From Candidatus Latescibacterota bacterium (GTDB lineage: Bacteria > Latescibacterota > UBA2968 > UBA8231): 64,000 nucleotides of DNA. The stretch spans positions 1,408,001-1,472,000 of the forward strand of contig OZ253462.1 in NCBI GenBank assembly GCA_965261395.1. Reading direction: 5' to 3'. Made by a program: the position numbers and the translations under genes. The notes beneath the pieces are model-generated. The model was not told the origin of the DNA. It searched no databases and saw only the letters and a program-made list of their open reading frames with translations. This document shows positions 1 through 64,000 of the stretch, piece after piece. Each line of letters starts with the position of its first letter. Position 1 is the stretch's first letter.

Positions 1-257
1 AAGTGATACAAAAGACGCAGCGTCAACGCCGTTTGGATGGCGACCTCCGAAAAGGTATATTGCGCCCCCCGCTGAGGCGGCCCTTGATAATACCAAGCTT
101 CGACGGCCTGGGGCGTGAACCACACCGTCAGACTACCGCGCTGTTGCAGCCCGGCCTCATAGTCGGCCCAATTACGTACCCGGTACACGACGTTGGAGCG
201 ACGGCGAGGCGAGCGACCAGGCTTGACGGAAGAGGGGCAAGACGATAGGTTGGCCAT
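1..257 (-). CDS. IS5/IS903-group transposase, N-terminal part (runs off the window)
   Basis: Manual translation MANLSS...VVYRVRNWADYEAGLQQRGSLTVWF...GPPQRGAQYTFSEVAIQTALTLR matches the YRVxNW..Y...L..RGSLTVW motif of IS903-type transposases. Confidence 0.85.
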   Translation of the reverse strand, partial: MANLSSCPSSVKPGRSPRRRSNVVYRVRNWADYEAGLQQRGSLTVWFTPQAVEAWYYQGPPQRGAQYTFSEVAIQTALTLRLLYH

Positions 258-377
258 GACAGGTTCCTTGGACGAGAAAGCATGGGTTTTTTGGCGAAAG
301 TCGTGCTCAATCTACTGAGGAGCCTGTTTTTATTCAACCGATCAACCGAAAAAAACACCAATTCATGCACCAAAGCC
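1..377 (-). mobile_element. IS5-family (IS903 group) insertion sequence, left end; continues beyond the window start
   Basis: Terminal IR GGCTTTGGTGCATGAAT on the - strand at 361-377; the transposase N-terminus reads on the - strand from 257 and resembles the transposase at 2510-3499. Confidence 0.85.
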
Positions 378-977
378 GATGAAATCCGTCAACCAGATAT
401 TGTGGTTCAACCCCGGTGCCTGCCACGTCACCTTATCGGGGTCCAGTCCGAGTGTGCGCGCCACACCTGCATAGCCGTAATGTCCGTGACACAACCCACA
501 CACCTTAATCCCAGTCTCCCGCGTCATCAATGTCGTTCCGTCAAAGACTGGATTGCCCGCTAACAAAACCCACGCATCGGGACACAACTTCTCCATGTCT
601 TTTGCTACATCCAACATCAGTTGCAAATTGTGATATTCGGGCATGCCGGTTCGGCCGTAAAAATAGCCGAGTTCGGCGGTCATGTTGCGCCGGCGCTGCA
701 TGAAATACTCATTGTGCGTTATTGTTGCTGTATTGATTACAAAATCAGCGTCTTTTAGCGCAGCTTCCTGATCCGTGGTTTTCTCAAACGTCATATCTGC
801 GCCTAAGTCCTCGGCATAGCGCCGCCCGAGTGCATAAATGACATCGAGCACTTCCTCGTTGATGTCCATAAAACAAACGTGGCTGCCGTTCAGCGCCTTG
901 GTCAGACACAAATCCTTCACCAGGCCGAGCGAAAACACCACGCTACCGGCACCAAAAATTGTCACCTTATTGGCCAT
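363..977 (-). pseudogene. GH4 family NAD-dependent alpha-glucosidase/alpha-galactosidase, 3'-truncated by the IS
   Basis: KVTIFGAGSVVF, ALKDADFVINTA, CPDAW..GNP, GLCHG and GLNHNIW are GH4 motifs; the native sequence stops at the IS end at 377, giving about half the normal length. Confidence 0.85.
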
Positions 978-1314
978 TGCACCTTCCTCGATGAAAAATA
1001 TCAACAGTAATCTAAGTTGTGGTATAGCCTTGATTTAAGTTTAGTATGTAATCACACACGATTGCAACTGACACCTATATACAAAGTCTACACGATTATA
1101 CATACATTGAAAAAAGCCCTCATGCAAGGACAAAGGAACGATCCCCTCGCGACGAGGAACCTAGGCTGGGCCACCATCGCTACCTTGAGCCAGTGGCTAT
1201 CTGGACGTTTACTGTGTTGAGGGCTATTATGAAGACCGGCCGTGGATTTCACCCAAAACCGCTTTTTTGTGGGAGTAGCCTTCGAGTTTTGACAAGGGAA
1301 GGAGCATTTATACA

Positions 1315-2455
1315 GTGACGGAACTGATGTGGCAGCAGAGTTTTTTGCGATTCGGCATTTGTGTGCTTTTGGCGGGGGTTCTCTGGTTCATGCCTATTCC
1401 CGCAGACTTGCCTGTCAAGGGTTGGCATGTCTTTGCAGTGTTTATCGCTGTGATTACGAGCTTTATTCTGCGTCCCTATCCTATTGGAGCGATGGTGATA
1501 TTCGGTTTGGTGTCACTGGCCGCTACTGGCATTATTACAACGCAGGAGGCGTTGGCTGGATATGGCGACCCAATGGTCTGGTTGATCGTCGCTGCTTTTT
1601 TGCTGGCGGGCGGTATTATCCGCACGGGATTGGGGCGGCGATTGGCGCTTTTGTTGGTCAGCCGCTTGGCGAAATCTCCCTTGGGATTGGGATACTCGAT
1701 CTGCGGTGCGGAGTTGTTACTGGGGCCAGTGGTGCCTTCAAACACCGCGCGCGGTGGCGGTATTTTAGCCCCCATCGTGCGCTCCTTGGCTGAAGCGTTG
1801 GACTCCTATCCGACGCGGCATCCCGAACGAGCGGGGACCTATCTTGCGCTGGTTGGCTCGCACGCCAATCTGATCACCGCGGCGATGTTTCTCACGGGCA
1901 TGGCGGCCAATCCAATGGTGGCGCAGGCTGCCAAAGCGGTGTTTGGCGTCACCTTTGATTGGGGAACGTGGGCGCTTGGGTCGTTGGTTCCGGGACTCGT
2001 CGGACTAGCCCTACTGCCGATATTTATTTTTCTGCTAGCAAAGCCGACACTGGCGGACACCCGTGCAGCGCAAGCTGTCGCGCAAAGAGATCTTGAGGAG
2101 ATGGGCAGGTGGAGCAGGGGCGAAAAGGTTATGGGGGTTGTGTTGCCGGTTTTGCTCCTATTGTGGGTGACCAAACCGCTTCATGGAATGCATACAACGT
2201 TGGTCGCTTGGATTGGTGTATCAATTCTGCTCATCACCAATACTGAAAAATGGCAGGATATGATGGCAAACGACAAAGCGTGGGAGACACTCATATGGAT
2301 TGGTGGTTTGCTGACTATGGCGAGAAGTCTCAAAGAGCACGGATTTATTGATTGGTTTGCCCAGGCCGTCGGCGCGTGGTTTGCCGATGTCAGTGGTATA
2401 ACGGTTGTCTTGGTTATGGCACTAATTTACTTCTATTCGATGTATAGTTTTTCGA
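1315..2455 (+). pseudogene. DASS family (CitT/TtdT-like) anion transporter, 3'-truncated by the IS
   Basis: Hydrophobic protein with VPSNTARGGGI, MFLTGMAANP and AWETLIWIG motifs; the frame runs into the IS IR at 2456. Confidence 0.85.
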
Positions 2456-3609
2456 GGCGTTGTTGCATGAATCATATCTGGGGTATCATGGTCGAATGTT
2501 GTTTTTTGTTCAGTTAATTTTTTCTACTCGATACGACTGGGGTTTGCCCAGATGGATCATTCGATTGAGGATGGCACAGCCCAAGCGACTTTCGACCTGT
2601 TGGTTAGCCCAGCTACGTGCCTTCAGCTTGTCGCCGATGAGGTGCTTATAGCGATAGATCTGCGTTTCAGCCAACGAGCGTCGATGATAGCCACTGGCCT
2701 GTTTCCACGCCTTGCGTCCCTGGTGTCGAATGGCTCGAAGGATCTCATCCCGTGCCAACGCGGGTGCCTTACAATTGCCATGCTGTTGGATCTTAGCGTC
2801 TTTGCGCAGCGCGATGAGGGGCCGAATCGCGGGACCACTCCGCGGCGTGGCCAACGCGTCGAAAACCTTACGTTTGTCGTATGCACCATCTCCACCTACT
2901 GCCCCCACCGCCTCGTCGACTTGGGTCAGCAAGGGGGCGACCTGCGAGGCATCATCGATCCGATGGGACGTCAACGTCTGGGCGACCACCTCGCCGGTGG
3001 CCTCGTGGACCCCCACATGCAGTTTGCGCCAAGTCCGCCGTTTGGTCCAGCCGTGTTGACGGACTTTCCACTCGCCCTCACCGTAGACTTTCAAGCCGGT
3101 CGAATCTACCACCAAGTGCATCGGTTTATCGGGGCACTTTCTCGGCAACACCACCGCCAAGTTCCCTTGGCGACGCGACAAGGTCGAGTAATCCGGCGTC
3201 GCCAAGTCCAACTGCATCAAGTCCAAAAGCGATTGGATAAAGCCCTGCGTCTGGCGCAACGGCAACCGAAGCAACACCCGCATCGTCAACATCCATTCAA
3301 TCGCTGGATCCGAATATACAAACGGAGCACCCCGTTGAGACGGCCCCTGATCATACCACTGCTTCCACAACGAATCGTCCAGCCAGACCGTCAGGCTACC
3401 ACGGGCGATCAACGCCCGATTATACGACGACCAATTCTGGACCCGATACACCGCTTTCGACTTGACCGAGGGCGAACCGCCCGATAGTTTGCTCATCACA
3501 GGCTCTCAGGGAAGAGAGGTACGTGTTTCTTGCTGGAAATCACGAACCAATCTAACTGGAGAGCCTGACTCAGTTCAAGACCCTAACACCGCTTTCATGC
3601 AACAACGCC
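2456..3609 (-). mobile_element. Complete IS5-family (IS903 group) insertion sequence
   Basis: Perfect terminal IRs GGCGTTGTTGCATGAA (2456-2471) and TTCATGCAACAACGCC (3594-3609) enclose a single transposase; no matching target-site duplication. Confidence 0.93.
2510..3499 (-). CDS. IS5 family transposase (IS903 group)
   Basis: VDSTGLKVYGEGEW, RRTWRKLH, GDGAYD and YHRRSLAET form the DDE motifs. Confidence 0.95.
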   Translation of the reverse strand: MMSKLSGGSPSVKSKAVYRVQNWSSYNRALIARGSLTVWLDDSLWKQWYDQGPSQRGAPFVYSDPAIEWMLTMRVLLRLPLRQTQGFIQSLLDLMQLDLATPDYSTLSRRQGNLAVVLPRKCPDKPMHLVVDSTGLKVYGEGEWKVRQHGWTKRRTWRKLHVGVHEATGEVVAQTLTSHRIDDASQVAPLLTQVDEAVGAVGGDGAYDKRKVFDALATPRSGPAIRPLIALRKDAKIQQHGNCKAPALARDEILRAIRHQGRKAWKQASGYHRRSLAETQIYRYKHLIGDKLKARSWANQQVESRLGCAILNRMIHLGKPQSYRVEKIN

Positions 3610-3815
3610 TCGTTCAAGTATCATTGCAAGCAGCCGAGCCTGAGATTCACTTAGAAGCAGGCTCCCTCGACATGGCTAGGTCTGGATTCTTGTACACCGT
3701 ACCTTCGGCTTCTTTTGAGCAGATCGACGATGAGCAGTGGATATCATATAGCTCCGTTGAACCATGCGACAAAGTTCGAATAAACCCCAAGGACTTTCTC
3801 CACTGGCTACGGTGA
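3610..3815 (+). pseudogene. C-terminal gene fragment left after the IS (5' end missing)
   Basis: Open frame ...FLYTVPSASFEQIDDEQWISYSSVEP...FLHWLR* begins at the IS end and does not continue the DASS gene. Confidence 0.4.
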
Positions 3816-3889
3816 GAACGCGTCTAAAGAGATTGCGCCTTAGCTCGAACCTCTGACAACCCACATCTCCGATTGAAAGGCAACTCCAA

Positions 3890-4669
3890 ATGCTGATAAT
3901 CGACACGCACTGCCACGCCGGTAACAACTGGTTTGAGCCCATCGAGACACTCGAATTCGAGATGGACCGCAACGGCGTTGACCAGGCCGTCCTCATCCAA
4001 CACGGCGGCACATACGACAACACCTACCTCCTCCAAGAAGCAGCCAAGCGACCGGGCCGGTTCAAAGTTGCGGTCCTCGTCGATCCCGGGTCCCGCGATC
4101 CACTCGGCGATCTTGCGCGGCTCGCAGCGCAAGGGGCCGCCGGTGTGCGCATTGCGCCGGGTGGCCAGTTCGCCAACGCTGGTCCTTACGACATGTGGCG
4201 CAGAGCCGGCGAACTTAGCCTCGTAGTCTCAAGCATCGGCAATGCATCCCAGTTCGCTGCCGACGGCTTCTCTCGCGTACTCGATGCCTGCCCCGACACG
4301 CACGTCATCCTCGAACACCTCGCAGGAGTGGGCATTGCCGAGCCGCCCTACGCCGACTACGTTGAGGCCCTGCAACAGGGCGAGCGCGACAACACCAGCA
4401 TCAAAGTCCCCGGCTTGGGCGAAATCTGCACCCGCCCGCCGCGCCTGCTGCCCGAGCTCGAATTCGACCATGTACCGCCATTTTTCGAGATGGCCAAGGA
4501 CGCGTTCGGCGTGCAACGCATGATGTGGGGCAGTGACTTCCCGCCCAGCGCTGGCAGAGAGGGCTACGCCAATGCGCTGCGCGGTGTCCTCAAGCATCCG
4601 GCCTTTGCCGACGGCGATGATATCGAGTGGGTCATGGGCAAGACCGCGGCGCGCGTGTGGGGATTCTAA
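3890..4669 (+). CDS. Amidohydrolase_2 family protein
   Basis: IIDTHCH metal motif, ILEHL and RMMWGSDFP. Confidence 0.9.
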   Translation: MLIIDTHCHAGNNWFEPIETLEFEMDRNGVDQAVLIQHGGTYDNTYLLQEAAKRPGRFKVAVLVDPGSRDPLGDLARLAAQGAAGVRIAPGGQFANAGPYDMWRRAGELSLVVSSIGNASQFAADGFSRVLDACPDTHVILEHLAGVGIAEPPYADYVEALQQGERDNTSIKVPGLGEICTRPPRLLPELEFDHVPPFFEMAKDAFGVQRMMWGSDFPPSAGREGYANALRGVLKHPAFADGDDIEWVMGKTAARVWGF

Positions 4670-4723
4670 GAATTGGGATACTGCGAGAAAATCTAACTTC
4701 CTTGTGGAAAATAACAGAGCGAA

Positions 4724-5347
4724 ATGGCCAAAGAAAAAAAGAAAACTACGCGCCAAGCGTATGGCATCACATTACTCAAAGCTGCTGACCCCCGGGTGCT
4801 AGCCCACAAAAAGAAGCACGAACCCTGCATCCACGGCGACAAATTCTGGAATTCGAGTTGGTGCGTGATGGACTTCCTCTCGCACCAGGGCCTGCTACCA
4901 AAGGCGCAGGTTTTGGATATCGGCTGCGGTTGGGGCCTCGCCGGGATATACTGCGCCAAAAACCACGGTGCCTGCGTCACGGCGATGGACGCGGATGCGG
5001 CGGTCTTTCCCTACTTGCAGCTACACGCCGAGATCAACGAAGTCGAGATAGAGACCTGGTGCTGCAAGTTTGAGAAAGTAAAAAGGAAAGACCTGCGACA
5101 AACCAACCTGATCATCGGGGCCGATATTTGCTTCTGGGACGAGATGGTCGAGCCGCTCTACAAGCTGATCAAAAAGGCGATCGGGGTCGGGGTCGGGCAG
5201 ATCATCATCGCCGACCCGGGCCGACCGCCCTTTCACTCGCTGAGCGAGCAGGTCATAGAGAAGCTCGGCGGCGAGCTCAAAGAATGGGAAATCGACGGCG
5301 AGGTCAAAGCCGACGCGTACCTGCTCATCGCGGGCACGCTGCCCTAG
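4724..5347 (+). CDS. Class I SAM-dependent methyltransferase (lysine/nicotinamide methyltransferase-like)
   Basis: VLDIGCGWGLAG motif I, IIGADICF and IIADPGR. Confidence 0.85.
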   Translation: MAKEKKKTTRQAYGITLLKAADPRVLAHKKKHEPCIHGDKFWNSSWCVMDFLSHQGLLPKAQVLDIGCGWGLAGIYCAKNHGACVTAMDADAAVFPYLQLHAEINEVEIETWCCKFEKVKRKDLRQTNLIIGADICFWDEMVEPLYKLIKKAIGVGVGQIIIADPGRPPFHSLSEQVIEKLGGELKEWEIDGEVKADAYLLIAGTLP

Positions 5348-6300
5348 AACCAGTTTCCTTTATCCACCACATTCACCAAGGCCTCGCCGCGGGCGAAGCG
5401 CTGGCAATTTTCCACCAGCAAGTCGCGTCGGCGCTCGGCCAAATAAGGACCGGCCGCGGCCACGTGCGGGGTCATCAGAAAGTTCGGGGCCGTCCACAGC
5501 GGGTGCTCTGGCGGCAGCGGCTCCTCCTCAAACACATCTAGGGCGGCACCGGCAATCTGGCCCTCGCGCAGGGCTTGGTCGAGGTCGGCCAACTTGACGT
5601 TCGCGCCGCGACCGATGTTGACGAAGTACGCGCTGGCTTTCATCTGCTCGAACTGGGCGCTGGTGAAAAAGCCTTCGGTCTGCGGCGTCTGCGGCGCGGT
5701 GACTAAAACGAAATCCGCCCTCGGCAGGAGTTGGTTGAGCGCGTCTGGGCGGTGTAATTCGTCAATGCCCGGCGGCGGCGACTCAACGCGGGGGTCGATG
5801 CCAACAGTCGTCATGCCCCAGTTCTTGCACTGGCGCGCGGTCTCTGCGCCAATCCCGCCGACGCCGACAATCAGCGCGGTGGCTTCGGGCAGGTAGGTCG
5901 CGGGACTCGATTCCCCGCCGCTGCGCCAATGGCCGGCGAACTGGTTGCGGAAGTAGTTGTGCATGCCGCGCGAGAGCGCCAGCACAAAGGCCATGATATG
6001 GGCCGAGATGTGGTCGTTGAAGATGCCGCGGAAATTGGTCACCACCACATCGCTGGCGATGAGTTCCGGGAAGTAATACCCCTTGGGCGGGCCAGCGGCT
6101 GGGGCGGCCAACCACTTGAGTTGGACGGCCGCGGCCAACAACTCCGGATCCAAAGTGCCGAAACAGGCTTGCGCTGTGGGAAGGGCAGCTAGGGCTTCGG
6201 CGCGGCTTTCGCATTGGACGATCTCCATCGTGGGGACCGCTTCGGACATGGCAGCGGCCAGATCGCTGGCGGGTGACAGAAAGACGAATTTGAAAGACAT
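5344..6300 (-). CDS. D-2-hydroxyacid dehydrogenase
   Basis: GVGGIG Rossmann motif, VNIGRG, AALDVFEEEPLP and TPHVA. Confidence 0.93.
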   Translation of the reverse strand: MSFKFVFLSPASDLAAAMSEAVPTMEIVQCESRAEALAALPTAQACFGTLDPELLAAAVQLKWLAAPAAGPPKGYYFPELIASDVVVTNFRGIFNDHISAHIMAFVLALSRGMHNYFRNQFAGHWRSGGESSPATYLPEATALIVGVGGIGAETARQCKNWGMTTVGIDPRVESPPPGIDELHRPDALNQLLPRADFVLVTAPQTPQTEGFFTSAQFEQMKASAYFVNIGRGANVKLADLDQALREGQIAGAALDVFEEEPLPPEHPLWTAPNFLMTPHVAAAGPYLAERRRDLLVENCQRFARGEALVNVVDKGNWF

Positions 6301-6382
6301 GTGGCTCCTTTCGTTGGTAGGTTAATTACAATCTAGCTAATCTTCGCATCTGACGCCTCTATGCGTATATTCTCGCAACATT

Positions 6383-7756
6383 TTGCTCACGCCAAGCCCT
6401 GAGTTGCGATCCGTGCAAGACGCCGCGGCCTTACTCTACAAAAAAGTTTCCCTGCCCGACGAGTTCGTCCGCCAGCGCACGGGCGGGGACATTCGCATCG
6501 GCGACCTGACTGGAGACGGGCAGGTCGATTTCCTCGTGTACAATTCCCTCGGGGGCATCAAGCCCTGCTTTCTAGGGGCCTTTTCGCTTGCTGGCGAGCC
6601 GCTTTGGGCGGTGGGAGATCGGGATTTCGCTGCGCTCGACGCGGACGAGCCGGGACGCCTCACGACGATTTCTCCCGACCGCCCGGGGCCAGTGGCTATC
6701 TGCGACATCGACCAAGACGGGCGGCAAGAGGTCCTCTGCTTCCTCATCGACCCCGGCGTGAAACGCACCAGCAAATGGAACCTCGCAGACGTGCACATCG
6801 CCATCCTCGACGGGCGCACGGGTGCGGTCAAACGCTGCGCCGCGCCCGAGGAACTGGCGCGCTGCAACGCCTACGCAGACGGGGAAATGCACATCCCCAA
6901 CTACGTGCATCAGCGGCTGCTGATCGCCAACTTCTCTGGGCACGACCAGCCACGCGATTTTGTCGTCAAGCTGGGCAGCGATGTCCTCGCGTTCAACGAC
7001 CGGCTCGAAGTGCTGTGGCACTATCGCAGCAAGTGGCATCGCTATCCGGAGCACGCGGCGTACATTCCGGCCGTCGGCGACCTAGATGGCGATGGGCGCG
7101 ACGAGGTCAACGGCGGGCACTTCGGCCTCGACCACGACGGAAGCGTATTGTGGGAAACCTTTTTGGGCGACCATGCAGACAGCGTGTTGGTGGATCGGTG
7201 GGGGACGGAACCAGCGGCCATTGTCTCGGGCGGCGGCCAAGTGCTCGACGGCAGCGGACGACGCCTGCTGCACTTGGGGGCGGACGTGGTGCCGCACGGG
7301 CAGGAGGTGCGCTACGGCAACTTGCGGCCCGAGCTACCGGGCCGCGAATTGGCCATCCGCTACAACGGGCACCATGCGGACGTGATGATCGTCGCGCACA
7401 GCGGCGCGGTGCTCAGCCGCTTCCAGGTGGGTGAGTCGCCGAATAACACGGGGATGGAAATCGTGCGCTGGAACGGGCCGGAGCAAGGGGACTTGCTGTA
7501 CAGTCCAGCGGCCCTCTTCAACGGCCGCGGCCACAAGGTCGCAACCTTTCCGGAGCTACCCGCACCGACCGGCGGCAAAATGGGCTGGTATCACTGCTTT
7601 CCGGCCGATGTCTGCGGCGACGAGCGCGAGGAAGTGGTGCTCTATGATCCATACAGCGATGCCGTGTACATCTACACGCCCGCGCCGCTCGACGAGAGCC
7701 GGTTTGACCGCTACCATCACGGCCCGCGCCAGTACAACGCACGGCTGCTCGATTGA
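6383..7756 (+). CDS. FG-GAP/beta-propeller protein, rhamnogalacturonan lyase family 11-like
   Basis: Repeated DxxGDG Ca-binding motifs (GDLTGDGQVD, DIDQDGRQE, GDLDGDGRDE, ADVCGDEREE) and a C-terminal YN motif. Confidence 0.65.
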   Translation: MLTPSPELRSVQDAAALLYKKVSLPDEFVRQRTGGDIRIGDLTGDGQVDFLVYNSLGGIKPCFLGAFSLAGEPLWAVGDRDFAALDADEPGRLTTISPDRPGPVAICDIDQDGRQEVLCFLIDPGVKRTSKWNLADVHIAILDGRTGAVKRCAAPEELARCNAYADGEMHIPNYVHQRLLIANFSGHDQPRDFVVKLGSDVLAFNDRLEVLWHYRSKWHRYPEHAAYIPAVGDLDGDGRDEVNGGHFGLDHDGSVLWETFLGDHADSVLVDRWGTEPAAIVSGGGQVLDGSGRRLLHLGADVVPHGQEVRYGNLRPELPGRELAIRYNGHHADVMIVAHSGAVLSRFQVGESPNNTGMEIVRWNGPEQGDLLYSPAALFNGRGHKVATFPELPAPTGGKMGWYHCFPADVCGDEREEVVLYDPYSDAVYIYTPAPLDESRFDRYHHGPRQYNARLLD

Positions 7757-7768
7757 CGGGGAGAGAGG

Positions 7769-9022
7769 ATGACGGAAAAGATCGACAAATTCCTGATCGT
7801 ATCCATCGACTGCTGGCGTCGCGATGCGCTGAGCCGGACGAACCCGAGGATGAACACGCCCAAATTCGATCTGCTGACTCGGGATTACGCCTTTGCTGAG
7901 CGCTACTTTGTCACCGCGCCGGCGACCCGCCCTTCGCACACCTCGCTGTTCACCGGGCTGTATCCTTTTGAGCACGGGCTTTTGGGGCAGACCTACTTGA
8001 AGATGTTCGCCGGCGTGGTCAACCTGTTCGACGTTTTTGCCGCGGCCGGGTACAGCGTCCGGGGATTTTCCGAGCGGCCGGATGTATTCCGCTTCCTCGA
8101 CTTCGCGCCTTTTATCGGGCCGGTCGATCCAGCGGCCTCCCAGCAGCACTTGGGGTCGCTCGAACGCTTGTGTACCGAATTGATCGAGCCGAGCGGGCCG
8201 CAGTTTAAATTCCTCCACTTTTGGTACACGCATGGCGGCTACGGCTTGGGCGACATACCCCATCCACCCAATCTGGGTCAGCTAGTGGCGGCTGGTCAGG
8301 TAGAAGAAGCTCTGCGCTACTACGAAGCGGCGGTGACCCACGTGCTGGAGTTTTCCCTCGTCGAGCTGCTCAAGCGCATCGACCTCGACGAGTGGGCGGT
8401 CTTTATCTGCGGCGATCACGGCGAGGGGTTTTGTCGGGAGGTTATGGCGCATGGCGACCGGCTGCATCCCAATGTGGTTCACGTGCCCATGCTGGCACAC
8501 GTGCCGGGCGGGTTCTCCTTTCCGCGCGATGGGGCCGTCTCCGCCATTGACCTCTTTCCGACCATCGCGGCGTTGGCCGACCTACCCACTGACTACCGGG
8601 GATTTGGACAAAACTGGCTGGAGCCGAGCGCGGCGTCGATTGATCGTTGGGTATTATCTGAGCTAGATAGCCTGTACGGCATTGGTTTTCTCAGCGCCGA
8701 CAATCTGCGCCTGCCCGAGGAGCGCGTCACCTCGCCTACGGCTATCGACGGCGAGGAAATAGCGCGCTATACCGAGGGCATCCGCGAGTGGTGCCTGTGC
8801 GATGGACGGCATTTCTACCGCGAGAACGAACAGACGGGCGCATACGTCCTGCGCGACCTGCGCCACGGCGACTTGGCTTGCGAGGATCCATCGTACTACC
8901 GCGCGCAATATCGCGCCTTGCGGGATCGCTCTGCTTATCAACAGATGCAGGCCCAAAGTGAGGCGGCTGGCGAAGCCGCGATCCTCAAAGAACGCCTGCG
9001 TGCCCTTGGGTATCTAGATTGA
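7769..9022 (+). CDS. Sulfatase-like hydrolase/transferase (alkaline phosphatase superfamily)
   Basis: IVSIDCWRRD, TRPSHTSLFTG, GDHGE, VHVPM and a C-terminal ERLRALGY. Confidence 0.85.
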   Translation: MTEKIDKFLIVSIDCWRRDALSRTNPRMNTPKFDLLTRDYAFAERYFVTAPATRPSHTSLFTGLYPFEHGLLGQTYLKMFAGVVNLFDVFAAAGYSVRGFSERPDVFRFLDFAPFIGPVDPAASQQHLGSLERLCTELIEPSGPQFKFLHFWYTHGGYGLGDIPHPPNLGQLVAAGQVEEALRYYEAAVTHVLEFSLVELLKRIDLDEWAVFICGDHGEGFCREVMAHGDRLHPNVVHVPMLAHVPGGFSFPRDGAVSAIDLFPTIAALADLPTDYRGFGQNWLEPSAASIDRWVLSELDSLYGIGFLSADNLRLPEERVTSPTAIDGEEIARYTEGIREWCLCDGRHFYRENEQTGAYVLRDLRHGDLACEDPSYYRAQYRALRDRSAYQQMQAQSEAAGEAAILKERLRALGYLD

Positions 9023-10098
9023 TCGCCGTGGCCAACCTATTCGTCTTATTGCTCGTTTTGGCCGGGTGCGGCAAGGACGCGGGCGTGGATAGCACCTCAG
9101 GCGACTGTGAAGGCAACGTTCTCCAAGGCAACCACATCGTGCGCTCGCGCGAAGACGCGGATGCGCTGGAGAAGGAGGGGCGGTGCAATTACACCATTGC
9201 TGGCGACCTCGAAATTACGCGCATAAACCTCGCCCTTTTTGAGGGCTTGAACCAACTCAGCGCCGTGGATGGCAACCTCACCATCCACGACAACGACGAC
9301 CTCAAAAACTTTGAGGGGCTGAACAACCTCGCCGCCGTGGGGGGGGACGTTACCATCTACGACAACGACGACCTCGTCGGTCTCACAGGGCTGTCCTTCC
9401 TCCACTCAATCGGCGGCCACCTCAGCGTCTCCCACAACGACAAGCTGATCGCCGTGGACGGCCTAATCAAACTCAACGCGATCGGCGGCAACGGGCGCAT
9501 TGATAACAACAACCAATTGGCCAATGTCGATGGCCTGTTCGGCCTCGCCACGGTCGGCGGCAGCTTCATCATCGCGTTCAACCCCTCTCTTGAGCTAATA
9601 GAGGACCTTTCGAATCTCAGTAGCGTCGGCGGCGACCTCGTCGTCGAGGACAACTTGTCCCTCACCGCGCTAGAAGATGTATCGTCTCTAAAGGAGATTG
9701 GCGGCAGCTTGCGCATTGGACGCAATGCCGCGTTAGACATGGTCGAGGACGTATCCAGCTTAACCCAGATCGGCCAAGACCTGAGCATTTACAGCAATCA
9801 ACGGCTGACGAGCATTGCCGGGCTGGCGAGTCTTAGCCGCGTCGGCGGCGACCTCAACATTTACAACAACAACAAACTGACCACTTTGACGGGGTTGGAA
9901 AGCCTTGAGCAGATCGCCCAAGACCTCAACATCTACAACAACGAAAAACTGTCTAGCCTCGCGGGGCTGGCCAACCTCGTCGGTATTGGGCGCAACGTAC
10001 TCATCGTCGACAACGGCAACTTACCTACCAGCGAAGCCCAAGCCTTGGCCGATCAAGCTGCGGCGGGCGAGGTATCCATCGCCGACAACGCGAATTAA
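9019..10098 (+). CDS. Receptor L-domain repeat lipoprotein
   Basis: LAGC lipobox followed by about 11 repeats of 25 aa (LxxVGGDLxIxxNxxL). Confidence 0.8.
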   Translation: MIAVANLFVLLLVLAGCGKDAGVDSTSGDCEGNVLQGNHIVRSREDADALEKEGRCNYTIAGDLEITRINLALFEGLNQLSAVDGNLTIHDNDDLKNFEGLNNLAAVGGDVTIYDNDDLVGLTGLSFLHSIGGHLSVSHNDKLIAVDGLIKLNAIGGNGRIDNNNQLANVDGLFGLATVGGSFIIAFNPSLELIEDLSNLSSVGGDLVVEDNLSLTALEDVSSLKEIGGSLRIGRNAALDMVEDVSSLTQIGQDLSIYSNQRLTSIAGLASLSRVGGDLNIYNNNKLTTLTGLESLEQIAQDLNIYNNEKLSSLAGLANLVGIGRNVLIVDNGNLPTSEAQALADQAAAGEVSIADNAN

Positions 10099-10886
10099 CC
10101 ACCGCCAACCCCCGATGTAGGAGCGGCCGGCCGGTCGCCCCTAGCCATCCCCGTAATAACCTGCTCCACCTCGGCAACGGTCGTCTCCTTGGGGTCGATG
10201 TCGTCGGCGACGACGCGGCCTTGGCGCAACACTACGATCCGCTCCACGACCTGGAAGACGTGGTGGATGTTGTGCGCGATGAAAATGCAGGAGTGGCCCG
10301 AGTCGCGGGCGTTGCGGACAAAGCGCAAGACGCCTTGCGTCTCCACGACGCCTAGGTTGTTGGTCGGCTCGTCGAGAATGATCAGCTCGCTATCGAAGTG
10401 CATGGCCCGCGCAATGGCCACGGATTGACGCTCGCCGCCCGACAATGCGCCGATGGGCGTCGTCGGAGGAATGTCCTTTTCAATGCCCACCTGCTTGAGC
10501 AAGGTACGGGCTACATTCGCCATCGCCTCTTGGTCCATGCGCCCTAAAAACGCCGGGCCTTTCAGGGGTTCGCGGCCCAAGAAAAAATTCCGCGCAATGG
10601 ACAATTCCGCTACAAGGGCGGAGTCCTGATAGATGGTTTCAATGCCGTAGCCAATGGCGTCGGCAGTGCTCTTGATGTCGGCTCGTTCGCCGCGTATAAA
10701 GATATCGCCGCTGCTGGCGGGAACGGCCCCGGAGAGAATTTTGATCAGCGTGGATTTACCGGCCCCATTGTCGCCGAGCAAGCCGACGATTTCGCGCTCC
10801 TTGACCGTCAGATGGACGTTTTCGAGGGCGCACACCCGTCCGTAAGACTTGCTGATGTTTTTCATCTGCACCAGTGCCCCTGTCAT
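10095..10886 (-). CDS. Sugar ABC transporter ATP-binding protein (no adjacent permease or binding protein)
   Basis: GDNGAGKST, LSGGERQ and LDEPT. Confidence 0.93.
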   Translation of the reverse strand: MTGALVQMKNISKSYGRVCALENVHLTVKEREIVGLLGDNGAGKSTLIKILSGAVPASSGDIFIRGERADIKSTADAIGYGIETIYQDSALVAELSIARNFFLGREPLKGPAFLGRMDQEAMANVARTLLKQVGIEKDIPPTTPIGALSGGERQSVAIARAMHFDSELIILDEPTNNLGVVETQGVLRFVRNARDSGHSCIFIAHNIHHVFQVVERIVVLRQGRVVADDIDPKETTVAEVEQVITGMARGDRPAAPTSGVGGG

Positions 10887-10913
10887 CGGCTAGCCCTCTT
10901 TTTGATGAGGTTC

Positions 10914-11070
10914 TCAAAGGTACTGTAAATCATCCAAATCTTTATGCCTTCCACTCGCTTGCTTGTTCTGCTTCAACGGCATAGTCACCGACGAGCAGAT
11001 ATTCAACTCGATGTGAGTTGAGCAACTTCAAGAACTCTTTGAAGTCGGGTGGTAGTTGGATCATAGCCAT
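10914..11070 (-). pseudogene. Nucleotidyltransferase-family gene with a large internal deletion
   Basis: N-terminus MAMIQLPPDFKEFLKLLNSHRVEYLLVGDYAV is joined out of frame to the typical C-terminus LKQNKQASGRHKDLDDLQYL*. Confidence 0.7.
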
Positions 11071-11215
11071 AGTTAATCTGCCGCATCAACTCAACGGCTT
11101 CCAAGCGTTCATAAGGCGTTTTCGAGTGCCAGTATTCCCTTTCATCTGATTCTTCAGAAAGGGATATAATTGAAAAGACGCTCTTATCTATTTTGACGGT
11201 ATCTATTGCGCTCAT
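11003..11215 (-). CDS. Small protein typically paired with the nucleotidyltransferase (putative TA partner)
   Basis: 70 aa with YWHSKTPYERLEAVELMR...RLQRVLEV; overlaps the start of the nucleotidyltransferase remnant. Confidence 0.65.
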   Translation of the reverse strand: MSAIDTVKIDKSVFSIISLSEESDEREYWHSKTPYERLEAVELMRQINYGYDPTTTRLQRVLEVAQLTSS

Positions 11216-12414
11216 GCGTTTTCCCTCATCTCTGACGACTTTAGCCCCCCTCTGCTTCTCAATAAAGCTACTACTTCATCAGCCTTTCTTTGGTACGCAT
11301 AGTCTAAGGGTGTTTCATTAAGAAGCCAACCATCGTCTTTCAAGTTGACCTTGGCTCCATACTTGAGCAAGAGCTTAGCCGTTTCAAGTGCATTATGCAT
11401 CGCCGCATAGTGCAGTGGCGTTTTTTTGTCGTCGTTGTTTCTCGCATGGACACCGGCTCCATGTTGGAGCAGGACTTCCGCCGTCTGATGAGCGTTGACC
11501 GTCGCCGCATAATGCAGTGGCGTGTTTTCGTTGTCGTTGTTGTCTTTCGCATGGACATCGGCTCCATGTTGGAGCAGGACTTCCGCCGTCTGATGAGCAT
11601 CCCTCTCTGCCGCAATGTGCAGTGGCGTGGCATCTAATACTTTATCGTTATCGTTTTCGCCATAGACTATTACAGACTTTGCGGCGACTTGGGCTCCATG
11701 CTGGAGCAGGACTTCCGCCGTCTGATGAGCGTTGACCATCGCCACCATGTGCAGTGGCGTGGCATCTAATACTTTATCGCCATTGCTATCGACTGCTGTG
11801 GCTCTGGCGGTGATCTGGGCTCCATGATTGAGCAGGACTTCCGCCGTCTGATGAGCATCCCTCTCTACCGCAATATGCAGCGGCGTGGAGCCGTTTTTGT
11901 CTTTCGCATTGAGGTCGGCCCCATACTCGAGCAAAACCTCGGCTGTCTCACAAGCATTCTTCCACGCCGCAGTATGTAGCAGCGTGGCTCCTTTCTTGTC
12001 CTTCACTTGAAGCAAAAGCAAGTTGGTAGGGCTGGTCTTGAGCAGGGACAGAACCAGCACAGACAGATTCAGATCGGCAGCAATATGTAGGTCGGTTTTG
12101 CCCTCTTCGTCCACAATCCGTGGATCCAAGGAAGGCAGGCGGCCTACCTGCTCGACAAACACCTGTTCCTGACGCTGCCGTTCCGCCGAATCAACATACT
12201 CTTCGCCCCTCGGTACTCCCAATAATCGGAAGACTGCTTCCATAGCTCCGAGCACCTTCTCCCTTATTTGCTCCGCTTGCTCAATCTGCTGCTTGAACTG
12301 CGCCACCTTGTCGCTTTGTGCCCTCTTGATCCTCTCAATCGTCAGATCTAGTTCGTCGTGTTCGTCACTAGCATCGCCAACCATCTCTTGCACCTTGTAG
12401 CTGAGATCGTCTAG
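11212..12414 (-). pseudogene. Ankyrin repeat protein (about 8 repeats); native 5' end replaced by IS5 sequence
   Basis: Multiple TPLH..A...EVLLQHGA repeats; upstream of the CTAG at 12411-12414 the frame reads through IS DNA. Confidence 0.8.
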
Positions 12415-12784
12415 AAGTGGTTTCATAACTTGATAGGGAGTCAGGTTTTTTCTTTTTTTCGGTCTTCTATTTTTTTTGACCAGGAGTCCTGCCATGTCCC
12501 GCCATAGTTCCGAACTGACGGATACCCAGTGGTCGCCTATTGCTCCGCTGCTGCCGGAACCCCAAGCCTCCGCCAACGGGGGTCCCAAACCGATTCCCAA
12601 CCGCCCGGTGTTTGAAGGCATTTTGTGGGTGCTCCGTAGTGGCGCACGCTGGAAAGATCTGCCTGAGCAATACCCCTCGCCCAGTACGTGCTGGCGTCGG
12701 CTGCGGGCTTGGGAAGCCGACGGGATCTGGCTAAAGGCGTGGCGGGCCTTGCTGCGACCACTCGATGCGCAAGCTACCGGTTGA
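12413..12784 (+). mobile_element. Truncated IS5-family element (DUF4096-type orfA only)
   Basis: End motif (CT)AGAAGTGGTTTCATAAC; ORF 12494-12784 reads ELTDTQW..IAPLLP...GILWVLRSGARWKDLPEQYPSPSTCWRR; no DDE half. Confidence 0.85.
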
Positions 12785-13427
12785 ACCACAAGGAACGCGC
12801 GCCCTCCCTGCACCATCACCCCGCCGCGATTGTCCGCATGGCCGAGCCACCACCGAGGCCAGAACCACCACCGAGCGCGGCCACGCTCAAACCCGCCCTA
12901 TCTCGCCTCGTATCGGCAACCCTCCCCTTGCCGATCTACACCCACGCATTGACGCCAGATGGAGAACCAGACGACCGAGACCCGCAGAAAAATTTGAGAG
13001 CAGGCCCACCCCGTCGCCCCGATACGGGCTGATAGGAGAACACCCTTATTTTTTTTAGTAATGTCCTTGCAAATAATGAGGTCGGCCCTGTACCATTACT
13101 CACTGGGGATCGACCCCACCAACATCATCACCGAGAGGACACCCCGGTATGTGCAAGGAGCAAGGAAAGCTTGGCGCAGTGGCACACATTGTAGCCACGG
13201 CCCGCGAAATGAACCAAGGATGCCCCGCCGCAAGTAGCATCCATAGCGCTATGTGTCGCGTCAATAAGCAGTTGGATACCAGAATCGAGCTTATTGCCGT
13301 TGTTGCCGCAAACGCGAAATGTTTGCCTCAAGGCCCCGCCTCCGCCCTAGACTGGATAGCCTCCGCCTCCTCGCAGATTGTCAAGGAGCTACGCCCTGGC
13401 GGATACCAACGATAAAAAACATTGCGG

Positions 13428-14285
13428 TCATCTTCGTCGGGCACCATAACGGCGCAAGACCTCGGCTGTCGCAGAAGCATCCCTGAATGTCGCATCGTAC
13501 AGCGGCGTACGGCCCTCGTTGTCTCTGGCGTTGACGTTGGCACCTTGCTTGAGCAAGACCTCGGCTGTCGCAGAAGCATCCCTGAATGTCGCATCGTGCA
13601 GCGGCGTACGGCCCTCGTTGTCTCTGGCGTTGACGTTGGCACCTTGCTTGAGCAAGACCTCGGCTGTCGCAGAAGCATCCCTGAATGTCCATGCCACATC
13701 GTGCAGCGGCGTACGGCCCTCGTTGGCCTTGGCGTTGACGTTAGCACCTTGCTTGAGCAAGACCTCGGCTGTCGCAGAAGCATGCCACGCTGCCGCAAAG
13801 TGCAGCGGCGTAAGGCCGCCGGCCTTGGCGTTGACGTTGGCACCTTGCTTGAGCAAGACCTCGGCTATCGCAGAAGCATTCCCCGTTGCCGCAGAGTGCA
13901 GCGGCGTACGGCCCTCGTTGGCCTTGGCGTTGACGTTGGCACCTTGCTTGAGCAAGACCTCGGCTGTCGCAGAAGCATGCCACAGTACCGCATCGTGCAG
14001 CGGCGTAAGGCCCCGTTTGTCTCTGGCGTTGACGTTGGCACCTTGTTTGAGCAGCGAAATAGCCAGCATGGGCAGGTCCAGTTCTGCTACGATGTGTAGA
14101 TCGGTTTTTCCTGCATCATTTATCTTACCCGGTGAGGGGCTACGCCCCACCGCAGCAACAAATGCCTGTTCTTGCCGTTGTTTCTCGGTTTGCTCGGCGG
14201 CTAGTCTTGCTTTTTCTGCTTCTGTGTCGCAGCCGAGGCTTCCGATGACCAAAGCCGCAACGAGTATTCTCCACATCATAGCCAT
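13428..14285 (-). CDS. Ankyrin repeat lipoprotein (7 repeats)
   Basis: SLGC lipobox; ~99-bp near-identical repeats encoding TPLH...ATAEVLLKQGANVNA. Confidence 0.92.
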   Translation of the reverse strand: MAMMWRILVAALVIGSLGCDTEAEKARLAAEQTEKQRQEQAFVAAVGRSPSPGKINDAGKTDLHIVAELDLPMLAISLLKQGANVNARDKRGLTPLHDAVLWHASATAEVLLKQGANVNAKANEGRTPLHSAATGNASAIAEVLLKQGANVNAKAGGLTPLHFAAAWHASATAEVLLKQGANVNAKANEGRTPLHDVAWTFRDASATAEVLLKQGANVNARDNEGRTPLHDATFRDASATAEVLLKQGANVNARDNEGRTPLYDATFRDASATAEVLRRYGARRR

Positions 14286-14378
14286 CTCTTTACTCCTTAA
14301 GGATAGGGGCCGCCCGCATACTATCGATAAAGTAAAGAGCGGTTTGTATTGCCGCTTCCAGATTCACTCTTAGCGACC

Positions 14379-15518
14379 CTACACCCCAGCCAGCGCCTGC
14401 GCAAAGTCCGCGCACAAATCCTCGGCGGCCTCAATGCCGCACGACACCCGAACCAAACCGTCGGCTATGCCCATGGCCGCCCGCTCCTCTCGGCTCAAGC
14501 CGCTGTGCGACGTGGTGACTGGCCGAGTGATGAGGGTTTCGACCCCGCCGAGACTGGGGGCTGATGCCGGCAGAACCAGCTTGGACAGCAACTGTTCGGC
14601 GGCCTCCACGCCCCCGTGCAACTCAAAGCTCAACACCCCACCCGCCCCGGCAAACAGCCGCTGCGCCCGCTCGTATTGCGGATGGCTTTCCAGCCCTGGG
14701 TAATTCACCCGCGCCACCGGTGCCTGCTCGGCCAAAAAACGCGCGAGTCGCAACCCATTCTCGTCGTGTTGCCGCATTCTCAGCGACAAGGTTTTCAAGC
14801 CCCGTTGCAGCAGAAAGCAGGCGTGGGGATCTAGTGAGCCGCCCAAGTGATTCAGCTTGTGTCTAATGGCTGTGACGTGTGCAGCCGAGCCGACGACCAC
14901 GCCCGCGACGATATCCGAATGGCCGTTGAGGTACTTGGTCGCGCTGTGCAGCTCTATGTCAAACCCGATTTCCAGCGGGCGGAAGTTGCACGGCGACGCA
15001 AAGGTATTGTCGATCAGCGAGACTAGCCCGTGCTCGCGGGCAAACGCCACTACTGCCTCCAGATCGGCGACCTCTAATAGTGGGTTGGTCATGGTCTCCA
15101 CGTAAATCGCCCGCGTCTCGGGCCGCAGCTTGGCCGCCCACGTCTCAGGCGCATTGCCAGCGATAAAGTCGTAGCTCAGCCCCAAACCCGGCCCATCCTG
15201 CGTCACAAAGCCATGCGTGCCCCCGTAGAGGCAGTCTTGGATTAGCAGGTGATCGCCGCTGTTGAGTACGGTCAGCAGCGCAGTGGTGATCGCCGCCATT
15301 CCCGAGCCGGCGACTAAGGCGTCCTCGCCGCCGCAGACAGAGGCCAGTTTGGCGTGCAAGGCGCGGTGATTGGGCGTGTTGTTGAGACGGAGATAGCGGA
15401 TGGCGTCGTAGTCCTGCTCGTCTTGCGAGACAAAAGTCGAACTTTGGAAGATCGGCAGCACCACGGCACCGTCGATGCGCTCCTCGCCGGCGTGGACGAG
15501 GCGGGTCTGAATATCCAT
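14379..15518 (-). CDS. Cys/Met metabolism PLP-dependent enzyme (cystathionine gamma-synthase/lyase family)
   Basis: SGMAAI, IDNTFASP, HSATKYLNGHSD and SLGGVETL; likely start is the ATG at 15518. Confidence 0.92.
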   Translation of the reverse strand: MDIQTRLVHAGEERIDGAVVLPIFQSSTFVSQDEQDYDAIRYLRLNNTPNHRALHAKLASVCGGEDALVAGSGMAAITTALLTVLNSGDHLLIQDCLYGGTHGFVTQDGPGLGLSYDFIAGNAPETWAAKLRPETRAIYVETMTNPLLEVADLEAVVAFAREHGLVSLIDNTFASPCNFRPLEIGFDIELHSATKYLNGHSDIVAGVVVGSAAHVTAIRHKLNHLGGSLDPHACFLLQRGLKTLSLRMRQHDENGLRLARFLAEQAPVARVNYPGLESHPQYERAQRLFAGAGGVLSFELHGGVEAAEQLLSKLVLPASAPSLGGVETLITRPVTTSHSGLSREERAAMGIADGLVRVSCGIEAAEDLCADFAQALAGV

Positions 15519-15535
15519 GTAGATTTCCTTAGTCA

Positions 15536-15667
15536 CTGATGTTACGCATAGGCCCCTAGGTATGGGATGCTTCGCTTCGCTCAGCATGACAAAGAAGGAG
15601 AGCGTCAGCCTCTGTCATGCGGAGCGGAGTCGAAGCATCTTATACCCGGGCCTGTGCATAACACCAC
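15536..15667. mobile_element. MITE-like element with IS4-like ends and an internal REP-like palindrome
   Basis: Imperfect outer IRs CTGATGTTACGCATAGGCCC / GGGCCTGTGCATAACACCAC; inner arms GATGCTTCGCTTCGCTCAGCATGACA / TGTCATGCGGAGCGGAGTCGAAGCATC; flanking direct repeat CTTAGTCA at 15528-15535 and 15667-15674. Confidence 0.7.
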
Positions 15668-15676
15668 TTAGTCAGT

Positions 15677-17788
15677 TTACAGGGCAAATTGGGTGAGTAG
15701 CCGCTCGTATAGCCGAATGAAGTCCCGGCGGCCGTTGTCGCGATTGTAAACGTAGCACATGGGGTTGGGATTGATCTCTATAATAGAGAAACCGTCCGCG
15801 CTGTGGATGAGGTCGATGGCGTAAAAACCGAGCGAGTACACGCCAGCTACTTGCTCAGTTAGCTGTTGCATCTGGCGCAGCAGGGCCGCGTCCTCCACGC
15901 GCACGGCACGCCCGGTGGCCTGATGCAGCGGATTGAGGTCTCCGTCTGCGCCCACGGCCTCGCTCTCCTTGCGATAGGCCAGCAACAGCTCGTCGCGGCT
16001 GGCGACGATCCGATACTCTGGCCCGGCCACGTATTGCTGCACCAGCGCGACGTTGTCCAAAAAGGCGCTGTTTGCAAAGAGGGATTCGAGCCGTTGGCCC
16101 AAGGCGACAGCGTCGCGCTCCAAGAACACGCCCTGCGCCAGTGAGCTGTGGCACTTCTTGACCAATAGGGGGAACTCGAACCGCGCCACTACCTCCTCGA
16201 CGATTTCCGCAACCGTGGCGTGCGTCTTGTAGCGGTCGAAGCGCGCGTCGGCCAGCGGGTTGAAGAGCTTGAGCGTATCGGGGATGGGCAACCCGGCGGC
16301 GGCGAAATCCTCATACTGATATGCCTTGTCTTCGGCGAGCCGGGCCTCGACGTAGTCGTTGAAGGGATGCTTGTTGCGCCAGAAGCGCAAGGACCGCTGC
16401 CCGCCCGACAGCTTGAGCCGAGTGCCGTCGTCTGAAATCCACTCGCAGACGAGTCCCCGCCGCCGGCCCGCTTCGGCGACACATTCCAGATTCTCCAGCG
16501 CCATGTCTTCGGTGATGCCGTCGCGCTCGCCGGGCAAATCGAAAAACTCTCGCGCCCGCGCCACCAAGTGCAGAGACCCGGCCACGCAGACTCGGCCTTT
16601 GCGCCCCGCTAGCTCCAGTGCGCGCTTGAGCGCTTGACTGCTTGCGGGTACTTGCTCGACGGCTAGTCCGTCCGGTGCCAAGTTCGCCAGCACCGCTGGT
16701 GCCTGCGCCCGTGGATGGTCCGACGAAGTCAGCAAGACCCGCTGCGCCATCGGCGCTAGGGCGCGCAAGATTCCCGCCGCATCGTGCCCTGTTCCCGCGC
16801 CGACGACTAGCACCCATGCGTCGCCAGTATTGGCGACGGGACGCTCTCCGCTCAGCCGCTGTAACTCCCCGGCCAACGCCTCGGCCGCCGCTGGATTGTG
16901 CGCCCCGTCGAGCAAGACCAACGGCTTTTCTTGCGCCACTTCAAAGCGGCCCGGCCAGCGATGGGCCGCCACGACTTGGTGCGCCACTTCGTCTTTTAGG
17001 CCCCGGACGAGTTCCTGTGCTGCTTCAAGGGCCAGCCGTGCATTTTCCGCGTAGGTCGCCGGATGGCCCGTTAGGAGACCTAGGTGCCATTCCGTTCCAG
17101 CAACCTGCAACGTCACTTCTCGTTTTGCGCAGGTCTGCCGGATTAGGTCCATCACCTCGGGAGGTTGCGCCGCTGTGGTGACGAGGGCGCGACCCGACCG
17201 GGCGATGTGCAGCTTGTCAGCGGCGATTTCCTCCAAAGTATTGCCCAGCAGGTCCACGTGGTCTAGGCCGATGACCGTCAGGACTGCTAGCTCCGAGTCC
17301 CAGGCGTTGGTCGCGTCGTAGCGGCCCCCAAGCCCTACCTCGAAAACCCCGAACTCCACGCCCTGCTGCGCGAAGAGATAGACCGCAAGGCCGGTCAGGG
17401 CCTCGAACTTGCTGAACGACCCCAGCGCCTCCCGGCCAAAGTCGCGGGTGCAATCGTCGAGATGCGACACGGCGTCGGCCCATTGTTCCTTGCTGAGGAT
17501 CTCGCCGTCGATGCGGATCCGCTCGCGCTGGGTGTGCAGATGCGGTGAAGTGTACAGCCCGGCCTTGTGCCCCTGCGCCTTTAGGATGGCGGCGAGCAAG
17601 CTAGCGACCGTTCCCTTGCCGTTGGTGCCGCCGACAATGACCGAGCGAAAGCGCGCCTGCGGGTCGCCGAGGCGGGCCAGCAGGGCGCGCATCCTCGGCA
17701 GGTAATCCGCGATCGGCCCGAGCGCTGGACGGCCGACCTCCCAATCGGGCAGGGCGTCCAAATAGCGTTTGGCGCGAAAGTAATCCAT
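15677..17788 (-). CDS. folC: FolC-like folylpolyglutamate/dihydrofolate synthase fused to a C-terminal ATP-grasp domain
   Basis: GTNGKGT, YTSPHL, EVGLGGRYDATN, WPGRFE, LDGAHN and AGSLHLV, then ATP-grasp motifs DKAY, FPLLVK, VQQYVAGPEYR and IEINPNP in one frame; an alternative TTG start lies at 17812. Confidence 0.85.
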   Translation of the reverse strand: MDYFRAKRYLDALPDWEVGRPALGPIADYLPRMRALLARLGDPQARFRSVIVGGTNGKGTVASLLAAILKAQGHKAGLYTSPHLHTQRERIRIDGEILSKEQWADAVSHLDDCTRDFGREALGSFSKFEALTGLAVYLFAQQGVEFGVFEVGLGGRYDATNAWDSELAVLTVIGLDHVDLLGNTLEEIAADKLHIARSGRALVTTAAQPPEVMDLIRQTCAKREVTLQVAGTEWHLGLLTGHPATYAENARLALEAAQELVRGLKDEVAHQVVAAHRWPGRFEVAQEKPLVLLDGAHNPAAAEALAGELQRLSGERPVANTGDAWVLVVGAGTGHDAAGILRALAPMAQRVLLTSSDHPRAQAPAVLANLAPDGLAVEQVPASSQALKRALELAGRKGRVCVAGSLHLVARAREFFDLPGERDGITEDMALENLECVAEAGRRRGLVCEWISDDGTRLKLSGGQRSLRFWRNKHPFNDYVEARLAEDKAYQYEDFAAAGLPIPDTLKLFNPLADARFDRYKTHATVAEIVEEVVARFEFPLLVKKCHSSLAQGVFLERDAVALGQRLESLFANSAFLDNVALVQQYVAGPEYRIVASRDELLLAYRKESEAVGADGDLNPLHQATGRAVRVEDAALLRQMQQLTEQVAGVYSLGFYAIDLIHSADGFSIIEINPNPMCYVYNRDNGRRDFIRLYERLLTQFAL

Positions 17789-17808
17789 GTAGTGGGAAAG
17801 GGTGCGGC

Positions 17809-18858
17809 TCAACCGCCGCGGGTGTGCATCTCGCGGTGCGGATCCGCCTGTAAGGCTTCGACCGGATAGAGTGCGCCGCGCTGTGGGTCACGGCTGCGCT
17901 CTTCAGCGCTTTGGTCCGTCCGCCCCGCCCATCCAGCGCTAATACGCCTCACGAGCCGTTCGCGGTCGGCTCCGCTGCGTAGCAAGGGCTTTAGGTCGGT
18001 GCCTTGCTGTGCGTACAGACACGTGTACCACAGCCCGTCGGCCGTCAGCCGACTGCGGTCACAGGCCCCGCAAAACGGCTCGGAGACCGACGCGACAATG
18101 CCAAAGCGCGTCCCGTCGCTCAAGCGGAAGCGCTCTGCAGGCGCTGAGCCGCGCCCGGCCTCGCGCTCGATCGGCCCGTAGTGGGCCGTCAGCCGCGCCA
18201 GTATTTCCGCCTGCGACACGACCTTCTGCATAGACCATTGGGTTGCGCCGCCTACGTCCATGTATTCGATGAAGCGAACTTCGGCCCCTACCTCGCGCCC
18301 GAATTCGAGGAGATCCACGAGTTCGTCGTCGTTGAAATCGCGCATGACGACCACGTTGAGCTTGAGCGCGTCAAAGTTAGTGGTCGCGGCCGCCCGGATC
18401 CCCTCCAGCGCCTTGGCGTGAGTGCTGCGGCGCGTCAAGGCCGTGAAGCGCGTTGGATCTAACGAGTCCAAGCTGACGGTGATGCGCTGCAAACCAGCGG
18501 CCCGCAACGGCTCGGCCCACCGCGCCAATCGCGTGGCATTGGTAGTCATCGCCAAGTCTTCGACGAGGGGCAGAGCAGCGAGGCGGGCGACGAGCGCGGG
18601 CAGGTCAGCGCGCAACAGCGGCTCGCCGCCGGTCAGGCGGACGCTGCGGACGCCAACTTGGCAAAAGGCATCGACCACGCGCTCGATCTCGGCGGCGTTG
18701 AGGATGTCTTTACTGGGCAGCCAGGTGTAGTGCTCTTCGGGCATGCAGTACTGGCAGCGCAGGTCGCAGCGGTCGATTACCGACACGCGCAAAGAGGCCA
18801 ACGGGCGGCCCAAAAGGTCGCGCACTAACTTGGTTTTGGCAGGTGTTTCAAGGGCCAT
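17809..18858 (-). CDS. moaA: GTP 3',8-cyclase (molybdenum cofactor biosynthesis)
   Basis: CDLRCQYC radical-SAM motif, LTGGEPLLR, FCGACDRSRL and C-terminal GG. Confidence 0.96.
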   Translation of the reverse strand: MALETPAKTKLVRDLLGRPLASLRVSVIDRCDLRCQYCMPEEHYTWLPSKDILNAAEIERVVDAFCQVGVRSVRLTGGEPLLRADLPALVARLAALPLVEDLAMTTNATRLARWAEPLRAAGLQRITVSLDSLDPTRFTALTRRSTHAKALEGIRAAATTNFDALKLNVVVMRDFNDDELVDLLEFGREVGAEVRFIEYMDVGGATQWSMQKVVSQAEILARLTAHYGPIEREAGRGSAPAERFRLSDGTRFGIVASVSEPFCGACDRSRLTADGLWYTCLYAQQGTDLKPLLRSGADRERLVRRISAGWAGRTDQSAEERSRDPQRGALYPVEALQADPHREMHTRGG

Positions 18859-18981
18859 ACAAAGGCATCCACAGACGGTGTTAAAGAGACTTGAGAATAT
18901 AGAGAATCCCTAGCAGTGGGCAATGTTGGGCGAAGTCGGCGCGTTCTTGCTGTACGGAAGTCGGCGCGTGATATTAGGAAA

Positions 18982-19168
18982 CTGACGTTACGCAGTCTTA
19001 CGATCGTTTGGTCTATGTCCGGTCGATCATGCCGCTGTCATGCCTGCGAAAGCAGGCATCCAGAAATGCCCATTTGACGCCAGTGCGCTGGGCTGGATTC
19101 CCGCTTTCGCGGGAATGACGACGGGAGGCAGGAAGCTGAAGACGTTGTATAAGGCTACGTAACGTCAG
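18982..19168. mobile_element. MITE-like element with IS4-like ends and an internal GTCAT.CC.GCG palindromic repeat
   Basis: Outer IRs CTGACGTTACGCAGTCTTA / TAAGGCTACGTAACGTCAG; inner arms GTCATGCCTGCGAAAGCAGGCATCCAG / CTGGATTCCCGCTTTCGCGGGAATGAC; flanks TTAGGAAA / TTAGGGAA (7/8 match). Confidence 0.75.
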
Positions 19169-19256
19169 TTAGGGAACTTGCACCGCCTGTGACGCCGACC
19201 GTAGAAGCGTTGCGGGCGGCGAATGGGACATTGCACCGCGCAACGAGAGGGGTCTA

Positions 19257-20153
19257 ATGAGTGCCACTGCCGCGATCCAAGAGATGCTCGCCGAGCACGG
19301 GTATGTCGCCGATCGCCAAGTTGTTATGTCCCTGTACCTCGCTCAGACCCTAGAGCGTCCGTTGCTCATCGAGGGACCGGCTGGCGTCGGCAAAACCGAG
19401 GTCGCCAAGGTCGTGGCCCGCGCCCTCGACACCGAGTTGATTCGCTTGCAGTGCTACGAGGGGCTAGACGCCCACGCCGCCCTGTACGAGTGGAACTACC
19501 AGCGCCAACTCTTGCATATCAAGCTCGACGAGAAAAGCCAACGTCCCCTAGCCGAGCGCGAGGCCGACCTCTTCTCCGAGGACTTCCTGCTCAAGCGCCC
19601 CTTGCTCCAGGCCATCACCCAGCCCGTCCCGCCAGTGCTGCTGATTGACGAACTCGACCGGGCCGACGAGGAGTTTGAGAGCTTCCTGCTCGAAGTGCTG
19701 TCCGACTGGCAGATTACCATCCCCGAAATCGGCACCATCCGCGCGACGGCGCGTCCGCACGTAATCCTGACCAGCAATCGCACCCGCGAGCTTTCCGACG
19801 CCGTGCGCCGCCGCTGCTTCTACCTGTGGATCGACTACCCGGAATTTGCCAAGGAAGTGGAGATCGTGCGCGGCAAGGTCGCTGGGATCGACGCTCAGCT
19901 CGCCGAGCAGATTTGTCACTTCATGGAAAAGATCCGCATGCAGCGCCTCGAAAAGATCCCCGGCGTCGCCGAAACCCTCGACTGGGCCAAGGCCCTCGTC
20001 GCCCTGCACCAGCACCACCTCGACCTCGAAGTCGTGGCGGATACCTTGGGCATTGTGCTCAAGGACCAGCGCGACGTGGCGCAGGTGAAGCAATCGCTGG
20101 CCGAGTTCTTGGAAGGATTGGGAGTCCGCGCCAAGCTGGCTCCAGAACGATGA
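19257..20153 (+). CDS. coxD: MoxR-family AAA+ ATPase, CoxD-like
   Basis: GPAGVGKT, RLQCYEGLD, LYEWNY and LLIDELDRADEEFE. Confidence 0.88.
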   Translation: MSATAAIQEMLAEHGYVADRQVVMSLYLAQTLERPLLIEGPAGVGKTEVAKVVARALDTELIRLQCYEGLDAHAALYEWNYQRQLLHIKLDEKSQRPLAEREADLFSEDFLLKRPLLQAITQPVPPVLLIDELDRADEEFESFLLEVLSDWQITIPEIGTIRATARPHVILTSNRTRELSDAVRRRCFYLWIDYPEFAKEVEIVRGKVAGIDAQLAEQICHFMEKIRMQRLEKIPGVAETLDWAKALVALHQHHLDLEVVADTLGIVLKDQRDVAQVKQSLAEFLEGLGVRAKLAPER

Positions 20154-21427
20154 ATCACAAAATCGACGACATCGCCCTGCACGGCGCGTTGAGCGCGAAT
20201 GTGGTCGGCTTCTGCCGCCTATTGCGTGCCCAGCAGTCCGGCCCGGCCTTAGGCGAGGAGCAAGACGCGCTCCGCGCCCTAGCGGCCATTGACCTGTCAG
20301 ATCCGGAGGACTTTCGGCTAAGCCTGCGGACGATTTTGGCCAAGACGCCCGCTGAGCAGAAGCTCTTTGATGCGCTTTTCGATGTCTATTGGTCGATATG
20401 GGATCGCGCTGACGAGTTGGGGCAGCCCCAGCCCGAGCCCCCTGCCTCCGAAAAGGCCAATGCCAACCGCCCCGGCAAGAGTGGCTTGACGAGCGTCCGC
20501 GACTGGCTCAAACAGGGCGAGCCGACCGAAGAGGAGCGCGAGGCCGCTGGGTACAGCCCCATTGAGGTACATACAAAGCGCGACTTTAAGAATTTTAACG
20601 CCGAAGAGCTGGAGGAGATCGGGCGGTTGCTGCAAGCCATCGCCCGCGCGCTCGCCACGCGCTTCAGCCGCCGCTATCGGCCCGCTCGCACGCCGGGCCG
20701 CCTCGACTTGCGGCGCACCCTCCGCGCCAGCCTGCGCCGCGGCGGCGAACTGCTGGACCTGTCCTATTGCCGCCGCACTCGCCAGAAGCCCAAGCTGGTC
20801 TTGCTGTGCGATGTCAGTAAGTCCATGGACCTATACAGCCGCTTCTTGATCCAGTTCATGTACGCCTTCCAAAACGCCTATCGCCGCATCGAGACGTTTG
20901 TGTTTGCGACCTCGCTACACCACGTCGCGCCCCTGCTGAGGGGCAACGACCTGAGCGCGGGGTTGGACGCGATTGCCGCGCAGGTGCCGGACTGGTCGGG
21001 CGGCACGCGCATCGGCACCTCGCTGGCGACCTTCCTCAGCGAACACGCCGATCTCGTCGATCGCCAGACTGCGCTGCTGATCGTCAGCGATGGCTGGGAC
21101 ACTGGCGACATTGAGCTCCTCGAAGAAAGCATGCGCACGTTGCAGCGCCGCAGCCGCTGCCTAATCTGGCTCAACCCCCTGCTAGGCAGCCCGGACTATC
21201 GGCCCGCCACGCGTGGGATGCAGGCCGCCTTGCCGTACATTGACCTCTTTGCTCCGGCCCACAATATCGAGAGCCTCAAGGCCCTAGTCGGATACCTGAT
21301 GAGGCTGCGCGGTGTGACGGCCGCGCGCTACCTGCTCCGACGCCCTGAGCAGCCCGCGCCGACGAAAGCCCAGCCCGCTGCGCCGACGAGGGCCGATTGG
21401 TACCGGCGCTTTGGAGTCCAGCCGTGA
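20150..21427 (+). CDS. coxE: VWA domain protein, CoxE-like
   Basis: DLRRTLR, LCDVSKSM MIDAS motif, WSGGTRIG, VSDGWD and IWLNP; ATG at 20150 overlaps the coxD stop. Confidence 0.9.
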   Translation: MNHKIDDIALHGALSANVVGFCRLLRAQQSGPALGEEQDALRALAAIDLSDPEDFRLSLRTILAKTPAEQKLFDALFDVYWSIWDRADELGQPQPEPPASEKANANRPGKSGLTSVRDWLKQGEPTEEEREAAGYSPIEVHTKRDFKNFNAEELEEIGRLLQAIARALATRFSRRYRPARTPGRLDLRRTLRASLRRGGELLDLSYCRRTRQKPKLVLLCDVSKSMDLYSRFLIQFMYAFQNAYRRIETFVFATSLHHVAPLLRGNDLSAGLDAIAAQVPDWSGGTRIGTSLATFLSEHADLVDRQTALLIVSDGWDTGDIELLEESMRTLQRRSRCLIWLNPLLGSPDYRPATRGMQAALPYIDLFAPAHNIESLKALVGYLMRLRGVTAARYLLRRPEQPAPTKAQPAAPTRADWYRRFGVQP

Positions 21428-22590
21428 AAGACTTGCAGACGATCCTCCGCCGCGCCGAGGAGCTTGACGAGGCGGGTGAGTCCTATGTCCTAGCCACTGT
21501 GGTGCAGACCTCCGGCTCAGTCTATCGCGGACCGGGCACCCGCATGTTGATCGAAGCCGACCTTCAGAGCTTGGGCACCATCAGCGGCGGCTGTCTCGAA
21601 GGCGATGTGCGCGAAAACGCGCAAGCCGTCTTCGCCGATGGCCTGCCCCGTCTTCTCCATTACGACGCCACCTCTGAAGACGACATCCTCTGGGGCACTG
21701 GCTTAGGCTGTAGCGGCACGGTGGACGTGCTCTTAGAGCGCCTGCCCCAAGATGCTCCCTTCCACTATCCAACCTTCTTGCACGGCTGCGCCTTGGAAAA
21801 TCGGCGCGGCGTCCTCGTCACGGTCTTTGCCACCGAGGGCGAAACCAATGCCGCACCGGGCCAACATCTGATCCTCGACGAGCGGGAAAACGCCCGCGAC
21901 GACATCGCCGACTTGGAGCTGCGCGAGATTGTGCTCAACGCCGCCAGCGGAATCCTTGCTACCCTCGACGACACTCGGCTCCCCATCGCCCTGGGATACA
22001 CTCGCCACTACGAGTTGACGCACAGCAAGGCCGCCCTGCTCATAGAGCCTCTGCTGCCCCCCATCGCCCTTTACCTCTTCGGTGCTGGCTACGACGCCGT
22101 GCCCCTCGCCCAGCTAGCCGGCGAACTCGGCTGGCGCGTCTCCGTCGCCGACCATCGGCCCTCCTATGCTCGCGCCGAACGCTTCCCTTGGGCCAGGCAA
22201 GTCCTCCTCGCCCAGCCCGGTCATCTGCCCGAGGATCTTCAATTCGACAACCGCTCGTGCGCCGTCATCATGAGCCACAACTATCTACAGGATCAGGCTC
22301 TGTTGCGGGACTTGCTCGCCGCTCCCCTCGTCTATTTGGGCGTCCTCGGCCCGCACCAGCGCACCCAGCGCCTGCTCGCCGATTTGCAAAAAGAAGATAT
22401 CGCGCCAAGCGATGAGCAGATCGCACGTCTCTTCAGCCCGGTGGGCCTCGACATCGGTGCCGAAACGGCCGAGGAAATAGCCCTGTCCATTCTCGGCGAA
22501 ATCCAAGCCGCGCTCACCGGCCGCCAGGGCGGCTCGCTCCGCGACCACCCCGGGCCGATCCACGATCGGCCTACCACACCCAGCGCCTGA
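21424..22590 (+). CDS. xdhC: XdhC/CoxI family Moco-insertion chaperone
   Basis: GTISGGCLE, GLGCSG, LFGAG and PVGLDIGAETAEEIALSI. Confidence 0.9.
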   Translation: MKDLQTILRRAEELDEAGESYVLATVVQTSGSVYRGPGTRMLIEADLQSLGTISGGCLEGDVRENAQAVFADGLPRLLHYDATSEDDILWGTGLGCSGTVDVLLERLPQDAPFHYPTFLHGCALENRRGVLVTVFATEGETNAAPGQHLILDERENARDDIADLELREIVLNAASGILATLDDTRLPIALGYTRHYELTHSKAALLIEPLLPPIALYLFGAGYDAVPLAQLAGELGWRVSVADHRPSYARAERFPWARQVLLAQPGHLPEDLQFDNRSCAVIMSHNYLQDQALLRDLLAAPLVYLGVLGPHQRTQRLLADLQKEDIAPSDEQIARLFSPVGLDIGAETAEEIALSILGEIQAALTGRQGGSLRDHPGPIHDRPTTPSA

Positions 22591-22963
22591 GTCCGTTGAC
22601 TTGGTCGAAATGCGCGTCGAAAGAGACGATGACCGAGCCGGTTTCCATGGCCTGTGCCGCCAGCCATATATCGTTTAGCGGTATCGGCGTTCCGGCTTTT
22701 TGTAGTTCGTTTTTGATTTGGCCGAAGACTTCCCCGGTTTCAGCGGTGACGTCGAGGACGCGCACATTGGATTTTTGCAAAAAACGCGCTAGCAGAGCCT
22801 TGTTTTCCTTGAGCCGATTGCCGCCGCAAAAGCCAGCGTATAATTCCCCGATGACAATGGCAGAAAAGAACGCGGTTTCCGCCTCGGCCAGCGCATTCAG
22901 CAGGTGCTCATTTCCAGTTAGAAATGCGGTATAGGCATTGGTGTCGAGGAGTATGCGGTTCAT
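22571..22963 (-). CDS. vapC: VapC PIN-domain toxin
   Basis: ILLDTNAY, GEL, IPLNDIWLAA and SFDAHF. Confidence 0.92.
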   Translation of the reverse strand: MNRILLDTNAYTAFLTGNEHLLNALAEAETAFFSAIVIGELYAGFCGGNRLKENKALLARFLQKSNVRVLDVTAETGEVFGQIKNELQKAGTPIPLNDIWLAAQAMETGSVIVSFDAHFDQVNGLRRWVW

Positions 22964-23205
22964 TTCCAGTCGCTGGGGTCAATTTGGCGCAGGTCTTTTG
23001 TAGCCTGTTCAAACTCGGCCAGATCCGCTGCCGACCAACAGCCAAAGAGATCGGCAAATTCTTCTCGCCGCGAATGCCGTCCTCCCAGTGCCTGTTCAAG
23101 CAACCCTTTAATGGTCTTATTCAAACTCTTGCCTTCGATTGCGGCCTTCTCCCTGATTTGCCGGTCCATTTCATCGTCCATTCCGTGAATGGTAATTGAT
23201 TTCAT
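22960..23205 (-). CDS. vapB: Ribbon-helix-helix antitoxin (VapB/FitA-like)
   Basis: MKSITIHGMD...EGKSLN; overlaps the vapC start by 4 nt. Confidence 0.82.
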   Translation of the reverse strand: MKSITIHGMDDEMDRQIREKAAIEGKSLNKTIKGLLEQALGGRHSRREEFADLFGCWSAADLAEFEQATKDLRQIDPSDWK

Positions 23206-23234
23206 GCCACAAACTCCGAACTATAAAGTGAACT

Positions 23235-23261
23235 ATATTGAACCAAAAAATAGTTCAATAT
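23235..23261. promoter_or_regulatory. Palindromic operator upstream of vapBC
   Basis: Perfect IR ATATTGAAC-N9-GTTCAATAT in an AT-rich patch ~30 bp upstream of vapB. Confidence 0.6.
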
Positions 23262-23325
23262 GCGTGTTGCGGCAAACGCATTTGCCTTGCAGAATATCCT
23301 GAACCAACAACGTAAGAGGAACGCA

Positions 23326-25632
23326 ATGCCTATCAGCGCCAAAGACCTCCAAGCCGCCCTCCCCGACCTCGAAAGCACCCAGTGTTGTGAGGGCCTTGAA
23401 AAAACCGTCACCATTCACCGCGACCCTTGGGGAATCCCCCATATCCAAGCCGAATCGGAAGCCGACCTGTTTTTCGCCCAGGGCTTTGCCACGGCCCAAG
23501 ACCGCCTGTGGCATATGGACTTCGACCGCCATCAGGCGCTAGGCCGCTGGTCCGAATGGGCTGGCTCCGCAGGACTGGCCCGCGACCACCTCCTGCGCGC
23601 CGCTGGCATGGGCCGCACCGCCAAGTTGGACTACGAAGCGTCCAGCCCCCAAGCCCGCGCCATGCTCGACGCGTACGCCGCTGGGGTCAACGCCTTTTTG
23701 GCGACGACCACAGCCCTACCCGTCGAATACCAACTCCTCGACCAGCGCCCCGAGCCGTGGGCAAGCTGGCACTGCCTCGCCGTGTACAAGATGCGCAACA
23801 GCCTGCTCGGCACCTTTGAATCCAAGCTCTGGCGCACTCGTCTCGCCCAAATCGTCGGCCCTGAAAACCTCGCTCAACTAATCAAAGGCTATCCCGAAGG
23901 CCACCTGCTCACCGTGCCCCCCGGCACCGAATATCAGGGAGAACCTCTCAACGCCCTCGCTGCCCTTAGTCGCCGCGAAACCGACCCCGGTTCCAATGCT
24001 TGGTCCATCGCGGGTGCGTACACGGATTCGGGCTTGCCGCTGGTGGCCGGAGACTCGCACCGCGCCCTCGACACCCCTTCCGTCTATTATCAAGTCCACC
24101 TCGCCTGTCCCGACTTCGCCGTCAGCGGCTACTCGGTGCCCGGCGTCCCCGGCACCCTGCACTTTTGCCACAACGAGTACGTGGCTTGGGGCATGACCTA
24201 CGGCAGTGCCGACACTCAGGATCTGTTCGTCGAGCGCTTCCGCGCAACGGCCGACGGCTTGGAGTACGAATTCAGCGGCGCGTGGCGTCCAGCGGAAATC
24301 CTGCGGGAAGAAATCCACGTCCGCGGTGCGGCAGCCGTTACCTCTGAAGTCGTCATTACTCACCACGGTCCCATCATCGTCGGCGATCCGCGCAAGGGCC
24401 AAGCCATCGCCATCAGCGACCCCGGCCTCATCGAAGGTACTCCTTGGGCCGACGCGGCCCGCGATGCCATGCGCGCTCGGTCGGTCGAGGACTTGCACCA
24501 AGCCTTTGCTCGCTGGAACGACCGCGTCAACAACTACGCCGTCGCCGACATCCACGGCTGCTTCGGCTATGTACACGCAGGCCGGATCCCCGTGCGCGAG
24601 GCCGCAAACGGCTGGCGCGCCGTTCCCGGCTGGAGCGGCGAGCACGAGTGGCAGGGCTACATCCCCCACGCCGAGTTGCCCAAAGCCATAGACCCCGCAG
24701 CAGGCTATGCCATCACCTGCAACCAGCGCGTAACCGGCTCGGATTATCCCTACTACGTCGGGCTTGTCTTTAGCCCCGACTACCGCGCCCGCCGCATCCA
24801 GACTCGCATCCTAGAGCTAGCAAAAGGCACGGCCACTCCCGAAGATATGGGCCGCATCCACGCCGAACGCGTCTCGCTGCCGGCCCAAGTCTTTACGCGG
24901 GCCTTGCTCGCCATTGAGCCGCCCGACGCCGGCTGCGCCCAAGCCCTCGACCTGCTGCGCCAGTGGGACTGTCGGATGGACCGCGATCAAGCCCAGCCGG
25001 CGATCTATGCCCAAACCCGCGCCCTACTTGGCTACCACATCGCGCAAACCCTGTTCGGCGGCGACGCCTTGACCTTGCTCGCAGAGGACGGCGGCGATGC
25101 CCACTGGCGTCTTATCAACCTCGAAGCAACCCTCGCTATTGAGCGCGGCGATACGGCGCTGCTGCCGCCCGGCCAAACTTGGTCCCAAGCTCTGACCGAG
25201 GCCCTGACCGGCGCGCTCGCCGCTCTCAAAGAGGCCCTCGGCGACGACATGCGCCAATGGCGTTGGGGCCGCTTGCACTGCACCCAGCCACAGCACCCGC
25301 TCTCTGCAGTTTTCCCCGAGGCTGCTTCCTCCCTCGACCCCCCTTCGCTGCCCGTCCACGGCGATGGCGATACGCCCCTAGCTGGCAGCTATGCCTTCGA
25401 CGACTTTGCGGTTACGGGTCTTTCGGTCAACCGCTATATCTTCGATCCCTCCGACTGGACCCGCTCGCGTTGGATCGCGCCGCTGGGGGCCTCTGGTCAC
25501 CCGGCCAGCCCGCACTACGCCGACCAAGCCCAGCTTTGGGCCGATGTGGAATTCATACCTCAGTTGTGGGATTGGCAGGAGATACGCGACCGGGCGGAGA
25601 TGACGCAGCTTCTGGTGCCGCCGGAGAAGTAG
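23326..25632 (+). CDS. Penicillin acylase family (Ntn hydrolase), no signal peptide
   Basis: RDPWGIPHI, AQDRLWHMD, GSNAW autoproteolytic Ser, THHGPI and GASGHPASPHYADQ. Confidence 0.92.
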   Translation: MPISAKDLQAALPDLESTQCCEGLEKTVTIHRDPWGIPHIQAESEADLFFAQGFATAQDRLWHMDFDRHQALGRWSEWAGSAGLARDHLLRAAGMGRTAKLDYEASSPQARAMLDAYAAGVNAFLATTTALPVEYQLLDQRPEPWASWHCLAVYKMRNSLLGTFESKLWRTRLAQIVGPENLAQLIKGYPEGHLLTVPPGTEYQGEPLNALAALSRRETDPGSNAWSIAGAYTDSGLPLVAGDSHRALDTPSVYYQVHLACPDFAVSGYSVPGVPGTLHFCHNEYVAWGMTYGSADTQDLFVERFRATADGLEYEFSGAWRPAEILREEIHVRGAAAVTSEVVITHHGPIIVGDPRKGQAIAISDPGLIEGTPWADAARDAMRARSVEDLHQAFARWNDRVNNYAVADIHGCFGYVHAGRIPVREAANGWRAVPGWSGEHEWQGYIPHAELPKAIDPAAGYAITCNQRVTGSDYPYYVGLVFSPDYRARRIQTRILELAKGTATPEDMGRIHAERVSLPAQVFTRALLAIEPPDAGCAQALDLLRQWDCRMDRDQAQPAIYAQTRALLGYHIAQTLFGGDALTLLAEDGGDAHWRLINLEATLAIERGDTALLPPGQTWSQALTEALTGALAALKEALGDDMRQWRWGRLHCTQPQHPLSAVFPEAASSLDPPSLPVHGDGDTPLAGSYAFDDFAVTGLSVNRYIFDPSDWTRSRWIAPLGASGHPASPHYADQAQLWADVEFIPQLWDWQEIRDRAEMTQLLVPPEK

Positions 25633-25678
25633 CCCCTAGTACTGCCGGATGTGGATGGCGATAAATGACTTTTCATTG

Positions 25679-25708
25679 CAATAAATTGCCATTAAAGGTA
25701 ATTTATTG
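25679..25708. promoter_or_regulatory. Palindromic operator upstream of abiE
   Basis: CAATAAATTGCC-N6-GGTAATTTATTG (11/12 IR) directly before the AbiEi ATG. Confidence 0.6.
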
Positions 25709-25710
25709 TT

Positions 25711-26349
25711 ATGAAATTCGATCAATTGCTCGCCATCGTGGCCGATGAGCCAGTGTTTGAAACCGGCCTGCTCTTGGCCGGACCCGTAAACCCAAGCGAT
25801 ATGCGGCGACAGCTCGTGCGCTGGACCCAAGCCGGACGATTGCACCAGCTACGGCGCGGGCTCTACGCGCTGGCACCGCCCTACCGCCAAACTGTGCCCC
25901 ATCCCTTCCTCGTCGCCAATCGACTGGTGCGCGGCTCTTATGTCAGCGGTCTGTCGGCGTTGGCCCACGCTGGTGTGATTCCCGAGTACGTGCCGGAGGT
26001 GACCAGTGTGACCGGTGGGCGTCCCCAGCTCCACCAGACGCCGCTAGGCCGCTTTTCCTTTCGCCATCTCAAGACCGATTTGCTCTACGGCTATCAACAC
26101 GTGGAGTTGGTACATGGCCAGTCGGCTTTTGTCGCCGCGCCGGAAAAGGCACTGCTCGATCTGATCTATCTACAGCCGAATGGCGACACACCTGCCTATA
26201 TCAACGAACTGCGCCTCGACTGGGGGAGCCTCGACCTAGCGGAACTGGATAGATTGGTTGCCATCGCCGCCCGTCCCAAATTGCTGAGAGCCGTGCGGTG
26301 CATTCGCGCACTAGCCCAAGACGCGGTGTTGGGCTACGAGGATCTATGA
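25711..26349 (+). CDS. Type IV TA antitoxin, AbiEi-like
   Basis: wHTH LRRGLY, SYVSGLSAL..GVIPE and PEKALLDLIY. Confidence 0.85.
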   Translation: MKFDQLLAIVADEPVFETGLLLAGPVNPSDMRRQLVRWTQAGRLHQLRRGLYALAPPYRQTVPHPFLVANRLVRGSYVSGLSALAHAGVIPEYVPEVTSVTGGRPQLHQTPLGRFSFRHLKTDLLYGYQHVELVHGQSAFVAAPEKALLDLIYLQPNGDTPAYINELRLDWGSLDLAELDRLVAIAARPKLLRAVRCIRALAQDAVLGYEDL

Positions 26350-27149
26350 AAGATCACCTGTTCCAGCTCGTGCAGGCGGCCGGTCCCTTGCAGGGGCGCA
26401 ATATCCTGCGCGAATACTTGCAGGCCCGGATCTTGGATGCTTTACAGCGTGCGGGGGCGATGATGCCGCTGGCGTTTCAAGGGGGCACTAGCCTGCGCTT
26501 CCTCTTTGCGCTACCGCGCTACTCCGAAGACCTCGACTTTACCCTCGAAGGCGATCCGGCTTCCTACGATTTGCGCGCTTATTTAGCAGCCATTCGCGCG
26601 GAATTTACTCGCGAAGGGTACGAAGTCGGTCTCGGCCTAAACGACCGGCGGACCGTCCACCGCGCGATTGTGCGCTTCAGAGGCCTGCTGTACGAGGCCG
26701 GTCTCTCTCCGCATCAGAACGAAGCTCTGACTGTGCAAATCGATATCGATACGAACCCGCCAGCCGGTGCCGTGCTGGAGACCCGGTTGGTGCGCCGGCA
26801 CGTGACCCTGCGGCTCCAGCATCACGACCGGGCTTCCCTACTCGCCGGCAAACTACATGCGATTCTACAGCGCCCTTACACCAAAGGGCGGGATCTGTAC
26901 GACTTGATATGGTACTTGAGTGACCGGACCTGGCCTGCACCCAATCTATCCCTACTCAACGCGGCGTTGCAGCAGACTCAGTGGCCCGGCGAGGCACTGA
27001 CGACACGGACTTGGCGGGAAGTGGTCGGCGGCCGGCTACGCGCTCTGGCGTGGGATCAGGTGGCGGCCGATGTGCGTCCTTTTTTGGAACGGGAGGAAGA
27101 CGCGGCGCTGTTGAACATGGAAACCGCGCTACAGCTACTGGTTGGCTGA
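26346..27149 (+). CDS. Type IV TA toxin, AbiEii nucleotidyltransferase
   Basis: FQGGTSLR, RYSEDLDF, GKLHA and KGRDLYDL. Confidence 0.9.
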   Translation: MKDHLFQLVQAAGPLQGRNILREYLQARILDALQRAGAMMPLAFQGGTSLRFLFALPRYSEDLDFTLEGDPASYDLRAYLAAIRAEFTREGYEVGLGLNDRRTVHRAIVRFRGLLYEAGLSPHQNEALTVQIDIDTNPPAGAVLETRLVRRHVTLRLQHHDRASLLAGKLHAILQRPYTKGRDLYDLIWYLSDRTWPAPNLSLLNAALQQTQWPGEALTTRTWREVVGGRLRALAWDQVAADVRPFLEREEDAALLNMETALQLLVG

Positions 27150-27170
27150 TCGCTCGACCCGTACGCCAAT

Positions 27171-27767
27171 TTACAATGCGGTCCGCGCCGCTCGATAGCT
27201 TTCCTGCGTATCCACATCCACGAAGATGCCCTCGTCCTCGACGGGTACTTCGACGACGTTGGCTGCGTTGCTTGCCAAGACTGGCCGCGCCCCCCGATCG
27301 CCAGTCAACGCGAGCAAGGCATTGCGATGGGCGCTGCCGATGGCTACCGGATGGCCGCGTCGTCCGTCGCGCACCGGCACGGCGATCGCCTCTCTACTTT
27401 TCAACGCCTTGGCGACCTGTAGCATCGTCTTACCGGCTACCTGCGGCATATCTCCTAGGGCAAAGAGATACCCTTGCTCGCCGGCTGCCGCTTCCACCCC
27501 CACTCTGATAGAGGCGGCCATCCCCTCGGCAAAATCGGGATTGTGTACCAGCCGCACGGGATAGCGGCTCAACGCTTTCTCTACCTCTACCCGCTGATGC
27601 CCTGTCACCACGACCACCTCGCCCAAACCCGCCGCGCAGATCCGCTCCACCACGACTTGGAGGACGCTTTGCTCCTGCCAAGGGAGTAGCAGCTTATTGG
27701 CACCCTCCATCCTAGAGGAACTCCCCGCCGCCAGTATGATCCCGCTAAGGTCTGCGAATCTGGTCAT
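27171..27767 (-). CDS. mocA: Molybdenum cofactor cytidylyltransferase (MocA-like)
   Basis: ILAAGSSSRM..NKLLL, LGDMP, GHPV, GDRGAR and DVDT; located within the cox cluster. Confidence 0.85.
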   Translation of the reverse strand: MTRFADLSGIILAAGSSSRMEGANKLLLPWQEQSVLQVVVERICAAGLGEVVVVTGHQRVEVEKALSRYPVRLVHNPDFAEGMAASIRVGVEAAAGEQGYLFALGDMPQVAGKTMLQVAKALKSREAIAVPVRDGRRGHPVAIGSAHRNALLALTGDRGARPVLASNAANVVEVPVEDEGIFVDVDTQESYRAARTAL

Positions 27768-27884
27768 CTCAATCCGTCGCTTCGCCGCGTTAGTTCCGTC
27801 GGCTGTTTAATTGACAAGGAAGGGCAAAGTTTTTTAATATCCACCGCGTCATCCGCTTCTGGCCTTTAACCATAGCATCGGCTC

Positions 27885-28322
27885 ATGCAGCTTGCAGGCT
27901 CTCATACTTTTCGCGCCCCAAGGCAAATCCTGTGGGACTTGCTCAACGACCCCGAGGTGTTGGCGCGCATCACGCCAGGCGTCGATACCTTGGAGCAGAC
28001 CGGCCCCGGCCAGTACCAAGCCGTACTGCACATCAAAATGGGGCCGATTAACAGCACGTTCAACGGCGTGCTGCAAGTAGTAGATAGCAAGGAGCCGGAA
28101 AGCTATCGCCTGCTCATCAATGTCGATGGCAAGATTGGCCAGATTGCGGCCGAGGGCCACGTCCAGCTCGCCGACCAAGATCACGAGACGACCACGGTGG
28201 CAATCGAGGGCGGCTCGCAGTTGACGGGTCGGTTGGCGAGCATGGGCCAGCGCCTGCTCTCGGGCGTGGCGCGGATGTTTACCAACCAGTTTTTTAAGGC
28301 GCTGGAACGCGAATTACCTTAA
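27885..28322 (+). CDS. coxG: CoxG/SRPBCC family protein
   Basis: WDLLNDPEVLAR.TPG and G.LASMGQRL; directly upstream of coxS. Confidence 0.85.
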   Translation: MQLAGSHTFRAPRQILWDLLNDPEVLARITPGVDTLEQTGPGQYQAVLHIKMGPINSTFNGVLQVVDSKEPESYRLLINVDGKIGQIAAEGHVQLADQDHETTTVAIEGGSQLTGRLASMGQRLLSGVARMFTNQFFKALERELP

Positions 28323-28344
28323 TTCGATTCAATAGGAGGTGGCT

Positions 28345-28809
28345 ATGTCAGTAGCGATCAAGGTCACTGTCAACGGCCAGACCCACGAGCACGAGGTGGA
28401 GCCGCGTCAGATGCTCGTCAGCTATTTGCGCGAGGAGCTACGCCTGACGGGCACCCACGTCGGCTGCGACACCAGCAACTGCGGTGCCTGCACCGCTATC
28501 GTCGATGGCCAAGCCGTCAAGGTCTGCACCATGCTCGCGGCGCAAGCCGACGGCGCGGAGATAACGACCATCGAAGGGCTTGCGGACAACGGGACGCTGC
28601 ATCCGTTACAGGCAGCTTTCCGCGAGACCCACGGCTTGCAGTGCGGCTTTTGCACGCCCGGCATGATCCTGGCCGCTTGGCAGTTGCTAGAGCGCAACGC
28701 AATGCCCAGCGACGCGGAGATCCGCCACGCACTCGAAGGCAACTTTTGCCGCTGCACGGGCTACGACAACATCATCAAGGCGGTCAAACTCGCCGCCGAG
28801 AGCGCATAG
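28345..28809 (+). CDS. coxS: 2Fe-2S small subunit of a molybdenum hydroxylase
   Basis: GCDTSNCGAC, QCGFCTPG and GNFCRCTGY; AGGAGG RBS before the ATG at 28345. Confidence 0.93.
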   Translation: MSVAIKVTVNGQTHEHEVEPRQMLVSYLREELRLTGTHVGCDTSNCGACTAIVDGQAVKVCTMLAAQADGAEITTIEGLADNGTLHPLQAAFRETHGLQCGFCTPGMILAAWQLLERNAMPSDAEIRHALEGNFCRCTGYDNIIKAVKLAAESA

Positions 28810-28818
28810 GAGGCCGTT

Positions 28819-31191
28819 ATGGGAGTCATAGGACAATCCGTCAGGCGCGTCGAAGATCAGCGCTTTATCACCGGCAAGGGCCGCTACACCGATGACATTG
28901 CCCTGCCCAACTCGACTTTTGCGGTGCTCGTGCGCAGCCCGCATGCCCACGCCGCGATCAAGGGCGTCGATACGACGGCCGCAGCCTCAGCCCCTGGCGT
29001 GGTCGCCGTCTTTACGGGTGCCGACCTCGAAGCCGCTGGCGTCGGCGGCCTGCCCTGCGGCTGGCAGGTAGATTTCAAAAATGGCGACACCATGAAGGAG
29101 CCGGCCCATCCAGTGCTGGCTGCAACCAAGGTGCGCCACGTTGGCGACCCAGTCGCCATCGTCTTGGCCGAGAGCCGCGAGCAAGCCACGGACGCCGCCG
29201 AATTGGTGACCGTGGAGTACGAGGTCTTGGACGCGGTCGTCGCGGCAACCCAAGCGATAGAAGAGGGCGCGCCGCAGTTGTTCGACGAAGTGCCCAACAA
29301 CACGTCCTTCGACTGGGAGCTTGGCGATCAAGCGGCCACGGACGCCGCCTTGGCCAGCGCCGCGCACGTCACCACCTTGGAGTTCGACAATCAGCGGCTC
29401 ATCCCCAACGCGATTGAGCCGCGCTGCGCCATTGGCGATTACGACGACGCGCGCGACCACTACACGCTCTACACCTCGTCGCAGAATCCCCACGTCATCC
29501 GCCTGCTGATGACGGCGTTTGTGCTGAATCTGCCCGAGCACAAGGTGCGCGTGGTGTCGCCGGATGTCGGCGGCGGCTTTGGCTCCAAAATTTTTCACTA
29601 TGCCGAAGAAGTCCTCGTCACGTGGTGCTCGCGCCAGATTGGCCGTCCGGTCAAGTGGACCGCCAGCCGCAGCGAGGCATTCCTCACCGACGCCCACGGC
29701 CGCGATCACCACACCAAGGTCGAACTCGGCCTCGACGCCGACGGGAATTTCGTCGGCCTGCGGGTCAAAACCGTCGCCAACCTCGGCGCGTACCTCTCGA
29801 CTTTCGCGCCCTGTGTGCCCACGTATCTCTACGGCACGCTCTTGCAGGGGCTGTACACGACCCCAGCGGTCCACGTGGATGTCACTGGTGTCTTCACCAA
29901 CACCACCCCGGTTGACGCCCTGCGCGGCGCGGGTCGCCCCGAGGCCACGTACGTCCTCGAGCGTACGGTTGAGCAGGCCGCCTTGGAGACGGGCCGCGAC
30001 CCGGCCCAACTGCGGCGCAAAAACTTCATCCCAGCCTTTGACGGCGTCGAGCAGGAAGGCTATCAGACCCAAGTGGCCCTGCAATACGACAGCGGCAACT
30101 ACGGGCCCGTACTCGAAAAAGCCCTCGCGGCCGTTGGCTACGACGAACTGCGCGCCGAGCAGGCAAGGGCCCGCGCCGCCGGCAATAGCCGCCATATCGG
30201 CATTGGCTTTTCGACCTATATCGAAGCCTGCGGCATTGCGCCCTCGGCCGTGGCCGGCGCATTGGGTGCGCGCGCCGGCCTCTATGAGAGCGCGGGCGTC
30301 CGCGTCCAGCCCACCGGCAAAGTCACTGTCTTCACCGGCAGTCACTCGCACGGGCAGGGCCACGAGACGACCTTCGCCCAGGTGGTGGCCGACGGATTGG
30401 GCGTGGGGATCGAAGACGTGGACATCATTCACGGCGACACTGAGTCCGTGCCCTTTGGCATGGGCACGTATGGCTCGCGCTCGCTAGCCGTAGGTGGCAC
30501 GGCCATTGTCAAGAGCATGGACAAGATCAAGGAGAAGGGGGCCAAGATTGCCGCCCATTTGCTCGAAGCCGCGGAGGAGGACCTCGAATTCGCCGAGGGC
30601 AGTTGGACGGTCAAGGGCACAGATCAGTCGATCTCTTTTCCGGAGGTCTCGCTAGCGGCGTACGTGCCGCACAATTTTCCCGAGGGGCTGGAGCCGGGGC
30701 TGGAGTTTACCAGCTTCTACGATCCGGCCAATTTTACCTTTCCCTTCGGTGCCCACATAGCAGTAGTGGAAGTGGATGCCGAGACCGGCGTAGTCGCCGT
30801 GCGGCGCTACGTCGCCGTTGACGACGTGGGCAATATCGTCAATCCCATGATCGTCGAAGGCCAAGTCCACGGCGGCATTACGCACGGCATTGGCCAAGCC
30901 CTGTTTGAGGAGGCCGTGTACGACGACAGCGGCCAGCTCATTTCTGGCTCGTATATGGACTACGTCCTGCCGCGCGCCGACGACCTGCCTTCCTTTGAAA
31001 CCGACCACACTGTCACGCCCTGCCCGCACAATCCTCTCGGCGTCAAGGGTGCTGGCGAGACCGGCACGATTGGCTCGCCGCCGGCCATTGTCAACGCCGT
31101 GATCGATGCCCTGTGGCCTTTGGGCGTGCGCGATCTTGCGATGCCGCTGACGCCGCAGAAGGTGTGGCAGGCCATCCAGCAAGTCAGCTAA
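28819..31191 (+). CDS. coxL: Molybdopterin large subunit, form II CoxL-like (xanthine oxidase family)
   Basis: VGGGFGSK, active-site loop [23 protein letters not shown] and KGAGE. Confidence 0.9.
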
Positions 31192-31205
31192 GGAGAAGAC
31201 CGACC

Positions 31206-32021
31206 ATGATACCTGTCGCGTTTGACTATCATCGTCCCTCTTCAGTAGATGAGGCGATTGAGCTCCTCTCGGACGACGCCAAGCTCTTAGCTGGCGGTCA
31301 CAGCCTGTTGCCGGCCATGAAGCTGCGCCTGTCGGCACCGGGCGCGCTGATCGATATTGGTCGGCTCGCCGAGCTCAACTACATCAGAGAGGACGGCGGC
31401 ACCATTGCTATTGGTGCGACCACTACCCACCACCAGATCGAGTCCTCGGACTTGGTTAGTGCCAACGCCTCGGCCTTGGCCCAAGCCGCCTCGGTCATCG
31501 GCGATCCCCAGGTGCGCAACAAGGGCACCATTGGCGGCTCGCTGGCCCACTCCGACCCGGCGGCGGACTACCCGGCCGCGATTTTGGCATTGGGGGCCGA
31601 GATCGTCGTCAGGGGACCCGACGGCGAGCGTTCGATCCCGGCTGACGAGTTTTTCATTGATCTCTTTTTGACCGCACTCGCGCCGGACGAGATCATCACC
31701 GAGGTGCGAGTGCCGACCGCGGAAAAGTCGGCTTATGTCAAATTTCCGCATCCGGCCTCTCGCTTTGCCGTCGTCGGCTGCGCTGTCGCCTCGGCCGGTG
31801 GCGCGGTCAAGGTGGCCTTTACGGGCGTGGCCAATGCGGCCTTCCGCGATAGTGGGGTTGAAGCGGCCCTCAGTGGCGGCTTGAGCGAGGAATCGATCGC
31901 TGCTGCTGCCGCCCGGGCGGCCGACGGCCAGGATGTGCTCGCCGATCACTTTGCTGGCGAAGAGTACCGCCGCCACTTGGCCAAGGTTTTCGCCCGCAAG
32001 GCGCTGGCGGCCATCGCCTGA
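31206..32021 (+). CDS. coxM: FAD-binding medium subunit
   Basis: LAGGHSLLPAMKLR and IGDPQVRNKGTIGGS.AH.DPAAD. Confidence 0.93.
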   Translation: MIPVAFDYHRPSSVDEAIELLSDDAKLLAGGHSLLPAMKLRLSAPGALIDIGRLAELNYIREDGGTIAIGATTTHHQIESSDLVSANASALAQAASVIGDPQVRNKGTIGGSLAHSDPAADYPAAILALGAEIVVRGPDGERSIPADEFFIDLFLTALAPDEIITEVRVPTAEKSAYVKFPHPASRFAVVGCAVASAGGAVKVAFTGVANAAFRDSGVEAALSGGLSEESIAAAAARAADGQDVLADHFAGEEYRRHLAKVFARKALAAIA

Positions 32022-32041
32022 GTGCCATCGCATCTAACAGG

Positions 32042-32083
32042 ATAGCCCCCGATGCCGGTTGAGCGTCGGGGGCTATTTCTATT
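32042..32083 (+). terminator. Rho-independent terminator after coxM
   Basis: Stem ATAGCCCCCGATGC / GCGTCGGGGGCTAT followed by a T-rich tract; lies between convergent genes. Confidence 0.75.
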
Positions 32084-32134
32084 CAGTCAGCTATGCGAAA
32101 AAATCGGTATTGGGATCGCCCTGCCGAATGGCAC

Positions 32135-32590
32135 CTAATTCAGCCGTTTTTTGATGGTGTTCACGCTCTTGCGAATCACTCCCGTCCGGTATTCCAACAG
32201 ACCTAATCGCCGGTTAAGGTGCTTTGTGCTATTGGTCAACTGGACAGAGAGCGCGTCCGTTTTGGTGGTTAGCTTCTTGGATCGGTTGCGTATCTCACCG
32301 ATCTTGGTGTTAAGTCGCCCTAGGCCTCCGTCCATGTGAGCCAGCTTTGAACCGAGGCTGTCGGCCTTGCCTTCTAGCTTGCCCAGTTGCTTGGCGAGGC
32401 GGCCTACTTGCTGGTCGAGGCCCTCGACGTGTTTCTGCACGCCCGACACCTGCCCCGAGACCGCGGCGATTTGCTCGGTCAAAGACTCGGCGACTTGCTG
32501 CTGATAGGCTTTCATGTCGCTTGAGACTTTCCACAACAGAAGGGCCAGCACCACAAAGCCCGCGATATTGATCCCCATTGATTTGGTCAT
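32135..32590 (-). CDS. Membrane-anchored coiled-coil hypothetical protein
   Basis: N-terminal hydrophobic helix, then heptad repeats; GAGGGAGG RBS. Confidence 0.65.
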   Translation of the reverse strand: MTKSMGINIAGFVVLALLLWKVSSDMKAYQQQVAESLTEQIAAVSGQVSGVQKHVEGLDQQVGRLAKQLGKLEGKADSLGSKLAHMDGGLGRLNTKIGEIRNRSKKLTTKTDALSVQLTNSTKHLNRRLGLLEYRTGVIRKSVNTIKKRLN

Positions 32591-32678
32591 CGTGTGCCTC
32601 CCTCAAGGCTTATTGCTATTGATTTCTGAGACTAAAAAGGATAAGAGACAATGGAAACATCAAAAAGGAGCAGCAGCG

Positions 32679-34001
32679 ATGTCCACGATACAGACGATGT
32701 CACAGCGTGATCTCAGAGCCGAAGCCAAGCGCTACCTGCCGGGAGGCGTCGGAGCTACGGGACGGCACAACCCATGCTTGGGGTATGCCCTCTACCTGCG
32801 CAATGCCGAGGGCTGCCGCATCTACGATGTCGATGGCAAGGAGTACATCGATTTCAACCTGGCCCACGGAGCCGCATTTTTGGGCTACAACCACCCGGCA
32901 GTGCGCGAGGCCATGACTGCGGCATTGGACGCGGGCATTCTCTCCGGCTACGAGACCGAGGCACATACTGACCTGGCGCGGCGGATCACCGAGATCGTCC
33001 CCTGCGCCGAGCGCGTGCGCTACGGCAATACCGGCTCAGAGGGGACGATGGTCTGTGTCCGCTTGGCCCGCGCCCGCACTGGCAAGCACAAGATTCTCAA
33101 ATTTTGGGGGCACTTTCACGGCCTCTACGACTACGTCATGTTCAATTCGCACACACCGTTGACGCCGGTGACTCCGGGCAACTACGTCGAACCGCATGGT
33201 GAGTCTGCGGGCATGCCTCCGCAGATGGACGACCTCATCATCGTCGTACCGTGGAAGGACGAGGCCGCCTTGGAAAGAGCGCTGCGCGAGCACGGCGACG
33301 AGGTCGGCGGCATCATTATGGAACCGATCAATTACAACCAGGGTTGCATCGTCGCCGACACCGAGTACATGCAGTTCGTCCGCGACCAGGCCAGTGCCCA
33401 CGATATCGTCCTCATATACGACGAGGTGCTCTCGGCCTTCCGCACCGGGCCCGACTGCGCTCAGGGGTACTACGGTGTCACCCCGGATGTTTGTGTTTTG
33501 GGCAAGGCGGTTGCCGCTGGCGCTCCACTCACTGTCATCGCCGGCAAAGCCGAAATTATGGACCAAGTGGGACCGCTTGGCGAGGTGGCCCAGAGCGGTA
33601 CCTTCACCGGCAACCCGCCGGCCGTCATGACATCGCTGGCGGCCGTCAACGAGCTCACCAGTCCGGGGTTCTACGATCACATCTATGAAGCCGGAGGCCG
33701 GCTCTGCGACGGTCTGGTCGGACTGTTCGAGCGCGCCGGCGTGCCCGCTCGGGTGCAGGGACTGGGCGCGCGCTTCGGTATCTTCTTCGGATTCACCGAT
33801 CCCGTCGAGCGCTTCGACGATAGCCTCAACCGCGACCAGGAGATGACCGGGAAGTTCATCCGCGCCTGCGCCGACAAAGGGGTCTATTTCCACGACTACG
33901 GCACGCTCGTTGCTGGCCACCACGGCGTGTCCGCCCAGCACACCCTTGACGATATCGACGAAGCGCTCAATCGGGTCGAGAGTGCGCTACACAGTATGTA
34001 A
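32679..34001 (+). CDS. Class III aminotransferase (glutamate-1-semialdehyde aminomutase-like)
   Basis: DVDGKEYID, NTGSEG, FHG, LIYDEV, LGKAV and SGTFTGNP. Confidence 0.9.
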   Translation: MSTIQTMSQRDLRAEAKRYLPGGVGATGRHNPCLGYALYLRNAEGCRIYDVDGKEYIDFNLAHGAAFLGYNHPAVREAMTAALDAGILSGYETEAHTDLARRITEIVPCAERVRYGNTGSEGTMVCVRLARARTGKHKILKFWGHFHGLYDYVMFNSHTPLTPVTPGNYVEPHGESAGMPPQMDDLIIVVPWKDEAALERALREHGDEVGGIIMEPINYNQGCIVADTEYMQFVRDQASAHDIVLIYDEVLSAFRTGPDCAQGYYGVTPDVCVLGKAVAAGAPLTVIAGKAEIMDQVGPLGEVAQSGTFTGNPPAVMTSLAAVNELTSPGFYDHIYEAGGRLCDGLVGLFERAGVPARVQGLGARFGIFFGFTDPVERFDDSLNRDQEMTGKFIRACADKGVYFHDYGTLVAGHHGVSAQHTLDDIDEALNRVESALHSM

Positions 34002-34108
34002 GCGCAACGGCGGTAGGCGATAAACTACAGATCAACATCACTCGGTACGCTTGCCTACTTGTGGACGTTCCCGTTGGTAGTGGTGTGGCCTTGGGGAGGG
34101 TACTTCGC

Positions 34109-34657
34109 TCAACTAGGGAAAAGACAGTCCACGGACAGCGTCCATCCCGGAACCGCCGGCTCGGCCGCTGCCGACTCGCCCCGCCGATATGCGATCGGCT
34201 CATCGGGATTTATCGCCTTGTAGCTTCGCACCACATCTTCACTCATCAAGTCCACATCCCAAACGACCAACGTCCCAGCGGCGAAATAGTCCGCCCGTTT
34301 TTGCGCCATCTCCTGCTCGGCCGTCGGACCATAATCGCTCTCGCTGCGGACCTCGACGGCGAAGACGGGTGCCCCTTTGAGAAACTTCATCGTCAGCTCA
34401 CCCGTATAGAATGCCGCGTCCGGGCTGAACGACTTACGTTCGGGAAGATCGACGATAAAGCCGACATTATCCGCGAAGGCGTACCCGGTGCGGGTGCGCT
34501 GCGCGTAGTCCCGCAAGCTGGCGAAAATCTCGCCCGCCGCATACCCCGGCAACCCTCCTGTCGGCGACATAAGTACTAATTCCCCTTTGATCAGTTCGGC
34601 CTTGCCATTTTCTTCTACGTGGCGCAGGTCATCCAGAGTAGCTGCAACATTTGTCAT
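34109..34657 (-). CDS. Uma2 family endonuclease
   Basis: ELIKGEL..MSP, SPDAAF, AVEVRS and KRADYFAAGT.VVWDVD. Confidence 0.9.
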   Translation of the reverse strand: MTNVAATLDDLRHVEENGKAELIKGELVLMSPTGGLPGYAAGEIFASLRDYAQRTRTGYAFADNVGFIVDLPERKSFSPDAAFYTGELTMKFLKGAPVFAVEVRSESDYGPTAEQEMAQKRADYFAAGTLVVWDVDLMSEDVVRSYKAINPDEPIAYRRGESAAAEPAVPGWTLSVDCLFPS

Positions 34658-34722
34658 AGCGTAGACACATCCTGCTATAAGGTCATATGTGAACGGTACA
34701 TTAGAATAATAACAGGAGCAAG
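34652..34722. repeat. Left direct repeat bounding the island (Uma2 start, RBS and upstream region)
   Basis: Core 34652-34698 matches 49737-49783 at 43/47 nt by manual count; the ATAACAGG..GCAAG tail is also shared. Confidence 0.85.
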
Positions 34723-34851
34723 TCCCAGCACAGTAGGCAGTGGACGGCGGCTTTCACGGCAAGGTTGGGCTGGCGGCTTGGGCGTGTTGGGCCGGCCCCG
34801 GTAGACAGGGTCCACCCACCACGCCCAGTGTGTTCACTCCCTGGCCTGTGC

Positions 34852-36040
34852 CTACCAGCGTGTGGTGATCCGGCCCAATACGCGCTGGTCCTCGTCCCCT
34901 TGGCGCAGGGACTCGCGTCGCGTCGCATCGACCCCCAGTGCGAAGTACACGGCGTCGTCGTGCAACAGGGTTAGCTGATAGCCCAGCCGGTAGTCCCGCG
35001 CCATCCCGGAAGTACCGATGCCGAGCCTCGGCGTGCCGACCAGCCGGCTGCCGACCGGCAGCCCGTAGCCGAAATCGGCATTGAAGCGGCTGCCCGGGGC
35101 GGATCCTCCGGCGGCCAGCCCCGCCATGGTCTCGCGGCTCCACAGCGCCTCGGCTCCGCTCGTAGCCCGTCCGCCCCAGGAGGGTGTCACCTGCGCCTTG
35201 AAGCCCAGCGGCGTCCTCGGCGTCGGGTCCAAGCTGAGTCGCACGGACCCACCCCGTTCCCCGAATCCTTCCGCTTGGTGCACCAGCAGCATCCGGATCT
35301 GCACATCGGCCGACAGACCGGTCAACGGATCTTTGACGATCAGGCCGCCGCCGAGGTCCACGCCCGCGCCCGTCTCGGCGTCGCCGCCGTCGCGCCGCAG
35401 CCCGACCTCCAGGCTCGGCTGCAGCGACAACCCGCGCCCGAAGTCGTAGCCGCGCGAGGCCTCCAGCGCCGTGCGGAAGCGGGTCACCGCGGCTTCGGTT
35501 GCCGCCAGTTGGCCCGACAGACCCTCGATGCCCACCACGCCCTCGATGCCGGTATCCACCCACAGCGCATCCGCCTTGACCGCCAGCCCGAAGCCCCCCT
35601 TCACCAAAGCAGCCAGATCGCCTCGCAAGCCGGCTGCGGCCATCGCCATGGAAAGCCCGCTTTTGAGCGCCGCGCCCTTGCCCGGCGTCAGGCTCAGCGT
35701 CCCCTTGCCGTATCCGGTTACGCCCCAGAGTGTGACGCGCTCGGTGGCCTTGTAGCCGACCCAGGGGTAGAGGCCGGTCACTGACGAGACCACTTCGCCG
35801 AGGTCCACCCCCGAGTAGTTGCCTTGGCTACTGCTGTGGAACAGCGGCAGGCCCATCACCAGCGACCCCTTGGCGTAGTCGGCTCCCAACATGGTCGTGC
35901 GGACCCGACCGCTGAGAGACAGCACGCCCTCCCGGCCGGCGAACCGCGACTGCGCCCCCCGGCCCCACAACGAGAAGGCACCGCCCTGGCGCGTCGCTTG
36001 GTTCAACTCGAAGGCCGAGCCGGTCAGCACGTCGCCCCTT
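34852..36040 (-). pseudogene. Headless autotransporter-type beta-barrel domain (no signal peptide, no passenger)
   Basis: SLWGRGAQSRF, TTMLGADY, LYPWVGY, LQPSLEVGLRRDGGDAETG, amphipathic strands and C-terminal Trp; the frame opens (RGDVLTGSAF) 2 nt after the upstream stop, with no evident leader. Confidence 0.8.
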
Positions 36041-36042
36041 TT

Positions 36043-36343
36043 CTATTTTATGAGCAACAGCCGCCGCACCCGTACCCCCTGCGTGCTGGTGAGCCGAGAC
36101 AGATACACCCCGCTGGCCAAGCCCGCCCCGGTGTCGTTGCGGCCATCCCAGACAATCTGGTAGCGCCCCGCCGCCTGCACGCCTTGGACTAAGGTGCGCA
36201 CCCGCTGTCCCCGGACATTGTAGATGGCCAATTCCACTGCACCAGCCACCGGCAGCGCGTAGGTCATCTGCGTTTCGGCATTGAATGGATTGGGATAGTT
36301 GGCGTATAGAGCGAACGTCTGGAGCGCAACCACCGATTTGGCC
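36043..36343 (-). repeat. 301-bp C-terminal tail cassette, copy A
   Basis: Ungapped match to 38661-38961 with about 15 mismatches by manual count; homology starts at the Ala-Lys codons and ends at the TAG. Confidence 0.92.
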
Positions 36344-37872
36344 AACTCGGTGTTCCTGATGGTCCCAGTCGCCTCCGCTCTCGTGATGGAGAGCGTCTGG
36401 GACGCGTCATTGCACAGCCGTGCATTGCTGATCTTGACCTTCACGGTCTCGCCGTTGTCGTTCACCGAGTCGTCGATGATGCGGACGAGGGGCTTGTCCA
36501 CCCGTTTTCCGATCTGCATCCAGTACGTGGCTTTCGGGAACTTGAGGTAGTCCGTTCCTTCCTCGGCGGTGCCGCCCGAGATGGTCTCAAAGTCGTAACA
36601 CACATAGTCGTCATGCTTCCGCGAGAGCCTGACATTGAAAACGAGCCACCCGCTGTCCTCGTCCCCGGTCGCGTCTTTGATCCGAATGGTCAGACCCGGC
36701 ACGTTGGTCGTGGTGGTCGTCGGCGCGTTGATCGTTCCCGTCGCCTCGGCGGTCGTGATGTCGAGGTCCTTTATTTTGTTGCCGTAGGCATCGACCACGC
36801 GCGCGTTGCTGAGCCTTACCTTCACCGTCTCCCCGGCGGCGGCGACTGTGTCCTCAATGAGCGCGAAGCCCATCTGCGCGGTCTTGTCTCCCGCCAGAAT
36901 GACGTGGGTGTAGGTGCGGCGAGCATGGTAGTCGACGCCTTCGGTGGCGGTGCCTCCCGAAATAGTCTCGAAGTCGACCTTCACCGTGTTCTGGAAGGAT
37001 CGCGAGAGCGTGACCTCGAACAGGAGGTGGCCGGCGTTCTCGGCGGCGCTGGCGTCCGCGATCGAGATGGCGGGCGGGATAGTTCCCCTGACTGCGATCT
37101 TGAGCTTGCCGGCAAGGTTATCCCAGGTTGTAGCAGTCGTAGACCGCTGCCGCGAACTGTTGGTGATGTTCCATCCGCTCGCCTTCCCCGAATCTTCGGA
37201 ATTACTGGTCGTGACCTCCAAGTCGTATCGAAGGTTACTGCCTGATCCCAGCGCCTCGAACACCACGAAGTAATTGGTGTCCTTTTCGAGGGTCGCATTG
37301 GCCGGCGCCCTGAAGCTGTTGATCGCGTCGTCGTTAAGCGTCGCCGGATTGGTCAGCACGTACAGGCTGCTGCCGGGATTGCCGGATGAGGTCGTGTAGA
37401 TGCTCACCTTTGGCCGAGAATTCGACCCGAAATCATCTACCCGGACTTGAATTGCCGAGAGCGTATAGCCACCCTCATTGTCGCCGGTCCTGAACTGCTG
37501 TGCTTGAAGTTGCCAGAGATGTCCGTGGGGACCGACTTCCCGGACATCGGGATCGGTGCTCTGACCGGTGTTGGAGACGAAGGTGGTCTTCTGGGCCTCG
37601 GCCTGAAGCGGCAGGGTCAGGAGCGCGGCGAACGCCACGAAGAACGCGGCCGCTGCGTGGCAGGCCACAGAACCTGCGCGCGACACCGATGCCGCCGCCG
37701 ATGTGCGGGACGCGCGATGGTTGGACGCGGAAGAGGACCCGCCCGGAGAGGGCGGGGAGGATTCAGGGGGCCGGCGAGGGCCTGGCGGGGACCCGTCATA
37801 CCCTGGACCAGAGTTAGATGTGGCTCTGGTCCCTTGGATACGGATCAGGAACGTCGCAACTAGCTTCTTCAT
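36043..37872 (-). CDS. Secreted adhesin-like protein: long signal peptide, N-terminal beta domain, two Calx-beta domains, FlgD-like C-terminal tail
   Basis: AEA/Q cleavage site after an extended leader; ISIADASAAE...VDFET..GTATEGVDY Calx-beta motif twice; NYPNPFN...WDGRN..G..LASGVY tail. Confidence 0.85.
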   Translation of the reverse strand: MKKLVATFLIRIQGTRATSNSGPGYDGSPPGPRRPPESSPPSPGGSSSASNHRASRTSAAASVSRAGSVACHAAAAFFVAFAALLTLPLQAEAQKTTFVSNTGQSTDPDVREVGPHGHLWQLQAQQFRTGDNEGGYTLSAIQVRVDDFGSNSRPKVSIYTTSSGNPGSSLYVLTNPATLNDDAINSFRAPANATLEKDTNYFVVFEALGSGSNLRYDLEVTTSNSEDSGKASGWNITNSSRQRSTTATTWDNLAGKLKIAVRGTIPPAISIADASAAENAGHLLFEVTLSRSFQNTVKVDFETISGGTATEGVDYHARRTYTHVILAGDKTAQMGFALIEDTVAAAGETVKVRLSNARVVDAYGNKIKDLDITTAEATGTINAPTTTTTNVPGLTIRIKDATGDEDSGWLVFNVRLSRKHDDYVCYDFETISGGTAEEGTDYLKFPKATYWMQIGKRVDKPLVRIIDDSVNDNGETVKVKISNARLCNDASQTLSITRAEATGTIRNTELAKSVVALQTFALYANYPNPFNAETQMTYALPVAGAVELAIYNVRGQRVRTLVQGVQAAGRYQIVWDGRNDTGAGLASGVYLSRLTSTQGVRVRRLLLIK

Positions 37873-37911
37873 GGATGGTGTCTCCTTTTCCCTAGTATGG
37901 TTTCTCGTTGA

Positions 37912-37948
37912 AGCACCCGAGACCCGCCCTGGGGAGGTCTCGGGTGCT
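37912..37948. other. Perfect 13-bp-stem hairpin between island genes
   Basis: AGCACCCGAGACC-N11-GGTCTCGGGTGCT, 12 bp from the end of the inverted duplication. Confidence 0.6.
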
Positions 37949-37960
37949 CAGGGTGTCTAC

Positions 37961-38262
37961 ACAGCCTAGCCATCAGCGAGATGTTGAACTGCGCGGGAGC
38001 CGCTGGTAAGCAGGCCCCCGCAGCTTGGCGTGAGTCATATTATTCATTGGCAGACAGACAATCCCAGTTGATCGAGGTCATTGTTCAATATCGTGTCCAG
38101 ACTGGGCGGGATACACCCACTTAACTGATTGCCGGACAGAAGCAGGAGGTAAAGGTTGGTCAGTTGGCCTAACGCAGAGGGTATCGAGCCGGTTAACTCG
38201 TTGTCGAACAGACCCAAGCTTTCCAGGTTGGTCAGTTGGCCTAACGCAGAGGGTATCGAGCC
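37961..38262 (-). repeat. 302-bp inverted duplication, copy 1 (LRR gene 3' end plus downstream hairpin)
   Basis: Exact reverse complement of 43249-43550 by manual comparison. Confidence 0.93.
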
Positions 38263-38638
38263 TAAATGTCAAGACTCCGTTCTTGGTAAAAAATTTAGTG
38301 ACCGCGTAGGTCGTACCGTCATCGGTGAAGTCGTCGCTCAACGTGTTCGAGTTGCTGCATTTTCTATTCCCCGTCGAGCTGTTGTCACAGCCCAACGGTA
38401 CGGGGGTCCCTGAGAATGTGGTCCTCGGCGTCAGCGTGGCCGTCCAGATTGTGGTCTGGGCTTGCGCGGGGAGGGCCGCGGCAAACAGCATGGCGAAGGC
38501 CACGAGGAATGTGGCTGCTAGGGTGTGCAGCGCGCGGGACTCTGGCGGATTTACGCTCGGTCCATATACGACACGTACGTCGTCACGCATCTCCTTAACC
38601 AATCCAGTTTCGGCATACCTCACGTGCGAATAAGTCAT
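38078..38638 (-). pseudogene. Secreted protein 5' part, truncated by out-of-frame fusion to the duplicated LRR segment
   Basis: Signal peptide ...AAALPAQA/QTTIWTATLT, native sequence to ~38263, then the LRR DNA read in the wrong frame (RLDTLCVRPTDQP). Confidence 0.8.
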
Positions 38639-38660
38639 AAGAACTCCTCTCTTGAATTTG

Positions 38661-38961
38661 CTATTTTATTAACAACAACTGCCGCACCCGTACCCCCTGC
38701 GTGCTGGCGAGCCGAGATAGATACACCCCGCTGGCCAGCGCCGCCCCGGTGTCGTTGCGGCCATCCCAGACGATCTGGGAGCGCCCCGCCGCCTGCACGC
38801 CTTGGACTAAGGTGCGCACCCGCTGTCCCCGGACATTGTAGATGGCCAATTCCACTGCACCAGCCACCGGCAGCGCGTAGGTCATCTGCGTTTCGGCATT
38901 GAATGGATTGGGATAGTTGGCGTATAGAGCGAACGCCTGCAGCGCAGCCACCGGTTTGGCC
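38661..38961 (-). repeat. 301-bp C-terminal tail cassette, copy B
   Basis: About 95% identical to 36043-36343, with a fully identical central ~155 bp. Confidence 0.92.
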
Positions 38962-41324
38962 GCCGGGCCAGTCACCGTCGCCGACAGCCCATTCGACAAG
39001 GCGCGACCATCCTGGGTGCAGACCGCGCCATTGGTGTTGCACGAAGTGGTCGGTAGCAAGGAGATACCCACGTCGTTGGCGTCCGGCTGGATCGCAATTT
39101 CCCACCGATCGCTGCGACCGTCCACCCGCCGCGCACTGGTCACCCTGCCGCCGGTCACCGTCAACGCTTGGGTGCGCATCACCGCTTCAGTTAGCCAAAT
39201 CGGTTCGTTGAACGCGAGTTGCACTGCAAACGCAGTGGAGCCGTCGTGTCCTGTGGGCAAGCTCTCGAAACGCACTGTCAGCGGTGCTCGGTACACGACG
39301 GAGGCAGCCACGCCCTGCGACAGCATCCGTCCGTCCGCGGTGCAGATTGCGTTGTCGGCATCGCACGAGGGGGTCGGTGGCAAGGCGATACGCACGTCAT
39401 TGGGGTTCGGTTGGATCGTAGTTTCCCACCGATCGCTGCGACCGTTCACCCGGCGTGCGCTAGTCACCGCGCCACCAATCACCGCTAGGGCCTGCTGTAT
39501 CTCCGCCGCTTTGGTCCTCTCAATCGGTTCGCTGAACACGAGTTGCACCGCGAATTCAGTGGTGCCGTTGTGTCCTGCGGGCAAATTCTCAAAGCGCGCC
39601 ATCAACGGCTCCACTTCAGGCTGCGCGTCTTCTCCTGTTTGCGTCGCCAAAGGGATGACGACCTGCGCGTCGTTTTGGAGAACCAAGCCGTCCTGGGTGC
39701 AGACCGCGCCATTGGCGTTGCACGAGGTGGTCGGTAGCAAGGAGATACGCACGTCATTGGCGTTCGGCTGGATTATAATTTTCCACAGATCGCTGCGACC
39801 CTTTACGCGCCGCGTGCCAGTCACCCTGCCACCGGTCACCGTCAGCGCCGTGCGCAGTGCCGGTGCGGTTAGCCAGATCGGTTCGCTAAATACAAGTTGC
39901 AATGCGAACGCAGTGGTGCCGTCGTGCCCTGTGGGCAAGCTCTCGAAGCGCACCCTCAGCGGCGCTCTGGGCACGGAGACGGCCACGCCCTGCGACAGCA
40001 TCCGTCCGTCCGCGGTGCAGATTGCGTTGTCGGCATCGCACGAGGGGGTCGCTAGCAGAGACATGCTCACGTCGGCGTTGCTGTGCGGTATGGCTTTGAT
40101 CTCCCACCGATCGCTGCGACCATCCACCTGACGCACGCTGGTCACCGTACCGTGGGTCACCATCAGCATCTGCCGTATCGCCGCTTCGGTCGTCTCAATC
40201 GGTTCGCTGAACGCAAGTTGCACCGCGAACGCGGTGGAGCCGTCGTGTCCTGCGGGCAAGCTCTCGAAGCGCACCCTCAGCGGCGCTCTGGGAACGGAGA
40301 CAGTCACGCCCCGCGACAAGGTCCGTCCATCTGCGGTGCAGACTGCGCCGGCGACGCACGAGGTGGTTGATGGCAGAGATATGTTCACGTCGGCGTTGCT
40401 GTTGGGCGTCACTGTGATCTCCCACAGTTTGCGGCGACCATCCACCTGGCGCGCGCTGGTCACCGTACCGCCGGTCATCATCAGCGCCTGCTGTATCGCC
40501 TCTTGGGTCGTCCTAATTGGTTCGTTGAACGCAAGTTGCAGGGTGAACGCAGTGGAGCCGTCGTGTTCTTCGGGCACGTCCCTGAAGCGCGCTTTCAGCA
40601 GTACGATCTTCGGCTTAGGCCTCGCCGCCGCCTGAGCCGACGACGCCGGCGTCGCCGACGCCTGAGCCGACGCTGGTGCTGGGCATATTTGTGCCGACGA
40701 CGAGGTTGTCGGCGGGCATGTTTGCTCCGTGGTCCGCAGGCAAACCCCGGCCGTGCCACCCAAGGGAAGCGTGGTCGCAAAGCAGTCGGTATTCAGCGAG
40801 GGAGCGTTATCGTTTAGCCACGATTGGTCCCAGAGGAATTGCGCATAATACTTCTGGGCATCTGCGAACGGGAATTCCTCGCCGGCGAACTCCAAGACCA
40901 GCCCCTCAACGCTTTCCACCAACAGTTCTGCCAGAATAATTTGCACAACCCTGGGGTCCCCGCTCATAAGCTGTACGCGGTTATCGGTGTCGGAATAACT
41001 GAATTCATTGTTATCGATCGATCCCACATCGTGATCGAAGGTGATAGCTGCTTCGGCGTATCCTCGATAGTCCTGTCCATTGGTCGGCTCGCCAATGGTT
41101 ATTGTGGCGGACAAAATAGGATCGGTCGTCTGCGCTTGGGCGGCTGTGGCGAACAGGGCGACGAACGCCAACAGCAACCCAGCCGCTAGGCTGGAACGAG
41201 AGAGATTGGAAGGATAATCGGTTGCGTCCGATAGATGGGACGCGGGGAAGGAAGATTTAGGCGGCCGTAGTCTTGGCTCTTGGTTCTTAAATAGCGTACA
41301 GACAAGCAGTCTTCTACACCGCAT
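38661..41324 (-). CDS. Secreted adhesin-like protein with five Ig-like 'HDG' repeats and a FlgD-like C-terminal tail
   Basis: GGAGG RBS before the ATG at 41324; AQA/Q cleavage site; five ~100-aa repeats (RFESLP.GHDG.TAF..QL.FSEPI...W.I...SC....A.CT.DGR.L); NYPNPFN tail. Confidence 0.85.
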   Translation of the reverse strand: MRCRRLLVCTLFKNQEPRLRPPKSSFPASHLSDATDYPSNLSRSSLAAGLLLAFVALFATAAQAQTTDPILSATITIGEPTNGQDYRGYAEAAITFDHDVGSIDNNEFSYSDTDNRVQLMSGDPRVVQIILAELLVESVEGLVLEFAGEEFPFADAQKYYAQFLWDQSWLNDNAPSLNTDCFATTLPLGGTAGVCLRTTEQTCPPTTSSSAQICPAPASAQASATPASSAQAAARPKPKIVLLKARFRDVPEEHDGSTAFTLQLAFNEPIRTTQEAIQQALMMTGGTVTSARQVDGRRKLWEITVTPNSNADVNISLPSTTSCVAGAVCTADGRTLSRGVTVSVPRAPLRVRFESLPAGHDGSTAFAVQLAFSEPIETTEAAIRQMLMVTHGTVTSVRQVDGRSDRWEIKAIPHSNADVSMSLLATPSCDADNAICTADGRMLSQGVAVSVPRAPLRVRFESLPTGHDGTTAFALQLVFSEPIWLTAPALRTALTVTGGRVTGTRRVKGRSDLWKIIIQPNANDVRISLLPTTSCNANGAVCTQDGLVLQNDAQVVIPLATQTGEDAQPEVEPLMARFENLPAGHNGTTEFAVQLVFSEPIERTKAAEIQQALAVIGGAVTSARRVNGRSDRWETTIQPNPNDVRIALPPTPSCDADNAICTADGRMLSQGVAASVVYRAPLTVRFESLPTGHDGSTAFAVQLAFNEPIWLTEAVMRTQALTVTGGRVTSARRVDGRSDRWEIAIQPDANDVGISLLPTTSCNTNGAVCTQDGRALSNGLSATVTGPAAKPVAALQAFALYANYPNPFNAETQMTYALPVAGAVELAIYNVRGQRVRTLVQGVQAAGRSQIVWDGRNDTGAALASGVYLSRLASTQGVRVRQLLLIK

Positions 41325-41630
41325 ATAAGGTAATGCCTCCTCTGTGTGAAGGGTGAATCGGCCCCTATAAAGCGGGGCCCGGGCCATATCCACCTCACGC
41401 AGAGTATGCGGAGTATTCCTGTCTATTCGCCAAGCGATGGGAAGGGGAGCGACCCCTCCACCACTAAGCATTCTGGCTGTGTACAACAAGGGAACCGAGG
41501 AACCGACATGCGAGTTCCCTACGCAAGATGGATAAGAACAAAATAGGTGATTTTTGCAGAAAGTAAATACAGGCGATTGTGTATTAGAGCTGATTGCAAA
41601 TTAGAGTATTTTAAAACTGTTTTATTGGAG

Positions 41631-41663
41631 ACCATATATAGTTCCTGTGGACTATATATGGTT
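41631..41663. promoter_or_regulatory. Tandem palindromic operator pair (ACCATATATAGTT / ACTATATATGGTT, 20-bp period)
   Basis: The same motif pair with the same spacing recurs at 46238-46270; both lie in divergent intergenic regions. Confidence 0.7.
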
Positions 41664-42000
41664 CATTTATATAATTATGATTTTACCAATTTTGGTCTGC
41701 GTTTATGTCTCGGCTTCCGCCGCCGGTTACTTCAAAGGTGCCACTGAGCACGGAATTACGACCGCTTTCAAATTCGTCGTTGCTGATAGGGAATCGTGCA
41801 GCGAAGAAATCACCCGCAGCAACTCGTTACTACTCTGGAGGATCTTGATTCAGGCTCCCATGCCGGGGCTGTCGGCACATCGCCGCAAGCCGTCGTAGTT
41901 TCGCGCACACTCAATCAACATACGTTATCGAGTAGGTCTCCAGTCCAGTACATCCTTTTTCCCAATTTTGCGACGAAGCTAGAACTAAAGGGTAAGTAAA

Positions 42001-43467
42001 TTGAAAAAGACTGTCTTTACCGTAAGTATCCTGCCTGAATCTCTAAACCGAGGCGATTTCAAGACAAAAATTTTACTGCTTTTAGTAGCATTCATGGGAT
42101 TTTCTTGTACAGATTATGAAAATCCGCTAGCGCTCATTAGCCCGCCCGCCGGAAAGGCTCAGGTGGGTTCGGACTCTGGCGAATGCCTTGCCATATCTTG
42201 GCCTTGCGATACGGAAGTAGATTCCGTGTGGACTGTATTCTACGGATCAGACTATCGGTTCCAAGCCCACGGCGACAGCGTCCTGTTTTCGCATTATCTA
42301 GATAGCAATAGTAAGACGCAATACTGGGCATCAGAAACCTCGACCCATCTTGGGAGAGTCCGGTCGGGTTTCCGCCCGGGTGACGGAGCGTGTGGCATCT
42401 GGAGCGAGGCTATCGACCATGATTCCTCGGTGGTGCGTATTTATCGGGGGGATGTAAACTACTTGTATAGAGATACGCCGAATGCCAGATATACTCTGTT
42501 AGAAGGCGATATGCAGTATCCCATCGCCTCTGTGGCAGCAGAAGGGTCGGTGCGCCACCGCAATTTTCTTAGTGTGCACAATCGCAATGAGCCGCGACCG
42601 GCCGATCTTGTAGAAATAAGCAGCACGTATTATGCAAGTGCCTACTACCTGCCGGTTAATTTTAGTGCTGCGGCGCTCGATACGCTTACCGCCCTGCCCG
42701 AGGACGACCGGCCTTATTTGGATGATTCCATTTTGGATGATTCCATTTGTTCAGGTGATGTTCGAGATTCTACACCTCAACCTCAATCCGGGTCGGTGGG
42801 TATTTCCCAACAACCTGAGCAGTCCCAACAACCTGAGCAGTCCCAACAACCTGAGCAGTCCCAACAACCTGAGCAGTCCCAACAACCTGAGCAGTCCCAA
42901 CAACCTGAGGAGCCCCAACAACCTGAGCAGTCCCAACAACCTGAGCAGTCCCAACAACCTGAGCAGTCCCAACAACCTGAGGAGCCCCAACAACCTGAGG
43001 AGCCCCAACAACCTGAGGAGCCCCAACAACCTGAGGAGCCCCAACAACCTGAGGAGCCCCAACAACCTGAGGAGCCCCAACAAACTGATCGTCCTGCACT
43101 GATGGCCTTCTATGCAGCTACGGGCGGAGGTAGTAATTGGACGGGCCACAATTGGGGAAGCGATGAACCTATCGGCACATGGGAGGGCGTAACCACCAAT
43201 GCCGGGGGACGCGTTATTGGTCTGGACCTGCACGGCAACAATTTAACCGGCTCGATACCCTCTGCGTTAGGCCAACTGACCAACCTGGAAAGCTTGGGTC
43301 TGTTCGACAACGAGTTAACCGGCTCGATACCCTCTGCGTTAGGCCAACTGACCAACCTTTACCTCCTGCTTCTGTCCGGCAATCAGTTAAGTGGGTGTAT
43401 CCCGCCCAGTCTGGACACGATATTGAACAATGACCTCGATCAACTGGGATTGTCTGTCTGCCAATGA
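42001..43467 (+). CDS. Lipoprotein with a QQPE(QS/EP) linker and a plant-type LRR domain
   Basis: GFSC lipobox, PAGK motif, LRR N-cap DRPALMAFY..TGG..W and 24-aa LTGSIPSALGQLTNL repeats. Confidence 0.85.
   Translation: MKKTVFTVSILPESLNRGDFKTKILLLLVAFMGFSCTDYENPLALISPPAGKAQVGSDSGECLAISWPCDTEVDSVWTVFYGSDYRFQAHGDSVLFSHYLDSNSKTQYWASETSTHLGRVRSGFRPGDGACGIWSEAIDHDSSVVRIYRGDVNYLYRDTPNARYTLLEGDMQYPIASVAAEGSVRHRNFLSVHNRNEPRPADLVEISSTYYASAYYLPVNFSAAALDTLTALPEDDRPYLDDSILDDSICSGDVRDSTPQPQSGSVGISQQPEQSQQPEQSQQPEQSQQPEQSQQPEQSQQPEEPQQPEQSQQPEQSQQPEQSQQPEEPQQPEEPQQPEEPQQPEEPQQPEEPQQPEEPQQTDRPALMAFYAATGGGSNWTGHNWGSDEPIGTWEGVTTNAGGRVIGLDLHGNNLTGSIPSALGQLTNLESLGLFDNELTGSIPSALGQLTNLYLLLLSGNQLSGCIPPSLDTILNNDLDQLGLSVCQ
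42805..43083 (+). repeat. Coding VNTR: 15 copies of an 18-bp unit plus a partial copy
   Basis: Two unit variants, CAACAACCTGAGCAGTCC (8 copies) and CAACAACCTGAGGAGCCC (7 copies). Confidence 0.95.
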
Positions 43468-43550
43468 ATAATATGACTCACGCCAAGCTGCGGGGGCCTG
43501 CTTACCAGCGGCTCCCGCGCAGTTCAACATCTCGCTGATGGCTAGGCTGT
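43249..43550 (+). repeat. 302-bp inverted duplication, copy 2 (source copy, in frame with the LRR gene)
   Basis: Exact reverse complement of 37961-38262. Confidence 0.93.
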
Positions 43551-44092
43551 ATGGTGGGCATACCTAAGTTTAGCCAAAAAGGAGTCCCTCACCTTATCCC
43601 GAACTCACGTTAAAATAGAAAATTAGTTAAAGTTAAATGGCTACCCCAGGAGATCGACCATGCCCCGCAAAAACAATCGTCGCCCCAGCCTAGACAAACG
43701 GCAACAGCGAGGCGCTCGCCGCCAGGGCCTTCAACCCGCCGAGGCCCCCGCCCCCGCGTCAGCGGAGAGAAGCGCATTCCTTTGGCGAGGGTTCCCCGTG
43801 CTGGCTACTGGAAGGGCACGACCAGGGCAACGGATCGGCACGGCGTGAACACTATTAGCCCCCCGCGTCCTGGGCCTTGACCGCGGCAAATCGCCAGTTT
43901 CGACCGGCCCCCTTGGGACGCAGGCGTTTGGATGGGGCGGGTGGAGGCGAGGAGGCCATAGCGACCAAATATAGTCCGGTGGAGGCGTGAGAAAAGGCTC
44001 CCGCCGCCGCGCCTTGACTATATGCCTAAAGCCCCTTTACGTACTGATTATAACTGAACGCAGAACTCATTAACTACTACGAGGAGAAGACC

Positions 44093-44638
44093 ATGATCCG
44101 AATATTGTCGTTTGTTCTAATTGCGATAGGGCTGCTCGGTGGAGCAGAAAAAGCCGCCGCTGCCGCAAGCGATGTAGTAGATCGGGAGACGCTGAAAAAT
44201 TTCGTGCTGGAAGCGAAGAGCCTGCTGGAGTCCGCACAAGATGAGGCGGCACGGACGGCCATTTTGGAGACCTTCAGGACTAGCGAAGAATGGAGACACG
44301 GGTCGATTTATATTTTCATCACCGGTTTTGAGGGCACGAGCTTCTTTCACGCAACTAGCCCCTCGCGCGAAGGCACCAATAATGTCGACCAAGAGGACAG
44401 CAATGGCGTTAAGATCACTCAGCAGCATATTGCGGCAGCACAAGCCGGGGGCGGTTTTGTGGAGTACCTCTGGGACAATCCAGCAATCGAAGGAGCAGAC
44501 GAATCCCCCAAGGCAAGCTACGTGGCCCCCATCGAGATAGAGGGTGCATCTTATTACATTGGCTCTGGGTTGTATCTTACTGCTGAGCAGACGAATGTAG
44601 CACCCATTTCGTGGGGTAGCCTGAAAGGACAGGTATAA
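44093..44638 (+). CDS. Secreted single-Cache domain protein with a SWGxLK C-terminal motif
   Basis: Signal peptide; IYIFI...FHA...D.NGVKI......GGGFVEY.WDNP......K.SYV Cache motifs; ends TNVAPISWGSLKGQV. Confidence 0.82.
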   Translation: MIRILSFVLIAIGLLGGAEKAAAAASDVVDRETLKNFVLEAKSLLESAQDEAARTAILETFRTSEEWRHGSIYIFITGFEGTSFFHATSPSREGTNNVDQEDSNGVKITQQHIAAAQAGGGFVEYLWDNPAIEGADESPKASYVAPIEIEGASYYIGSGLYLTAEQTNVAPISWGSLKGQV

Positions 44639-44641
44639 ATC

Positions 44642-44940
44642 GTGAGCATCGTCGTCCTCGACTTCGGCGGGCAGTACGCCCACTTGGCCGCCGCCTCGAT
44701 CTCGAACAATACCCGCAAAAACTACGAGGCCGCCTTGCGGGGCTGGGACGAATGGTTGGCCGGCCGGCCACGGAGCGGCTCCTAGCGGACTTTCTCACCA
44801 AGCGCCACGCCGCCGGCGTCTCGCCGGCCACGGTCGCCCAGGTAGTCCAGGCGATTCGCTTCCGCGAGAAGCTCCACCCCGCCGGGGAGTCGATTGTCGG
44901 GCCCTTGGCGAGCCGCACCCTAGCGGGGATCCGCCGAACT
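44642..44940 (+). pseudogene. guaA 5' fragment fused to a frameshifted tyrosine-recombinase N-terminal fragment
   Basis: VSIVVLDFGGQYAHL (GMP synthase N-terminus), then SISNNTRKNYEAALRGWDEWL / LLADFL..RHAAGVSPATVAQVVQAIRF...RTLAGIRR. Confidence 0.72.
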
Positions 44941-45083
44941 TTGACGACTACGTTGCGAAAATCCGGTCATTGCCTGCTGATCCAACGAATCACGACGTTG
45001 TTACCCCGGATTTTCTGCTTAAAAAAGAAGGTCAAATCGAAGTATACTACGCGCCGCCCTCCGATTCAGCAGCTCCCTGCCTT

Positions 45084-45971
45084 TTATGGTGCGATAGCAA
45101 AGCTGAAGCCTCCCACGGTATGCCACTGATCCCGAGCAGCAGGGTTATCGCTCACGCGATACGTCATTGAAGCCGTAAACGTCTTTCCCTTTAGCTTCAC
45201 CCTTGCTCGATTGGACGAATTGTTTCCAATCCCTGGCGCACAGTTGAAATACGCCTTGGCTAAGTCGTCCTTATTCTCAATAAATTTTAACCACTCGGCC
45301 CAACCACGAGGTTCGTCGGGAGTACCTTCAACGCCGTAGCCTACAGGAGACGGATTGCCTCCGCAGAGCGCAAAGTATGCCCATCCTTTAGACGTAAACC
45401 AGAGCGGCTCATTGCCATCTACGTAGGGATCATTCTCAAGAATCCGCGCCCTCTGCCCTCTAACTGCTCTGTTGTTCATAGCGTGGCTGGCAAGCGTTCC
45501 TCCACCAGACTCTTCCCAATTCAACGTGAAGTTGTTGGAATGAGGCGACACGCGAACCCTCGCTACAACCGCAATGGGAAGACTGTTGACGTTTCCTGCC
45601 AGACCGCAATTTCCAAGGTCTTTGGTTTCCCCGTTGAATATCTTCCCTTGTGGACCTCCCTTGCACACCTTCCAAACCCGAGGCTGGCCGACCAAAATAT
45701 GTCTGCTGTGGAGCAAAAACCAACGGACATCGTTGTCATCAATCGACGATGAACTAATCTTGCCAGCGGGTTCCACTGCGTTCTCTGGCGCAGTGGGAAC
45801 ATCGGCGCAGGACACCAACGCTGCCAACGCAAAAACAAATAACAGGATGAAGCTCGCGCGTATAAGGATCAGGCCCGAGCCACGACAGAAGCTCGGCGAT
45901 GTAGCGTCTGGCGGGATATTCCTGCGGTTGCCTTGCGGCGGTGGTGGGGACTGCTTAGGCGACTTTTTCAT
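45084..45971 (-). CDS. Hypothetical lipoprotein with an extended leader
   Basis: GGAGG RBS; Pro-rich leader, hydrophobic stretch, LVSC lipobox and PAGK motif. Confidence 0.7.
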   Translation of the reverse strand: MKKSPKQSPPPPQGNRRNIPPDATSPSFCRGSGLILIRASFILLFVFALAALVSCADVPTAPENAVEPAGKISSSSIDDNDVRWFLLHSRHILVGQPRVWKVCKGGPQGKIFNGETKDLGNCGLAGNVNSLPIAVVARVRVSPHSNNFTLNWEESGGGTLASHAMNNRAVRGQRARILENDPYVDGNEPLWFTSKGWAYFALCGGNPSPVGYGVEGTPDEPRGWAEWLKFIENKDDLAKAYFNCAPGIGNNSSNRARVKLKGKTFTASMTYRVSDNPAARDQWHTVGGFSFAIAP

Positions 45972-46237
45972 GGCTAAACCTCCTGGGGGAGAGAAGAGGT
46001 GCCGATAAGTAACCTACTCATTACGATAAAATGCAACCTCTCAGTTACATAAATTTAAGTAACTAAGTGCCGCGTCTGACGCGCCAAAAGGCTAACCCGA
46101 GAGGGACTTGGATGTCAAGGATTTTTTCTTTTGCCTTATCACCAATGGCAGAGATATAAAGGTTGCTACAAGCGGACACTAAAGCAGCCCTTATATCCCC
46201 AAAAGTCAAGACGGGCAAACTACATTTCTACAAAAGG

Positions 46238-46272
46238 ACCATATATAGTTTTTGGGAACCATATATGGTTCC
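46238..46272. promoter_or_regulatory. Tandem palindromic operator pair, including the perfect 18-bp palindrome GGAACCATATATGGTTCC
   Basis: ACCATATATAGTT at 46238 and ACCATATATGGTT at 46258; matches 41631-41663. Confidence 0.72.
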
Positions 46273-46439
46273 TCAAGCTGATTTTAAAAACTTCCGTAGG
46301 GCGTTGAATATCTGCGTGGGTTAGGAGTATATTTCCCTACGTATCGAAGCGGATTCACGCACTCCCGAAGGGCGTGCCAAGAGTACGAAGCCTATACCTA
46401 TCCGGTTCTCTTTCATTTATACCTTAAGGTTATTTCTTT

Positions 46440-49400
46440 ATGATCAAGCCACTTAGCCGCATGGGCACCTGGAGGACTTATTCCATAGACCATGGTCTTC
46501 CATCGCTGCGCATTGAACATGTCTCTGAGGATCACGAGGGTTATATCTGGTTTGCCACGTGGGACAACGGTGCCAGCCGCTTTGACGGAGATGAGTTCCA
46601 AAATTTCACGACACAGGACGGTCTTGTTCACGACCGGGTTTTCTTTGTTCAAAAGGATCGTCAGGAGCGGTTGTGGTTTGGGACACTAAAGGGGGTCTGC
46701 TGGTACGACGGAGCAGACTTCCACCACTTGGAAGACGACGGCATTGCGGGCCGTTCCGTGCAGTTCATCTACGAGGATTGTCAGGGCCGTATATGGTTCG
46801 GCGGCACCGGTACCTTGGGATATTACGACGGCACTGTTTTCCACGACTTAATTCCACGCTATCTCCAGCAGTACCAGCAGTCTCCTTCTCCTAAGTGGAA
46901 CAACTATTGTTGGGGCATCACCGAGGACCCGCAAGGCCACCTGTGGTTTGGCTTTGACCTCCTTACCCGCTTCGATGGCGAATCCTTCCACCGCTACAAC
47001 AAGGATGAGGGTTTTCCCCAAACCAAGGCCGGTTATGCCGTAGGCCAGGCCCCTACCGGCGAGGTGTGGATCAGTCGGATTGTGGGAGATAGATTCCGGG
47101 TCTATGTCGATGGCACCTTCCAGTCTGTTAAGGTCGGTTTGAATTGTCAGCTACGCCAAATTACGTGTGACCGAGAAGGTCGGATGTGGTTATGCGCTAT
47201 AGGTGGGGCATTCTACCAAGACGATGACGGATTCAGCCGATTTACCTCTGATGATGGCTTGCCCCATCCCGCCGTCAAAGCCGTGTTCCAGGATCGCGAG
47301 CATCAACTTTGGTTCGCCACGTGGGGCGGCGTCGGGCTGTACGATGCGCATAGTATCAACGTTTTCGGTCCTCCTCGTGCAAACGTAAATATAAACATGC
47401 GTGAAGTCTCGCAGATTGTGCAAGACCGGCAAGGTGATATATGGATCGGGTATGCGTCTCCCCTTATCATCCCTAAGGTCAAAAGCGTCGCCCGCTTCGA
47501 TGGCGAGCACTTTACATTTGTAGATGACGAAGAAGGCTCTGACATCGGCCACTGTTTTTCCATCTACGAGGACCTTGAGGGATACCTATGGTTCGGCGGC
47601 GGAAATGGTTTGTTCCGCTACGAAGGGCAGACGCTCAAAAAGAGGAAGATAGCGGCCGATTCAGACGAAGGGGGTGTCAGCAGCATTACTCAAGATAGGG
47701 AAGGAAGATTCATTTTCGGCTATTGGGAAAACTACACCCCAAGAGATAGAAACAAGCTTTTCACCGGCCCATTAAAAATCGTTTACCAGCAGGGTGAGCA
47801 GTTCCAAACCATTTTTACGGAGGACGACAAGAAAACACTTCGTAGCCGTATAGATACGGTGATTGCCACGAACAACAACGCAATCTATTTCCATTTGGCC
47901 AGTAGTGATGGCCCAGCGAGCGGCACTGGCTTCGCCCGCTGGCATCCTGAAGAGGGCCTTACATTGTATGGGGTTGAAGATGGGCTGACAGACAACGATG
48001 TCAACGACCTACTATTAGACCGCCATGACAACCTATGGATCGCCACGCGGGGCGGTCTCAGTTGCTTTGACGGCAGCACCTTCCGCACCTTCACGACCGA
48101 AGACGGGCTGCCGGGCAACCACATCCACTGTTTGTTTGAGGATGCGCGAGGACACCTCTGGATCGGTACCGACCGAGGTGTGGCTCAGTACGATGGTCTG
48201 CTTTTCCAGACCATCAAGTCACCCCATATAGGACCGGTTTGCCGCATACTTGAAGATCGCGACGGCACCTTCTGGTTGGGCACGGTCGTGGGTTCCATTA
48301 TACGCTACCGACCAAGGCAAACGCCGCCCCTGATTCGTCTGATTCGAGTTGTCACCGATCAGGTCTATGAGAACCTAGCGGAAGTCTGCTCCTCCACGGT
48401 GGGACAGCAAGTAGTTTTCGAGTACAAGGGCCTGAGTTTTTCCACCCATCCCCGCGACATGCTCTATGTGTACCGCTTGCAGGGATACGACCTCGACTGG
48501 TGTCCAGCGACCCGAGCGCTGCGGGCCTGTTATCAAGACCTGCCGCCGGGAGACTATACCTTTCAAGTTCGAGCGATAGATCGAGACCTCAATTACTCAG
48601 AAACGGCGCAGGCGCAACTTGCGGTAGAGCCTGACTTGGATATCGAAATCCTGTCTGCCGCGCTCAATGGGGGCAACGAATGGGTCGGACCGAGCAGGGC
48701 CTTGCGCCAGTTTCAAACCAAACTCACGGAGGTGGCATCCACCGATCTGGCCGTGCTGATCGGCCAGAGTGAGACCGTGCGCCAGTTTCAAACCAAACTC
48801 ATGGAGGTGGCCCCCACCGATCTGACCGTACTGATTCTAGGCGAAACGGGTGTGGGCAAGGGGTTGGCGGCGCGGGCGCTACACGCATTGAGTGCTCATT
48901 GCGATGGGCCTTTTATATATGTCAACTGTGGTGCCTTGTCCCAAGCGCAGGTCGATAGTGAACTCTTTGGTCACGCCAGCGCCGTTTCCCACAAGGTAGG
49001 CAAGGTGGAACAGGCTAAAGACGGTACCCTGTTTTTGGATGAAATCGGCGATATGACGTTGGAAACGCAGGACAAGATCCTGCGATTATTGGAAGAGCGC
49101 ACTTTTGAGCGCGTTGGCGGCAACCAGACGCGGACCGCGCCGACGCGCATGGTAGCGGCGACTAGTCGCGATCTGAAGAAGATGGTTCGTGCCGGTGATT
49201 TTCGCGAGGATCTGTATTTGCGCCTCCAGGTTTTTCCGCTTTATATCCCGCCCCTGCGCGAGCACAGGGAAGATATACCAGCCCTAGTCGAATTTTTCAA
49301 GAATCGTATGGCAGCATACCTGGGCCGGCAACCTGCCTCCTTGAATTCCGAGGTTATGGAAATGCTGCAAGCCTATCATTGGCCGGAGAATGTGCGGGAA

Positions 49401-49703
49401 CTGGAGCACTTCATACAGCGGGTAGTCATAGCGTGTAAGGGGTCGCAAATCGAAGCGGCTGACTTGGTGCAGTACGGTTTTGATATTGTAGACTCCGTTC
49501 CCGACCTTAAAGGAAGGGTGTTATCCGTTGCTCAAGACTCCGAAATAATGCCTCTCCTTGAATTTGAACGCCGCTATATTCTCGCAGTACTCAAAGCTAC
49601 CAACTGGCAGATAAAAGGGGGAAAAGGGGCGGCGGGTCTGCTGGGAGTGCCGGTTTCTACGCTGTATGGCAAAATGAAAAAGTTGGGTATCAAAAGTTCC
49701 TAG
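46440..49703 (+). CDS. Reg_prop/Y_Y_Y beta-propeller fused to a sigma54-activator-type AAA+ domain and Fis HTH (GAFTGA loop absent)
   Basis: Many FTTEDGLP...D..G.LW.GT blades, YVYRLQGYD...GDYTFQVRAID, GETGVGKG, LFLDEIGDM, FREDLY, WPENVRELE and HTH STLYGKMKKLGI. Confidence 0.9.
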   Translation: MIKPLSRMGTWRTYSIDHGLPSLRIEHVSEDHEGYIWFATWDNGASRFDGDEFQNFTTQDGLVHDRVFFVQKDRQERLWFGTLKGVCWYDGADFHHLEDDGIAGRSVQFIYEDCQGRIWFGGTGTLGYYDGTVFHDLIPRYLQQYQQSPSPKWNNYCWGITEDPQGHLWFGFDLLTRFDGESFHRYNKDEGFPQTKAGYAVGQAPTGEVWISRIVGDRFRVYVDGTFQSVKVGLNCQLRQITCDREGRMWLCAIGGAFYQDDDGFSRFTSDDGLPHPAVKAVFQDREHQLWFATWGGVGLYDAHSINVFGPPRANVNINMREVSQIVQDRQGDIWIGYASPLIIPKVKSVARFDGEHFTFVDDEEGSDIGHCFSIYEDLEGYLWFGGGNGLFRYEGQTLKKRKIAADSDEGGVSSITQDREGRFIFGYWENYTPRDRNKLFTGPLKIVYQQGEQFQTIFTEDDKKTLRSRIDTVIATNNNAIYFHLASSDGPASGTGFARWHPEEGLTLYGVEDGLTDNDVNDLLLDRHDNLWIATRGGLSCFDGSTFRTFTTEDGLPGNHIHCLFEDARGHLWIGTDRGVAQYDGLLFQTIKSPHIGPVCRILEDRDGTFWLGTVVGSIIRYRPRQTPPLIRLIRVVTDQVYENLAEVCSSTVGQQVVFEYKGLSFSTHPRDMLYVYRLQGYDLDWCPATRALRACYQDLPPGDYTFQVRAIDRDLNYSETAQAQLAVEPDLDIEILSAALNGGNEWVGPSRALRQFQTKLTEVASTDLAVLIGQSETVRQFQTKLMEVAPTDLTVLILGETGVGKGLAARALHALSAHCDGPFIYVNCGALSQAQVDSELFGHASAVSHKVGKVEQAKDGTLFLDEIGDMTLETQDKILRLLEERTFERVGGNQTRTAPTRMVAATSRDLKKMVRAGDFREDLYLRLQVFPLYIPPLREHREDIPALVEFFKNRMAAYLGRQPASLNSEVMEMLQAYHWPENVRELEHFIQRVVIACKGSQIEAADLVQYGFDIVDSVPDLKGRVLSVAQDSEIMPLLEFERRYILAVLKATNWQIKGGKGAAGLLGVPVSTLYGKMKKLGIKSS

Positions 49704-49736
49704 GCAGTATTTTGACGCTCTGCGCGTCGATACCAC

Positions 49737-49796
49737 TGTCATAGCTCAGACACATCCTGCTGTGAGGTCATATGTGAACGGTAATAACAGGGCAAG
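49737..49796. repeat. Right direct repeat bounding the island
   Basis: Matches 34652-34722. Confidence 0.85.
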
Positions 49797-49813
49797 GTGT
49801 GTTGCCGCACAGC

Positions 49814-51496
49814 TTAGCCTCGCGTCAATTGCCGATAGCGCACCCGCTGGGGCACGACCGAATCCTCGCCTAGCCGCGCCTTCTTGTTCTCTTCGTATTC
49901 CGAAAAGTTGCCCTCGAACCAATAGACTTGGCTGTCGCCCTCAAACGCCAGAGTGTGCGTGGCGATGCGGTCCAAAAACCACCGGTCGTGGCTGATGACC
50001 ACCACGCAGCCGGCGAAGTTTTCCAACCCCTCCTCCAGTGCTCGCAGCGTATGCACGTCTAGGTCGTTGGTCGGCTCGTCGAGCAGGAACACATTGGCCT
50101 GCTCCTTGAGCACCTTGGCCAGATGCACCCGATTGCGCTGCCCGCCCGAGAGCGTGCCAACCTTTTGCTGCTGGTCGGCACCAAGGAAGTTGAAGCGCGC
50201 GAGGTACGCCCGCGAATTTACCTTGCGCTCGCCCAGCTCAAGCTCTTCCTCGCCGCCCGAGACCTCCTGCCAGACCGTGTTTTCCCCCACCAAGGTCTCC
50301 CGGCTCTGATCTACATACCCCAGTTGCACGGTCTCGCCGATGTGGAGCTGGCCGCTGTCGGCGCGCTCTTGGCCGGTAATCAGCCGGAACAGGGTCGTCT
50401 TGCCCGCGCCGTTGGGCCCGATGACCCCGACGATCCCGCCCGAGGGCAGCGCGAAATCCATGTTCTCGAAGATGATGCGATCATCGTAGCGCTTGCTCAC
50501 GCCCTTGGCCTCAATGGCGATATCGCCCAGCCGCGGCCCCGGAGGAATGTAGAGCTGCACCGCCTCGTTCCGCCGCACTCGGTCTTGGTTTAGCAATTCC
50601 TCGTAGGCCCTGATCCTGGCCTTGCTCTTCTGCTGCTTGGCCCTCGGCGTCATGCGAATCCACTCCAGCTCGTGCTCCAGCGTCCGCTGTCTTTCGCTCT
50701 CGCTCTTTTCTTCCAGCCGCAGGCGCTCCGTCTTCTGCTCTAGCCACGACGAGTAGTTCCCTTTCCACGGCACGCCGCGGCCTTGGTCCAGTTCCAGAAT
50801 CCAGCCCGCCACATTGTCGAGAAAATACCGGTCGTGGGTGACGGCGATCACCGTCCCCTGGTACTGATGCAAATGCCCCTCCAGCCACGCCACTGTCTCG
50901 GCGTCGAGATGGTTGGTCGGCTCGTCTAGCAGCAGAATATCCGGCCGGCGGAGCAACAGCCGGCACAGGGCTACCCGCCGCCGCTCGCCGCCCGACAGCG
51001 TGGAGACCTCTTGATCTTCGGGCGGACAGCGCAGCGCATCCATCGCCATGTCCAGCCGACTGTCCAAATCCCAGGCCCCGACCGCGTCGAGCTGTTCGGC
51101 CACAGTGGCCTGCCGCTCGATCAGGGCGTTCATGGCGTCGTCGTCCATGGGTTCGGCGAACTGGGCGTTGATGCCCTCGTACTCGCGCAGCAAATCCACC
51201 GTCTCCTGCACGCCCTCCTCGACGATCTCCTTGACCGTTCTCCCCTTCTCTAGCTCGGGCTCCTGCTCCAGGTACCCCACGGTAAACCCCGGCTGTACCT
51301 GAATGGTCCCCTCGTGTTCCTCGTCTATGCCGGCCATAATCCGCAACAAGGTGCTCTTCCCCGACCCATTCAAGCCCAACACCCCGATCTTGGCCCCGTA
51401 GAAGTACGACAGTGAAATATCTGCGAGAATCACCTTCTGGTTGTAGTGCTTGCTCACCTTGTACATCGAATAGATGATTTTTTCCGCTTCGCTCAT
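49814..51496 (-). CDS. ettA: Energy-dependent translational throttle protein (ABC-F)
   Basis: IYSMYKVSK, ISLSYFYGAKIGVLGLNGSGKSTLLRIMAG, two ABC domains, ELEWIR and IPPGPRLG. Confidence 0.95.
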   Translation of the reverse strand: MSEAEKIIYSMYKVSKHYNQKVILADISLSYFYGAKIGVLGLNGSGKSTLLRIMAGIDEEHEGTIQVQPGFTVGYLEQEPELEKGRTVKEIVEEGVQETVDLLREYEGINAQFAEPMDDDAMNALIERQATVAEQLDAVGAWDLDSRLDMAMDALRCPPEDQEVSTLSGGERRRVALCRLLLRRPDILLLDEPTNHLDAETVAWLEGHLHQYQGTVIAVTHDRYFLDNVAGWILELDQGRGVPWKGNYSSWLEQKTERLRLEEKSESERQRTLEHELEWIRMTPRAKQQKSKARIRAYEELLNQDRVRRNEAVQLYIPPGPRLGDIAIEAKGVSKRYDDRIIFENMDFALPSGGIVGVIGPNGAGKTTLFRLITGQERADSGQLHIGETVQLGYVDQSRETLVGENTVWQEVSGGEEELELGERKVNSRAYLARFNFLGADQQQKVGTLSGGQRNRVHLAKVLKEQANVFLLDEPTNDLDVHTLRALEEGLENFAGCVVVISHDRWFLDRIATHTLAFEGDSQVYWFEGNFSEYEENKKARLGEDSVVPQRVRYRQLTRG

Positions 51497-51500
51497 CAGC

Positions 51501-52439
51501 TCAGTCCTTTATGTGTTTATACGCTGCAAATACAATGCTCAAATCTCGTTCCGCTCGCGCCAAGTCCGAATACGGCTGCCGCCCCGGCTCCTGCAAACAC
51601 TGCAAGAAGTCCCGCATCATGCCCCCATAGCCCATCAAGTCCCCCACGCCCGGAAAGTAGAGCCGCTTCCGCCGCCCTCGCAACCGCGCGTATAGCCCAT
51701 TGCACTCGAAGACGATCCGCCCTTCGGTCCCCACAATCCGCGCGTGCTGAAAGGTGCCCTTGGTCAAGCTGAAGGCGTTCCAAGCATAGCGCAACACCAG
51801 CTTGGCCCCTGATGCGTATTCGACCCGCACTATCGAGTTCCGCTCTGGCTCGCCCGCTCGGTGCCCGGGAAATTCTGCCGTCACTTGCCGGGGCGCGTCG
51901 GCGAACAGGTCCGCTCCGAGGGCCACGAAATGGATCCCGCCCTCCAGCAGCGCGCCATAGCCGCTTTTCCAGCCCGCAGCCTGCTGGGTAAAGCGCTTGC
52001 CAAGGGCCGCTTGCTGCACTTGGCCGATAAAACCCTGCCGGATGATCCACTTGAGCAGCTTGAGCAAGGGCTTGTAGTAGTAGTTTTCCGCGATCATTAG
52101 CAGTGCGTCTGGATGGGCTGCCGCGGCCGCGCCAATGGCTGCCAAATCGTCTTCGGTGGCGCACAACGGCTTTTCCACCAGCACGCCCTTGTCGGCGGTC
52201 AATGCTGCGACGACTTGCGGCCGATGGGCATCCGGCGGCGAGCTGATCAGCACCGCATCTACCGCGCTGTCGAGGACTTCGGCGTACGATGCGAAGACCT
52301 GCCCCCCTCCGCATTGGCGGCTGAGGGCTTTGGCGCTAGCCTGCGTGCGGCTGTGAAAGGACAGCTCGACCTTGCCGACGAGGTTTTTCGCGTGCAGGCG
52401 ACCGATGGTGCCGCACCCTACCAGACAGACCTTCTTCAT
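51501..52439 (-). CDS. Gfo/Idh/MocA oxidoreductase
   Basis: VGCGTIG, VLVEKP and GALLEGGIH; ATG at 52439 overlaps the GMC stop. Confidence 0.9.
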   Translation of the reverse strand: MKKVCLVGCGTIGRLHAKNLVGKVELSFHSRTQASAKALSRQCGGGQVFASYAEVLDSAVDAVLISSPPDAHRPQVVAALTADKGVLVEKPLCATEDDLAAIGAAAAAHPDALLMIAENYYYKPLLKLLKWIIRQGFIGQVQQAALGKRFTQQAAGWKSGYGALLEGGIHFVALGADLFADAPRQVTAEFPGHRAGEPERNSIVRVEYASGAKLVLRYAWNAFSLTKGTFQHARIVGTEGRIVFECNGLYARLRGRRKRLYFPGVGDLMGYGGMMRDFLQCLQEPGRQPYSDLARAERDLSIVFAAYKHIKD

Positions 52440-53923
52440 CGCTTTGCTAGAATTCGCTCGGCGACCCGCAGTGCGTTGGCCGCGATCGTCAAACTCGGAT
52501 TTACCCCGCCCGAAGACGGCATGAAGCTGCCGTCGGACACGTAGAGATTGTCGCTGCCCCAATAGCGGCAATCCAGGTCGAGTACGCCTTCCTCGGGTGT
52601 GGTGGCGCAGCGCAGGGTACCTATGGCGTGCGAGAAGGAATCGATCAAGTGGCGGTAGCGCAGCAGGCCGCCCGCTTGGCGCAATACAGCCCCTGCTTGG
52701 GCCAGCAGGTAATCGCGGCGGCGACAGTCGGCGCTGCTATAGGCGTGCTCTACCTGCACCAGTTCCATGCCGAAGATGTCCTGCTCGCTGGCCAACGACA
52801 CGCGGTTTTCGCGGTGCGGATCGTCCTCGGCAATGCAGAGCAGGTTCTGCATATAGCCAGTCAGCAGCCCGACGAGGGTCTTGAAGCCCCAAGGGGCGTG
52901 GTGCCGGATGATGGGGGGAGCCGGCGTGTAGATGTCTTGGATGACGCCCACGGCCGTGCCCAATTCCGCGCGCAGGTCTTCGTAAAAATCGGAAAAGCAG
53001 AGTTGTTTGTGGAAGACCTGTTGCGGATTGGTGCGAAAGGGAAAGATGCAATTGGCAATCCCGTTGCAATGGCGCATGAGAAAGCGCCCAATCAGGGGGT
53101 GGTCGAATCCAGAGCGAAGCATCAGGGCCGGGCTGTTGAGCGCCCCAGCGGCCAAGACCACTAAGTCGGCCGAGAGCGCGTGAGTTTGCCGGGATGCGCT
53201 GTCCACGTATTCGACCTGTTCGACGCGCCCGCCCCGTTGCACCAGCCGCCGCGCCACCGCGCCGACGATGATCTCCAGTCCGGCTGCCGAGGCCGTGGCC
53301 AGCAAGGTGGAAGCCACGTCGTTTTTGGCCTCCACCTTGCAGGGAAACCCGTCGCAGGTGATGCAGCGCAGGCAGAGGGGCCGGGTGCGGTCGGAAAAGT
53401 TGATCGCCAGCGGGATCTTGAACGGCTGAAACCCTAGGGCCGTCCCCGCTTGGTAAATGCGCTGGGCCGGCGCGCTCAGCTCAATGGCGCGACGCGGATA
53501 GGCCTCCAACCCTGGAGGCTGGTAGGGATCGGTACCCGCCTCGCCGTGTACTTCGAGGAGCTGCTCGGCGCGGGCGTAGTACGGCGCTAGGTCTGCGTAG
53601 GACAAGGGCCAGCGGGCAAAATCCGCCGGTCGCAACCGCAGCGACGCCCCGCCGTAAAAGACCGAGTTGCCGCCGACGACCTCGTTGGGATAGGTGCGCT
53701 GGAAGGTGCGGCGTCCGTATTGCTTGACCAAAAGGGGCGAGGCCGCGCGGTAGCGCTTTTGCAGCAGGATGGTGCGCTGATCCCAGTCCGCGTCGTCGCG
53801 CTTGGCCCATTGGCCCCGCTCCAGCAGCGCGGTCTTTAGCCCGGCTTGGACCAGCGCATGGGCCACCAGCGAGCCGCCGAACCCGGAGCCGATGACCACG
53901 GCGTCATAGTGCGCCGCGTTCAT
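52436..53923 (-). CDS. GMC family FAD oxidoreductase
   Basis: IGSGFGG, VGGNSVFY, CxxCxxC (CLRCITCDGFPC), HAIGT and GVNPSLTI.ANALR. Confidence 0.92.
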   Translation of the reverse strand: MNAAHYDAVVIGSGFGGSLVAHALVQAGLKTALLERGQWAKRDDADWDQRTILLQKRYRAASPLLVKQYGRRTFQRTYPNEVVGGNSVFYGGASLRLRPADFARWPLSYADLAPYYARAEQLLEVHGEAGTDPYQPPGLEAYPRRAIELSAPAQRIYQAGTALGFQPFKIPLAINFSDRTRPLCLRCITCDGFPCKVEAKNDVASTLLATASAAGLEIIVGAVARRLVQRGGRVEQVEYVDSASRQTHALSADLVVLAAGALNSPALMLRSGFDHPLIGRFLMRHCNGIANCIFPFRTNPQQVFHKQLCFSDFYEDLRAELGTAVGVIQDIYTPAPPIIRHHAPWGFKTLVGLLTGYMQNLLCIAEDDPHRENRVSLASEQDIFGMELVQVEHAYSSADCRRRDYLLAQAGAVLRQAGGLLRYRHLIDSFSHAIGTLRCATTPEEGVLDLDCRYWGSDNLYVSDGSFMPSSGGVNPSLTIAANALRVAERILAKR

Positions 53924-54704
53924 GGGCGTAGAGCGCGGCCAGCCCGGCGATAATCGCCAAGGCCGCGTAGTGGAACCTTTCGCGGGTGTCCAATTCGCGC
54001 TGGATTCTGGGTAGGTTGGGTTGGAATTTGCCGGACATATTGCGCTGGATGTAGGTCTTGTAGTACTCGACGGTAAATCGCTCTAGCCCGCCGTTCATGT
54101 AGATGAGAAAACCCAGCCCGACCGGGTGTTCGGGGCTGCCGAGAAAGTAAAACAGCGGACTCAAGGCGGCCAAGACGACCCCAGAGCGCTGGAATTTGAG
54201 CCACTTGAACCCTTCGAAGGGCGCGTCCTTATAAGCACCCCCCAAGGCCACCAGCAACCCGGTGCAATACCCGGTCACCAGATAGCCCCAGAAGCTTTTG
54301 ATGGGCGCGGCGACGAGCAGGAAGGCGAAGACAATGGCGACGATTAGGCCCCCCGCGCCGTAGCGGAGGAGGTCGCTGGTGACCGGGCGGCCAAAGAAGG
54401 TAATGCGCGAGGGAACGAAGTATTTTTGCTGGTCTTCGGTGCGGAAGAAGCCCTTGTAGATTTCGGCGAGGAAGCGCTCTAGGCCCATGATTAGGAAGAA
54501 CATTTGCACGAGGCCGAGCTGCTGGAATTGCGCGCTGAAGTACGGGATGAAGTACAGCGGCAAAAAGATCGCGACGTGGAAGTAGATGCTGCGCGGAAAG
54601 GTCTTGAGCTTGAAGCCTTCATAAGGCGCGTCTTTGAACGCGCCCCACAGGCAGGTGTAGAGGCCGGAGACGAGGGCGGTGATAAACGAAAGGGCGAAGG
54701 TCAT
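53904..54704 (-). CDS. Integral membrane protein with an internal duplication (unknown function)
   Basis: Two repeats of GA(F/Y)KDAP(Y/F)EGFK...RS...GLERF..E.YK; multiple TM segments. Confidence 0.75.
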   Translation of the reverse strand: MTFALSFITALVSGLYTCLWGAFKDAPYEGFKLKTFPRSIYFHVAIFLPLYFIPYFSAQFQQLGLVQMFFLIMGLERFLAEIYKGFFRTEDQQKYFVPSRITFFGRPVTSDLLRYGAGGLIVAIVFAFLLVAAPIKSFWGYLVTGYCTGLLVALGGAYKDAPFEGFKWLKFQRSGVVLAALSPLFYFLGSPEHPVGLGFLIYMNGGLERFTVEYYKTYIQRNMSGKFQPNLPRIQRELDTRERFHYAALAIIAGLAALYAHERGAL

Positions 54705-54864
54705 GATTCGTTGGGCGGTGGGTGGAGTGGCCAAAACATCAAATAGTAGGCTCCCCACCCCGATTGGGCAAACGCCCCGCGTGTTGACGTTGCTTATACC
54801 TTTGGTCAGTTTTTGAAGGCGATTCGACCACGGTCCACTACAATTTCAACAAGGAGCTTTTCCC

Positions 54865-55728
54865 ATGCGACTCGGCGTCTGCGGCATGTTGCCCCCGAAC
54901 TTTCGCGAAATCAGCGACCAACACCTAGCGGCGATCAAGGCGCTCAACCTCACGGGCACGGCCTTTCACGCCCCTGGGGAAAATCTGGCTGCCATCACCG
55001 CCGCAGAGTGCCACAAGGTGCGCGATACCATTGCGGCCGCGGGCATGGATCTGCCCCAGTTCGGCATTGGCTTTGCCGAGTGCCTGTTTGATCCCAGCCC
55101 TGCGGTGCGCGACCAAGTTGTCGGCAAGATCGAGCGCGGCATTGAAGTCGCCCGCGACTTGGCTGCCCACACCTGCCTAATCCGCACGGGCAGCCTCAAC
55201 CCAGCCGGTTCGTACTCGCCGTCGCCGCTCAATCTCACGCCCGAGGCCCGCGCCCTGCTCGTCGAAACCCTCCAGCGCATCGCCGCCAAAGCCGAGTCCG
55301 AAGCCGTCACCATAGTCATTGAGACGCATCTGCTGACCATCATGGGATCGCCGGAAGCAAACCGCGACGTGCTGCAAGAGGTTGGCTCCGAGCGCATGAC
55401 CGTGGTCATGGATTACGTCAACCATTTCCAGAATTTGCACCAAGTGTACAACAGCACCGAGCGCTTGCAGCACATATTTGAAATTATGAACCCCATCTCC
55501 GTCGTCGGGCATTGCAAGGATATCAAGCTGTCCAGCGGCTTGGTGCTCCACATTGACGAGGAGATACCCGGCGACGGCGAACTCGACCTTGCCACCGCGC
55601 TCAAGCTGTGGCACGACGCCCATCCCGACGGCTATATGCTCCTCGAACACCTGCCCAACGAGAAATACCCCCGAGCCGCCGCCAATGTCCACCGCATCCT
55701 TGCCGCAGCCGGCATTCCCGTGCATTAA
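54865..55728 (+). CDS. Sugar phosphate isomerase/epimerase (AP endonuclease 2 TIM barrel)
   Basis: VIETH, MDYVN, HCKD, PGDGELD and LLEH metal motifs. Confidence 0.85.
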   Translation: MRLGVCGMLPPNFREISDQHLAAIKALNLTGTAFHAPGENLAAITAAECHKVRDTIAAAGMDLPQFGIGFAECLFDPSPAVRDQVVGKIERGIEVARDLAAHTCLIRTGSLNPAGSYSPSPLNLTPEARALLVETLQRIAAKAESEAVTIVIETHLLTIMGSPEANRDVLQEVGSERMTVVMDYVNHFQNLHQVYNSTERLQHIFEIMNPISVVGHCKDIKLSSGLVLHIDEEIPGDGELDLATALKLWHDAHPDGYMLLEHLPNEKYPRAAANVHRILAAAGIPVH

Positions 55729-55763
55729 ACGAACATCTATTACATCTAACCAAGGAGAATATT

Positions 55764-56960
55764 GTGATTAAGCCCCACGGCGCAGAAGAACTCAAACCGC
55801 TCTACGTCGAAGACGATGCAGTGCGCACCCAGCTTTTAGCAGAAGCCGCTGGCCTACCCTCTGTAGTCGTCTCTTCCGCTGCCGCATCTTCAGCCGTCAT
55901 GCTCGGCTCAGGTTACTTTACCCCGCTTACAGGCTTTATGGACGCAGCCGACGCCAAGAGCGTGGCGGCCAACATGCACACGGCCGACGGCCTGCTGTGG
56001 CCCACCCCGGTCGTCAACATGGTCCCCGGCGATCAGGTTCCGGCGGGCGTGGCCCCCGGCAGCCGCATCGCCCTGTTGGATCCCAATGTGGACGGCAATC
56101 CCGTCATCGCCGTACAGGAAGTGACCGCGATCGAATCGCTCTCGGATGCAGAGCGCGCCGCCATCATTGCCCAAATTTTTGGCACGGACGACGGCGCCCA
56201 TCCCGGAGTCGCCGCTTTCATGGCTGCGGGCGAGACCCTCATCGCCGGGCCAATCGAAGTGCTCAACTTCTCGTACTTCCCCGGCGACTTTCCCCAGACC
56301 TTCCGCACCGCTGTTGAGCTGCGCGCCGAGATCGCCGAGCGCGGTTGGGATCGGGTCGTGGCCTTCCAGACCCGCAACCCCATGCACCGCGCCCACGAAG
56401 AGCTGTGCCGCATGGCGCAGCAAGCCGTCGAGGCCGATGGCATCCTCATCCACATGCTGCTGGGCAAGCTCAAGGCCGGCGACATCCCAGCCGACGTGCG
56501 CGACGCCTCCATCCGCAAGATGGTCGAGCTCTACTTCCCGGAAAATACCGTGATGATCGCCGGCTATGGCTTTGACATGCTCTACGCCGGCCCGCGCGAA
56601 GCCGTGCTCCACGCCATCTTCCGCCAGAACAGCGGCTGCACGCATCTGATCGTCGGCCGCGACCACGCGGGCGTGGGCGATTACTACGGAGCGTTTGACG
56701 CGCAGACCATCTTCGACGGTATCGACGACGCTCTCGAAATCGAAATTTTCCGTGGCGATCACACCGTCTGGTGCAAGGAGTGCAGCGAGGTGGTGATGAT
56801 GCGCGACTGCCCGCACGACGGCGACGCGTACCTGTTCTTGTCGGGAACCCAAGTCCGCGAGAAGCTGGCCGGCGGCGAGCCGCTGCCGCCGGAGTTTGCG
56901 CGGCCAGAAGTGGCCGAGATCCTCGCGGAGTACTATCAGCAAGAAGCAGTGGGAGCTTAG
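55764..56960 (+). CDS. sat: Sulfate adenylyltransferase (homo-oligomeric ATP sulfurylase)
   Basis: IKPHG, PLTGFM, AFQTRNPMHRAHE, YAGPREA, VGRDHAGVGDYY and LSGTQVRE; AAGGAG RBS before the GTG at 55764. Confidence 0.95.
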   Translation: MIKPHGAEELKPLYVEDDAVRTQLLAEAAGLPSVVVSSAAASSAVMLGSGYFTPLTGFMDAADAKSVAANMHTADGLLWPTPVVNMVPGDQVPAGVAPGSRIALLDPNVDGNPVIAVQEVTAIESLSDAERAAIIAQIFGTDDGAHPGVAAFMAAGETLIAGPIEVLNFSYFPGDFPQTFRTAVELRAEIAERGWDRVVAFQTRNPMHRAHEELCRMAQQAVEADGILIHMLLGKLKAGDIPADVRDASIRKMVELYFPENTVMIAGYGFDMLYAGPREAVLHAIFRQNSGCTHLIVGRDHAGVGDYYGAFDAQTIFDGIDDALEIEIFRGDHTVWCKECSEVVMMRDCPHDGDAYLFLSGTQVREKLAGGEPLPPEFARPEVAEILAEYYQQEAVGA

Positions 56961-56971
56961 GAGTTAAAACT

Positions 56972-57988
56972 ATGGAATACCGCAGAATGGGCCGCACTGG
57001 CCTCAAAGTATCGGAAGTTTGCCTTGGCACCATGACCTTTGGCCACAGCACCGACGAGCGGGAGGCCAAGCGGATCGTCGATCTGGCGTTTGACGCGGGC
57101 ATCAATTTCTTCGACACGGCCGATTCGTATGGCGGTGGCGAGTCCGAGGTCATCACTGGCAAGACGCTCAAGGGCCGCCGCCGCGACGCGGTCATCGCCA
57201 CCAAGTTCTTCAACCCCATGGGGCCTGGCCCCAACGACTCGGGGATGTCGCGGGTGCGCATTATGAACGCCGTCGAAGACAGTCTCCAGCGACTGAGTAC
57301 AGACTACATCGACCTCTATTACATTCACCACGTGGATAGCCAGACTCCGTTGGAGGAGATGTTGCGCGCCCTCGACGATTTGGTCCGCCAAGGCAAGGTG
57401 CGCTATATCGCCTGTTCCAACTATCAGGCGTGGCGCTTGATGGAGGCGTTGTGGGTATCGGACGCGAATGGATTGGCTCGCTTTGAATGCTACCAACCGC
57501 AGTACAGCTTGGTCGTGCGCGACATCGAGCAGGAGCTGATTCCCGTCTGTCAGCTCAAGGGGTTGGGCGTGGTGGTGTGGAGTCCGCTCGGCGGCGGCTT
57601 TCTCTCCGGCAAGTACAAGCCCGGCGAACGCACCTTGGCCGGCACGCGTTCCGCCGACGCTTGGGCCTACCCGCAAAGCTATTTTGCCGCCAATGCCGAC
57701 CAGACCTTAGAGACGCTCCTAGCGGTAGCCGACGAGATGGGCCGCTCGCCGGCGCAAGTTGCTCTGCGTTGGGTGTTGGAACAACCGGCCATCACCTCGG
57801 TCATCATCGGCGCACGCACCGTCGAGCAGGCGCGCGACAACATGCTTGCCGGCAGCTTTCGCCTCCCGGACGAGGCCCGCGCCCGGCTCGACGAAGTCTC
57901 CTCTCTGCCGCATCGCTACCCAGAGGCCATGGAAGCGAACATGCACGAGCGCCGCGACGACGCGGTTAATATGCCTGCGCTGGAGTGA
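56972..57988 (+). CDS. Aldo/keto reductase
   Basis: MEYRRMGRTGLKVS..CLGTM, FDTADSY, IDLYYIH and WSPLGGG. Confidence 0.94.
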   Translation: MEYRRMGRTGLKVSEVCLGTMTFGHSTDEREAKRIVDLAFDAGINFFDTADSYGGGESEVITGKTLKGRRRDAVIATKFFNPMGPGPNDSGMSRVRIMNAVEDSLQRLSTDYIDLYYIHHVDSQTPLEEMLRALDDLVRQGKVRYIACSNYQAWRLMEALWVSDANGLARFECYQPQYSLVVRDIEQELIPVCQLKGLGVVVWSPLGGGFLSGKYKPGERTLAGTRSADAWAYPQSYFAANADQTLETLLAVADEMGRSPAQVALRWVLEQPAITSVIIGARTVEQARDNMLAGSFRLPDEARARLDEVSSLPHRYPEAMEANMHERRDDAVNMPALE

Positions 57989-57991
57989 CGG

Positions 57992-59344
57992 GTGACGGAG
58001 CCCCCCCTCCAGGCTGCCAAGACCTGCGAGCTACACGTCCACATCGGCGGCAGCCTCTTTGCCGCCGATCTCCTCGACTTGGCCCGCGACCACTACGAAA
58101 AGATCGACTGGTCGCTGTTTGTCGATAGCTTTGAACGCGCCTATGGTCGCCGGCCCGATCCGGTCGCGCTGTTTGGCGAGGTGCTCCACAGCCAACGCCT
58201 CGACTCGCTCAAGGCGCACTGCGTGTACGGCGTGGAAGACGAGAGCGACTTTGCCCATTTCCAAGCCAAGTTCAATTTGGCCATCTGCATCTATCGCCAT
58301 TGGTGGAACGTCTTGGGCAAGCCAGAAGAAATATTGCACCGCGTGTTCGCCCACCACCGCCGCGAAGGTTTGCGCTACGTCGAGTATCGCACCATGGCCC
58401 CCTATGACCACACCCAGTCCGAAGCCTTCGTGCAGTTCCACGCGCTGACCGCTCGCGCCATCGCTCAAGTCTGCACTGCGGACTTTACCGCCCGCTACCT
58501 CATCAGCCTGCCGCGCTGGGCACCGCTCGAATGCTATCGACTAGTCCAACGCCTGCTCGACGAAAACGAGGATTTGATCCCCACGGTCGTCGGCCTCGAT
58601 TTCTGCCACTTTGAGGAGGGCTACCCGCCCGCGAGCACCCGCGCCTTTTTTCGCCGCCTGCGCCGCGACAACGAGTTGCGTCCGGAGCGCGCCCTCGACG
58701 TAGCCTATCACGTGGGCGAAGTGTACTTCGACAAATCGCTCGAAAGCGCGGTGCGCTGGTGCCACGAAGCCGCAGAGTTGGGTGCGCGCCGCTTGGGGCA
58801 TTGCACCGCGCTTGGGCTCGACCCGGAGATTGCCGTGGTCCGCCGGTCCCAAGCCCACGAGCAAGAGCGGGTTAGCGAACGCTTGGCCCAGATCGCCTAT
58901 GATTTGCACCACGAGGCCGCATTGGAAAAATTCGGCGTCCCGGTCGATGCCCAAGCTCTGATACAGGAGCGCAGCCGCCTTTCGGCTCGGCCCGGCGATG
59001 CGCTCGTTTGCCGCGCATACGATCCCCCGCGCCTCGAAGCAGTGCGCCGGCGGCAGGACTTCGCGCTTAGCCGCTTGGCCGCGCTCGGCACGGTCGTCGA
59101 GACTTGCCCGACCTCCAACTTGCGCATCGGTGCCGTGCCCGACGCCCAAGATCACCCGGTGCATCGCTTCCTATCCTCGGATGTCCGACTGGCCATTGGT
59201 GCCGATGATCCTGGCCTTTTCGACTGCACACTCGCCGACGAGGTCAACTGGGTCCAGCGCCACACCGGCATGACAGCCAACGCGCTACAAGCCCGCCTCG
59301 GCGACCCGCGCGACTACCGCTTCGGCCCGCGTCGCACCCGCTAG
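57992..59344 (+). CDS. Adenosine/AMP deaminase-like metallohydrolase
   Basis: ELHVHIGGS, YHVGE, RLGHC, ETCPTSN and GADDP. Confidence 0.82.
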   Translation: MTEPPLQAAKTCELHVHIGGSLFAADLLDLARDHYEKIDWSLFVDSFERAYGRRPDPVALFGEVLHSQRLDSLKAHCVYGVEDESDFAHFQAKFNLAICIYRHWWNVLGKPEEILHRVFAHHRREGLRYVEYRTMAPYDHTQSEAFVQFHALTARAIAQVCTADFTARYLISLPRWAPLECYRLVQRLLDENEDLIPTVVGLDFCHFEEGYPPASTRAFFRRLRRDNELRPERALDVAYHVGEVYFDKSLESAVRWCHEAAELGARRLGHCTALGLDPEIAVVRRSQAHEQERVSERLAQIAYDLHHEAALEKFGVPVDAQALIQERSRLSARPGDALVCRAYDPPRLEAVRRRQDFALSRLAALGTVVETCPTSNLRIGAVPDAQDHPVHRFLSSDVRLAIGADDPGLFDCTLADEVNWVQRHTGMTANALQARLGDPRDYRFGPRRTR

Positions 59345-59350
59345 GAGCAC

Positions 59351-60832
59351 ATGGTCACTCCGCAAAAGATGTTCAAGGGGTTTTTCTATACCTTGGGCAC
59401 GGGCTATGTCGTGAGGCTGGGCAGCATGGGGCTGACGATCTTGATCAAAAGGCAGCTCGAACCCAGCGTTTTTGCCGATGTGTTTTTGGGTGTGACGGTC
59501 TTTACCATGCTGTCCAGCCTGCGCGAATTCGGCCTGACACATGCGCTGTTGCACTTCCAGGACCGAGTTGAGGAATTCGTCGGCACGCATTTTACGCTGA
59601 ATGTCTGCATTACCTTGCTGTCGTGTCTGTTCAGCAGCGCGGTCGTCTTGGCCTTGACGTTGCTCTTTCCCGAGGATTTTTCTTGGACCTTTGCCCAAGT
59701 GGCGTGGGTGCTGGCGGCGCTGCACTTTGTGCGCCAACTGGCCCTGACTTCAGAGGCTCTGCTGAGGATGGATTTTGAGTTTGGGCGGCTTTCCCTCTTG
59801 CATGGGTTAGGGACGCTGTTGGCCCTGAGCAGCGCGCTGCTGGCGGCCCGTGCCGGGTGGGAAGAGTGGAGCCTGATATTGGGCGGGTGGACTACGTACT
59901 CGGTGCTCAGTGTGGTGTACGTGCTGTTTTTTTCTACGGCCACTTGGTTCAGCCGCCCCCTGCGCCGCGCGTCTCTGCGCTTCGACTGGGTTTGGGCGCG
60001 CCGCTTATTGGGCTATGGCGTGTGGATCTGGGTTGGTTGGGTATTGCAGATTTTTATTTGGTGGTACGACAAACTGGTCGTGCGCTTGGTCGTCGGCGAT
60101 ACGGCGCTCGCGCTCTACGAGACGGCGTGGTGGCTGGTGCAGATTCCCACTGCGGTCATCGCGCATATCATCCTCAGTTACAGCAGTACCCTGTACTCGC
60201 GGTATCGGCACGAGCGCGAGCGACTGGGCGAATTGTTCTCCAAGATGATCAGCCTAGTGCTGAGGGTGTCGGCTCCGGTGTCGCTGATTTTGGTCTTCAA
60301 CGCCCGCGAAATAACCGCCCTCTTAGGAGACCAGTGGGCCGCGTCGGCTCACATTGTGGTTTGGCTGGCGGCGTATGCGCTTTTGCGCCCGCTGCTCAGC
60401 GATGGATTTGGCCTGCTGTGGGCCGTAGGGGCGACGCGCCGGTCCGCGTACATAGTGGGGATGCAGGGGGTAGTGGCTCTTTTTGCCGTCCCCGCGCTGG
60501 GCATCTTGTGGGGCACGGAGGGCGTGGCGTACAGCATGGGCGCGGTGGCTGGAACGGGTTTCCTCGGCCTGTGCGTTGGCCTGCGCGCTTATGTGAGCGT
60601 CAATTGGTTCAAGGTATTGGCAGCGCCGGCCGTGGGATTGCTGGTAGCCGCGGTATGCGGATGGTCGTACGACCGTTGGGCCTTGGATTATGCCGTGGGC
60701 GATTTTGCCTTGCGGAGTGGGATTATGGCGTTGGCGTACGGGGCCGTTCTCGGGCTGCTAGAGCGCCGCACCATCGTCGAAGAGCTTGGGCACCTGCGAC
60801 GCATTATGCGCGGGAACGCGGAAGCGGAATAG
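59351..60832 (+). CDS. Oligosaccharide flippase (Wzx/MOP family)
   Basis: About 12-14 TM segments, EFGLTHAL and YDKLVV...G...LALYE.A. Confidence 0.82.
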   Translation: MVTPQKMFKGFFYTLGTGYVVRLGSMGLTILIKRQLEPSVFADVFLGVTVFTMLSSLREFGLTHALLHFQDRVEEFVGTHFTLNVCITLLSCLFSSAVVLALTLLFPEDFSWTFAQVAWVLAALHFVRQLALTSEALLRMDFEFGRLSLLHGLGTLLALSSALLAARAGWEEWSLILGGWTTYSVLSVVYVLFFSTATWFSRPLRRASLRFDWVWARRLLGYGVWIWVGWVLQIFIWWYDKLVVRLVVGDTALALYETAWWLVQIPTAVIAHIILSYSSTLYSRYRHERERLGELFSKMISLVLRVSAPVSLILVFNAREITALLGDQWAASAHIVVWLAAYALLRPLLSDGFGLLWAVGATRRSAYIVGMQGVVALFAVPALGILWGTEGVAYSMGAVAGTGFLGLCVGLRAYVSVNWFKVLAAPAVGLLVAAVCGWSYDRWALDYAVGDFALRSGIMALAYGAVLGLLERRTIVEELGHLRRIMRGNAEAE

Positions 60833-61412
60833 GAATTTCGCCGGCCGCGATCCGCGCGAGCGTCGCCGCGAAGAGCCGGTGTTCCGCCGCTAGCACCCGC
60901 TTCTGCAACGCCTCGGGCGTATCTTCTGCTTTAACCGGAACCTTCTCCTGCGCCAGCACTCGCCCGTGGTCGTATTCTTCATCTACCAAGTGGACCGTCG
61001 CTCCGCTCTCTCGCTCCCCGGCGGCCAACACCGCCTCGTGGACCCGCATCCCGTACATGCCCTGTCCGCCGAACTTGGGCAACAGGGCGGGATGGATGTT
61101 CAAAATCCGCCCCTCGTAGGCCGCCAGTACCTCGGCCCCCAGCTTCTTCATATATCCGGCCAGACAAATCACTTCGACCCCATGCCGCTGCATCGCCGCT
61201 AGAATCGCTCCTCCCAGTGCCTCGCCGTGCGTCCGCTCGCTCAGGTGGTACGCCGCAATGTTCTCCTGCCGCGCCCGTGCCCGCGCACCCGACTGCGAGT
61301 TGTTGCTAATCACCACGCGCGGCTCGGCCGCTAGCGTCCCCGCCTGACAGGCATCGATAATCGCCTGCATATTCGACCCGGTGTGCGAGGTGAGAAACCC
61401 CAGTTTTAGCAT
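60804..61412 (-). CDS. purN: Phosphoribosylglycinamide formyltransferase
   Basis: GSNMQAII, LAGYM, LNIHPALLPKFGG and SGATVHLVDEEYDHG. Confidence 0.95.
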   Translation of the reverse strand: MLKLGFLTSHTGSNMQAIIDACQAGTLAAEPRVVISNNSQSGARARARQENIAAYHLSERTHGEALGGAILAAMQRHGVEVICLAGYMKKLGAEVLAAYEGRILNIHPALLPKFGGQGMYGMRVHEAVLAAGERESGATVHLVDEEYDHGRVLAQEKVPVKAEDTPEALQKRVLAAEHRLFAATLARIAAGEIPIPLPRSRA

Positions 61413-61413
61413 C

Positions 61414-61761
61414 TTAGAGAATGTCCAAGACTTGCTCCGGCGGTCGCCCGATGCGCGCTTGGTTTCCTTTGACCACGATCGGCCGCTCGATCAGGATGGG
61501 ATGTTCCACCATCGCCTGAATGAGCTGCGCGCGATCCGTCACCTCGGCTAGCCCCAGTGCCTCGTATTCGTCCTCTTTAGTGCGCATCAGTTCCCGGGGT
61601 TCCAGTCCCAGCTTTTGCAAAAGCTCGTCTAGGGTCTTGGCATCCGGTGGCGTCTTCAAGTACTCGACGACGTTCGCCTTCACGCCTTGCTCGGCCAAGA
61701 GAGCCAACGTCTGCCGACTTTTAGAGCATTGCGGGTTGTGGTACATCGTTACTTCGGTCAT
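61414..61761 (-). CDS. arsC: Arsenate reductase, glutaredoxin-dependent (ArsC family)
   Basis: YHNPQCSKSR, LIERPIV and IGRPPE. Confidence 0.88.
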   Translation of the reverse strand: MTEVTMYHNPQCSKSRQTLALLAEQGVKANVVEYLKTPPDAKTLDELLQKLGLEPRELMRTKEDEYEALGLAEVTDRAQLIQAMVEHPILIERPIVVKGNQARIGRPPEQVLDIL

Positions 61762-61816
61762 TTTCTGCCCCTGTTGAATGTTTGATTGCCACCGCAAAAA
61801 TTAATACCTTGCCCTC

Positions 61817-62629
61817 ATGACTACAATAAACCAATCAATCAGCCCGGCGACGCCAGCCGACGCCGAATTCTTCCAGCAAAACGGCTACATCCGCTACGAG
61901 CAATTCTTCTCGGCCGAGGAGATCGCCTCGCTGCGCCAAGCCATTGACCACGCCATCGACACGCATCGCGCCCGCATCAAAGGGGCCGAGAATGATGGCC
62001 GCACGTCGGAAGAGTACGAGCGCGTCTTCAATCAGATGGTCAACCTCTGGACCGACTATCCGGCTGCCAAGGAAATCGCCTTCCATCCGCGCTTGGCCGA
62101 AACCGCCCGTCGCCTAAGCGGCTGCCGCCACGTGCGCATCTACCACGATCACGCGATGATCAAACCCCCCGGCCAAACGAGCAAGGAAACGAACTGGCAT
62201 CAGGACGCTCCCTATTGGCCGATGAACCCGGTCGGCGCACTGTCGGCGTGGATCGCGGTGGATGACGTGACCGCAGACAATGGCTGCCTCCACTTTGTGC
62301 CCGGCTCACATCAGTACGAGCGGCTCGAACCGATCAAACTCGGCGTTGCTGGCGAGAGTATCGTCAATAAAATGAAGGAACGGGGCTACGACGTGCCCGA
62401 GCCGGTGACCATGGACATGCAAGCCGGCGGCGTTACCTTCCACCACGGCTGCACCTTCCACTACGCCGGTCCCAACCAGACCGCTGCACCGCGCCGCGCC
62501 TTCGCCATTATCTTCATGCCCGACTACACCACCTTTACCGGGACCCATGACGCAGCTGGTGCGGCCGACGAGATGGAGGCCGGCGGCCCCTGGGACCATC
62601 CGCTGCACCCCATTCTGGCGGGCGATTGA
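61817..62629 (+). CDS. Phytanoyl-CoA dioxygenase family (Fe/2OG) protein
   Basis: WHQDAPYW, AWIAVDD.T.DNGCL..VPGSH and H...N.T..PRRA. Confidence 0.92.
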   Translation: MTTINQSISPATPADAEFFQQNGYIRYEQFFSAEEIASLRQAIDHAIDTHRARIKGAENDGRTSEEYERVFNQMVNLWTDYPAAKEIAFHPRLAETARRLSGCRHVRIYHDHAMIKPPGQTSKETNWHQDAPYWPMNPVGALSAWIAVDDVTADNGCLHFVPGSHQYERLEPIKLGVAGESIVNKMKERGYDVPEPVTMDMQAGGVTFHHGCTFHYAGPNQTAAPRRAFAIIFMPDYTTFTGTHDAAGAADEMEAGGPWDHPLHPILAGD

Positions 62630-62714
62630 GGCTGCATCCCCAGACCAATCTCAACTTGGAGACGAGGAGTACTCATAAGCGAGTGACTCCGCGTTCAGCC
62701 AGCAGAGCCATCTA

Positions 62715-63596
62715 ATGGAAAAGCCTCGATTGTTCAACGTCGCTCTCTTGGTGGTCTGCGTTCTGTTCGCGTCGGCCAGCCACGCCGAGGACGGTGAGGA
62801 CGCCCGCGTCGACTCGCTGGTGTCCATCTCCCTCACTGACGGCACCCAACTCGAAGGCACCATCACTCAGGAAACCGAAACCCACATCCTCGTCGAGACG
62901 CTGTCGGGCCTAGAAATAAAGGTGCCGAGAACGTCTATTGTTGCCATAAAAAAGCGCCACGCTGGTGCTTTCTCCCGTCCCGACCCCAACTACACCCGCC
63001 TGATGTTCGCACCTACTGGTAGGCCATTGCGCCGAGGGGATCGCTATTTCTTCAATCACTACGTATTCTTCCCCGGCATGGCCTACGGCTTCACCGACCG
63101 CTTTGGCGTGGCAGGGGGCCTGTCCGTTATTCCGGGGTTGGGATTGGGCGAGCAAATTTTGTCGCTGGCCCCCAAGTTCGGCCTCTACGCTAGCGGCGAT
63201 GTCGCCCTTTCCATGGGCGTGCTCTATATGAAGGTCGCCGACGAAGGGGGAGGTATGGCCTTTGTGGTAGGGACCAAAGGTAGCCCCGACAAGAGCTTCA
63301 CCTGCGGCATCGGCCTAGGCTACATCGCCGAGGAAGGCGAGGATGTGGATTTCGCCGAGCATCCAGTTCTCCTCCTTGGCGGCAATATCCGCCTCTCCGA
63401 GAGCATGGCCTTGGTCTCGGAAAACTGGCTCATTACCGGCGAAGATCTCGGGCTCGACCAACAGCCGTTGGGCCTCGCCCTCCGCTTTTTCGGCCCTAGG
63501 ATAGCTGTTGATGCCGGTGTCATTATCATCGGCGAGGTGATCGAAGAGGGGTTTCCCATCCCCTGGCTCTCCTTCGTCTATAACTTCGACGACTGA
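62715..63596 (+). CDS. Exported hypothetical protein, probable outer-membrane beta-barrel
   Basis: Signal peptide ASHA/E, LTDGT.LEG.I N-domain, NYTRLMFAPTGRPL and terminal PWLSFVYNF. Confidence 0.7.
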   Translation: MEKPRLFNVALLVVCVLFASASHAEDGEDARVDSLVSISLTDGTQLEGTITQETETHILVETLSGLEIKVPRTSIVAIKKRHAGAFSRPDPNYTRLMFAPTGRPLRRGDRYFFNHYVFFPGMAYGFTDRFGVAGGLSVIPGLGLGEQILSLAPKFGLYASGDVALSMGVLYMKVADEGGGMAFVVGTKGSPDKSFTCGIGLGYIAEEGEDVDFAEHPVLLLGGNIRLSESMALVSENWLITGEDLGLDQQPLGLALRFFGPRIAVDAGVIIIGEVIEEGFPIPWLSFVYNFDD

Positions 63597-63741
63597 GCTA
63601 TAGTCCAAAGTCCCGGCGGCTCCTGGATTACAGCCGGTCGAGTTGATCTACCTTCTCTGCCGCCAGCGCCCTTGCGGCAGGCAGTGCCCGATCCTACCAT
63701 ACTCTCTATCTAACTTTAACCGTACTCCCAGATCAGCGACT

Positions 63742-64000
63742 ATGCCCCCAAGCAAAGCCAATTACGACGAAGCCAAAGTCCCTTCGTACGCGTTGCCCGA
63801 CCCGCTGACGCTGGTCAGCGGCGAACCCGTGGCCGACGCGGCTACTTGGACCGAGGTGCGCCGCCCGGAGATTCTCCAGCTTTTCAAAACGCATGTCTTC
63901 GGCGAGATGCCCGGTTCCCTACCCGCCACCCGTTTCGTCACCACCGAAGAGGGCGAGGCTCTTTCCGGCCGGGCCCTGAGACGCCAAGTCCGCGTATGCT
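63742..64000 (+). CDS. CE15/glucuronoyl esterase-like protein, 5' part (runs off the window)
   Basis: NYDEAKVPSYALPDPL...W...RRPEILQLF...VFG N-terminus. Confidence 0.7.
   Translation, partial: MPPSKANYDEAKVPSYALPDPLTLVSGEPVADAATWTEVRRPEILQLFKTHVFGEMPGSLPATRFVTTEEGEALSGRALRRQVRVC

Follow-up and report, generated by a model that had tools for sequence, protein, structure and literature searches.

Apparent exchange of an autotransporter-type barrel for a type IX secretion tail in an adhesin gene of a Candidatus Latescibacterota bacterium

Introduction

Secretion signals are usually treated as a fixed trait of a protein family. InvL of Acinetobacter baumannii is described as an adhesin of the intimin/invasin family that lacks a barrel and is exported by the T2SS (PMC9245377). 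For polymorphic toxin systems a modular exchange of trafficking domains is described (PMC9424270). An exchange of type V with type IX export was not found described in the literature searched.

The locus presented here lies in a window of 64,000 nucleotides, the whole stretch of DNA that was analysed, from the genome of a Candidatus Latescibacterota bacterium. The original prediction was that a portable 301-bp tail cassette had been grafted cleanly onto imported autotransporter genes, with an orphan barrel as the leftover. The comparisons reported below favour, with a probability of about 0.8, another course: the interior of a barrel-ended adhesin gene would have been replaced by geneA, a gene with a type IX secretion (T9SS) tail, and a stub and the barrel of the resident gene would have been left behind.

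Results

GeneA and geneB have unrelated bodies

GeneB, the stub, a copy of the tail of an LRR gene, geneA and the orphan barrel are all located on the minus strand. GeneB (38661..41489, minus strand) encodes a repeat-rich surface protein with about six repeats of about 100 residues and a T9SS tail; the true start may lie downstream of the listed TTG. The last 303 residues of geneB are matched by 17 clusters (P0231-P0247, of which P0236 is the window's own geneB protein) with 82-100% identity, all with PF13860. GeneA (36043..37872, minus strand) encodes 609 residues with a choice-of-anchor-R domain, two Calx-beta domains and a T9SS sorting domain, and the two gene bodies are unrelated, as had been claimed. 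The N-terminus of geneA forms a long extension with a hydrophobic leader. In both proteins, read by sequence, a hydrophobic stretch is followed by Ala-x-Ala, a candidate signal peptide. In the region upstream of geneA (37873..37960, minus strand) an AAGGAG ribosome-binding site precedes the ATG, and a perfect hairpin of 11-12 bp is present at about 37912-37948. A second copy of geneA does not occur in this genome, and all in-genome relatives of its passenger have C-terminal barrels.

The shared tail is a T9SS sorting domain and not a mobile cassette

Tail copy A (36043..36343, minus strand), which sits where intact relatives have a linker, and tail copy B (38661..38961, minus strand), comprising the C-terminal sorting domain and stop of geneB, align without gaps over 301 bp. 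The number of mismatches is exactly 15, where about 15 had been announced, and the longest stretch free of them measures 156 bp (36162-36317). The homology extends from the GCC AAA (Ala-Lys) codons to the TAG, again as predicted. A third genomic copy, 78% identical, and one copy in the separate genome L052 have these limits too, and in all four DNA copies compared the homology stops at the TAG. The tail is bounded on one side by the start of the domain and on the other by the stop codon. The encoded product is a C-terminal T9SS type A sorting domain of about 80 residues: TIGR04183 (NCBIfam, T9SS type A sorting domain) scored 33.6 bits in geneA and 28.8 bits in geneB (cut-off 23), and PF13860 (Pfam FlgD_ig) 50.3 and 47.4 bits (cut-off 27), in line with the view that such FlgD-like tails are T9SS-like sorting domains. 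PF18962 remained below its cut-off of 27 in both (21.0 and 16.9 bits). The sorting-domain matches finish 3-11 residues short of the stop in geneA and geneB.

The genome-wide count of copies and boundaries that had been proposed as a check yielded only three full-length copies in the 6.55-Mb genome, at 100, 95 and 78% identity; the remaining seven matches are partial (66-79% identity). No transposase or integrase was found among the ORFs of at least 150 residues between 34000 and 50000. A mobile cassette of the IS, MITE or integron type was considered and rejected, and with it the portable 301-bp cassette, on account of the three full-length copies and the absence of mobile-element features.

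The genome contains 95 T9SS-tail matches (92 above cut-off), as well as SprA (595 bits, cut-off 200) and PorU (618 bits, cut-off 420). A PorV-like gene adjoining PorU scored 150 bits, below the cut-off of 250. The GldM model found no match in this genome, and the control genomes were likewise unmatched.

The orphan barrel belongs to an autotransporter-like family

The orphan barrel (34852..36041, minus strand) consists of 396 codons counted from the stop, or of a 392-codon ORF (34852-36030) when the GTG at 36030 is used, ahead of which an AAGGGG stretch is found. It has neither a leader nor a linker helix and its last residue is Trp. Its frame does not open two nucleotides after the stop of copy A, as had been stated, but is that of geneA and opens directly after the TAG; the GTG follows 12 nt on, and geneA and the barrel are separated by one TAG and four codons. 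Searches of the orphan ORF against Pfam (E <= 0.01) and NCBIfam gave zero model matches. The barrel indeed lacks a signal peptide. Its autotransporter nature is supported by the matches of its relatives and not by the ORF itself.

With a cut-off of 26 bits, PF03797 is present in two in-genome paralogues: L012 (44.3 bits), which shares 47% identity with the orphan, and L014 (43.1 bits). It was not matched at E <= 10 in L021, which is 64% identical to the orphan, and 5 of the 16 family members scanned matched at this threshold. A model of the linker and barrel of L021 (mean pLDDT 60.4) superposed on AIDA-I with Z 25.1 and an rmsd of 2.5 Å over 264 aligned residues, on NalP with Z 25.1 and on Hbp with Z 24.4. 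The top seven rows of its structural matches were all autotransporters, and the next row had Z 17.2. The AlphaFold2 model of the orphan (pLDDT 73.6) is an all-beta barrel that is wider, with about 18 strands; CdiB (Z 16.3) and FhaC (Z 16.1) were its best structural matches, and autotransporters reached Z 12.4-12.9. Judged by sequence and models, the barrel family is autotransporter-like. Of 8000 candidates that were examined, 1996 proteins matched it at E <= 0.001.

The family is present in 30 of the 41 genomes searched (the own genome and relatives), and this genome has it at four places. One colinear, barrel-ended gene of 842 residues is, within the genome, the nearest relative of the geneA passenger (33-35%) as well as of the orphan (47%). 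This distribution, together with the resident T9SS tails, SprA and PorU, speaks against the claim that autotransporter genes had been imported, and so does the GC content of the locus (0.60-0.65), which lies inside the range of the window.

Intact and tail-ended relatives occur in public assemblies

A check of barrel and passenger homologues had also been suggested. Among the matches listed, 120 of 120 longer orphan homologues are single passenger-plus-barrel proteins, and the ten best have C-terminal barrels 96-98% identical to the orphan. This supports the view that the orphan is probably the remnant of a passenger-linker-barrel gene, in line with the original prediction of a leftover autotransporter barrel. 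P0001, P0002 and P0007 begin as the stub and end as the orphan, and their interior contains a Calx pair and a linker, the latter at the place taken by the tail in the window. The linker of about 105 residues in the intact homologues corresponds in the window to the T9SS tail and stop codon, and homology resumes one base past the TAG. The orphan differs from P0001 and P0002 at only 7 positions. Compared with 10 intact barrels it has zero private residues save the junction codon, and the ORF is fully open.

The geneA passenger was also found with other ends. In P0124 it is joined (100%, residues 80-280) to linker and barrel, and in P0134 it carries another T9SS tail; P0121 is a tail-ended geneA cluster at 100% identity on 2 contigs. 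P0122, P0123, P0197 and P0202 have this T9SS tail on four passenger variants. L052 (recorded as Candidatus Latescibacterota) combines a P0007-type passenger with this tail and has no barrel downstream; it is the one tail-ended relative of which the downstream sequence is visible. Among the best 120 geneA relatives 58 are barrel-ended, 6 tail-ended and 56 unclassified. That the same passengers occur with the barrel, with this tail or with another T9SS tail suggests that export modules are swapped by recombination among co-resident relatives. On geneA-type Calx-pair passengers the tail occurs only at 95-100% identity to copy A, whereas on geneB-type proteins identities to copy A of 92-98%, 75-79%, 70-74% and about 65% were found; two further Calx-beta proteins (P0256, P0269) have tails about 65% identical to copy A. 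Because a gradual divergence of the tail is seen on geneB-type proteins alone, the geneB lineage is most likely its donor.

The stub, the LRR-tail copy and the junctions

The stub (38253..38638, minus strand) comprises the start, leader and first 129 codons of a resident autotransporter-type gene, and its ATG is located 22 nt past the geneB TAG. The listed ORF 38078-38638 continues out of frame into the LRR-tail copy. By tblastn the stub matched residues 1-129 of P0002 with 98.4% identity, P0005 with 96.1% and P0007 with 94.6%. In the runs X13, X1 and X2, contigs leave the stub at 38253 and continue with codons of the intact passenger. The LRR-tail copy (37961..38262, minus strand) is an exact inverted duplicate of the 3' end of an LRR gene and 83 bp of its downstream flank (302/302 bp identical, 38262-37961 versus 43249-43550). 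It is 100% identical to G000:C1:1451259-1451550, and a further 99% copy occurs elsewhere. The duplicated tail has its source, or its twin, in the intact LRR gene with its 83-bp flank (42001..43550, plus strand; gene 42001-43467), and the two LRR tails form 302-bp inverted repeats that flank a 5-kb segment. The native sequence from 43551 matches loose ends at place 37961 in runs X13 and X2.

At the left junction 10 nt (38253-38262, GGCTCGATAC) are common to the LRR-tail copy and the intact allele and constitute a microhomology. At the right junction (36041..36042, minus strand) the window reads AAA where the intact allele has CAA (Gln), and the resident barrel runs from 36041 downward. Record 19 of run X2 covers 35687-36041 and then continues with codons of the intact linker end. 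The microhomology at this side is at most 3-4 nt and uncertain, because position 36042 is A in the window and C in the intact allele and in the flank of copy B. None of the contig pieces listed bridges the tail/barrel junction with at least 31 letters on each side; this junction therefore rests on the single-contig assembly alone. The whole junction was found in 1 of 31 genus genomes, namely the own genome.

The region of about 2.2 kb between stub and barrel is a mosaic of the exact LRR-tail copy followed by the whole of geneA. Instead of the clean 301-bp graft that had been proposed, the resident interior appears to have given way to an LRR-tail duplicate and a whole gene that has a start of its own and bears the tail, and the event would also have stranded the first 129 codons of the resident gene.

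Discussion

A possible course of events

The following order of events, like the origin of the 2.2-kb insert, is an inference from the comparisons. The ancestral locus would have consisted of geneB and, 22 nt on, one autotransporter-type adhesin gene encoding a leader, a passenger, a Calx-beta pair, a helical linker of about 105 residues and a C-terminal outer-membrane barrel. The tail may first have been gained from the geneB lineage, with which homogenisation would be continuing. The segment from codon 130 to the linker end would then have been replaced by the LRR-tail copy and the complete geneA, which would have brought its own ribosome-binding site and leader and in which the Calx pair is followed by the T9SS domain and TAG. 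The 10 nt shared at the left junction and the at most 3-4 nt at the right point to illegitimate or homology-anchored recombination and not to transposition. As far as the sequences can tell, the event is a recombinational module exchange and a recent one, since the junction codon is the only private change of the orphan. GeneA would now cross the inner membrane by Sec and be handed to the T9SS (SprA translocon, PorU sortase), and would no longer be threaded through its own barrel. The barrel ORF, devoid of leader and pore helix, and the 129-codon stub are presumably inert remnants of this very recent event.

The arrangement could be imitated by an assembly chimera, in which near-identical tails misjoined pieces of different strains and stub and orphan belong to no single cell. 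The sample is a strain-rich metagenome in which numerous contigs diverge over the stretch, at the 90-99% level, the tails share their 156-bp identical core, and, as described above, the tail/barrel junction is bridged by no listed piece and is whole in a single genus genome. However, neither junction lies inside that core, and the parent sequences have just 10 nt in common at one and 4 nt or fewer at the other, overlaps on which assemblers do not join; moreover, a single contig of 6.55 Mb makes up the genome, stub, LRR copy, geneA and barrel follow each other colinearly in one orientation, and tail-ended geneA proteins exist in other assemblies (P0122, P0123 and the two-contig P0121 cluster). 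A chimera is hence considered very improbable. The polarity could also be reversed, the tail-ended Calx-pair adhesins being the older form and the barrel a separate downstream gene with a deleted 5' part. The tail-ended relatives in several assemblies, the lack of a barrel in L052 and the Calx-beta proteins P0256 and P0269 would fit such a history, but the 5' part that the barrel gene lacks is situated upstream of geneA and not downstream. In addition, barrel ends outnumber tail ends 58 to 6 among the best 120 relatives (56 unclassified), the in-genome passenger relatives are all barrel-ended, and the tail is nearly uniform (95-100%) on geneA-type passengers while diverging gradually on geneB-type proteins. 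We regard this reversed order as improbable.

Even less is to be expected of the idea, to which we give the least credence, that the arrangement is functional and that read-through of the TAG or re-initiation at the GTG yields a barrel working with the tail-bearing adhesin. The common frame with only TAG and four codons in between, the AAGGGG ahead of the GTG and the open, undecayed ORF speak in its favour. Nevertheless, a shared frame arises by accident with a chance of one in three, a re-initiated product would have neither signal peptide nor conserved linker helix, and a recent origin, as seen in the 302/302 bp identity of the LRR copy, would account for the undecayed state just as well. 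Recoding of TAG was unseen: an internal TAG is present in only 1 of the 95 tail-bearing frames.

The replacement of the interior of a barrel-ended gene thus remains the preferred reading. A speculative and rather unlikely extension of it is that stub and undecayed barrel serve as silent cassettes, the Calx-beta pair being a homology anchor through which population-wide recombination toggles the adhesin between type V and T9SS. If true, sponge symbionts would repeatedly reassort passengers, a surface variation tuned to a host that discriminates between microbes.

Significance and comparison with known systems

The locus and its relatives present one adhesin passenger that in nature is equipped with a type V barrel or with either of two T9SS tails, three export modules in all. 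One switch appears so recent that the discarded barrel and gene start, the probable donor lineage (adjacent geneB) and both junctions can still be read. It offers a natural experiment on whether the T9SS can handle a passenger built for autotransport, and bears on the strain-level diversification of surface proteins in uncultured sponge symbionts. The analysis also exposes a large autotransporter-like barrel family that is mostly missed by current Pfam and NCBIfam models.

The tail resembles the T9SS type A sorting domains (TIGR04183 / PF18962, FlgD-Ig-like fold) in its C-terminal position, its length of about 80 residues and its occurrence in a genome with SprA, PorU and 95 such tails. It deviates from a typical T9SS CTD in the score for PF18962, which is under the cut-off, and from Bacteroidota T9SS in its host, apparently a Latescibacterota-like sponge associate. 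The intact relatives of the resident gene have leader, passenger, conserved helix and C-terminal barrel in one polypeptide, like the type Va autotransporters (AIDA-I, NalP, Hbp, EstA, EspP), on which the modelled helix and barrel of a relative superpose with Z 20.6-25.1, and PF03797 is above cut-off in two in-genome paralogues. Unlike in type Va autotransporters, the window ORF and its closest relatives have no direct Pfam match. In the models a stretch of about 70 residues of low confidence lies between the helix and the first strand, and, unlike in 12-strand barrels, about 110 extra residues with further strands follow the aligned part. The window copy, moreover, has lost leader, passenger and helix, so that the barrel is no longer part of one polypeptide with a signal peptide and a passenger.

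As in InvL, a type V passenger without a barrel would make use of another secretion system. In the InvL family, however, the barrel sits at the N-terminus (type Ve), and a lipoprotein plus T2SS route takes its place; a remnant barrel, a near-identical barrel-bearing allele and a donor gene are not described in the accessible part of that report (PMC9245377). The polymorphic toxin systems share with this locus that one cargo family is combined by recombination with domains for different secretion systems (PMC9424270). Here, in contrast, the cargo is not a toxin but an adhesin-like Calx-beta protein, and the systems that appear to have been exchanged are type V and type IX.

Two adhesin genes end in the same predicted export tail

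The adhesin-type genes geneA (36043-37872, 609 aa) and geneB (38661-41489, listed as 942 aa), which lie on the minus strand like all genes of this finding, share their last 301 bp. The alignment has no gaps and exactly 15 differences, which concentrate towards the two ends and leave an identical core of 156 bp (36162-36317). The homology starts with the codons GCC AAA (Ala-Lys) and stops with the TAG, and the same limits were found in L052, a record from another genome, and in a third copy of the own genome, which is 78% identical and closes an open frame of 4737 aa. The gene bodies are unrelated: in geneA two Calx-beta domains accompany a choice-of-anchor-R domain (99.1 bits), and geneB has some six repeats, each about 100 aa long. 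The original prediction of an ungapped segment with some 15 mismatches, an identical core and fixed limits on unrelated bodies was thus accurate. On the tails of geneA and geneB, TIGR04183 scored 33.6 and 28.8 bits (cut-off 23) and FlgD_ig 50.3 and 47.4 bits (cut-off 27); PF18962 stayed under its cut-off. Judged by these profiles, the 301-bp segment is predicted to encode a type IX secretion system (T9SS) sorting domain. It is not the portable cassette that had been proposed, as the genome holds only three full-length copies. A degenerate 21-letter pattern of the tail end was found at 12 loci in genome contigs and 15 in metagenome contigs, of which 26 were discarded as chance matches in other phyla and only L052 was related.

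The barrel downstream of geneA is a probable gene remnant

Directly after the geneA stop codon (36045-36043) the frame remains open, and the barrel is in frame with geneA, not offset by two nucleotides as had been stated. This orphan ORF runs from a GTG at 36030 to 34852 (minus strand, 392 codons), has no leader, passenger or helix, and matched none of the Pfam and NCBIfam models. It is directly followed by a gene for a putative Uma2-family endonuclease (34109-34657, minus strand, 83.5 bits). Three paralogues in the genome each end a long open frame (858, 3661 and 2543 aa). The closest one (47% identical) is an 842-aa gene in which a leader is followed by a choice-of-anchor-R-like domain, a Calx-beta domain, some 85 aa of linker and the barrel, colinear with geneA and the orphan taken together. 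The only relatives of the geneA passenger in the genome are this gene and the 3661-aa gene, both barrel-ended. A search for longer proteins with the orphan gave 1996 matches at E <= 0.001 among 8000 scored, and the barrel was at the end in all 120 longer homologues listed, so that the expected single passenger-plus-barrel proteins were indeed retrieved. The ten best (737-1813 aa) are 96-98% identical to the orphan. In the protein clusters P0001, P0002 and P0007 a leader and a passenger precede the Calx pair, which is followed by about 105 aa of linker and then by the orphan sequence, the match starting at the four codons Arg-Gly-Asp-Val up to and including the GTG; where these proteins have the linker, the window has the tail and its stop. 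This indicates that the orphan is most probably a piece of a passenger-linker-barrel gene and agrees with the earlier view of a leaderless, left-over barrel.

In a class-level relative (G040:C5:2967566-2971480), transposase-like sequence interrupts a gene that combines repeats like those of geneB with a Calx-beta domain and the conserved linker; its barrel remains as a separate ORF of 390 aa. This is a second, independent orphan barrel, and geneB-type repeats therefore also occur with barrels.

The barrel family resembles autotransporters

The model of the orphan alone (mean pLDDT 73.6, pTM 0.71) is an all-beta barrel with some 18 strands. With this model Foldseek found generic outer-membrane barrels only (TM < 0.4), and VIA-align gave Z 16.3 for CdiB, 16.1 for FhaC and 12.4-12.9 for autotransporter barrels; these matches are unspecific. 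Searching PDB sequences with the profile of the barrel gave no match better than E 0.042. Linker and barrel were also modelled from L021, the closest intact relative for which DNA was available (64% identical; mean pLDDT 60.4), and showed a 27-residue helix, confidently predicted, ahead of the barrel. The best seven matches of this model were all autotransporters, AIDA-I (Z 25.1, rmsd 2.5 A, 264 residues aligned), NalP (Z 25.1), Hbp (Z 24.4), EstA (Z 23.4), AaaA, BrkA and EspP (Z 20.6), and the following one had Z 17.2. PF03797 scored 44.3 and 43.1 bits in two in-genome paralogues (cut-off 26) and appeared at E <= 10 in five of the 16 family members scanned. Because of the structural matches of L021 and the PF03797 matches of the paralogues, the barrel family is considered autotransporter-like, though divergent; about 110 residues extend past the part that aligns to 12-strand barrels. 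In an alignment of the linker from 16 family members the helix opens with a nearly invariant motif, Leu/Trp-x-x-Arg-Phe-Gly-Arg-Thr, which is present in all barrel-ended relatives and lies outside every Pfam model.

The locus is a mosaic

Residues 1-129 of P0002 correspond to 38638-38252 and residues 520-1258 to 37074-34855. The first match is the stub, which forms the start of a 186-aa ORF (38078-38638, minus strand) whose ATG lies 22 nt past the geneB TAG. This two-part match implies that the start and the barrel of the resident gene are both present, 2.2 kb apart. The locus is a mosaic rather than the clean 301-bp graft that had been suggested: the grafted export tail stands, but it came with an LRR copy and the whole of geneA. 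The insert consists of three pieces, a 302-bp LRR-tail copy (38262-37961, 302/302 identical to its twin), 88 bp with a hairpin and an AAGGAG ribosome-binding site, and the complete geneA. This twin comprises the last 209 bp, plus 83 bp of flank, of the LRR gene at 42001-43467 (plus strand), which is located 5 kb from the copy in inverted orientation. The hairpin (37912-37948, between the LRR-tail copy and the ribosome-binding site) is perfect over 11-12 bp and is not followed by a T-run.

At the left junction 10 nt are common to the intact allele (leader, passenger, Calx pair, linker and barrel in one gene) and the LRR gene (GGCTCGATAC). At the right junction (36042-36040) the window reads AAA versus CAA in the intact allele, and the flank of tail copy B starts with CAAA, which limits microhomology to 3-4 nt at most. 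Contigs from public sequencing runs support both break points: past 36041 an X2 contig runs into the codons of the intact linker end, and past 38253 contigs of X13, X1 and X2 run into the next codons of the intact passenger. Among the Logan contig pieces listed from four runs, none bridged the tail/barrel junction (36041/36042) with at least 31 letters on each side, and this junction was whole in only one of 31 genus genomes, the own genome.

The 302-bp inverted repeats (37961-38262 and 43249-43550) are identical and bracket a 5-kb segment that includes geneB, the stub and the greater part of the LRR gene; homologous recombination could invert this segment. A further copy, 99% identical, lies at G000:C1:801926-802171. 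The LRR protein has about 20 hexapeptide repeats of the type Gln-Pro-Glu-Gln/Glu-Ser/Pro-Gln ahead of its LRR part, and many weaker LRR-like matches cluster at G000:C1:2143549-2148688.

Direction and age of the transfer

All geneB relatives carry the tail; 17 clusters (P0231-P0247, including P0236, the window's own protein) match its last 303 residues at 82-100% identity. Among geneB-type proteins the identity to tail copy A declines gradually (92-98%, 75-79%, 70-74% and about 65%), whereas in the Calx-pair passenger family it is confined to 95-100%. Such graded versus uniform identity implies that the tail co-diverged with the geneB family and suggests that it came to Calx-pair genes recently. 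GeneB is situated directly upstream of the resident barrel gene, and geneA occurs in different assemblies with A-type and B-type tails. Together with the identical core and diverged ends, these tails would be in keeping with ongoing gene conversion between neighbouring genes. As to age, the LRR copy and its twin are identical, and the stub matches P0002 at 98.4%. Of the 396 positions of the orphan, 7 are different in P0001 and P0002, and compared with ten intact barrels the orphan has no private residues beyond the junction codon. The insertion was probably a recent event, which would explain that the orphan ORF is still open.

A block-wise identity map of geneA and the barrel showed sharp switches. 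Residues 80-280 of geneA are 100% identical to P0124 (1008 aa), in which the geneA passenger is joined to linker and barrel; over the Calx pair the identity is 92-100% with P0123 and drops to 75-90% with P0002; over the tail it is 100% with P0123, P0197 and P0202, and over the orphan barrel 95-100% with P0001 and P0002. These modules also recur in other combinations. The geneA/geneB-type tail is found on four passenger variants, P0123, P0197, P0202 and P0122 (copy-B type), and on a P0007-type passenger in the Latescibacterota record L052, with no barrel downstream. In P0134 the geneA passenger ends, at the corresponding point, in another T9SS tail (78% over the whole alignment, the tail stretch being visibly much less similar than the rest). 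Of the 120 closest geneA relatives, 58 are barrel-ended, six T9SS-tail-ended and 56 unclassed.

In L052 the tail-ended adhesin gene is followed, after about 300 bp, by an IS-type (DDE) transposase gene (4330-5172, minus strand). Residues 1-70 of geneA (37660-37872) form a conserved Pro/Ser-rich extension ahead of the hydrophobic leader, also present in P0122, P0123, P0124, P0197 and P0202, and may be likened to the extended signal-peptide regions that some autotransporters have.

Possible origin of the insert

Gene structure and break points are shown by the sequences, as is the fact that alternative forms exist. As to the route, recombination that used little or no homology at either end may have brought in the insert, either from a co-resident relative or through local template switching. 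No homologous partner of the Calx pair above 41% identity was found within the own genome; other assemblies contain more than 100 clusters at 76-97%. An inversion between the 302-bp repeats would leave the stub/LRR junction in place, so inversion alone cannot account for the locus. A tandem duplication that joined the Calx-pair end to the geneB tail, followed by deletion between two CAAA sites, fits the right junction but requires one extra base change at 36042 and leaves the LRR copy unexplained; it is possible as a first step only.

Import of the autotransporter genes, as originally predicted, was abandoned. The GC content of the locus (0.60-0.65) is inside the window range (0.50-0.65), and a search of 41 genomes, counting the own one, found the barrel family in 30 of them, among which are 18 of the 24 genus members and 10 of 12 genomes from a second family of the class. 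T9SS tails are native: the genome has 95 tail matches (92 above cut-off), SprA, and PorU with a PorV-like neighbour. A GldM family search gave no match in this genome, and the control genomes were unmatched as well. GeneA would be Sec-plus-T9SS cargo, and the barrel ORF and the stub would be inert.

Comparison with known systems

The original observation is confirmed. Its reading holds for the orphaned state of the barrel and for the grafting of the export tail, but not for a foreign origin or a portable cassette. What the locus records is a known process in a new form, seen unusually soon after the event. Full-text literature searches found no description of a switch from type V to type IX secretion. 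For Latescibacterota MAGs from sponges, eukaryotic-like repeat proteins including LRR proteins are mentioned in PMC12993501; in its main text the terms Calx, secretion system, autotransporter and T9SS are all absent. Of the precedents found, the nearest are InvL, an adhesin of the invasin family that has no barrel and needs the T2SS (PMC9245377), and the polymorphic toxins, with their modular trafficking domains (PMC9424270).
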